Part shown: piece by piece, positions 1-64,000 of the stretch | Layout: each line of letters opens with the position of its first letter | Position numbering within the stretch: the first letter of the stretch is position 1 | Origin: Eledone cirrhosa | Taxonomy: Eukaryota | Direction of reading: 5' to 3' | DNA length: 64,000 bases | Assembly (NCBI GenBank): GCA_964016885.1 | Contig: OZ024748.1 | Coordinates: 35,836,001-35,900,000, forward strand | Program-made: the position numbers and the translations under genes | Notes under the pieces: model-generated | Databases searched by the model: none | Told to the model about the DNA's origin: nothing | Seen by the model: only the letters and a program-made list of their open reading frames with translations

Positions 1-650
1 GTTGTTGTTGGTGGTGGTGTTGGTGGTGGTGGTGGTGTTGTTGTTGTTGGTGGCGGTGGTGGTGGTGTTGGTGGTGGTGGTGTTGTTGTTGTTGGGGGTG
101 GTGTTGGTGGTGGTGTTGTTGTTGTTGTTAGTGGTGGTGGTGGTGGTGTTGTTGGTGGTGTTGTCATTGTTGTTGTTGGTGGTGGTGGTGTTGTTGGTGG
201 TGTTGTCGTTGTTGTTGTTGTTGGCGGTGGTGGTGTTGTCGTTGTTGTTGTTGTTGGTGGTGGTGTAGTTGGTGGTGTTGTTGTTGTTGTTGGCGGTGGT
301 GGTGGTGTTGTTGTTGTTGTTGGTGGTGGTGGTGTTGTTGGTGTTGTTGTTGTTGTTGGTGGTGTTGGTGGTGGTGTTGTTGGTGGTGGTGTTGTTGTTG
401 TTGTTGTTATTGGCGGTGGTGGTGGTGGTGGTGTTGTTGTTGTTGGTGGTGGTGTTGTTCGTTGTATTGTTGTTGTTGGCGGTGGTGGCGGTGGTGGTGG
501 TGTTGGTGGTGTTGTTGTTGTTATTGATGTTGTTGGTGGTATTGTTGTTGCTGCTGCTGCTGCTGTTGTTATTATTGTTGTTGGGTTTTGTTAAAGTTAC
601 TGCTGCTGTTATTATTGTTATTGTTATTGTTGTTGTTGTTGTTATTGTTG
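1..650. repeat. (GTT/GTG)n trinucleotide low-complexity tract
   Basis: Direct reading; explains the poly-V/L ORFs 2..268 and 269..715. Confidence 0.95.
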
Positions 651-1444
651 CTGTTTCATCCGATGTCATTCCTGACCGCGGGGACACGTTCTCAAACCCA
701 TTCTACATTGTTTAATCTGTTCTTCCAATTTACAGACGTTAGACCGTGATAGAAGTAAGGTGGTTTCTATTTCTAGCAGACAGAGTGACCAGGTAAAAGG
801 CTCCTTCATTTACCTCCAACAAATTGTGAAACTATGTCGACCTTTATTTAAAAAAGGTGAACGATAAATATAAGTTAAGAAACAGTTTGATCTGTGAATG
901 GAAGACGTACGTACAGAACAGACAACTGAACAACTGCTCCAAGGCACCCTACGTAGTTCGATATTTTGATAAAGTAAATGGTAATCAATACTAGGTCAGG
1001 TGATTGTGTTAAGTAGATTGAGAGTGTTAACAGTGAAGATATCAACATCAACAGTTATTGAAGTAAATCATATTTTAGTTTGGAGAACACGATTGATGGG
1101 TCTGTCAGTTGGCGTTAATCTAGGAAAGCGTGCCTCTACGTCTGAGCGTGTGTATGTGTGTGAGTGAGTGGGTGTGTGTGTGAGAGAGAGAGTGTGTGTG
1201 TGTGTGTATGAGAGTATATATGTGCGTGTGCGTGTGTGAGTGAGTGGGTGTGTGTGTGAGAGAGAGTGTGTGTGTGTGTGTGTATGAGAGTATATATGTG
1301 TGTGTGTGTGTGAGAGTATCTATGTGTGAGTGTGTGTGTGTCTGACTATATGTGTGCGTGTGTGTTTCCTCGCGTGTCCCTCATTATATGCCTGATTAAA
1401 GATGGCGAGAAACGGTGCTTTTATGGCATAAATAACACACACAC

Positions 1445-1489
<45 letters not shown>

Positions 1490-1565
1490 CACACACACGC
1501 ATATAGAGGTATACATGAAGACATATATAAATATATAACACGTTTATATACAATAAACATATGCG

Positions 1566-1605
<40 letters not shown>

Positions 1606-1977
1606 GAGTGTGTGTGTCTGTGTGTCTGTGTATGTGTATATATAGGAGAGGGTGAAACATTTAAGTACGTTTCTTATCAGGCGAGGTGTAATTCAGATTG
1701 TCCATTATTGGCGGTGTTTAGATTCAGAATCACTCAAGTGAACATAAAGAGGATAAAATGGTGCTGAAAGTAACATGAAAGTCGCCATTTTCCTCTAATT
1801 ATTTAACAGAAATACAGAGAAGTTTCAATGGAAATCAATTTAATACGTTATAATATGTTATATGTTATTATAGGTTATGATGCGTTAAGAAGTGTAATAA
1901 TCAAGTAAATATTTTAGATATAAAGTTAAACCAATCGACATCTCTTTTAACCACAGCAAAACTTCAGTATAAGCAGT

Positions 1978-2110
1978 ATTGACAGAGTTGTTAGAACGTT
2001 GGATAGAATACATTGTAGTATTAGTTCCATCCCTCTACTCTCTGAGATCAAATCCCACCGAGGTCAACTTTACCGTTCATCAGTTCAAGGTCAATAAAAG
2101 AAATTACCAG
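1978..2110 (+). mobile_element. Degenerate tRNA-derived SINE
   Basis: ttgacagagttgttagaacg...ctgagatcaaatcccaccgaggtcaactttaccgttcatc resembles the better-preserved copy at 25990-26172. Confidence 0.6.
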
Positions 2111-3306
2111 TCTACTACTGAGGTCGGTTGTTCCTCTATATCTCTTTCTTACTTCAATTCCCTCACTTTCTCTATCCTTCTCTGGAAGAAATCTGCTGCT
2201 TTCAAACATAGAGATGAGATGGGCTCCGACAGGTTTTAAAATTCTTTTACTCCAGGAATAGGGAAGTTCATAATTATCAGGGAAGAATTTCAAGAATATG
2301 AGAATTCTTAGAACCTCACCTGTGCTAAGACAAATGATGAATGTTTGGTTTTACAAATTATTGATATGAACATATATCAAAGAATATTGATTAAACCATT
2401 ATGATACATTAATTAACCATATGTGTCATGTTTTAAACACCGAAGCACCAAAAGTTTTCACTTCAATGAAATATTTTACCCTGGTATCTTAACATGAAAG
2501 TAACATCTACCTGGCTTTAGAAAAATCAGCGATGTTAAATAAAATTGCTTCTCCGTAACTTTAGCATTCAAATAGTTATGCGATAAAGTTAAAGTTGACA
2601 AAAAATTGTTCATATATTTAGGTCGGAGAAAAAGAAAGAAAATATTGATACGCTTTTCCAATGCTGGGCCGTGATATGAGGAAATTTGTTTCTATTTCCT
2701 AGGATTAAAAAAAACAAAAATCTTCCAAAATAGAAACCTATTAAATTTGAACATCAAAGTATTCGCCATTTGTTAATATATTCACTCGAGTTGAAAGAAG
2801 AAGAGCTTCAGTGGGCATCAAAAGGAGTCTCACGTTTATATTGTTCATAATTCTCGAAATTTCGAAACCTGTTTTGAAATTGATCCAAAAGATTGAAACA
2901 GTTTATACCAAATTCTATCATTGTTTCTGGTTTCTCTTCTATTAATGTTCGATAATCGACAGCTCAGCAGTTTTCTCTTTCAGTTGAGTTACAAACAACT
3001 GCAGCATTGCTTTAAAGCTTATATTGGCAAGAAGAGAGGTCATAAACTAACTCGGCATTTCTAATGTCAAATGTAGATCAATTACATGGCCAGTTGTATC
3101 GTTCAAAAATGGCAACTCAATAATTGCTACGTGGTCACACGATCTGCTAGAAAAAGCAGCCAGACTTCCTCAGATAACATCTGTGAGAACGGAAATGATA
3201 CATTGAATAATATAGTATTCCATACTCTCAGAAAAGTGAGAGTACTCTCTTCCAAATGTTGTAGTTTGACCTAGACGGCACTAGCTAAGAATAGTTCCAT
3301 ACTTAC

Positions 3307-3481
3307 CATTGACTTTACTGTCACCCACCTGGACGAGAGCACCACACTCTCCACCCTCATCTTCCTTTCCAGGATGAAACTTGAAAAAGTCGGTGAGAGT
3401 CTGACCTAGGAGGAATGTATCTGTCTTCAGTCCATTCACTAATATGTCCCCACCAAAGCTCTTTCGCCATAACCGCCACAC
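3307..3481 (-). CDS. Probable internal exon of an unidentified host gene (VWRLWRKSFGGDILVNGLKTDTFLLGQTLTDFFKFHPGKEDEGGECGALVQVGDSKVN)
   Basis: Minus-strand acceptor ttttcttag|G and consensus donor ATG|gtaagt; 175 nt; only one frame is open; complex, GC-richer sequence within AT-rich DNA. Confidence 0.65.
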
Positions 3482-3567
3482 CTAAGAAAACTGCTCACCT
3501 TTCCCGTTAACAACAAGAAAAAAAAACACAACAAATCCAATAACATGATAACAATAATAATAATAAT

Positions 3568-4175
3568 TGTTTCTACTATTGGCACAAGGCCAGCAATTAC
3601 CCAGTACATTACTGGTACTTTATTTTATCGACCCCGTAAGGATGAAAGGCAGAGTTAACCTCGGCGGGATTTGAACTCAGAATGGCAAGGGCCGTAACTC
3701 TATGCGTCAAAGCATGGCGTCCGACCCTCTACCGATACTGCCAATTCACCGATAACAATAATAATAATAATTGTTTATACTTTAGGCACAAGGCCAGCAA
3801 TTACCCAGTTCATTACTGGTACTTTATTTTATCGACCCCGTAAGGATGAAAGGCAAAGTCAACCTCGGCGGGATTTGAACTCAGATCGTAAAGGGATGTA
3901 ACTATGCTGGAAAGCATGGCGTCCGACCCTCTACCGATACTGCCAATCCACCCCCCATAATAATAATAATGATTTCTGATTTAAGCACAAGGCCAACAAT
4001 TTCAGGGAAGGGGAAAGTTGATTAAATCGACCCCAGTACATTACTGGTATTTTATTTCATCAACCTCGTAAGGATGAAAGGCAAAGCTAACCTCAGCGGG
4101 ATTTGAACTCAAAATGTAAAGGACCGTAACTATATGCCACAAAGCCTCTTGTCCGACACTCTACCGATTCTGCCA
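3568..4175 (-). mobile_element. Three tandem copies of a tRNA-derived SINE separated by (AAT)n
   Basis: Units at about 3568-3750, 3770-3955 and 3972-4175. On the minus strand each has A-box-like TGGCAGTATCGG (TGGCAGAATCGG in the third) and B-box GAGTTCAAATCCC. Confidence 0.85.
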
Positions 4176-4365
4176 TGATAATAATACTAATGATATCAGG
4201 ATCACCCGTTAAATGTTAACCTCAGATAATATTTCTTGGTTGTTCTGTTAGTAATCTTGATTCTTAAACAGTTAAAGAAAAACTGGAATATGATGTATTG
4301 CATAAGAGAAAATAAAGGAAAACATTTGATTGTTTTATAAACGAATTATATATCATTCATATCTG

Positions 4366-4439
<74 letters not shown>

Positions 4440-4963
4440 TATGGGTATATATATGGATATGGGTATATATATAAGTGAATATATATATGTGTGTGTGTAT
4501 GTATATGTATAAACACTCATATATTCATGCATACACATATACATATTATTTACAAACACATACACATATATATACAGGAGCTGTGTAAAAGAACTAGGAT
4601 TAACATGAAACATATTTTATTTATGGTGGTAGTAGTAGTGGTGGTGGTGGTATTGGTGGTGGTAGTGGTGGTAGTTGTAGTAGTAGTGGCGGTGGTAATA
4701 GTGGTGGATCGGTGAACTTAACCTTACTCAGTGTTTTTACTGTTCGTCTATTCTAAACTTTTACTGTTTTTTTCCTTAATTCTATTCTGTTATATTTTTA
4801 TGTTGTTTCATGGAATTGAGGAAAAAATTGTATTTATTCAAAATATTTGTAAATCCGCCATCTTAAGTTGAGTTTCTGGTTCATAATCCTTCGATTAATC
4901 ACTCTATAATAGTGTGATTGAGTAAAATATAATCATATACAATTTTATAATACATCAGTATGT

Positions 4964-5031
<68 letters not shown>

Positions 5032-5036
5032 ATGTG

Positions 5037-8000
5037 TGTTTGTGTCTATGAGTGTATATATATGCTATATACTTGAGAGTGTGTGTGGGTGTATATATGT
5101 GTGTTTGTGTCTATGTGTGTGTATATATGCTATATATTTGAGAGTGTGTGGGTGTATATATGTGTGTTTGTGTCTGTGTGTGTATATATACTATATACTT
5201 GAGTGTGTATGGGTGTATATATGTGTGTTTGTGTCTATGTGTGTGTATATATGCTATATATTTGAGAGTGTGTGTGGGTGTATATATGTGTGTTTGTGTC
5301 TATGTGTGTGTATATATACTATATACTTGAGAGTGTGTATGGGTGTATATATGTGTGTTTGTGTCTATGTGTGTGTATATATGCTATATATTTGAGAGTG
5401 TGTGTGGGTGTATATATGTGTGTTTGTGTCTGTGTGTGTATATATGCTATATATTTGAGAGTGTGTGGGTGTATATATGTGTGTTTGTGTCTATGTGTGT
5501 GTATATATGCTATATACTTGAGAGTGTGTGTGGGTGTATATATTTGTGTTTGTGTCTATGTGTGTGTATATATGCTATATATTTGAGAGTGTGTATGGGT
5601 GTATATATGTGTGTTTGTGTCTATGTGTGTGTATATATGCAATATGTTTGAGAGTGTGTGTGGGTGTATATATGTGTGTTTGTGTCTATGTGTGTGTATA
5701 TATGCTATATACTTGAGAGTGTGTGTGGGTGTATATACGTGGGTTTGTGTCTGTGTGTGTGTATATATGCTATATATTTGAGAGTGTGTGTGGGTGTATA
5801 TATGTGTGTTTGTGTCTATGTGTATGTATATATGCTATATACTTGAGAGTGTGTGTGGGTGTATATATGTGGGTTTGTGTCTGTGTGTGTGTATATATGC
5901 TATATATTTGAGAGTGTGTGTGGGTGTATATATGTGTTTGTGTCTAAGTGTGTATATATGCTATATACTTGAGAGTGTGTATGGGTGTATATATGTGTGT
6001 TTGTGTCTATGTGTGTGTATATATGCTATATATTTGAGAGTGTGTATGGGTGTATATATGTGTGTTTGTGTCTATGTGAATGTATATATGCTATATATTT
6101 GAGAGTGTGTGGGTGTATATATGTGTGTTTGTGTCTGTGTGTGTGTATATATGCTATATATTTGAGAGTGTGTGTGGGTGTATATATGTGTGTTTGTGTC
6201 TAAGTGTGTGTATATATAGTATATACTTGAGAGTCTGTGTGGGTGTATATATGTGTGTTTGTGTCTATGTGTGTGTATGTATGCTATATATTTGAGAGTG
6301 TGTGGGTGTATATATGTGTGTGAGTGTCTATGTGTGTGTATATATGCTATATACTTGAGAGTGTGTATGGGTGTATATATGTGTGTTTGTGTCTATGTGC
6401 GTATATATATGCTATATATTTGAGAGTGTGTATGGGTGTATATATGTGTGTTTGTGTCTATGTGTGTGTATATATGCTATATACTTGAGAGTGTGTGTGG
6501 GTGTATATATGTGTGTTTGTGTCTGTGTGTGTATATATGCTATATATTTGAGAGTGTGTGGGTGTATATATGTGTGTTTGTGTCTATGTGTGTGTATATA
6601 TGCTATATATTTGAGATTGTGTGGGTGTATATATATGTGTTTGTGTCTATGTGTGTGTACATATGCTATATATTTGAGAGTGTGTGTGGGTGTATATATG
6701 TGTGTTTGTGTCTATTTGTGTGTATATATGCTATATACTTGAGAGTGTGTGTGGGTGTATATATGTGCGTTTGTGTCTATGTGTGTGTATATATGCTATA
6801 TATTTGAGTGTGTGTATGGGTGTATATATGTGTGTTTGTGTCTATGTGCGTATATATATGCTATATATCTGAGAGTGTGTATGGGTGTATATATGTGTGT
6901 TTGTGTCTATGTGTGTGTATATATGCTATATATTTGAGAGTGTGTGGGTGTATATATGTGTGTTTGTGTTTATGTGTGTGTATATATGCTATATATTTGA
7001 GAGTGTGTGGGTGTATATATGTGCGTTTGTGTCTATGTGTGTGTATATATGCTATATATTTGAGAGTGTGTGGGTGTATATATGTGTGTTTGTGTCTATT
7101 TGTGTGTATATATGCTATATACTTGAGAGTGTGTGGGTGTATATATGTGTGTTTGTGTCTATGTGTGTGTATATATGCTATATATTTGAGAGTGTGTGTG
7201 GGTGTATATATGTGTGTTTGTGTCTATGTGTGTGTATATATGCTATATATTTGAGAGTTTGTGTGGGTGTATATATGTGTGTTTGTGTCTATGTGTGTGT
7301 ATATATGCTATATATTTGAGTGTGTGTGTGGGTGTATATATGTGTGTTTGTGTCTATGTGTGTGTATATATACAATATATTTGAGAGTGTGTGGGTGTAT
7401 ATATGTGTGTTTGTGTCTGTGTGTGTGTATATATGCTATATATTTGAGATTGTGTGGGTGTATATATGTGTGTTTGTGTCTATCTGTGTATATATATGCT
7501 ATATATTTGAGAGTGTGTGTGGGTGTATATATGTGTGTTTGTGTCTATGTGTGTGTATATATGCTATATATTTGAGAGTGTGTGTGGGTGTATATATGTG
7601 TGTTTGTGTCTAAGTCTGTGTATATATAGTATATACTTGAGAATGTGTATGGGTGTATATATGTGTGTGTGTGTCTATGTGTGTGTATATATGCTATATA
7701 TTTGAGAGTGTGTGTGGGTGTATATATGTGTGTTTGTGTCTATGTGTGTGTATATATGCAATATATTTGAGAGTGTGTGGGTGTATATATGTGTGTTTGT
7801 GTCTAAGTGTGTGTATATATAGTATATACTTGAGAGTGTGTATGGGTGTATATATGTGTGTGTGTGTCTATGTGTGTGTATATATGCTATATATTTGAGA
7901 GTGTGTGTGGGTGTATATATGTGTGTTTGTGTCTATGTGTATGTATATATGCTATATATTTAAGAGTGTGTGGGTGTATATATGTGTGTTTGTGTCTAAG

Positions 8001-9252
8001 TGTGTGTATATATAGTATATACTTGAGAGTGTGTATGGGTGTATATATGTGTGTGTGTGTCTATGTGTGTGTATATATGCTATATATTTGAGAGTGTATG
8101 TGGGTGTATATATGTGTGTTTGTGTCTATGTGTGTGTATATATGCTATATATTTGAGAGTGTGTGGGTGTATATATGTGTGTGTGTCTATGTGTGTGTAT
8201 ATATACTATATACTTGAGAGTGTGTATGGGTGTATATATGTGTGTTTGTGTCTATGTGTGTGTATATATGCTATATATTTGAGAGTGTGTATGGGTGTAT
8301 ATATGTGTGTTTGTGTCTATGTGTGTGTATATATGCTATATATTTGAGAGTGTGTATGGGTGTATATATGTGTGTTTGTGTCTATGTGTGTGTATATATG
8401 CTATATATTTGAGTGTGTGTGGGTGTATATATGTGTGTTTGTGTCTATGTGTGTGTATATATGCTATATATTTGAGAGTGTGTGGGTGTATATATGTGTG
8501 TGTGTGTCTATGTGTGTGTATATATGCTATATATTTGAGAGTGTGTGGGTGTATATATGTGTGTTTGTGTCTATGTGTGTGTATATATGCTATATATTTG
8601 AGAGTGTGTGTGGGTGTATATATGTGTGTTTGTGTCTATGTGTGTGTATATACGCTATATATTTAAGTGTGTGTGGGTGTATATATGTGTGTTTGTGTCT
8701 ATGTGTGTGTATATATGCTATATATTTGAGAGTGTGTGGGTGTATATATGTGTGTGTGTGTCTATGTGTGTGTATATATGCTATATATTTGAGAGTGTGT
8801 GGGTGTATATATGTGTTTGTGTCTATGTGTGTGTATATATGCTATATATTTGAGAGTGTGTGTGGGTGTATATATGTGTGTTTGTGTCTATGTGTGTGTA
8901 TATATACTATATACTTGAGAGTGTGTATGGGTGTATATATGTGTGTTTGTGTCTATGTGTGTGTGTATATATGCTATATACTTGAGAGTGTGTGTGGGTG
9001 TATATATGTTTTTGTGTCTATGTGTGTATATATATACTTGAGAGTGTGTGTGGGTGTATATATGTGTGTTTGTGTATATATATACTATATACTTGAGAGT
9101 GTGTATGGGTGTATATATGTGTGTTTGTGTCTATGTGTGTGTATATATGCTATATATTTGAGAGTGTTTGTGGGTGTATTTATGTGTGTTTGTGTCGATG
9201 TGTGTGTATATATGCAATATATTTGAGAGTGTGTGGGTGTATATATGTGTGT
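5037..9252. repeat. 63/65-bp minisatellite, about 65 copies
   Basis: Unit gagagtgtgt(gt)gggtgtatatatgtgtgtttgtgtctatgtgtgtgtatatatgctatatattt; explains the C/V/Y/I ORFs. Confidence 0.95.
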
Positions 9253-9467
9253 ATGTCACCGAAAGATCCTGGAGAAAAACGGAATAGTTTCGAAATGTGT
9301 CTCAAGAAAAATATTGTTAGGTTGGGAGTTTCTCAATATCGACTCCCGAATCGTCAGTTCATCAGGTATGATGAGGAAAAAAATTATAATTACACATGCA
9401 CTCCTCTCTCTCTCACTCTTTGTCACAAGTACATTCAAACCCCTCTCTCTCTCTCTCTTACACTCTC

Positions 9468-9540
<73 letters not shown>

Positions 9541-9699
9541 ACACACACACACAACTGTAACACTTCTTTACTACATTACACCTCAGTTTTCAGCTACTTC
9601 ACACCAAATCTCCACCAATTCACCCCGAAACCTATTAAGTCTGTCACATCTTAAATGTTTAATATCGTACGTTGATTTAAACAAACTATTTCCAAGCAA

Positions 9700-9885
9700 A
9701 GACAACAACAATGACAACAACAACAATGACGAGGGTGATAATGAGAACAACAACGAAGACAACAACAATGACAACAACAACAATAACATCGACGATGACA
9801 ACAGCAACAACATTGACAACAATGACGAAGGTGACAATGAGAACAACAACGAAGACAACAACAACGAAGACAACAACAATAATGA
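9700..9885. repeat. (AAC/GAC)n tract with an internal duplication
   Basis: Direct reading. Confidence 0.85.
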
Positions 9886-10316
9886 CGTCATGGCTTTAAG
9901 ACTTTTGTTTATAGGTTTGCTCTATTATTAACAACAAATTTCGATATGTTTTAACATTTTGAGAGTCAAACATTTTTTTCGTCTTTATTTGGAAATACAT
10001 TCAAGATGGAAGAAGACAAGTCACACAACACAACACAACACACAACACACAACACACAACACACAAAACAAGACACACAACACACAAAATAAGTCACACA
10101 ACACACAAAACAAGTCACACAACACACAACACAAGTCACACAACACAAAACACACAACTCATAAAACACAACACAATAAACAGAACACAAAACACAACAA
10201 ACAAAACCAAATAAATAAATGAAAGCAGAAGAATTGACGCCATTTTGAAAGCTGGAACTATAAGAAAATAAAACACATTTTGACTCTAATGTTAGTATAT
10301 GACATTGTACACAGTG

Positions 10317-10906
<590 letters not shown>

Positions 10907-10912
<6 letters not shown>

Positions 10913-11108
10913 GTGGTTACACAACAGTTAGTTCACCATACCGAGAACAATTGTTTCACCTTAGCGGATCCTCACCTCGTAATCGGCTAACGTGAAACAA
11001 TTGTTCTCGGTATGGTGAAGTAACTGTTGTGTAACCACTTCTACCTAACTCGCCCCATGGACTGAGTGTTCTACCACTACGGATATTACCTTCCAGTGTT
11101 CTACCACT
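10907..11108. mobile_element. Fold-back PLE-end element in (TA)n
   Basis: Inverted arms at about 10907-10959 and 10992-11043; each carries GAAA-caattg-TT; bulged hairpin at 11048-11067. Confidence 0.7.
10942..10979 (-). ncRNA. Minimal type I hammerhead ribozyme (core mutated)
   Basis: cgag GTGAGGA tccgctaaggt GAAA caattg TT ctcg: 4-bp stem I and palindromic stem III; C3 is replaced by G. Confidence 0.6.
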
Positions 11109-11454
11109 ATATATATATATATACATATATAGACACATACACATATACACACACATAAACACAGATACACACATATACACATTCATACACTGATACATGG
11201 ATATATAGAAATACAAACACAGGCACATACATATACAGATGTACTCACACATACATACCCACACACATATGTACATACACATACCCACATACACACATAC
11301 GTACATACACATACCCACATATATAACTATAACACAAGGAAACATAAATATATTTTTTACCACATTTCTTTAGTTTCTGGTTAACATGGTGTATGTGAAA
11401 GAGAGAGACAGAAAGAGAGAGACAGAAAGAGAGAGACAGAAAGAGAGAGACAGA

Positions 11455-11486
<32 letters not shown>

Positions 11487-11719
11487 CAGGTTGATACCGG
11501 TGTACACTGGGACACAACAAAACTGACAGAGACAAGTTATACTGCAACATCGGAGGTGTGGAGAGAGGAGGCTGGTATCCATGTGGGATTGGTGGTCTTC
11601 CACAAACAACCTTGCCCTGAGTTGTATCTCGGAGGGGAACTTTCTTGGTGCAAATCTCATGGTCATTGGTGACCGAAGGCGGGTCTTTCCCCTTCACACT
11701 TTAATCTTAATATATAGAT

Positions 11720-12388
11720 GTGTATAATGTGTATAAATGTGTATAATGTTTATGAATGTGTATAATGTTTATGAATGTGTATAAATGTTTATGAATGTTT
11801 ATGAATGTTTATGAATGTTTATAAATGTTTATGAATGTTTATGAATGTTTATGAATGTTTATAAATGTTTATGAATGTTTATGAATGTTTATAAATGTGT
11901 ATAATGTTTATGAATGTGTATAAATGTTTATAAATGTTTATAAATGTTTATAAATGTTTATGAATGTTTATAAATGTTTATAAATGTTTATAAATGTTTA
12001 TAAATGTTTATGAATGTTTATAAATGTTTATAAATGTTTATAAATGTTTATAAATGTTTATGAATGTTTATGAATGTTTATGAATGTTTATGAATGTGTA
12101 TAAATGTTTATGAATGTGTATAAATGTTTATAAATGTTTATGAATGTTTATGAATGTTTATGAATGTTTATGAATGTTTATGAATGTTTATGAATGTTTA
12201 TAAATGTTTATAAATGTTTATAAATGTTTATAAATGTTTATAAATGTTTATGAATGTTTATGAATGTTAATAAATGTTTATGAATGTTTATAAATGTTTA
12301 TAAATGTTTATGAATGTTTATAAATGTTTATGAATGTTTATGAATGTGTATAAATGTTTATGAATGTTTATAAATGTGTATAAATGTT
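11720..12388. repeat. 10-bp tandem repeat (aatgtttatr)n
   Basis: Direct reading. Confidence 0.95.
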
Positions 12389-13708
12389 AATTTATGTTCC
12401 TAGTTGTAGGTCATAGGTTTGTACTTTTGGAAGATGAAATGTTTCACAGTCACCCCCCCCCCTACACACACACACACACACACACTTTGAAATGTAGAAG
12501 GCTACAAGATGTGTAAATTAGTCTTTCGAGATTATCGTTTCCTCAAGCACATTGGGGGAAAACTACTAATTAGAAAAATATTTCATTTAGAGTAATTATT
12601 TTAATTAGCAAGGTAATTTTTTTAAAGTATGTTTTCCTTGGAGAAAACAAAAAATAAAAAAAAAATAAACACTAGGGTAAATTTATTTTAGTTATCATTT
12701 TTTTGTTTATTTTCACGAATCACAAATTGAATTTTGTTGACTTCTTTAACCGATTGAAGATTGTTGACTTATTTACAAGAATTCATCGAAAATATAGGGA
12801 ATACGTTTGATTATAATTTAGATATGAACAAACCCGGGAAAGACCGGGTGCGACTGCTTATATATATATATATATATATCAGCAGCTGCATATATAATCG
12901 AACCCAGTAATGGACTGTTACTGTTTGATCGACCTCGAAAATATAAAGACAAAATTGATCACAGTGGGATTTGAACACAGAGAGGGGCGAGCCAGAACAA
13001 ACCCCATCACAAATCATTCTCTCCGACGCTCTAACGACTCAGTTTAGCCACACTATACATATAGATAACAATAAAATAACATATGAAAGGTTATATAATT
13101 GAATATAGCATGTTATATACATTTCATATCAGAAATATAACATGATATACCGTGGTATAAATATAACATCAGAAATACAACGTAAAATGTTATATATATA
13201 TATATATATATCATATCAGAAATATAACATAATGTAATGTTATATATATGATATCAGAAATACAACATAATATAACATGTTATATATATATAATATGTTA
13301 TATCAGTAATATATCATATTATAACATGCTGTAAACATAGTTATTAATTCATGTCATACAATATAACATAGATAATTAAGGCTGCAAATGTAAACGACAA
13401 TAAAATAGAAAATATACCATTAGCAGACATTTTATGACATTTAAACAATTGTAAATATCATATATGTACAAACAACTGACAGATACACACCCACATATAT
13501 ATATACACAGACACACATACACACATATTCATATATACACAGACACTCATATATACACACACACATATGCACAGACACACATTTACAGCTAGTTTTAAAG
13601 ACACAGGTATCAGATCTCTTGTAGAATGTTGTGTGTGTGTATATGCATAGACGCCTGTGTGTATGAATCCATTTACTAATATGTTTATGTGTGTATGTTT
13701 GTATATGA

Positions 13709-13845
13709 AGGCGGCGAATTGGGGGATACAATCTCCTTGCAGTACTCGTTCTGGTTCTCTGCTCTCTGAGTTCAAACACCACCGAGGTGAAGTTGGCCTT
13801 TTATCCGTTCAAGGTCGATAGTACCAGTTAAGTACTGGGGTCAAT
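13709..13845 (+). mobile_element. Degenerate tRNA-derived SINE
   Basis: ggcggcgaattgg...ctgagttcaaacaccaccgaggtgaagttggccttttatccg...gtaccagttaagtactggggtc. Confidence 0.6.
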
Positions 13846-14008
13846 TCTTCTCTATATCTCTCACTTCCATCCTCTCTCTCACTGATTTTCCTTTTCTGGT
13901 AAAGAGATGGGCTCCATCGGGTATTAAAAAAACGCCCTAGAAACGCCGTAAGTCAACACGACAACCGCGAGAATTTACGGGGTCATCCATTCATGTTTGC
14001 ATATACAC

Positions 14009-14043
<35 letters not shown>

Positions 14044-14617
14044 CCTCTCTCTCCCTCTCTCTCCCCTCCCCTCCCCCTCTCTCTCCCCCTCTCTCTCCCC
14101 CTATCTCCCCTCCCCTCTCCCCCTCTCTCTCTCTGTGGTATTTATGTAAGACAGGGAATTGAACCTTTGACCTTTGAGTTAATCTGGAGGCTTTTTCATT
14201 TGTTTTCCATATATTTCGTTGGATTTTCATTAATAGGGAATTACTGAATGTCTGCTTGAACGAATGATTGAATACAAAAATGGTGGAATGGTGGAATATA
14301 GGAATGATGGAGTAGATGAAAGGACGAGTTGTTGAATTTAAAAGTCAAATATGTGAATATATGAATATTTATGAAGATTAAACAGCTGTTGAACATGAGA
14401 GACAGGAGAAATACATACAACAACAACAACAACAACAACAACAATAACAATAACAACAATTATTACAACAACAGTAACAATTACAGTAACAACAATTGCA
14501 GCAGAACAACAGGAGAGGATTGTTGTGTGGAACATTAAAACAAAATATCACACACACACATATATATATATATATATAAAGAAAGGATCAAGGTATAATT
14601 TACCTTATATATATATA

Positions 14618-14784
14618 ACGAAGGAAATGTGGTAAGGAACCAGGTGGACCATAATGCACCAAAGTACTCAATACTTAGAGTAGTAGAGTGGGTAATAGGA
14701 ACGAGTAGGACCCCGACGGCTGGGCTCAAGCCGTTTCGACGGCTAATTCTGGACTATTTTAGCTTGAGCTCAGCCGTCGGGGTT
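14618..14784 (-). mobile_element. Short PLE-end family with terminal inversion (other copies at 25357-25432, 26966-27152, 30178-30355)
   Basis: Four homologous copies, each bounded by (TA)n. Three carry the HHR 3' half GAAA-cggct-loop-agccg-TC-gggg in varying states of decay; all carry a version of the bulged hairpin actc-tac..gta-tt-gagt. Confidence 0.75.
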
Positions 14785-15056
14785 ATATATATATATATAT
14801 ATATATGTGTGTATATATATATGTATATATATATATATGTGTGTATATATATATATGTATATATATGTATATGTATGTATGTATATATATGTATATATAT
14901 GTATGTATATATATGTATATATATGTATATATGTATGTATATATATGTATATATATATATGTATATATATGTATATATATATATGTATATATATATGTAT
15001 ATATATGTATATATATATGTATATATATGTATATATATATATATATATGTATATAC

Positions 15057-15088
<32 letters not shown>

Positions 15089-15119
15089 GTATATATATAT
15101 ATATGTATATATATATACG

Positions 15120-15357
<238 letters not shown>

Positions 15358-15491
15358 CTATAGGCTTGATTAAGTTAGTCAGAGGTTGAAAATCTAAATA
15401 AACTACTCAGAGCTAAAAATAGTTATTGAGGTGATAAATTATATCGCAGTGATTAATATAGAAATAATACACTATAATATCCCTCCCCCCC

Positions 15492-15530
<39 letters not shown>

Positions 15531-15730
15531 GCTCATATATATATATATATATATATACATACACATGCTTGCTAATGGCGGAGGAAGGACGATCTGTTAT
15601 CAAAGAGACTCTCTTGGGATGAAATATTTATAGAGTAGTCTGTTGATATTTTCTGTTATTATATATTGCTGTTCTGTGATTGGTTGGACTCCTCACACAC
15701 ATACAGATACACAAACACACACGCACATAT

Positions 15731-15844
<114 letters not shown>

Positions 15845-16014
15845 GCATGCACATGTATGCGTTTTTACTCGTATATAAAAACAAGTATTATTATACCGCA
15901 ATACAAAGCGTGAAGTATATAATCTAAAAAATGTTGACTGCAAACATTCGCTAAAGCTGGCTTTTCAGGCATTTTGAAAGGTCTCTCACGTTATATATAT
16001 ATATATATATATGA

Positions 16015-16079
16015 ATGGTATCAACCTTATTGCACTGAAATCATAATAACTTCCAGGGGTTGACTGAAGAGATGGGACT
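16015..16079 (+). ncRNA. Strand-permuted (pseudoknotted) hammerhead-like RNA, variant 1
   Basis: atgg TA tcaacc ttattgcact GAAA tcat aataacttccagg ggttga CTGAAGA gatgggact; same architecture as 27223-27326 and 35838-35940. Confidence 0.6.
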
Positions 16080-16125
16080 TTCCGTCTTTCCGTTGTTTTT
16101 CAATTGTCTTTGTCCTTTGCGCCCC

Positions 16126-16175
<50 letters not shown>

Positions 16176-16187
16176 TACATATATATA

Positions 16188-20524
<4,337 letters not shown>

Positions 20525-20590
20525 TATGTATATATATATATATGTATATATACATACATATATATGTATATATACATATATATATGTATG

Positions 20591-20658
<68 letters not shown>

Positions 20659-20781
20659 GGAGGTGAGTTTTATTGTAGTACAATAAAGCAATGCAGATAT
20701 CGGATAAGAAGCACTCTACAGTTTGTGGGACTGGAGTATGCATAATATAAGATCAAAAGATGGTTAAAGGAGTTCCATATA

Positions 20782-20848
20782 TTTTATTATGCGCATTTCA
20801 AAAACAAACATCATCAAGCAATAATATTTGTGTTTTCATCAGATAAAA
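20782..20848 (-). ncRNA. Type I hammerhead ribozyme in inverted pLTR
   Basis: Reverse complement of 23294-23360. Confidence 0.85.
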
Positions 20849-20976
20849 CAGGAGAACATGATATGAAGGCTAAAAAACACTTGTGGATAGTGCAGTTTTA
20901 AATCAACATATGAAAAGTGGTTTTAGATTGATGTGTGATATTGGGAAAAATATTTTATTTAGAGAGGGGGGGGGGA

Positions 20977-22281
20977 AATTGCAATATAGTTAAACTTAAT
21001 ATTATTAAGAACAATATACGTAATCTCTTTAACCAACATAACCTAAAAATTGAATTTGATAATAGTATCAAACTAGCTAATTTCTTGGATGTATCTCTTA
21101 ATCTTGACACTGGCCTATATTACCCTTACCATAAAAACAATGAGAACCTTAATTATGTTAACTTTAAATCTAACCATCCTACCAATATCAAGAATGCTAT
21201 AGTTAATAATATTGGGAATAGAATATCTAACATATCTTCTAATAAAAACATCTTTGATGCTAACGCCAATTACTATAATAACGCACTTTCTAAAGCCGGC
21301 TATCCAGATAAAATCAAATATAATAAAGAAACAAATTCTAGAAAAACTTACAGTAGAATAATTAATCATGACCATTCCAATAATTTTAATAAAAGACCTA
21401 GATACAAAAACATAATCTGGTATAATGCTCCTTTCTCCATCTCTATTAATAACAATATTCCTAAATTATTTTTTAGTGCCTTAAATAAATGCTTCCCTCA
21501 CTCACATATCTATAGTAAAATATTTAACAAACACACCATCAAATTTTCGTACTCTACATCCTCCAATATTTCCAACATCATCTCTAAACACAACAACAAA
21601 ATATTAAATACTAAATCTCTTCCTTCCAATATTGAATTTCATAATAACAATAATAGTACTCCCGACGTCATTGTAAACCCTAGGCTAACTTCTGTAAACC
21701 CAAATACAACGTCAAACACAACTTCGCTAAATGTTCATAATCCAACTCTAAATCAAGAAACTATTATTCCTATTATTCCTATCGCAAACAACTTCTCCAA
21801 TCCAATTCCTTCTATAGATAACACTAGATCACTCATTAATAATCTCTCTAATTGCAACTGCCGCATTAAAAATAAATGTCCTCTCAACAACCATTGCCTC
21901 GATAAAAACCTAATTTATGAATGTAAAATTATAACTAGCACCAATTCCTTCACCTATTTTGGCTCCACTTCCACCTCTTTTAAAGCTCGTCTCTATAATC
22001 ATCATTCATCTTTCAAATACAAACTTAAAAGAACTAACACTGCTCTCTCAGAACTCATATGGTCCTTAAAAGACAAAAACATTAAATATACCATCTTTTG
22101 GAAGAAGATTTCTTCTGCATCCTCATACTTGAACAGCTCTCTATCTAAAATCTGTAATCTCTGCCTAAATGAAAAATTTACCATTATCTCTAACCTAGAT
22201 TCTATAATAAATAGACGCTCAGATTTGTTTTCTATCTGCCTGCATAAATTCCATAGAACTTTTCACAAAGTATACAGTTAA
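20977..22281 (+). pseudogene. C-terminal half of the PLE polyprotein (RT thumb plus GIY-YIG), lacking YRDD
   Basis: Matches copy 1 from NCNIVKL onward. The track's start at 20935 lies in the inverted pLTR and is chimeric. Confidence 0.88.
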
Positions 22282-23293
22282 TATTCAATTCTTTATCAAT
22301 TTAGAATCTTTTCTCAAAGGCACATATACATACACCTCTTTAAAATATACCCATCTACCTTACTTTAAAGGGCATTATACACTCTATAATACTCGTTTAC
22401 TCATTACCCTCATTCTATCTTCTCGTAAAATCATAACATTTTGTTTTTAACATTTGAATATTCATCCGCAATCATTATTATTTTTTCTCTCTATCATAAA
22501 TCTTTTTAATCTCAATTTCATCCTTAATTTATTATTATTTTTTTTTCTCCCCATCAACGAACTCATTATTAATACATATTAACTCTTTATTCGCACATAT
22601 TATCAATTCAATCAATATACAAACTTTAACTTCACATTATTTTTCTCAAATCCTTCTACACACAAACCTTAACAATTTTTCTCTTCGCTAATTTTGAAAT
22701 TGCCACAATACATACATTTCTTCTTTTGACGTTAGAATATTCACCCACAATTATTATTTTTTTCTCTCTATCTTCATAACATAATTTCCCTTCGTTAATT
22801 TTCAAATTCCTTTAATTTATACATTATCTTCCAACGGTTCCCAACCTCTCTATATTAAAACAATATATCTTTTTCTCAGTTATAAAAACTATCTCTTTCT
22901 CTCTATCACCCATCTCTCCCTCTCCACCTTCACTCTCATCTACTCCCCCTTTTTTTCATCCTTTCCACCCCCCCCCCTCCCTAAATAAAATATTTTTTCC
23001 TCGCACATATCCTCCCTTCGTTAATTTTCAAAATTTTTAATTTATACAGTATCTTCCAACGGTTTTCAACCTCTCTATGTAAAAAATATATCTCCTCTCA
23101 GTTATAAAAACTATCTCTTTCTCTCTATCACCCATCTCTCCCTCTCATCTCCTTCCCTTTTCATCCTTTCCCCCCCTCTCTAAATAAAATATTTTTCCCA
23201 ATATCACACATCAATCTAAAACCACTTTTCATATGTTGATTTAAAACTGCACTATCCACAAGTGTTTTTTAGCCTTCATATCATGTTCTCCTG

Positions 23294-23360
23294 TTTTATC
23301 TGATGAAAACACAAATATTATTGCTTGATGATGTTTGTTTTTGAAATGCGCATAATAAAA
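23294..23360 (+). ncRNA. Type I hammerhead ribozyme in 3' pLTR
   Basis: ttttat CTGATGA aaacacaaatattatt-gctt-gatgatgtttgttttt GAAA tgcgca TA ataaaa; predicted cleavage after 23354. Confidence 0.88.
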
Positions 23361-23545
23361 TATATGGAACTCCTTTAACCATCTTTTGATCTTATATTAT
23401 ATATATATATATATATAAGTATGTACACGTACATACATATATGTATACAGATGTACAGTAGTATATAAGTATGTACGTGTACATACTTATATTTAAGTAA
23501 CAGCCGTACTAAGAGTGGGAAATGAAATTTCGTTTCATTTTTTCC

Positions 23546-23613
<68 letters not shown>

Positions 23614-23918
23614 TAGGAAGTGTGTTAGCAGCCGAAGATTGGTTGACTTATGAAACATTTTGAAATTTGAACATATAGTCTCCATAATGTAGATAACTAT
23701 AATAAATGTTCAATAAAACGAGTAAAATACTCCTTGAGATTGAAAACAGTGGACGGAACACCCGAGACTAACACACCTCGGTCCACTTTTTCCCGTCTCT
23801 TATTCCGCTTATATTATTGACTATTATTATAATCTCCAGCATGAGGACAACCAAATTTCAAATTTCTCTATATATCCAAATCTGTCCATCTACCTATCTA
23901 CGTATCTCTCTCTGTCAT

Positions 23919-24085
<167 letters not shown>

Positions 24086-24821
24086 AAGAATAGAGGTGTG
24101 ACACACGAGTTGTGATATATTAGTAAAACGGAAAAGAAAATGCTGACAAATTTTTCCCAGTGAAAAATAGTTTAATTAGGAATAAGTATAAATTAGTAAT
24201 CAGTATTAGTTAGTATTCAGATTCAGTTTTAAGTTTTTACCGGTGCGCATTTCTAATGTTGTGATTTTTGCTCTAATATATATATATATATATTTCTAAA
24301 TCACGTCATTTGCTTGAAGGTTATTTGTTTCCATAGAAACCTAATGGAAAGCAGTTTTTAATCGAAACAGTGAAAACAAAACCAAAACCAAAACAAAACA
24401 AAACCAAAACCAAACCAAACCAAAACCAAATAAAAAACAGACAATTAAAAACACAAAACAACAAAACCAAAAGTGAAATCCCAAGAAAAGATAAAAGATC
24501 GAAGTAGAATTGATCTTTTATGTGGAAGACGGTGAGAAATGGAAGTCAAGTTAAATGTGGTCTTTATAAATAAATTACCAAATAGAAATATCAATAACCA
24601 ATGAGAAGACAATAAAACCATTGTTACTTAAAATACTTGCGACACTACGGCAAGTTCATATTATGTAGATAGCAGTATTGATCTGATGTAGTGTTATCGA
24701 TCCAATGTAAATAACTGATCTTATTATTATGTAATCATTTATATAACAATTAACCCAGATATCAGTTATCATAATATTGAAACATCCCACTTTCATCGAG
24801 GATGGGAGAGAAAAAAAAACA

Positions 24822-24857
<36 letters not shown>

Positions 24858-24862
<5 letters not shown>

Positions 24863-25065
24863 CAGCGAGATTCGGATTTCGGCTGTGGTCGCAAACAAAG
24901 CGAAACGCAATATCCGAGTTATGTTGGCAAGCGCTCCATGGACCAAATAAAGACCAGAGCAATAAACATAGGTTATAAAGGCCAAACAAACTGAGACGGT
25001 GGTCAAGAAGCCATCAACCACCTAAGCCAAAAAGACGAGACAAGCCAAACAAGTCAAACAAAATA
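24858..25065 (-). mobile_element. Short element related to 27761-28448
   Basis: Shares cgagattcg.atttcggc and aaaggccaaaca.actgagacg.tggt with 27761-27900; bulged hairpin at 24933-24960; flanked by (TA)n. Confidence 0.6.
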
Positions 25066-25115
25066 ATATATATATATATGACAAAATAAGATACTGAGGT
25101 TACACATATCGTTTA

Positions 25116-25204
25116 ATCATTATAATTATTTCCACGGTTCTCCATGCAATCGATATGTCCTTCATGCATTTGCTGTTGTTATGAGAACGATCTCCTCAGA
25201 TGAT
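25116..25204 (-). ncRNA. Type I hammerhead ribozyme (stem II base degenerate)
   Basis: atcat CTGAGGA ..gttctc...gagaac.. GAAA taatta TA atgat. Confidence 0.7.
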
Positions 25205-25266
25205 ACGCGATATGTTTGATATGTCGCTGGCAGGAAAAATCACACGTCCTATTGCTTGTGTGCCCA

Positions 25267-25357
<91 letters not shown>

Positions 25358-25669
25358 CCCAATCTATTACCCTAAGTATTGAATACACTGGTGCGTTATG
25401 GTCCATCTGGTTCTTTACCACTCTTCCTTCGTTATATATAATATATATATATATATATATATTAGAAAGTGAAGTCTTTTTTTATGAAATGAAAAAAAAA
25501 ACGAGGTGTCCTACACGAGTGAAAGTATAAGAAAAAAAGATGAAAACGAAAACCCTCCATCTCAATTCTACTTTTGAAAAGCACAAGAACTGCGAAACCG
25601 GTAAAGGAACCAAATAAATATATTTAAAAAAAAGACTCCAGTTGCATTTTCGATTTCATCTTTTTCCCC

Positions 25670-25829
<160 letters not shown>

Positions 25830-25832
25830 TAT

Positions 25833-25986
25833 CAAGTAAGTATGTTTTGAAACAGTGAGCAGGTTTGAAATTAGAAAATAGAATAGCTTTCACCGTATTT
25901 TTGACTAAAGGAATTTTAGCCTGATAATGGGGTTTAGAACCCTCAGATAAATGGAAAAAGATGAGTATTGACGTCAATACTCATCT
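25833..25986. mobile_element. Short repeat family, homologous to fold-back 62923-63121
   Basis: Near-identical (reverse complement) to 62982-63121; ends in the palindrome gatgagtattgacgtcaatactcatc. Confidence 0.7.
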
Positions 25987-25989
25987 CAG

Positions 25990-26172
25990 ACGGTGAATTG
26001 GCAGTATCGGTAGAGGGTCGGATTATGCTTTCCAGCATAGTTACGTCCCTTTACGATCTGAGTTCAATTCCCGCCGAGGTTAACTTTGCCTTTCATCCTT
26101 ACTGGGTCGATAAAATAAAGTACCAGTAATGTACTGGGATAATTGCTGGCCTTGTGCCAAAAAGTAGAAACA
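25990..26172 (+). mobile_element. tRNA-derived SINE
   Basis: cggtgaattggcagtatcgg (A box) ... gagttcaattcccgcc (B box) ... ctggccttgtgccaaaaagtagaaac; AT-rich tail. Confidence 0.85.
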
Positions 26173-26380
26173 ATTATTTTTATTATTTTATTTCACTCTT
26201 ACCCACTAGGTTTTTAAGTGTACTCACTTAGGGTTGTATGTGGGCGCATATGCAGACAGACTTATGTGTACTTACATAATTACGTGTTTTTATATTTTTA
26301 TATGTATGCGTGTGTGTATGTGTATATATATATATATGTGTGTGTGTGTGTATGTGTGTTTGTGTATATATATATATATA

Positions 26381-26546
26381 TAATATAAGATCAAAAGATG
26401 GTTAAAAGAGTTCCATGTATTTTATTATGCGCATTTCAAAAACAAATATCATTATGGGATGATATTTGCGTTCTCAACAGATAAAATAAGGAGACATGAT
26501 ATGAAGCTTAAAAACACTTGCGAGCAGTGAAGTGTTAAATCAACAT
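26381..26546 (-). mobile_element. Diverged solo pLTR of the 16661/20655 PLE family, with HHR at 26420-26486
   Basis: Homologous to 20743-20910. HHR reads ttttat CTGTTGA gaacgcaaatatcat-cccata-atgatatttgttttt GAAA tgcgca TA ataaaa, with pairing-preserving changes in stem II. Confidence 0.8.
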
Positions 26547-27150
26547 ATATATATATATATATAGATAGATATGTATTATATATTTGTTTATATGTGTTTG
26601 TATATATGTATGCATGTGTTTGTATATATATTTTTGTATATATGTTTATATATGTGTGTATGGATTTACGTATATGGTTATTTGTATGCGTGTGTTAATT
26701 TCTTATTGCGTGAGTGTGTGTGTACGCGTATGTGTACGTATGTACGTGGGTTATGTACCTTTGAGATTCATTTATATTTTTTGTAGTTTTTTTTGTACGT
26801 GTATGCATGTGGATATGTGTGTATTTGCATGTATGTATGTGTGTTTATATATTTGTGTGTGTGTATGTGTGTGTATATATGTGTTTATACATGTATATAT
26901 ATGTGTATGTATGCACATGTGTGTGTATGTGTACGTATATTTATTTTATATATATATATATATATAGGAAAGAGTAGGACCCCGACGGCTGAGTTCAATC
27001 CGTTTCGACGGCTAATTCCAGATTTACCGTTGAAACGGCTTGAGCCCAGCCGCCGGGGTCCTACTCTTTCCTATTACCCACTCTACTACCCTACGTATTG
27101 AGTACTTTGGTGCGTTATGGTCCACCTGGTTCCTTACCACATTTCCTTCG

Positions 27151-27215
<65 letters not shown>

Positions 27216-27222
27216 TAAAGTT

Positions 27223-27326
27223 AGTCCTTCATCAGTGATCTTCCAACCATCATAGGTATTGCTTCGCTTTAAAGACCATATACCTCCGGTTGGTGCGAGC
27301 AACGGCTCAAAAAAGTCGTTGGGACA
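27223..27326 (-). ncRNA. Strand-permuted hammerhead-like RNA, variant 2
   Basis: gtcc caacgac-loop-gccgttg ctcgca ccaacc gga ggta TA tggtctt taaagcgaa GCAA tacc tatgat ggttgg aagatca CTGATGA a ggac. Confidence 0.6.
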
Positions 27327-27553
27327 CGTAAATAAAGGGGACACGAATGTAAACAAACAAAGATGGTGAAGCAACGAAAAATGAGGAAGAAGAAGTCAAG
27401 TCCCAAATTTCTATGAATATAAATTCCGTGAAATCGTGAACGAGAGAGAATAAAGACCATCAAACCTGGTTGGAATGTGAGCAAGGAAGGAATTCCGTAC
27501 ATATACATATATATGCGTGTGTGTTTGCATGTGTGGATAGGTATATATGCATG

Positions 27554-27597
<44 letters not shown>

Positions 27598-27725
27598 TAT
27601 CTTGTGTATTTGTTTATATTTAAGTTGTTTTTATTTATCCCCCCTCCCCCCACACATTCACACCTATCGTTGTCAACACGTCCGTCCCCCCCTCTTTTAC
27701 TTTATTTTGTTTTCGTTTTTACTTT

Positions 27726-27760
<35 letters not shown>

Positions 27761-27764
<4 letters not shown>

Positions 27765-28448
27765 ATAAATTATCGAGATTCGCATTTCGGCCCAAGAAAT
27801 AACGAAAAATAACCTCCGAGATGTGAGGCAAGTGCTCAATGATTCAGATGAACCAAAGCTATAACAAACGTTAAAGGCCAAACACACTGAGACGATGGTT
27901 AAACAATCATTCGCATAACCAAAAAAACGATCAAGTAATTCGGGTATTGAAAATTTACCCGGACCCCTGGAAGGTTGGTAAAATCCAGTATTTGGGTTTT
28001 TGCGGCTCCTAAATCAAGTACCGTCCGCTTACATAAAAAATGACAGGCTTTTGGTAAGATGATTGAACAAGGAAGCCACTTTCTCAACAGGTTTTAGTTC
28101 AATGTTAATACAAGGACTGACTATTGCTGACTCCACGTGGGGATCGGCAAGGTAGGCAGCCCCTATATCAGGCGAATAAATTCAGTTGTGTATAATTTTG
28201 CAAGAATGCAAAAACATCACAAATCGAATAGAGTTCTCAACAGAAGGGTTAAAATTAACATAAGCTATTCATCAGGCAATAGAATCAACTAAAAAATCAA
28301 GAAAATTAACTGGTCAATAGCTAGAATCTGGAGATAAATACAAACATAAATTATCGACATTCGCATTTCGGCCCACGAAATAACGAAAAACAACCTCCGA
28401 GGTGTGAGGCAAGTACTCAATGATTCAGATGAAACAGAGCTATAACAA
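27761..28448 (-). mobile_element. Non-coding partial-tandem element, 581-bp period
   Basis: 27761-27868 is repeated at 28342-28448; the bulged hairpin is present in both repeats; begins at a (TA)n tract. Confidence 0.65.
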
Positions 28449-28449
28449 T

Positions 28450-28775
28450 ATTCGAAATATTAATAAATGAAGCCATTCATATAATCAAAATATATGTTTT
28501 ATTATATATATTTCGAAGGTACTGTGCTGTTTTTTCAGTACCTCCTCGTCAGATAAAATACCATCAAGACCGTTGAGGTATGTCATACATCAATTCATGT
28601 ATTTGTCTGACGAGGGCGTACTGAAAAAACATCACAGTACCTTCGAAATATATATAATAAAACATATATTTTGATTATGTGAATGTCTTCATTTATTAAT
28701 ATTTTGGATAATAACTCCAGAAAAATTTAATGTAGAGTGCTTTTAATCTATTGTAAAACTATATTCATTGTGTAA
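28450..28775. mobile_element. Fold-back PLE-end element with two back-to-back HHRs (28497-28558 minus, 28601-28662 plus)
   Basis: Arms at about 28450-28560 and 28599-28710; ttttat CTGACGA ggaggtactg..cagtaccttc GAAA tatata TA ataaaa; hairpin at 28714-28738. Confidence 0.85.
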
Positions 28776-29099
28776 TATATATATATATACACATATATTT
28801 TTGGTATTTTTTGTTCTTATTTTTTATTTTTTATTTAGTTATTTCTGCTTCCCTACTCCTTCCCAAATTTGAGTGCATATATATCTGTGTATATGTATGT
28901 GTATGTATTTATTATATACCTGTGTATATGTATGTGTATGTATTTATGTATATATCTGTGTATATGTATGTGTATGTATTTATGTTCCTGTCCATATTTC
29001 CTTGTAGACGCTAATACGCTTATGTGAGAAAGTATACGTCTACGTACTTTTTAGTATATGCGCGTAGTTGATTGTGTGTATGTTTACGTTCTGGATATC

Positions 29100-29188
<89 letters not shown>

Positions 29189-29284
29189 CCTATTTCCTTT
29201 TCGCCCATTTTTTTCAGCCTCACTTTCATATTTCCTAAATTTTGTTTTCAAATCCATATTTAATAAAAACACCATGTTTTTTTA

Positions 29285-29385
29285 TTCATTCTGACGACGA
29301 AAGACAGACACACTGGTAAATGAAATAATTATCTTATGTTGTTTATTACATAACTAATAAGCTCTGTAGCCTACATAGAGCACTC
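29285..29385 (+). ncRNA. Degenerate HHR followed by bulged hairpin
   Basis: CTGACGA (29291)...GAAA taatta TC; stems I and II pair poorly; gctc-tgt-agcct-aca-ta-gagc at 29361-29381. Confidence 0.5.
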
Positions 29386-29415
29386 TTTTTTCCTGTACCT
29401 TTCCGACGGAAATAC

Positions 29416-29454
<39 letters not shown>

Positions 29455-30352
29455 CTCAGACTGTTGATTATTTAATTAATTAATTCGTCATTGAGCCACA
29501 CCGTGAATGGTTGCCAAATACATATATATATATATATATATATGGCTCTGTCTAGTTTATGTGTATGTAAACGTCTATATTGTATATACTCCCGTAAGGT
29601 TGAGTAAAACTTTAGGCAGTATTCGGCTGCGCTTTGTAGCAAGCAGGCTACTCGCCGTCAGGCACCAATCACAAGCTTTCTGACAGGACCACTGGCCATG
29701 TGACAATTCTTAGCCATTTTGAATTCGTTTCTGGCGGGGATCATTTAAGAAAAATCTTTGTCCAATTGAGTTTGTCTCCTGGTGATTTCGAAACTCGTTG
29801 ATTTATCCATGATTGGATATTTCCAAAAACCGAATGAAATCTCAGGAGACAGAGATATGATTTTGGTATGTTTATGTACATTTTTTCTTCTAACTTTGAT
29901 TTTGTACCTAATTATGTATGGTTAACTATATGTCTAGTCAATTTCTACAGGCTATCAGAAATACTAGGTAAATCTTCTGTGACTGTGGATCGCGGATAAA
30001 AAGCTATCATTTATTTATCTATTATTTTTTCATAGGTACATTTTAAACTTATAGCCTCGTTTAATTGATTTTTTGGTGTGGTTGATTATGCTGATTGGGA
30101 GAAGAAATACTGTGTATATTTTATCAAATGATTCTATGGACTTACTTTCTTATATATATATATATATATATATATATAGGAAAAGGTTCAGGACCCCGAC
30201 GGCAGAGCTCAAGCTGTTTGGACGGTTATTTCTGGACTCAGAAATTTTTGCCGTCGGGGTCCTGAACCTTTTCCTATTACCCACTCTTCTACCCAAAGTA
30301 TCGAGTACTCTGGTCCGTTATGGTCCATCTGGTTCCTTACCGCACTTCCTTC

Positions 30353-30431
<79 letters not shown>

Positions 30432-30806
30432 GAGAGAGATAATTATATGCATGTACGCATTTATGTTTGTATGTAAGCACGTATGTACGACTTCATTAAG
30501 ACATCAGGAGAATGTCACTCTGATATAAAACCTGCGACTTCCTTTGCATCCAATGATGTAGACGAGTTCTACATTTTGGGCAAATATATTCCATGTTCGG
30601 AGAGTGGGAATTGGCCCCTTGCAAAGCCTTTCCTCACTTAAAAAAGCTTCAAGCACAGGCATAGCTTGATATGTGACGCTTTTTACGATGCAGTGTATTG
30701 CTGGCCATAAGCAAGTCCCTAACAGGACTAAAAACCCACGTCATGTATCAAGAGATGGCATTACTCGAAATCGAGATCCAGTCATCATGTATTTATATAT
30801 ATATAT

Positions 30807-30907
<101 letters not shown>

Positions 30908-31834
30908 CCTATATACATAACTGCCTGTTGTAGAATTTAATCAACAGTTCCGTGTTACAGTCATTACTTCCACCAGGAACCAAATATAGATCCTTTTATT
31001 GTCTTTTAGACAAATATTTACGAGAACAAAATATAAATTTACAAAAAATCAATTCCAATCCAAACAAGTAAGAGTTACCTAGCAACTGTTATTGATCTAA
31101 AGAAATGATTTGAACCTAATATTATTAGATTCTACAGCAGTGTGTCACGTGACTTTACCGGCTGTTTTAGCAGTTGAAATATTTAAAGGAATTTCAAGAA
31201 ATTTTTGATTGAACTCAAAAGAAAAATTTTTTAAATTTGAATTTAATCTTTTCTTTATATTGTCTTTTGAGCTTATGTATGTTTATATATGGTAGTTAAT
31301 ACACACACACATACACACACATACACACACATACACACACATACACACACATACACACACATATACACACACACATACACACACACATGCACACACATAC
31401 ACACATACATACACACACACATACACACACATACACACACACACACACACACATACACGCACACATACACACACAGACACACATGTACATATATACACAC
31501 ACATACACAGACACACAGACACACAAACACATACACACACACACTCATACACACACACACTCACATTAAAATTAGCTGATATCTCATTTAGAAATGGAGG
31601 AGAGGACAAGGAATAAATATGCGAAGTGGGGTGGTTAAGGCTCCACAGCCCTACCCTCCTCCGTGGCCACTGGACTGTCTGCCCTGTATTCCAAGCTACC
31701 ATCGGCCACGGGTATGTCTATATAACATGACATAAGATATATAAAATGAAATGGTATTGGAATGGTTCAACTACAGACATTGTTGTCAATGGTGAGAAAT
31801 AACTGTTGTACTTATGGTTAGAACATTACATGAG

Positions 31835-31866
<32 letters not shown>

Positions 31867-31870
31867 TCAT

Positions 31871-31920
<50 letters not shown>

Positions 31921-31922
31921 TA

Positions 31923-31954
<32 letters not shown>

Positions 31955-31956
31955 CA

Positions 31957-31990
<34 letters not shown>

Positions 31991-32014
31991 CACTACTACT
32001 ACTACTACTACTAT

Positions 32015-32085
<71 letters not shown>

Positions 32086-32132
32086 TTACTACTACTACCA
32101 CCACCACCACCACCACCACCACCACCACCACC

Positions 32133-32192
<60 letters not shown>

Positions 32193-32560
32193 GACACCAC
32201 TACTACCAGCGACATCATTACCATCACCATCACTACTATCATCTCCATTACTACTACCATCGCCATCATCACCACCATTACCACCATTAACACCAGCACC
32301 ACCACCACCATCATCACCACCATTACCACCATTAACACCAGCACCACCACCACCATCATCATCACTACCACCATCACCATCACCCCATTAACACCAGCAC
32401 CACCACCACCATCATCACCACCATTACCACCATTAACACCAGCACCACCACCACCATCATCGCCACCATTACCACCATTAACACCAGCACCACCACCATC
32501 ATCATCATCACTACCACCATCACCATCACCCCATTAACACCAGCACCACCACCACCACCG
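31835..32560. repeat. (ACT/ACC/ATC)n tract with ~39-bp sub-repeats
   Basis: Direct reading; explains the poly-T, Y and V ORFs. Confidence 0.9.
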
Positions 32561-33529
32561 CCAAAAACAACAACCATAACAGTAACAACAACAACAACAT
32601 AAAGTACAGTGCCATAAAATGATATTATTTGAAATGCCAGAAACATTTGGTTAATATCAGATATTGAGTCTGTTGGAAGATTTCTCTTGGATGGTGGTGC
32701 ATAGGAGAGGTGGAGAGGGTGGGGGAGATAGAGATGAACAGAGAGAGGGAGATAGTGATGAAGAGTAGGAGGAGATAGAGAGGAAGAGAGTGATTGGGAG
32801 AGAGAGGCGCAGAGAGAGTGATGGGGTGATAGGGGGAGAGAGTGATGGGGAGAGAGAGGCGCAGAGAGAGTGATGGGGGTGATAGGGGGAGAGAGAGAAG
32901 GAGGAGATAGAGGAGAACAGAGAGGAAGGGAGAGATGGGGGAGAGAAAGGGAGTGAGGGGAACAGAGAGGGGAAGAGAGAGGGAAGAGAAAGAGAATGAT
33001 GGGAAGAGAGAGGGGAAGGAAGAGACAAAAAAAAAGCTGTCGTCTGATTCAGATAATTTTTTTTCTTGGTCTCGTGATTGATTGAAAAAAACAACAACAA
33101 AAACAACAACAAAACAAAACAAACCGAAAAACTAGCCGAAGTAATCCTGCACTAAATGCTGTTATTTTGTTGGTTGGTTGGAGTTGTATATTTACTTTAG
33201 ATGTTGCTGAAGGGATTCCAAGCAATCTTGATATTAATATTTCGGTTTCATCTTGTTGTTGGTATTGCTGTTATTATTGTTGCTGTTGTATTTGTTGTTG
33301 ATGTTGCTACTGCTGCTGTTGTTGTTGGTATTGCTGTTGTATATGTTGTGGATGTTGCTACTGCTGCTGTTGTTATTGTTGTTGTTGTTCTTGTGAAAAT
33401 AGGGGAAGGTGTTCAAGTAAAAAAAATCAAAGCAAAACAAAACAATAAACAAATAAATAAAGAAAAGAAACAAACAAAAATATCTTTATGAAATTCCCCC
33501 GAGAGAAAAACAGAGCAAAAAGTCTTCCT

Positions 33530-33580
<51 letters not shown>

Positions 33581-33900
33581 GATCAAAGATTAATATGGTT
33601 CATTGATTACTCAATGAATATAGTTTAAATTAAAAGCACTCTACAATGATGTTTTCTGGAGTTATTAATATTATTCAAAATATTAATAAATGAAGACGTT
33701 CACATAATCAAAATATATGTTTTATTATATATATTTCGGAGGTACTGTGCTGTTTTTTCAGCACGTCCTCGTCAGATAAAATTCATGTATTTTATCTGAT
33801 GTGGACGTACTGAAAAAACAGCACAGTACCTCCGAAATATATATAAAACATATATTTTGATTATGTGAACGTCTTCATTTATTAATATTTTGAATAATAT
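33581..33900. mobile_element. Second copy of the 28450 fold-back family; HHR at 33720-33781 (minus) intact, plus-strand copy mutated
   Basis: Arms at about 33669-33782 and 33789-33900; hairpin at 33638-33662 on the minus strand. Confidence 0.85.
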
Positions 33901-33920
33901 ATATATATATATATATATAC

Positions 33921-34186
33921 TATCCAAGGAAAATTCAACTGATAAGGTATGTTCCTTGGCTATGTCAAAATTTATAAAACACTCTTTGTATTTTATCTAA
34001 TGAAAGCGTACCAAAGTTTTTGGAACCCTTGAAATATATATAATAGAATAAATATGGTTTTATAAATATAGCTTCCATTTATTTAATATCATTGAATATT
34101 TACTCCAGAAACTGTCGAGTGCTCTGAATCAGTTATAAACATTTATATTTGTTGAATTACCAACAAAATAAATATCCCTTCTGCTT
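33921..34186 (+). mobile_element. Solo pLTR of the second PLE family; HHR at 33991-34048 with core mutated to CTAATGA
   Basis: Left part is the reverse complement of 54090-54268; right part is the reverse complement of 57660-57750. It therefore joins the element's 3' end to its 5' leader. Confidence 0.85.
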
Positions 34187-34209
34187 ATATATAGAGAAAG
34201 TAGAAACAG

Positions 34210-34254
<45 letters not shown>

Positions 34255-34257
<3 letters not shown>

Positions 34258-34892
34258 AATTAATATCTAGTAACATATATATACATACAGATGCATATCA
34301 ATGCTAGCAAATATATAGGTTTTGTCTTAGTAACTTTGTGGTTCAATGCATGGGGTTGCAGAACGATAATATGAGAGACGTAAAATAAGAAAATTATAAA
34401 ATTAACTTACTTACTAAAATTTCACTCCCAACTAATTAGTTTCTGAAATGGAATAAATATACTTTCCGAAAAAAATATAGAGAAGCATTTCGTCGTCAGG
34501 GAAGACTATTCTCAGCTAAGTATCCAGGCAAAGCGTGGACTCTGGAAACTTATACAAAAATAATTCAGTGGATAGAAAATAGCAAAGCGTGGACTGAATT
34601 CCTAGCCATTGAGAAAATCACTGCCTCTGCGTCGGTGGCAAATTCAAAAAGAATCAATCACGTGACATCGAGGTCAATCAGTGGAAAGTGGTTTGTTATC
34701 CACTGAATTATTTTTGTATAAGTTTCCAGAGTCCATGCTTTGCCTGGATACTTAGCTGAGAATAGTCTTCCCTGACGACGAAATGCTTCTCTATATTTTC
34801 TTCGGAAAGTATATTTATTCCTTTTCAGAAACTAATTAGTTGGGAGTGAAATTTTAGTAAGTAAGTTAATTTTATAATTTTCTTATTTTACG

Positions 34893-34902
<10 letters not shown>
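34255..34902. mobile_element. Fold-back element with ~205-bp arms, each with an HHR (34425-34504 minus, 34767-34846 plus)
   Basis: Arms 34369-34574 and 34697-34902; cttcc CTGACGA cgaaatg...catttca GAAA ctaattag TT gggag; hairpin gttc-tgca..tgca-tt-gaac at 34341-34364 on the minus strand. Confidence 0.8.
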
Positions 34903-34939
<37 letters not shown>

Positions 34940-34940
<1 letters not shown>

Positions 34941-35126
34941 CTGTTTCTACTTTTTGGCGCAATGCCAGCAAATTACCCAGTGCATTACTGGTACTTTATT
35001 TTATCGACCCCGTAAGGATGAAAGGCAAAGTTAACCTCTGCGGGATTTGAACTCAGATCGTAAAGGGACGTAACTCTGCTGGAAAGCATATCCGACCCTC
35101 TACCGATACTGCCAATTCACCGCCCG
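34940..35126 (-). mobile_element. tRNA-derived SINE
   Basis: Near-identical to the reverse complement of 25990-26172. Confidence 0.85.
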
Positions 35127-35327
<201 letters not shown>

Positions 35328-35376
35328 CTGTTATTAATTCTGGCAATATTACGCAAATATGACCCTCCCCAAATAT

Positions 35377-35412
<36 letters not shown>

Positions 35413-35424
35413 AGAAATATCTTC

Positions 35425-35535
35425 GTATTCTGATGAGTTAATCAGAGGTAAATAATGTAATGGAGATCGAGTGACGCAACTTCAAGCGATTAGCGACCTC
35501 TAGACACACCAGATCAATGAAACAATTGTCAATAC
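35425..35535 (+). ncRNA. Type I hammerhead ribozyme with long stem II insertion
   Basis: gtatt CTGATGA gttaatc...gatcaat GAAA caattg TC aatac. Confidence 0.8.
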
Positions 35536-35837
35536 CTGAAATAAAGCCCCTTGTTGTACAGCTGACCATGTTATTTTCATTATTTCACAAATCCCGCCGA
35601 GGTTACGGGGTCGATAAAATAAAGTGCCAGTAATACACTGGGTAATCGCTGGCCTTATGCCAAAAATGGAAACAATCATTTCATTATTATTACTACAAGT
35701 ATAACCTGCATAGGAATTACCGCGAACTCGCTGCCTAACTATGGATACATCTTGTTGAGCTAAACATATATATATATATGACAAATATGGGGAGAAGAAT
35801 ATTGCATGGTTGCACATGGATTAGATGTTATAAAATG

Positions 35838-35940
35838 AGTCCCTCATCAGTGATTTGCCAACGATCATTGGTATTTCATCGCATTAAAAATCATATACCT
35901 CACGTTGGTGCAATAATAACTAAAATATGTTATTAGGACA
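35838..35940 (-). ncRNA. Strand-permuted hammerhead-like RNA, variant 3
   Basis: gtcc taataac-loop-gttatta ttgca ccaacg tga ggta TA tgattt ttaatgcgat GAAA tacc aatgat cgttgg c aaatca CTGATGA g ggac. Confidence 0.65.
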
Positions 35941-36371
35941 ATTGAAACGCGTAAAGCGAGTGAGACAAGTAAACAACACAGGGGAAAGCTAACCGAAGAT
36001 AGAAAGAAACACAAGCTACATGGTTATTCTGTCAGTATAAGCTGGGTGAATATATCAGCGAGTAAGAAATAGACATTCCGCTAGTGAATCCGATGTAAGA
36101 AAGAAGGAAAATCGTTTTCGTAGCGAACGGGGGGAAGTGAGAAGGGGAGAAACAGAGAGTGAGTGAGTGGAAGTGCGAGGAAGAGGTCAGTAGAGAGAAA
36201 GTGTTAACTGACATGACAGAGGGGACGAAAGAAAGTAAGAGAAACAGAGAGAACGAGGGAGCAGTAAGAGAGAAAGAGAGAAACACAGAATCGCAGTTTA
36301 GGTAAATATATGTGAAAAATATGGGGAGAAGAATACTGCATGGTTGCACATGGATTAGATGTTATAAAATG

Positions 36372-36474
36372 AGTCCCTCATCAGTGATTTGCCAACGATC
36401 ATTGGTATTTCATCGCATTAAAAATCATATACCTCACGTTGGTGCAATAATAACTAAAATAAGTTATTAGGACA
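36372..36474 (-). ncRNA. Strand-permuted hammerhead-like RNA, tandem duplicate of variant 3
   Basis: Identical to 35838-35940 apart from one loop substitution. Confidence 0.65.
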
Positions 36475-37709
36475 ATTGAAACGCGTAAAGCGAGTGAGAC
36501 AAGTAAACAACACAGGGGAAAGCTAACCGAAGATAGAAAGAAACACAAGCTACATGGTTATTCTGTCAGTATAAGCTGGGTGAATATATGAGCTAGTAAG
36601 ATATAGACCTTCCGCTAGTGAATCCGATGTAAGAAAGAAGGAAAATCGTTTTCGTAGCGAACGGGGGGGGAAGTGGGAAGGGGAGAAACAGAGAGTGAGA
36701 TATATATATATAATCATCTTGACCGACCAGTCTGTCGGGCGACATTCGGTGCCTCTGGTCATACCACGTGCTGTTTTAGCCATACGATGGCGCCATCCCA
36801 CTGGCTGGGCGGGCAGGCCGTAAGTCTAAAGTCTGTCTTATATATGTATATGAATGACAGAATTGATAAATTTTCGGCCTGAATACCTTTCGGAGTTTAG
36901 CTGAAGGTGTTAATATTCTGAGTTCGAATTGCGGTTGAAGTTAATTCTGTCATTTCTCCTTCCTGGGGTGGGGTGGGGTGGGATATGTATCAATATAGTT
37001 GGGAGAAGTTCGGTAGAATAAAATATTCTTCATTCCAATAATTTCTGGCCTCATGCGTAAGAGAGAAATCGATATATAACTTTGATAGAAATCGATATAT
37101 ACCTGCGTAAGAAAGAAATCGATATTACGTACCTTTTGAGGGAGAGACATTGAGTAGCAGAAGGAATCGGTAGAAACAGGGAAGAAAATTCTGTGATGTG
37201 TTTAGTTACGTCCCTTAATGTTCTGAAGTTCAAATCTCGCAGTGGTGAGCGGTGGAATTGGTCGGTAGAGGTGATAAACACAACCTATTTGATCCATTTT
37301 GTAGGCCAGCAGGAGCTCATCCCACTGTCCGGATCAGGATAGCGACCCTCGGCACCTAAGCAACCAGTCAAGTACTGGGATCAATATAATCGACTTTCTC
37401 GTCCCCCAAAACTGTTGGCCTTCAGCCTAGATTAGAAATCATTTACACGTAATCAATAAAACGTGATACAAACCGAATACTGGATCTATGTCAGAAAATC
37501 TGATTACTTTTATGTCTTTTAATGTTTTTTAACGTCTTTTAATGCTCCCAATTCTTCCGATTCTTGAGTTTCTCCTGTTTCTATCTCCTCACAAGTAATC
37601 TACAGTAATTGTGATATTGGAAGGTTGTAAGGTCGACATTAAAACATCAGGAAACAACATTCCTATATAATCCTTTCCTCTACTTTTGGCGAGTTACTGT
37701 AGATGAAGT

Positions 37710-37803
<94 letters not shown>

Positions 37804-38120
37804 GCATTTTATACACACCACACACCAGCATGTATATACACATACACAGCCACAAACACACGTATGCTCACACAAACTAATCCACACATACCAACATATA
37901 TTTATATATAGACGCAAACACATACGCACACACACACCAACATGTATTCATACACAAACACAGACACAATGGATGTATAAATAAATAGATAGATAGATAC
38001 ATACATACATACATTGGCAGGCATGGATATAACCGCCGATAACATTCAATCCCTAAAAATAATATTAAATACAATGTATCATATATCATATATATATATA
38101 TCTATATATATATATATATA

Positions 38121-38902
38121 CAAAATTAAGATAAATTAAATGAATTTAATCTAAATCAAAATTATGGGTGTCATGCCAGTAGACATGCGCCATATCACCC
38201 GGAAAATAAGCTCTAAGATTCTAACGAGTAGGTCCGAGCATTTTATAATAACTAGATGTGTGGTTACACACTTGTAAAAACTATCTCCTGTGATTATTCA
38301 TGTTTATTTATATGTTAATCAATTTCTAGTTATTATAAAATGCTCGGACCTACTCGTTAGAATCTTAGAGCTTATTTTCCGGGTGATATGGCGCATGTCT
38401 TTCTGGCATGACACCCATAATTTTGATTTAGATTAAATTCATTTAATTTATCTTAATTTTGGATATAGATATATAAATACGGCTCCTTAATTGTAGAGCT
38501 AACTCTGTTGAAAGGACTCGACTGCTGTTTCTAGTTGTCGATACCCTATTCACGCCACTGGGACGAAGCTACTATGATGTGTGTATTTCTAGTAAATACA
38601 ACACGTGGTGAAGCTAGTCGCAGATTTGAACTTGAAGTGTAAACGCGGATTGCTGGAACTTCTTCCTTGTTGAAAATCCAAGTCCCCACTTCCGTGGTTT
38701 ACCATCCGATTAATTGGTGAAATATATTTCTTTAATGGAATATATACAGGGAAGATTAATCATATTATAAGGTATCTATTTTTGAAGTTCTGGTCAACTT
38801 TATTTAGTTAACAACTTAGCTATGTGTGGTTACACACTTGTAAAAATTATCTCCTGTGATTATTCATGTTTATTTATATGTTAATCAATTTCTAGCTATT
38901 AT
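38121..38902 (+). mobile_element. Fold-back plus partial-tandem non-coding element (566-bp period)
   Basis: Inverted arms 38121-38256 and 38325-38461; 38256-38336 is repeated at 38822-38902; (TA)n on both sides; hairpin variant at 38482-38499. Confidence 0.75.
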
Positions 38903-39317
38903 ATATATATGTGATACAATCAGAGATTTAATATATTTATTGTTTGTATGAAATAAGTGAAAGAGAAAGAGATAGAGGTGTGTGTGTCGGAGAGGGGGGG
39001 GGGGGAGATGTTACAATTTTACGATGTAATTTAAATTGTATTAATTACATCAGTGATTGATTTAAATGTAATTAGTTTGATGTTCCCAACCATTAATTTA
39101 TTTAACATCACGTTATCTGCATTATGTTTAGTTAACGAATTATTATATTGAACACGTTATCGATCACTGGATAATTGTGTTTGTCAGAACATCATAAAAC
39201 ATCACGTGATAGCTCATCTACTTAGCTCCCTCCCTTTACCTCCTCAGTTCAAATGGCGTCCCTGGGCCACCGATATTTTACTGGTTTCAGTCACTGGACT
39301 GGCAATTATACAGGGAT

Positions 39318-42300
39318 AAAGGGTTACACAGGACTGACAGTTATGTGGGGACACTATCTTTAAAGGGTTAGACAGGACGGACAGTTATGTGGGGACACTG
39401 TCTTTCAAGGGTTAGACAGGACGGACAGTTATGTGGGGACACTGTCTTTAAAGGGTTAGGCAGAACTGACAGTTATGTGGGAACACTGTCTTTAAAGGGT
39501 TAGACAGGACTGACAGTTATGTGGGAACACTGTCTTTAAAGGGTTATACAGGACTGACAGTTATGTGGGGACACTGTCTTTAAAGGGTTAGATAGGACTG
39601 ACAGTTATGTGGGGACACTGTCTTTAAAGGGTTAGACAGGACTGACAGTTATGTGGGGACACTATCTTTGAAGGGTTAGACAGGACTGATAGTTATGTGG
39701 GGACACTGTCTTTAAAGGGTTAGACAGGACTGACAGTTATGTGGGGACACTATCTTTAAAGGGTTAGACAGGACTAACAGTTATGTGGGGACACTGTCTT
39801 TAAAGGGTTAGACAGGACTGACAGTTATGTGGGGACACTGTCTTTAAAGGGTTAGACAGAACTGACAGTTATGTGGGGACACTGTCTTTAAAGGGTTAGA
39901 CAGGACTGACAGTTATGTGGGAACACTGTCTTTAAAGGGTTAGACAGGACTGCCAGTTATGTGGGGACACTGTCTTTAAAGGATTAGACAGGAGTGACAG
40001 TTATGTGGGGACACTGTCTTTAAAGGGTTAGACAGGACTGACAGTTATGTGGGAACACTATCTTTAAAGGGTTAGACAGGACTGACAGTTATGTGGGGAC
40101 ACTATCTTTAAATGTTTAGACAGGACTGACAGTTATGTGGGGACACTGTCTTTAAAGGGTTAGACAGAACTGACAGTTATGTGGGGACACTGTCTTTAAA
40201 GGGTTAGACAGGACTGACAGTTATGTGGGGACACTGTCTTTAAAGGGTTAGACAGGACTGACAGTTATGTGGGGACACTATCTTTAAAGGGTTAGACAGG
40301 ACGGATAGTTATGTGGGGACACTGTCTTTAAAGGGTTAGATAGGACTGACAGTTATGTGGGGACACTGTCTTTAAAGGGTTAGACAGGACTGACAGTTAT
40401 GTGGGGACACTATCTTTGAAGGGTTAGACAGGACTGACAGTTATGTGGGGACACTGTCTTTAAAGGGTTAGACAGGACTGACAGTTATGTGGGGACACTA
40501 TCTTTAAAGGGTTAGACAGGACTGACAGTTATGTGGGGACACTGTCTTTAAAGGGTTAGACAGGACTGACAGTTATGTGGGGACACTATCTTTAAAGGGT
40601 TAGACGGAACTGACAGTTATGTGGGGATACTGTCTTTAAAGGGTTAGACAGGACTGACAGTTATGTGGGGACACTGTCTTTAAAGGGTTAGACAGGACTG
40701 ACAGTTATGTGGGGACACTATCTTTAAAGGTTTCGACAGGACTGACAGTTATGTGGGGACACTGTCTTTAAAGGGTTAGACAGGACTGACAGTTATGTGG
40801 GGACACTATCTTTAAAGGGTTAGACAGGACTGACAGTTATGTGGGGACACTATCTTTAAAGGTTTCGACAGGACTGACAGTTATGTGGGGACACTATCTT
40901 TAAAGGGTTAGACAGGACTGACAGTTATGTGGGGACACTATCTTTAAAGGGTTAGACAGGACTGACAGTTATGTGGGGACACTGTCTTTAAAGGGTTAGA
41001 CAGAACTGACAGTTATATGGGGACACTATCTTTAAAGGGTTAGACAGGACTGACAGTTATGTGGGGACACTGTCTTTAAAGGGTTAGACAGAACTGACAG
41101 TTATATGGGGACACTATCTTTAAAGGGTTAGACAGAACTGACAGTTATGTGGGGACACTGTCTTTAAAGGGTTATACAGGACTGACAGTTATGTGGGGAC
41201 ACTATCTTTAAAGGGTTAGACAGGAAGGACAGTTATGTGGGGACACTGTCTTTAAAGGGTTAGACAGGACTGACAGTTATATGGGGACACTATCTTTAAA
41301 TGTTTCGACAGGACTGACAGTTATGTGGGGACACTGTCTTTAAAGGGTTAGACAGAACTGACAGTTATGTGGGGACACTATCTTTAAAGGGTTATACAGG
41401 ACTGACAGTTATGTGGGGACACTATCTTTAAAGGGTTAGACAGGACGGATAGTTATGTGGGGACACTGTCTTTAAAGGGTTAGATAGGACTGACAGTTAT
41501 GTGGGGACACTGTCTTTAAAGGGTTAGACAGGACTGACAGTTATGTGGGGACACTATCTTTGAAGGGTTAGACAGGATTGACAGTTATGTGGGGACACTG
41601 TCTTTAAAGGGTTAGACAGGACTGATAGTTATGTGGGGACACTGTCTTTAAAGGGTTAGACAGGACTGACAGTTATGTGGGGACACTGTCTTTAAAGGGT
41701 TAGACAGGACTGACAGTTATGTGGGGACACTGTCTTTAAAGGGTTAGACAGGACTGACAGTTATGTGGGGACACTATCTTTAAAGGGTTAGACAGGACGG
41801 ATAGTTATGTGGGGACACTGTCTTTAAAGGGTTAGATAGGACTGACAGTTATGTGGGGACACTGTCTTTAAAGGGTTAGACAGGACTGACAGTTATGTGG
41901 GGACACTATCTTTGAAGGGTTAGACAGGATTGACAGTTATGTGGGGACACTGTCTTTAAAGGGTTAGACAGGACTGACAGTTATGTGGGGACACTGTCTT
42001 TAAAGGGTTAGACAGGACTGACAGTTATGTGGGGACACTATCTTTAAAGGGTTAGACAGGACGGATAGTTATGTGGGGACACTGTCTTTAAAGGGTTAGA
42101 CAGGACTGACAGTTATGTGGGGACACTGTCTTTAAAGGGTTAGACAGGACTGACAGTTATGTGGGGACACTGTCTTTAAAGGGTTAGACAGGACTGACAG
42201 TTATGTGGGGACACTGACTTTAAAGGGTTAGACAGGACGGATAGTTATGTGGGGACACTATCTTTGAAGGGTTAGACAGGATTGACAGTTATGTGGGGAC

Positions 42301-45300
42301 ACTGTCTTTAAAGGGTTAGACAGGACTGACAGTTATGTGGGGACACTATCTTTAAAGGGTTAGACAGGACTGACAGTTATGTGGGGACACTATCTTTAAA
42401 GGGTTAGACAGGACTGACAGTTATGTGGGGACACTGTCTTTAAAGGGTTAGACAGGACTGACAGTTATGTGGGGACACTATCTTTAAAGGGTTAGACAGG
42501 ACTGACAGTTATGTGGGGACACTATCTTTAAAGGGTTAGACAGGACTGACAGTTATGTGGGGACACTGTCTTTAAAGGGTTAGACAGGACTGACAGTTAT
42601 GTGGGGACACTATCTTTAAAGGGTTAGACAGGACTGACAGTTATGTGGGGACACTATCTTTAAAGGGTTAGACAGGACTGACAGTTATGTGGGGACACTA
42701 TCTTTAAAGGGTTAGACAGGACTGATAGTTATGTGGGGACACTGTCTTTAAAGGGTTAGACAGGACTGACAGTTATGTGGGGACACTATCTTTAAAGGGT
42801 TAGACAGGACTGACAGTTATGTGGGGACACTATCTTTAAAGGGTTAGACAGGACTGACAGTTATGTGGGGACACTGTCTTTAAAGGGTTAGACAGGACGG
42901 ATAGTTATGTGGGGACACTATCTTTGAAGGGTTAGACAGGATTGACAGTTATGTGGGGACACTGTCTTTAAAGGGTTAGACAGGACTGATAGTTATGTGG
43001 GGACACTGTCTTTAAAGGGTTAGACAGGACTGACAGTTATGTGGGGACACTATCTTTAAAGGGTTAGACAGGACTGACAGTTATGTGGGGACACTATCTT
43101 TAAAGGGTTAGACAGGACTGACAGTTATGTGGGGACACTGTCTTTAAAGGGTTAGACAGGATTGACAGTTATGTGGGGACACTATCTTTAAAGGGTTAGA
43201 CGGAACTGACAGTTATGTGGGGATACTGTCTTTAAAGGGTTAGACAGGACTGACAGTTATGTGGGGACACTGTCTTTAAAGGGTTAGACAGGACTGACAG
43301 TTATGTGGGGACACTGTCTTTAAAGGGTTAGACAGGACTGACAGTTATGTGGGGACACTATCTTTAAAGGGTTAGACAGGACTGACAGTTATGTGGGGAC
43401 ACTATCTTTAAAGGTTTCGACAGGACTGACAGTTATGTGGGGACACTATCTTTAAAGGGTTAGACGGAACTGACAGTTATGTGGGGACACTGTCTTTAAA
43501 GGGTTAGACAGGACTGACAGTTATGTGGGGATACTGTCTTTAAAGGGTTAGACAGGACTGACAGTTATGTGGGGACACTGTCTTTAAAGGGTTAGACAGG
43601 ACTGACAGTTATGTGGGGACACTGTCTTTAAAGGGTTAGACAGGACTGACAGTTATGTGGGGACACTATCTTTAAAGGGTTAGACAGGACTGACAGTTAT
43701 GTGGGGACACTATCTTTAAAGGTTTCGACAGGACTGACAGTTATGTGGGGACACTATCTTTAAAGGATTAGACAGGACTGACAGTTATGTGGGGACACTG
43801 TCTTTAAAGGGTTAGACAGGACTGACAGTTATGTGGGGACACTGTCTTTAAAGGGTTAGACAGGACTGACAGTTATGTGGGGACACTGTCTTTAAAGGGT
43901 TAGACAGGACTGACAGTTATGTGGGGACACTATCTTTAAAGGGTTAGACAGGACTGACAGTTATGTGGGGACACTATCTTTAAAGGTTTCGACAGGACTG
44001 ACAGTTATGTGGGGACACTATCTTTAAAGGATTAGACAGGACTGACAGTTATGTGGGGACACTGTCTTTAAAGGGTTAGACAGGACTGACAGTTATGTGG
44101 GGACACTGTCTTTAAAGGGTTAGACAGGACTGACAGTTATGTGGGGACACTGTCTTTAAAGGGTTATACAGGACTGACAGTTATGTGGGGACACTATCTT
44201 TAAAGGGTTAGACAGGAAGGACAGTTATGTGGGGACACTGTCTTTGAAGGGTTATACAGGACTGACAGTTATGTGGGGACACTGTCTTTAAAGGGTTAGA
44301 CAGGACTGACAGTTATGTGGTGACACTATCTTTAAAGGGTTAGACAGGACTGACAGTTATGTGGGGACACTGTCTTTAAAGGGTTAGACAGAACTGACAG
44401 TTATGTGGGGACACTGTCTTTAAAGGGTTTGACAGGACTGACAGTTATGTGGGGACACTGTCTTTAAAGGGTTATACAGGACTGACAGTTATGTGGGGAC
44501 ACTATCTTTAAAGGGTTAGACAGGACGGATAGTTATGTGGGGACACTGTCTTTAAAGGGTTAGATATGACTGACAGTTATGTGGGGACACTGTCTTTAAA
44601 GGGTTAGGCAGGACTGACAGTTATGTGGGGACACTGTCTTTAAAGGGTTAGACAGGACTGACAGTTATGTGGGGGACACTATCTTTAAAGGGTTAGACAG
44701 AACTGACAGTTATGTGGGGACACTGTCTTTAAAGGGTTAGACAGGACTGACAGTTATGTGGGGACACTGTCTTTAAAGGGTTAGACAGGACTGACAGTTA
44801 TGTGGGGACACTGTCTTTAAAGGGTTAGATATGACTGACAGTTATGTGGGGACACTATTTTTAAAGGGTTAGACAGGACTGACAGTTATGTGGGGACACT
44901 GTCTTTAAAGGGTTAGACAGGTCTGACAGTTATGTGGGGACACTGTCTTTAAAGGGTTAGACAGGACTGACAGTTATGTGGGGACACTGTCTTTAAAGGT
45001 TTAGACAGGACTGACAGTTATGTGGGGACACTATCTTTAAAAGATTAGACAGAACTGACAGTTATGTGGGGACACTGTCTTTAAAGGGTTAGACAGGACT
45101 GACAGTTATGTGGGGACACTGTCTTTAAAGGGTTAGACAGGAGTGACAGTTATGTGGGAACACTATCTTTAAAGGGTTTGACAGGACTGACCGTTATGTG
45201 GGGACACTATCTTTAAAGGTTTAGACAGGACTGACAGTTATGTGGGGACACTGACTTTAAAGGGTCATACAGGTCTGACAGTTATGTGGGGACACTGTCT

Positions 45301-48300
45301 TTGAAGGGTTATACAGGACTGACAGTTATGTGGAGACACTGTCTTTGAAGGGTTAGACAGGACTGACAGTTATGTGGCAACACTATCTTTAAAGGGTTAG
45401 ACAGGACTGACAGTTATGTGGGGACACTGTCTTTAAAGGGTTAGACAGGACTGACAGTTATGTTGGGACACTGTCTTTAAAAGGTTAATCAGAACTGAGA
45501 GTTATGTGGGGACACTGTGTTTAAAGGGTTAGACAGGACTGACAGTTATGTGGGGACACTGTCTTTAAAGGGTTAGACAGGACTGACAGTTATGTTGGGA
45601 CACTGTCTTTAAAAGGTTAATCAGAACTGAGAGTTATGTGGGGACACTATCTTTAAAGGGTTAGACAGGACTGACAGTTATGTGGGGACACTATCTTTAA
45701 AGGGTTAGACAGGACTGACAGTTATGTGGGGACACTGTGTTTAAAGGGTTAGACAGAACTGACAGTTATGTGGGGACACTGTCTTTAAAGGGTTAGACAG
45801 GACTGACAGTTATGTGGGGACACTGTCTTTAAAGGGTTAGACAGGACTGACAGTTATGTGGGGACACTGTCTTTAAAGGGTTAGACAGGACTGACAGTTA
45901 TGTGGGGACACTGTCTTTAAAGGGTTAGACAGGACTGACAGTTATGTGGGGACACTGTCTTTAAAGGGTTAGACAGGACTGACAGTTATGTGGGGACACT
46001 ATCTTTAAAGGGTTAGACAGGACTGACAGTTATGTGGGGACACTATCTTTAAAGGGTTAGACAGGACTGACAGTTATGTGGGGACACTATCTTTAAAGGG
46101 TTAGACAGGACTGACAGTTATGTGGGGACACTGTCTTTAAAGGGTTACACAGGACTGACAGTTATGTTGGGACACTGTCTTTAAAAGGTTAATCAGAACT
46201 GAGAGTTATGTGGGGACACTGTGTTTAAAGGGTTAGACAGGACTGACAGTTATGTGGGGACACTGTCTTTAAAGGGTTAGACAGGACTGACAGTTATGTG
46301 GGGACACTGTCTTTAAAGGGTTAGACAGGACTGACAGTTATGTGGGGACACTGTCTTTAAAGGGTTAGACAGGACTGACAGTTATGTGGGGACACTGTCT
46401 TTAAAGGGTTAGACAGGACTGACAGTTATGTGGGGACACTGTCTTTAAAGGGTTAGACAGGACTGACAGTTATGTGGGGACACTATCTTTAAAGGGTTAG
46501 ACAGGACTGACAGTTATGTGGGGACACTATCTTTAAAGGGTTAGACAGGACTGACAGTTATGTGGGGACACTATCTTTAAAGGGTTAGACAGGACTGACA
46601 GTTATGTGGGGACACTGTCTTTAAAGGGTTACACAGGACTGACAGTTATGTTGGGACACTGTCTTTAAAAGGTTAATCAGAACTGAGAGTTATGTGGGGA
46701 CACTGTGTTTAAAGGGTTAGACAGGACTGACAGTTATGTGGGGACACTGTCTTTAAAGGGTTAGACAGGACTGACAGTTATGTGGGGACACTGTCTTTAA
46801 AGGGTTAGACAGGACTGACAGTTATGTGGGGACACTGTCTTTAAAGGGTTAGACAGGACTGACAGTTATGTGGGGACACTATCTTTAAAGGGTTAGACAG
46901 GACTGACAGTTATGTGGGGACACTATCTTTAAAGGTTTCGACAGGACTGACAGTTATGTGGGGACACTGTCTTTAAAGGGTTAGACAGAACTGACAGTTA
47001 TGTTGGGACACTGTCTTTAAAGGGTTAGACAGGAGTGACAGTTATGTGGGAACACTATCTTTAAAGGGTTAGACAGGACTGACCGTTATGTGGGGACACT
47101 ATCTTTAAAGGGTTAGACAGGACTGACAGTTATGTGGGGACACTGTCTTTAAAGGGTTACACAGGACTGACAGTTATGTTGGGACACTGTCTTTAAAGGG
47201 TTAGACAGGACTGACAGTTATGTGGGGACACTGTCTTTAAAGGGTTAGACAGGACTGACAGTTATGTGGGGACACTATCTTTAAAGGTTTCGACAGGACT
47301 GACAGTTATGTTGGGACACTGTCTTTAAAGGGTTAATCAGAACTGAGAGTTATGTGGGGACACTGTGTTTAAAGGGTTAGACAGGACTGACAGTTATGTG
47401 GGGACACTGTCTTTAAAGGGTTAGACAGGACTGACAGTTATGTGGGGACACTATCTTTAAAGGGTTAGACAGGACTGACAGTTATGTGGGGACACTATCT
47501 TTAAAGGTTTCGACAGGACTGACAGTTATGTGGGGACACTGTCTTTAAAGGGTTAGACAGGACTGACAGTTATGTGGGGACACTGTCTTTAAAGGGTTAG
47601 ACAGAACTGACAGTTATGTTGGGACACTGTCTTTAAAGGGTTAGACAGGAGTGACAGTTATGTGGGAACACTATCTTTAAAGGGTTAGACAGGACTGACC
47701 GTTATGTGGGGACACTATCTTTAAAGGGTTAGACAGGACTGACAGTTATGTGGGGACACTGACTTTAAAGGGTTATACAGGACTGACAGTTATGTGGAGA
47801 CACTGTCTTTGAAGGGTTAGACGGAACTGACAGTTATGTGGGGACACTGTCTTTAAAGGGTTAGACAGAACTGACAGTTATGTGGGGACACTGTCTTTAA
47901 AGGGTTAGACAGGACTGACAGTTACGTTGGAACACTATCTTTAAAGGGTTAGACAGGACTGACAGTAATGTGGAGACACTGTCTTTGAAGGGTTAGACAG
48001 GACTGACAGTTACGTTGGAACACTATCTTTAAAGGGTTAGACAGGACTGACAGTTATGTGGAGACACTGTCTTTAAAGGGTTAGACAGGACTGACAGTTA
48101 CGTTGGAACACTATCTTTAAAGGGTTAGACAGGACTGACAGTTATGTGGAGACACTGTCTTTGAAGGGTTAGACAGGACTGACAGTTATGTGGGACACTG
48201 TCTTTAAAGGGTTAGACAGGACTGACAGTTATGTGGGGACACTGTCTTTAAAGGTTTAGACAGGACTGACAATTATGTGGGGACACTGTCTTTGAAGGGT

Positions 48301-48800
48301 TATACAGGACTGACAGTTATGTGGGGACACTGTCTTTAAAGGGTTAGACAGGACTGACAGCTATGTGGGGACACTGTTTTTAAAGGGTTAGACAGGACTG
48401 ACAGTTATGTGGGGACACTGTCTTTAAAGGGTTAGACAGAACTGACAGTTATGTGGGGACACTGTCTTTAAAGGGTTACACAGGACTGACAGTTATGTGG
48501 GGACACTGTCTTTAAAAGGTTAATCAGAACTGAGAGTTATGTGGGGACACTGTCTTTAAAGGGTTAGACAGGACTGACAGTTATGTGGGGACACTGTCTT
48601 TAAAGGGTTAGACAGGACTGACAATTATGTGGGGACACTGTCTTTAAAGGGTTAGAAAGAACAGACAGTTATGTGGGGACACTGTCTTTAAAGGGTTAGA
48701 CAGGACTGACAGTTATGTGGGGACACTATCTTTGAAGGTTTAGACAGGACTGACTGCCAGGCAGTAATGCTAGGACACTGTCTTTAAAGGTTTAGTCTGG
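39318..48800. repeat. 44-bp tandem satellite, about 215 copies
   Basis: Unit aaagggttagacaggactgacagttatgtggggacactrtcttt; no unique spacers. Confidence 0.97.
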
Positions 48801-49151
48801 ACTATATTAACTGGTAGCAATTATGCTAGTTCCAAATATATTTGTAGGTAGCTATCTTGCCATTGACTATATATTTATATGAATAACACCACAAATTTCT
48901 CCAAACTGACGCCAAACTGAAACAATAATGTGATGTTGAATAGGGTGGCCTTTGAACGACTTTACCACTTAAAAGTTTAACAGCTTTTTTGTTTTAACAA
49001 TAATTTTAATTTTCTGTTATTTTTCACTGATTTAATTCGTTAATATATTCTATTTTGAGCTGAATTTTTCTGGTTTAGCAAAAGAAATATTTTTAATTAA
49101 TGTAAACTAAACGATGTAGTCATATTTGAATCTTGAAAGAGATGCCTCACA

Positions 49152-49302
49152 TTTATTCGTCTTCGGTGAACATAGCTTTGGCCAGGATGTGTTGATGTCA
49201 TCAGACGGTGTACAACGTTGGGTTGGTTAGCAGTGGTGGCTAAATTACTGCCCACCTTCGCCTTCTATTTTCCAGTTTATCTCCTCTCTCCTCCTCCAAA
49301 TC
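49152..49302 (-). other. Possible host exon (5' UTR or start-codon exon)
   Basis: Minus-strand tttgcag|G acceptor and AAT|gtgagg donor. All frames are closed in the 5' part; an internal ATG gives MTSTHPGQSYVHRRRIN up to the donor. Confidence 0.3.
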
Positions 49303-50769
49303 CTGCAAACTACATACTTCTGTGGCATTAAGAAATAAATATAATTTTATTATTATTTTTTATATCACAGTTGACAAAACATTAATTTTATCCTGCATTA
49401 ATCGCCCATAAGGAAAAACATTAAAGTAATTAAATAACAACAATAACAAAATACAAGTCGGTTCCTTAACCTTAAATGATCAAAGATTAATTTTTATTTG
49501 TCATGTCCTGCCTCCTAAAAAGTGTCTGCCAAGCCTTCGGCTAAATGATAAAAGTGTCAACTAATGACTGTAGTGAACGTGAATATCGTTAGTGAACGGG
49601 ACAAAGGAATTTAATGTGAAATTAAAGATAAAACAGAGATTAACAAACGACATAAAACAACAGACGAGAAGGAAAATTAAGAAGGGAAACAACCTTTACA
49701 TCATTATATGACATTTCATTATAATTTCAAACTGTTTCCTTTGAAATGAGTTATGATGTAATCATTTAAACGTCAGTTATTTCAAGACACAAAAAAAAAA
49801 TTGAACAAAACAAACACGAAACAGTTTTACACCATTTTGAGTCTTTAGTGTTTCGCGAGGCAGTGAAGCATAATAAAGTGATAAATAATTAATTAAACAA
49901 GCAATTAGACAAAACAAACCATAAATATGACATTTACTTGTGAGTTTTACAAATCAAATGTCAGTTGAAATAATCATAATCATCGTCAGTCAATCGACAT
50001 TCACATAAAAAGATTTCTTTTTAAATAAATATTTTTTGAACCGAAAGAAAATGATATTTATATATTATGTTGTTGTTGTTTAGCCCATGGTCAGGCATGA
50101 TTGATCAGACGTATGATCAAAGGCTCCAGTCACGATCATTTCGTTTTTGCTTTATTATATTAAGGAATTTCTTTCTCTATCCAATGTAACATTCTTTATT
50201 GAAAACAACATTATAGAGTGAATTGAGGGGACTTTAGTTGTTTTCTTCTAGCAGACTGGGCGACTATTTAGATGAGATCTTTACCTGTCACCTCTCAATA
50301 TTTCACGTGTGACATACCCGATCATCAATCTTGGATAAAAGGTGTTCTAATCACATATACCTAATTGATTGAAGTACAAGGTAGCACGCAATATAACAAG
50401 AAGATGAATGTACCTGTCAATACATGTATAGGGAGAAGGTCCTCAGAGAAATAAATATAAACAGATTAGCAACATATATTAGACTACTTCGTTAGGAAAA
50501 GACGACATATTGAGTTAAATCTTGAAATATATACAATTCTATATCTCGTGAATATTGATATAATATGAATATATTGTAATATTGATATCTCATGAATATT
50601 GATATAATATATTAATGTCATGATGGTGTGGGAACCTTTTAGAGAGTGCTAATGGAAATATATAGTTGAACATTGACATGTTATTGTCTGTCTGCCTGTA
50701 TACACACACATTATGTATATATATATACACAACGCACATAAATGTATATATCATACACACACACACATT

Positions 50770-53271
<2,502 letters not shown>

Positions 53272-53956
53272 GCTTTAAAATAAACAGCTTTGTATCATGG
53301 GACCAGGGACAGTTTAAGGCGTTTTGGCATCAAAAGGTTTACCATTCTAGACTTGCTCAAGAATTAAACCCATTTCATATTTATAGAGAAAAAACAAGAT
53401 AAAATCTAAAAAGGTTTTCGTTAGTCATTCCTCAGTTTTACCTGATTTCAAATATGATGTAACGATCACATTCTGATCAATAAAATATACTGTTATGATC
53501 TGAACATTATTAACAGTTCGCAAATAGCACTGCGAATGCATTTATTTAAGGAAGTAATCGATATTTTTCGATTAAAATAATCTGCGAAACTCATTAATAT
53601 TCAAGTATTTTGGATCTGTAGTTGGTTAGAATCTAATTAAAACTCCCTGAATGACAAACAATAATAACAATGTTTAGAACTGCGAAATTGTTGTTTGATG
53701 TTGAAGACAATTTAATAATGATCTATGACGTTAGATGTAGTAGTGACGTCATTGATATAGTTGCGTCATAGATAGATCAATCTGTCGTGATGTGATAAGC
53801 AACGTTAGTGTGATATAGTTGTCACAGTATTTCTCTATGATATACTCAAATTGTCCTGTTAATCATTTAAAACACACCTAAATCTTGATAGGCATTTTTC
53901 TTTTGTTTTTAGTTGTAATTGCATTATATAGTACAGTATCAAAATATTTTATCGTA

Positions 53957-54005
<49 letters not shown>

Positions 54006-54041
54006 ATACATATATACATATATCTCTCTCTATATATGTAT

Positions 54042-54092
<51 letters not shown>

Positions 54093-54141
54093 ATTAAATG
54101 ATATTAAATAAATGGAAACTATATTTGTAAAACCATATTTA

Positions 54142-54199
54142 TTCTATTATATATATTTCAAGGCTACCAAAAACTTTGGTACGCTTTCATCAGATAAAA
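54142..54199 (-). ncRNA. Type I hammerhead ribozyme in 3' pLTR
   Basis: ttttat CTGATGA aag-cg-taccaaa-gtt-tttggta-gc-ctt GAAA tatata TA atagaa. Confidence 0.85.
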
Positions 54200-55178
54200 T
54201 ACAAAGAGTGTTTTATAAATTTTGACATAGCCAAGGAAACATACTTTATCAGTTGAATTTTCCTTGGGTTGAACTACCTATTTATTTATTTATTTATTTA
54301 TTTATCTACATAAAACACAAAATCAACGTCTCTCGGATTCCTTGGGTAAAGAACGGATTTTTCAAACTTATGGATGAGTATGCAAATGAATATGTAAATA
54401 AGGTTGAGTTATATGATTGAAAAACCGTTATTTTAAAAGCTATCGAAAGTTTAGATATATTAGTAAGAGAGAAAGAAAGAAAAAAGAAAAAAGGAAAAGG
54501 AAAAAGAAGACCACTTATATACGTTAATTTGGGGGAAATAAATTTGTATATTTACCTATATTATGTATATATTTATATGGAGAATTATGTTTGTAAGTAT
54601 TTATCTTATAATATTTTAGTGGGTTAAATATATAAATATCTATATATATTTTAATAATAGCATATGTATTTTTATTAAAAAGAATAATTTGCTTATAATA
54701 TGAGTTACGAGGGATGTTGATTTTGTGTTTTATGTAGATAAATAAATAAATAAATAGGTAGTTCAAGTTTTATGTGGTTGTTTTTAATATGAGTTACGAG
54801 GGTCGTTGATTTTGTATTTTATGTAAATAAATAGGTAGTTAAAATTATGAATTTATATATTTGGATAACTTGTTCGGCATTGAGAATATTTTAAATTAAA
54901 GGAGTTAGGTATAAGTTTATATGATTGAAAAAGAAAGATAACTCCAATTTTATTTGTTAATCGATACATTTTTTAAGAGTTAGTGTGAGATTAATTAATT
55001 ATTTAGTCAAAAGAAATATTAATGTTTAAACATCGTCTTGAATAGGATACATTTTCATAAAGTCAGTTAATGGTTATTAATCTACGTTTAAAAAAATAGC
55101 TTTAGAGGGTGTCATTGGAAAAATAAAGAATTAAAAAATTAAGATTAATATTATATAGATATACATAAATACCTATAA

Positions 55179-55246
<68 letters not shown>

Positions 55247-55375
55247 TATGAGAAATTTTTTGCTGAAAGGTGAAAGTACTACAAATATTAGAGATATTAT
55301 GATTTAGAGATATTAATATATGAAAAATTTAAATTGTTAAAAAAGATAGGATAATTTTGAAGATTTATAGGAATC

Positions 55376-57606
55376 CTATAAATTACACATAGTTCTAAAT
55401 GTAGAATTTTGGCGATGTCTGCAAGAATTAAATAATTATGTCCTGAGATTAATAGAGTTTTGACAGTTAAGTATATAAAAAATTTCTTCAATACACAATT
55501 TACAGAATTTTGATAAAGCCATATTTCGGTACGCAGGTGCTTTCGAAATCGTTTTCCGAGATATTGAATAGTCTATATTGTTGCTTTTTAAGTTCCATAT
55601 AAGATGTGAAAGAGAAGTAGAAGATTTTTTTATCAGATCTTCTGAAAGAATGATTATGGTTATTCCAGCGATTTTTAAATTTTGTAGAAGTGGCACCGAC
55701 ATAGTTAAATATATTATCACTAGTTTTAACTGTGCATTTATAGACTACGTTTTTATCTAAACACTTATTTTGTAAAGGGAAGTTTGATTTGATTCTACAG
55801 TTACATTATACGGAGTTGTTGTTGCTCGGAACGGTACTATTATGTTGGATATTGTTAGAAATATTAATATTGCTATTATGGTTATTTTGGTTAGGGTTTA
55901 AATTTAAGTTTCTATTATTAATTCTATTTATATTTTGTGCTATGTTCATAGTAGTAGAGTAGGATAGTTTTATAGTATGTCTGTTAAAGATTGAGTGGTA
56001 TCTGTAGGCTTTAGGAAAACATTTGTCTAGTGCTTTAAATAATAGTTTTGTTAAAGGTGTTTTAACGCTTAATAAGAATGGGGATGAGTACCAAATAATA
56101 TTTCTAGTTCTAGTTCTTTTGTTTGGTTTAGAGTTTAAATTAAATTGTTTATTATTAATATAATTAATACTAGGGTGATTTGCCATGCTATTGTTGTCAA
56201 TGTATTTAATTTTATTCGAATACCCTGCTCTATTTAAAGCTTCATTATAATATTGAGCCTTATCATCAAATATATTTTTATTACCAGAGATGCGTGAAAT
56301 TCGTTGTTGGACACTATTGACAATAGTGTTCTTAATAGATCTAGGATGATTAGAGTTAAAACTTACATAGTTTAGATTCTCATTAATTTTATGGAAAGAA
56401 TAGTAAAGCCCTGTTCTAAGGGTTAATGATACGTCTAAGAAGTTAACGATTTTATAGTTATTCTCTATTTCTAACTTAAGGTTATAATTATTGAAGAATT
56501 GTATTATGGATTTTCTTTTCCTATTAATTTCACAATTACTATGGTTTTCAATTAAAAGCAGCATACCATCACGATATAAACCACCGGTCATCTCTGGTAT
56601 TTTCCTATGCAGTGTATTATTAATAAATAAGCCCACAAGATCCGTTATTTGCGCCGAGTCTGATGATCCCATAGTGATATTAAAATTATTTTTTCTATCG
56701 GCTCTTGTCCAGAGATGATTGTTGAATTCTATTAAAGTTTTCCGTGCTGTTAGAATGATATGCATTTCATCACTAGATAAATCTGTATGTTTAGATGCGT
56801 AGATAAGAGCCCTATTAAGTAAACTAGGAGTAATAGAGGAGTAGTAATTTGCAATATCCATTTGAATTAATGTTTTGTTATGTTTAAATTATTGAACCAA
56901 TCTAGTTGTACCGTTAGTACCGTTCCATAGTTTTAGATAAGATATTTCTTTAAGTTGCTGTATGATTCTATCTAATATATGTTTACTAATTATGCCTAAG
57001 TCTGATTTAGATGGTGCTATAAGTCTGACTGGTAGTTCTATTTCAAAGTTTCTTTTGTGACCTTCAGGTTAATTTTCGGTCTTCTAGGTATAAAGGGTTC
57101 GGTCCTATTTTGGATGCCTAATTTGTGAATTATTTCAGAAGCTTCTTTATTTAACGTTGAAAGATCTTCATTTGTTGTTATTTTGTAGTTTTTTCTGAGT
57201 TCTTTCAATATAAGGTCATTATATTCGTCCTTTTGCATTCCGTATAGATTGTTAGTTTTATCAGATTTTTCGAAGATCTTCTTAGTTTTTTCAAGATTAT
57301 CTATATTATTCTTGAGGCCTTTAAATTGGTTTTTCTTGAATTTAATGTTTTGTATAATAGATATTACTTCATTTTCAAATTCAGTTAATAGTTTGTTGTT
57401 GGGTGGATTCTTCTTAGATTTGAAAATAAGATCGAAGTTGTAACTGGATTTATTTATTTTTTCATCTGATTTTCTATCGAAATGGAAGGCACGCCATCTA
57501 AGTCTTCGTATAAAGGAGTCAGATTTCTCAATGAGTGTTTTAGATATTCCTTATTCTTAGGTAAGGGTACATCTTTTAGAGAGTAAGAAATCCTAAAGAA
57601 TTCCAT
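55376..57606 (-). pseudogene. PLE RT - GIY-YIG polyprotein pseudogene
   Basis: MEFFRISYSLKDVPLP...FIRRLRW, DIANYYSSI, ITMGSSDS, YRDG (catalytic D lost), CNCRIKSNFPLQNKC, YVGATSTKFKNRWNNH, CKLC, SCRH; several frameshifts and TAA stops. Confidence 0.9.
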
Positions 57607-57802
57607 TATTTAGCAATCAGTTATAATTTAAAGTGCTCAACATTAAAGGAACTATTTATAAATAGAAGGGATATTTAATTTGTTGGAAATTCAACAAATA
57701 TAAATGTTTATAACTGATTCAGAGCACTCGACAGATTTCTGGAGTTAATATTGCTAACAAAAGTTTATTGGATCGTATGACACAACCAATAATACACCCT
57801 AC

Positions 57803-57894
<92 letters not shown>

Positions 57895-58309
57895 TGTATG
57901 TATGTATGTATGTATGTATATATATATATAATCAAGGTTTAGCAATTAGAGAAAAGGTTTTGGTCGTTTGAACTGCTGCTATTTTTAGTAGCAGGACATT
58001 AACCTGTCCCCCCTGCTTTCTGTCTTTGCACACGGCACTAGACAAGATTGTTTTTTTATCTCATTCACTCTCATTCGGGAACAGTTTTGTATGGCGCCAG
58101 TTTGTGATTCGAACTCGAGAATTTTATATTCTCCGAGCGAGAAAAGCTTTCTGACGAAGATCTCTTTCTCAATGGAAATCCACTTGGATTATCTGTTTAT
58201 TTTGGGATCATTAAAGGCACATATAGTAAGTACAGTGAACTTTTTGAAATTTATTTTAACATTTTTTCTCTATTTGCTAAACCTTGATTTTATATGTATT
58301 TTTTACATG

Positions 58310-58421
<112 letters not shown>

Positions 58422-58589
58422 GTAAGGTGCATTATTGGTTGTGTCATACGATCCAATAAACTTTTGTTACCAATATTAAGTTCTCCACGCTTTTGTATAT
58501 CTCCAATTCCATATGGGGAACAGAACTCTAGTGAGTGAACATCGTTAGCTTTCCTCCCTCATATCAAAGATTTGAAGACAATTCATTAT

Positions 58590-58663
58590 TCACCTGATGA
58601 GACCAATGATAATCGATCATGACCACACGATCGATCTATCTCTTATTGAAATATGTGTCGTGA
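58590..58663 (+). ncRNA. Type I hammerhead ribozyme (decayed)
   Basis: tcac CTGATGA ..atcgatc..gatcgat.. GAAA tatgtg TC gtga. Confidence 0.65.
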
Positions 58664-58753
58664 TTAAAATGATTGGAAATTTATACCATGCCTTCAGATC
58701 TTTATTTTGATATATGTAGATATGTATATCTATATATTCACATACATACATGC

Positions 58754-58784
<31 letters not shown>

Positions 58785-59269
58785 CACACAAATGGTATGA
58801 AATGAAATTGTCTTGCATGAAATTAAACTGAATTTCTAATATTCCACAAATTGAAACATTTCAAAATAAGATGTATATTTTATCTAATGCATAAATTTAA
58901 ATATATAAACACCACTCTTACTTGCTTAAATTGCTTTATATGGAAGTTATTTTATCTTTTGAAACTGAACTATCTTTTTACTTATTTTCTTTTGATTTTA
59001 ATCTCATCATTGGAATCTTCGTTTCAAGTCTAAAATAAAGTGAAGATTCTTTCTTATTCCTGGATTTCTGATCCAAAGAATCAAGAATTTATTTATTTCA
59101 GAGCAGAAACTATGTTTTTTATTGACGGTTTGATAGGCTTAAAATTAACTCAACCAAAATAATTTGTTCATATCTGATATGAAATATTTTTCAATCATCA
59201 TCAACAGCTCGATTAGATGGTGCACATTTTTAGCAGTACGGGGAGAGGAAGGGTTTGATGGGTGTGTGT

Positions 59270-59543
59270 GAAAACTCAAGGTTGCTGGTTTAACGAACGC
59301 TACCTTAACCATCAGACGACCTTTACATACTCTGGTAAGGGATCGTCCATGAAGTTAGGCAGCCACGTGTGGTCACTCAAGGATGCAGATGTGAATTTCT
59401 CCCTTCAATGGAAAATTCTTAATAAATCCAGGCCACACAGAAATGGAGCAGTGTCCTATAAGTTGTGTATTGATGAAAGAGTGAATATCTTGCAGAAGTT
59501 ACGTAACAGTACTTGCCTGAACACGAGAACTGAGTTTTTATAA
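59270..59543 (+). pseudogene. PLE GIY-YIG endonuclease C-terminal relic
   Basis: FNERYLNHQTTF..LGSHVWSLKD..LQWKIL..KLCIDER..LNTRTEF aligns by eye with the C-terminus of ORF 16881-19283. Confidence 0.75.
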
Positions 59544-59724
59544 TACATATATAAACAAACGTATAAGTATGCACATGCATACACACTGACAAATACTAAC
59601 ATACCCTAACCCTAACCTAACTCTAACCTCAATCGATATTGCAAATAGAAAAAATGTTTAATGTAGAATTTTTCCCTCTTCCTTTCTGTAAAAATATTAA
59701 AAGTATTACATAGTGAGTGAACCG

Positions 59725-59787
<63 letters not shown>

Positions 59788-60200
59788 ATATATGTATATA
59801 TGTATATTTATGTGTGTGTTTATATATATATGACAGAGAGAAAGTGTGTGCGTGTGTGAGAGAGAGAGAGCGAGAGAGAGGAGAGAGAGAGGAGAGCAAT
59901 GGTGAAATGTAAAGATGTTTTTTCTGAATAAAAGAAGGCTTACAGCAGAACACCTACAACAATTCACAATACAATATATACAAACACACACACAGAGACA
60001 CATACACACATACATACACAGAGATACACAAACATACACACACACCGACTCACAGATACACACACATACCTATACATACACATAACCATACATACATATA
60101 TCCACACACACACAAATACAATACAATCGTTTTCACTTAAAAAAATCAAACACACAAAAAACAAGAACTCTTCGCCAATAGCAGAAATCTTGTAAATATA

Positions 60201-60301
60201 CAGGGTGTCCCCCCAAAATGTATGCACAATTTGATTACCTGTACAGGTAATATTTATTAGAATGCTGCTGATGTGTGTATACATTTTTAGGGGACACTTT
60301 G
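60201..60301. mobile_element. Tc1/mariner-type MITE
   Basis: Imperfect TIRs cagggtgtcccc..aaaatgtatgcaca and tgtgtatacatttttaggggacactttg; TA on the left. Confidence 0.6.
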
Positions 60302-60645
60302 TGTAAATGAAACTTTTATAGGTGTAAACCTGGTTCTACATTTTATTGTCTCTAAACAGAACGCTGTCCCCTAGCTTTGTCACAACCAATCATCTTCTTT
60401 CACTATTGACCAATCGTTTATATTCATTAAACATCCGGGGTTTTTTGTACTTCTACCGGAAGTAATCTTTTTTTTTTAGTGTTTATTTTTGGATTTTATT
60501 TTTATTGCTTTTAATGGATTTTGATTGGTTTCACTTTGGTATGTGTGTATGTATGTGGATATATGTATGGTTATGTGTATGTATAGGCATGTATGTGTGT
60601 GGATATATATATATATATATATATACAGAACGAGAGAGAGAGACA

Positions 60646-60683
<38 letters not shown>

Positions 60684-60688
60684 ATAAT

Positions 60689-60902
60689 GGTTTCTTATAT
60701 AGGCACAAGGCCAGCAATTTTGGGGGAGGGGAAAGTCGATTAAATCGACCCCAGTGCGTGACTGGTACTTTATTTTATCGACCCCGTAAGGATGAAAGCA
60801 AAGTTAACCTCGGCGGGATTTGAACTCAGATCATAAAGGGCCGTAACTCTATGCTGCAAAGCATGGCGTCCGATCCTCTACCGATATTGCCAATACGCTG
60901 CC
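60689..60902 (-). mobile_element. tRNA-derived SINE (long form)
   Basis: Same family as 3972-4175, including the gggga..gtcgattaaatcgacc segment. Confidence 0.85.
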
Positions 60903-61398
60903 CTTTGAAGTTATTTTCAAGAAGTTAAATTATTTCTTTCTTGTGAAATTAAAGAATTCTGCTGTGGAGTTTATTTTAATATTCTGTTTACTGTCTGTAG
61001 TATTTGTTTTCGCTCGAATTTTAGTGTGTGTGTGTGTGTATATGCGTGTTTGTATGTGTGTGAACGAGTGTTTGTGTATGTTCGTGTGTGGGTGTGCGTG
61101 TGGACGTATGTGTCTGAGCGTGTATGTGAACGTGTGTGTGCGTGAACATATGTGTGTGAACGTGTGTTTACAGGTGCGTGTATGAACGCGTGTGTGTTTG
61201 TGTGTGTGTGTGTATATGAGTGTGTGAGTGTGTGTGTGTGTGTTTGAGTGTGTGTATGGATTGGTTGGTGGAGAGGTTTTTAAACACTAGTTATTTTGAT
61301 TCTTTAAAAAAGGTAAAAAATATCTTTTTTCTTACAAATTAATCTTTTTTATTCAGACTGAAAAAACTTATTCGAAACAATTAAATTGGTAACTCTCC

Positions 61399-61528
<130 letters not shown>

Positions 61529-61569
61529 TATTGAAGTTTCCGTTGAAAATTGAAAAAGTCATAGGAGTG

Positions 61570-61700
61570 AAGAGTGCTCTATGTAAGTACCAGAGCAAAA
61601 TTTAATGTATAATAAACAATACAATATAATTACCTCATTACCAGAGGTTTCCCGAATAAGACGAATACGAAAAACGTCCTCATTCGTTCGTCGGACAAGG
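61570..61700 (-). ncRNA. Degenerate HHR plus bulged hairpin (PLE end)
   Basis: CCGACGA acgaatgaggacg...cgtcttattcgg GAAA cctc-tggtaat-gagg TA; hairpin gctc-tg..ca-ta-gagc at 61576-61596. Confidence 0.6.
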
Positions 61701-62360
61701 CAATTTAAAACATAGCGAGGCACGTATAAATATATATACATCGCCCCATGTATATCTAATCACACGTACGTACGCGACAATATATATATATATACACATA
61801 TACATACACACCCATACATATACATATATACACATATACATACACATACACATACATTCACACGCATACACACACACGTAAAAATAAGAATGTAAAAACA
61901 TCGATATAAAAAAAACAACCTAGATATAACCCCCCCCCCCCAACAGATATAAAAACACACATACACACACATATATATACGTACGCACACACACATACGG
62001 AGGCGTTCGTATACATATACAGAACGTATACACACATAAACACATTCAGACGCATAGATACAGATTATAAATCAGCCATATGAATAAATGAGTACAAATA
62101 TAAAATCGGCTGCGAAACAACAGAATATATCTGGAGTGGAAAACGCAAGTGACATGTGATATCAGTTAGTGAAAGAAAATGGGGAAGTAAAATGTGGAAT
62201 GTGAAGATATTAGGTAAGTGAATCGAAAAGTAGGGGGGGGATTTACTGGTGGATGTGAAGTAAAAATAAAAATAAAATTAAAAATAAAGTTAAAAATGAA
62301 AGTAATTCAGAAAGAGAAGTCTGTAAAGAGGATAATTTAAGGAAAGTGAAGAATAAGAGT

Positions 62361-62870
62361 TTATGGAGGATAAGTATCTGAAAGTGAGTTAAGTTTATAT
62401 GAGCTGGAAAGCAAGTGTGATTTCATGTGTGGGCAACTGGTGAAAATTTCTGTTTTTGTATTTCGGCAGGTTTTTGGTGATTTAAGGTTCTGTAAAATCC
62501 AATATTTTTCACTTATGCAGAGTGTGCATTTTCTCATTCCTCTTGCATATTCTTTAGATTGGTTCAAAATTGACCAATCCAATTTATATTAGATACCTTG
62601 GTCTTTCAAATCCCATATTCTGCTAGCCAGAGCTGTTGTGAATCTTTTTTCTGGATGTCGGAAAGATGCGACATGTGAGTAATAACGCGTTTTGAATTTG
62701 TCTTGTGTCATACCCACATATCGTTCGCTGGTGGCTGGTTGGTTGTTGCTGATGGTTGTCACTTTAGCCGCATATACAATGGCTTTGGTGTTGCATTTAC
62801 CTTGTAATGGGCATTAACTTTTGACTCTACAGGAGCAATGTTGATGTTCTCTGGGTGTTTTCTTATTGAT
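62361..62870 (-). pseudogene. PLE Cys-linker plus GIY-YIG relic (further family)
   Basis: CSCRVKS*CPLQGKC..IVY..YVGMTQDKFKTRYYSH..IWDLKD..CTLCISEK..IFTSCPH; two TAA stops. Confidence 0.85.
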
Positions 62871-62871
62871 G

Positions 62872-62922
<51 letters not shown>

Positions 62923-62933
<11 letters not shown>

Positions 62934-63121
62934 ATAGCTTTCACCGTATTTTTGACTAAAGGAATTTTAGCCTGATAATGTACGTCAATACTCTTCTTTT
63001 TCCATTTATCTGAGGGTTCTTAACACCATTATCAGGCTAAAATTCCTTTAGTCAAAAATACGGTGAAAGCTATATATTTTCTAATTTCAAACCTGCTCAC
63101 TGTTTCAAAACATACTTACTT
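62923..63121. mobile_element. Fold-back element in (TA)n
   Basis: Arms at about 62923-62980 and 63027-63084; homologous to 25833-25986. Confidence 0.75.
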
Positions 63122-63123
63122 TA

Positions 63124-63204
<81 letters not shown>

Positions 63205-63529
63205 CTCTATATATATATATATATATGTATATATATCTCTATATATATATGTATATATGTATATATCTCTCTATATATATATGTATATATGTATATATAT
63301 TTTATATATATATATGTATATATGTATATATATTTTATATATATATATGTATATATGTATATATATTTTATATATATACATATGTGTATATACAGTATAT
63401 ATATATATATACATATGTATATACATATATATACATATGTATATACATATATATACATATATATGCATATATATTAGTACATATATATTTATACATATGT
63501 ATATATACATATGTATAAATATATATGTA

Positions 63530-63808
63530 CTCAAAAGTCAGCTCAAAAGTGACACAGAGGAGACTGAGGTTGGCTGGACATGCTCACTGACATCCAGAGT
63601 AGACATTGCACTCAGTGCTCCTTTGGGAGCCCCTACATGGACACACTAGAAGAGGAAGACCAAGGTTAACATATGTTGATGCCCTAAGGACAGACACTGG
63701 TCTGTTGGAGATGCAGGATATGGCAGCGATAATGAGGGACAGAGACCGCTGGAGAGAACTCGTCCATGGATCTCGGGAATTTTACCCGCCTTAGATAGAT
63801 AGATAGAT
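63530..63808 (+). mobile_element. 3' end of an RTE-like LINE with (TAGA)n tail
   Basis: RRLRLAGH...[34 protein letters not shown] is the typical C-terminus of RTE-clade RTs; stop codon followed by a short tandem tail. Confidence 0.75.
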
Positions 63809-63837
63809 ATATACATATATATATATATACATATGTG

Positions 63838-63895
<58 letters not shown>

Positions 63896-64000
63896 CGGGC
63901 TTATATATATATATATTGAAAGAGTGAAGAATAACATGGTCAACAGTACAAAAAAGGGTTTTATTTACAGTATTAACAATTGTTTCACTGATTAAGTTAT

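Follow-up and report, generated by a model that had tools for sequence, protein, structure and literature searches.

A repeat family of Eledone cirrhosa with a predicted knotted hammerhead-type ribozyme and probable Naiad-type mobilization

Does a hammerhead-like motif lying between (TA)n tracts in an animal genome represent a selected fold, and if so, in what kind of element did it act? We addressed this question for 16015–16079 of a window, i.e., the whole stretch of 64,000 nt of Eledone cirrhosa DNA that was analyzed (GCA_964016885.1, OZ024748.1:35836001-35900000, forward strand), and searched the 3.0 Gb genome for related copies. The window is AT-rich, with abundant (TA)n and (CA)n repeats. 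A hammerhead core is found at 16015–16070 (+) in the order cleavage site, GAAA, CUGAnGA, which is the order of type SGC of Eckert et al. 2023. A structural scan for this order together with stems I and III returned three matches in the window (16015+, 35899− and 36433−) and none in each of 40 block-wise Markov resamplings of the window. Upon rereading the letters, we located every motif element listed in the original prediction at its position: UA, GAAA, CUGANGA, the linker, the 13-nt spacer and the downstream ggact. No hammerhead was present among the 128 Rfam matches at E ≤ 1, which were rejected as microsatellite-driven miRNA and snoRNA noise.

The copy lies between two (TA)n tracts and is truncated on its 5′ side, as predicted. 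The first tract (~15992–16011) forms the truncation junction and is the likely insertion target. The boundary of the copy had to be corrected: it starts with TGA (16012–16014, +), the first letters surviving the truncation, assigned to the short strand of a k-turn-like loop. The features that follow are all on the forward strand. The 5′ strand of stem III, ATGG (16015–16018), pairs at 4/4 positions with the 3′ strand TCAT (16041–16044), and the 5′ strand of stem I, TCAACC (16021–16026), pairs at 6/6 positions with GGTTGA (16058–16063); the 3′ strands were placed by the structural scan and by pairing. Between the 5′ strands lies TA (16019–16020), corresponding to U16.1-H17 in the triplet GUA, and cleavage is predicted after 16020 by analogy with hammerheads. 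The whole linker, TTATTGCACT (16027–16036), was read directly from the window letters, as were the core GAAA (16037–16040) and the 13-nt spacer (16045–16057). According to sequence comparison among copies, the linker opens with the stem I to stem II connection TTAT (16027–16030), which reads TTAA in most copies of families A–C (see below), in Naiad_Amil and in Naiad_Esco. It continues with the stem II strand before GAAA, TGCAC plus position 11.1, a T (16031–16036), the partner of TGCAC belonging to the lost leader. The spacer comprises AATAAC (16045–16050), the bulged strand of the k-turn-like loop, and TTCCAG (16051–16056), the 3′ strand of a helix bridging stems I and II whose partner CTGGAA is lost in this copy. 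The core CUGAAGA (CTGAAGA, 16064–16070) is followed by G10.1, which extends the feature to 16071 and is the sole local stem II base according to the tally of 10.1–11.1 pairs given below. GGGAC (16074–16078; GGGACT at 16074–16079) represents the 3′ strand of a closing helix, P0, with its partner GTCCC also lost. The family A tail follows at 16079–16128 and, based on copy alignment, reaches the common 3′ end of the family beside the second (TA)n tract (16129–16187, repeat scan), the 3′ junction.

The window copy differs from the family A majority at 8/77 letters. Upstream of its TGA, the leader GTCCC..GTGCA CTGGAA is missing, and with the leader absent stem II cannot be continued. The bulged strand, AGTGAT in family A, reads AATAAC in the window copy, where the G of the k-turn G.A pair is gone and the pair does not form. 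Judging from its letters, the copy is likely dead, having lost both the leader and the k-turn G, and 16012–16128 is likely the 5′-truncated, inactive 3′ end of an old protein-less tandem element of family A. Selection acted on the source elements, not on this truncated and decayed copy. Short elements with long terminal inverted repeats were also found between (TA)n tracts at 16188–16430, 16660–16803 and 38130–38460; these are likely inverted 5′-truncated ends of Penelope-like elements (PLEs). Two large minisatellites occupy 39317–48754 (44-nt unit, 214 copies, 94% match) and 5030–9256 (65-nt unit, 66 copies).

Longer copies had been expected to carry the upstream partners ggaa, tgca and gtcc, and the predicted upstream pairing was found in most indel-free loci. 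A DNA search with 16011–16127 yielded 888 candidates, of which 40 were scored, at 81–87% identity. We examined 29 other loci, 27 of them indel-free in the core. In these 27 copies, the upstream DNA paired with TTCCAG at at least 5/6 positions in 17, with TGCAC at at least 4/5 positions in 15, and with GGGAC at at least 4/5 positions in 17. The literal GGAA, TGCA and GTCC were present in 15, 8 and 9 of them, respectively, and the whole core was intact in 15. These tallies indicate that the leader GTCCC..GTGCA CTGGAA TGA is the normal state of family A. Several of the remaining family A loci were 5′-truncated, like the window copy. Conservation within family A was 0.95 in the core vs 0.89 in the flank, as under neutral decay.

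In the whole genome, three patterns describing the 3′ half of the motif matched 2200, 851 and 126 times, vs 0, 0 and 1 for the reversed patterns; as the third pattern overlaps the first two, the total is ~3,000. The matches listed fall into at least four repeat families. Family A (418-nt unit), to which 16015+ belongs, is old, as is family D; family B (488–534-nt unit, subfamilies B1–3) is young, and family C has a unit of ~540 nt. The best 40 of 2497 family B candidates were 97–98% identical to the family B copy of the window. This copy possesses the complete ribozyme-like fold, including leader, hairpin and 4-way junction (35839–35939, −), and is the 3′ unit of a tandem array in which the structural scan identified a second copy 534 nt upstream (36373–36473, −). 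Tandem periods were 418 and 488–560 nt, with one ribozyme motif per non-coding unit. The common 3′ end mostly lies 60–90 nt past the core in families A and B and is flanked by (TA)n, and the 5′ ends are variable. Among the loci examined, we found none in which the motif was connected to an ORF, and the units have no long ORF. Logan contigs from three other organisms cover the ribozyme region of family B at 80–99%, and none from three runs was placed on family A, which does not prove its absence there; we did not count the contigs as support.

We compared the window copy with the family B copy at 35838–35940. Almost no stem sequence is shared (6/26 stem letters identical vs 26/33 non-stem letters), in agreement with the original prediction. 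Of the claim on the downstream element, the ggac itself held but its spacing did not, as its distance from the core exceeds that of the 35899 copy by 2–3 nt. The description of the window motif as highly diverged is accurate, but "independent" is better replaced by "separate family, same ancestry": linker lengths and letters are identical between the window and 35899-family motifs, which points to common descent. Outside the motif, the family A unit (418 nt) and the unit of the 35899 family (534 nt) showed no blastn similarity (best E 0.64), and segments of families B and C were 72–76% identical.

The fold was assessed via covariation. In alignment A1 (23 copies from families A and B), 94% of cells were paired and 16/22 pairs had changed on both sides, with slid controls at 23–47%; in alignment A2 (12 copies of A, B1–3 and C), the values were 96%, 19/33 and 23–50%, respectively, the rows of both alignments having been chosen for an intact leader from few lineages, those of A2 by hand, so that shuffle counts are not probabilities. 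Two-sided changes across families were seen in A2 for 4/4 pairs of stem III, 5/6 pairs of stem I and 5/6 pairs of the bridging helix, and compensated between-family changes also occur in the leader-made part of stem II; P0 was conserved, with no two-sided change seen. A hairpin is inserted at the P0 side in families B and C, and its base pair (T-A/C-G) covaries. The covariation stems from a handful of lineages rather than from copy number and is the same for helices in cis and in trans; changes like that from ACGG/CCGT to ATGG/CCAT inside family A may reflect no more than CpG decay. Nested minimum free energy folds cannot show pseudoknots and were left out of the fold evidence.

A second set comprised 58 distinct pattern matches chosen by the 3′ half alone, so that CUGAnGA, GAAA and the bulged strand of the k-turn were fixed by the pattern. 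UH was kept in 50 of these, stem III in 49, stem I in 50, the bridge in 47, the leader-made stem II in 44, and the 10.1–11.1 pair in 53; all six features were kept in 38. The 10.1–11.1 pair was G.U in 26 matches, A-U in 12, U-A in 12 and G-C in three, with C.A in four and U.U in one. This pair covaries and the next position is unpaired, so a direct stem II ends after one pair (4/4 copies tested), from which we infer that stem II is continued by the 5′ leader. No type II reading was found within one copy (4/4 copies tested), and the circular orders CGS, GSC and SCG were not found within one molecule, the order being SGC. The motif has the features of a hammerhead, namely the core CUGAnGA/GAAA/UH, stems I and III, and a 10.1–11.1 pair with a helix formed via the leader. 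GA precedes stem III in 40/58 matches and the k-turn G is missing in 18/58, eight of which have TTA and belong to family C. In five family C loci (L108, L114, L116, L118 and L125), TTA replaces TGA, which removes the G.A pair but leaves every stem in place; this TTA subfamily is a natural test of the need for the k-turn. We are very confident that the fold is real and selected. That it is old, selected across element families and not a chance rearrangement within one of them had been proposed for this locus and is borne out by units of families A and B without blastn similarity in which every stem swaps letters yet pairs.

How would such a fold work? The 5′ leader would complete stem II and close the domain, through a 3-way junction in family A or a 4-way junction in families B and C, and the leader-closed domain would be a circularly re-opened form of type SGC. 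The UGA/RRUGAU loop, which joins stem III to the stem I–II bridge, would form a k-turn bending the bridging helix back over the core. Read-through multimeric transcripts would self-cleave after NUA/NUC into unit-length RNAs, maybe circularized, as in retrozymes. A PLE reverse transcriptase/endonuclease would prime the unit RNAs at (TA)n and would often halt within the folded ribozyme. Such a premature halt, 9 nt beyond the cleavage site, would have produced the window copy; as this copy begins 9 nt upstream of the predicted site, its template would have been uncut or re-joined. Self-cleavage of the source elements is a prediction that we consider highly probable.

The candidate mobilizers are PLEs of the Naiad type, which were described in the available text of Craig et al. 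2021 (PMC8557442) as lacking canonical hammerheads and often targeting (TA)n, with eight "half cores" flagged. The 3′ ends of 15 published Naiad consensus sequences were inspected by eye, three as whole sequences and 12 as the last ~500 nt. Five of the 15 end in the same wiring: Naiad_Obim, Naiad_Ovul, Naiad_Amil, Naiad-4_Dst and Naiad_Esco, from octopus, squid, coral and ostracod hosts; the motif was not seen by eye in the other 10 ends. Naiad_Obim and Naiad_Ovul are near-identical and share the TGA/AATGAT k-turn loop, the 13-nt spacer and the leader hairpin loop with family B. Naiad_Esco has the wiring with an imperfect stem II, and the k-turn is absent from coral Naiad_Amil and ostracod Naiad-4_Dst, where G10.1 is apparently supplied by the leader. 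In the supplement of the same paper, the ends of Naiad_Smim, Naiad-2_Dst and Naiad-3_Dst have CUGACGA cores with flanks resembling other, non-SGC wirings. We conclude that the motif is likely the ribozyme that Naiads were reported to lack. Naiads are also probably the mobilizer of the repeats, though we hold this with less assurance than self-cleavage.

The strongest alternative accepts the ribozyme but assigns mobilization to a PLE with a C-terminal endonuclease and no tie to Naiads, such as the one encoding the 821-aa ORF at 16818–19283. The Naiad-like remnants of this genome are old (30 remnants, 72–85% identical to the query remnant), and none of the 30 has a recognizable motif downstream, though several reach the 3′ end; this speaks for the alternative when set against the young family B (97–98%). 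A search for Naiad reverse transcriptase motifs in this genome gave three matches vs one in the control, and the exact 19-letter Naiad_O motif is absent from it. Insertion at (TA)n, a fixed 3′ end, 5′ truncation and tandem copies were all observed, and none of them is Naiad-specific. The window also contains an intact PLE-like ORF, which is flanked by (TA)n like the repeats. Against the alternative, that element owns a canonical minimal type I hammerhead (23300+, 20842−), and the leader hairpin loop, TGA/AATGAT loop and 13-nt spacer of family B recur in the Naiad_Obim/Ovul ends. Overall, we consider a mobilizer without a Naiad tie unlikely, at roughly one chance in a few.

The frame at 16818–19283 (+) is open over 821 residues and RT-like (YRDD), with C-terminal GIY-YIG-like motifs and a Cys linker; by eye, its sequence suggests an intact PLE, and neither Pfam nor PDB yielded a significant match. 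A partial second copy of the element lies at 20932–22281 (+), and a near-identical copy was found in another locus (L026). We rejected a link between the window copy and this ORF since the two are separated by (TA)n tracts and another repeat, since the ORF was found beside other copies only as an overlap or unrelated neighbor, and since it has its own type I hammerhead. The hammerheads at 23300 (+) and 20842 (−), a direct and an inverted copy with palindromic stem III TGCGCA, are located at the end of the repeat of this PLE. Minimal type I hammerheads of a second family, with a TA palindrome as stem III, are found at 28607 (+), 28552 (−), 33775 (−) and 54193 (−), the first two forming an inverted pair. 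Another family of PLEs with C-terminal GIY-YIG lies near family B copies in L040 (2366–3199), L063 (1–830), L042 and L080 with (TA)n in between, which likely reflects shared target sites. For the GIY-YIG ORF 550 nt upstream of the family B copy in L063, a link was rejected, as (TA)n separates the two.

Two further alternatives concern the ribozyme itself, and we consider each of them improbable. In the first, the helices form between two tandem units as a domain-swapped dimer with one of the ordinary circular orders, e.g., type III, the site and CUGAnGA coming from one unit and GAAA from the next, as in small PLE hammerheads. The units are indeed tandem, with periods of 418 and 488–560 nt, covariation is blind to cis vs trans pairing, and a title cited in Eckert et al. 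2023 (PMC10085705) has small PLE hammerheads cleaving as dimers. However, the SGC constructs of ~80 nt described in the available text of that paper cleave during transcription, and the published Naiad ends, as inspected, hold a single motif copy each. Furthermore, the stems here are 4–6 bp and non-palindromic, vs the palindromic stem III of the minimal type I hammerheads of the window, and the k-turn-like loop is what a fold in cis would need.

In the second, the fold was selected because the PLE reverse transcriptase recognizes it or uses it for priming, with hammerhead-like letters left from an ancestor. Its fixed place near the 3′ end agrees with this, as does the clustering of 5′ truncations over the fold with no peak at the site. 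We counted the 5′ ends of 106 family B arrays (107 were mapped, one of which ran off the locus; overlapping loci were dropped). Between the predicted site and the ribozyme 3′ end we counted 30 ends, where the rest of the unit predicts 8.2; for the leader, the observed and expected values were 11 and 13, respectively. The excess persisted when ends were split by TA/AT microhomology (non-TA, 5.5 vs 1.9 per 1000 nt; other, 17.3 vs 7.5 per 1000 nt). No sharp peak was found at the cleavage site in these arrays (4–5 ends vs 2.8 in the 10 nt after the site). The excess fits reverse transcriptase stalling in folded RNA and is no proof of cleavage. Arrays running across the site and a stem II with only one local pair also agree with a recognition structure. 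Against it, four families and three phyla retain every core position and UH despite turnover of the stems, and variation is seen at N7 and H17, the positions without constraint in hammerheads, as catalysis would predict. As for a chance arrangement of short motifs within a repeat, the motifs are short and the genome is AT-rich, but thousands of matches vs 0–1 in the controls, the covariation, and viral contigs in which 0/120 pattern matches fold in the site-GAAA-CUGAnGA wiring leave it a negligible probability.

Taken together, we consider it quite probable that the locus derives from an old family A element with a predicted knotted self-cleaving ribozyme and Naiad-type mobilization. Hammerheads that are not circularly permuted have so far come from environmental RNA, with hosts unknown and no genetic context; here, an animal genome contains thousands of copies from several families, and a concrete job can be proposed and tested. 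The assumption of continuity between CUGAnGA and stem II, which is used to enumerate permutations, is broken here, so current descriptors and Rfam would miss the fold. A direct answer is offered to the reported lack of hammerheads in Naiads, once taken to suggest that hammerheads merely parasitize PLEs. If the box C/D-like k-turn of cephalopods needs 15.5K/Snu13 to fold, as we propose only tentatively below, the motif there would be a natural protein-switched ribozyme. The window copy contributes the most divergent covariation in the window and is not an active gene.

In the loop proposed here, a 3-nt bulge is followed by G.A, A.G and U.U between two helices. The box C/D k-turn has U.U at the matching position. 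The proposed loop fits the standard k-turn in the available text of Huang and Lilley 2016 (PMC5061560), according to which box C/D and U4 k-turns require an L7Ae-type protein to fold. Unlike the standard form, the loop here is embedded in a hammerhead and is not universal, as some family C copies and the Naiads of coral and ostracod lack it, and its kink is predicted. It is also an addition to type SGC: "kink" had no matches in the supplement text of Eckert et al. 2023 (PMC10085705).

In its available text, that study defines type SGC (HRIMA-1 and variants), with in vitro cleavage at 0.007–0.19 per min, from metatranscriptomes and with none in genomes of known organisms. The motif shares with it the order S-G-C, pseudoknotted stems, the short stem I–II linker, the bridging helix and all core letters. 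In Eckert et al., CUGAnGA and its stem II strand are assumed to remain together as an uninterrupted "block C"; in the present motif, the strand breaks off after one base and is supplied by the leader, whereas in Naiad ends the break precedes the first base, G10.1 apparently deriving from the leader in Naiad_Amil, Naiad-4_Dst and Naiad_Obim/Ovul and following the core here. As stem II cannot be extended locally beyond its first pair, we regard the motif as a variant of type SGC rather than a plain member. A literature search, with subscription papers outside its scope, turned up no paper that deals with SGC hammerheads in either animal genomes or Naiads.

Animal retrozymes are defined by type I hammerheads and circles of ~170–400 nt (Cervera and de la Pena 2020, PMC7229834; Li et al. 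2026, preprint, 10.64898/2026.07.22.740005), and octopus and SGC are unmentioned in the available parts of both papers. The repeats resemble non-LTR retrozymes in their non-coding tandem units of a few hundred nt with one ribozyme each, GC content below 45%, thousands of copies and co-occurrence with PLEs. They differ in having SGC-type order rather than a type I hammerhead and in units of 418–550 nt. With Naiad PLEs (PMC8557442, available text), they share (TA)n insertion, 5′ truncation and tandem 3′ ends, but the repeats encode no protein, and none was found joined to a Naiad ORF. Only tentatively do we propose that the motif is a seventh natural hammerhead wiring, SGC re-opened at A9/10.1 with a leader-built stem II running through a multi-way junction, that this is the missing Naiad ribozyme from cnidarians to molluscs and arthropods, driving thousands of retrozyme-like copies, and that its cephalopod k-turn needs host 15.5K/Snu13. 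From these comparisons, the motif would act like a type-SGC hammerhead placed in a retrozyme, as a plain member of neither.
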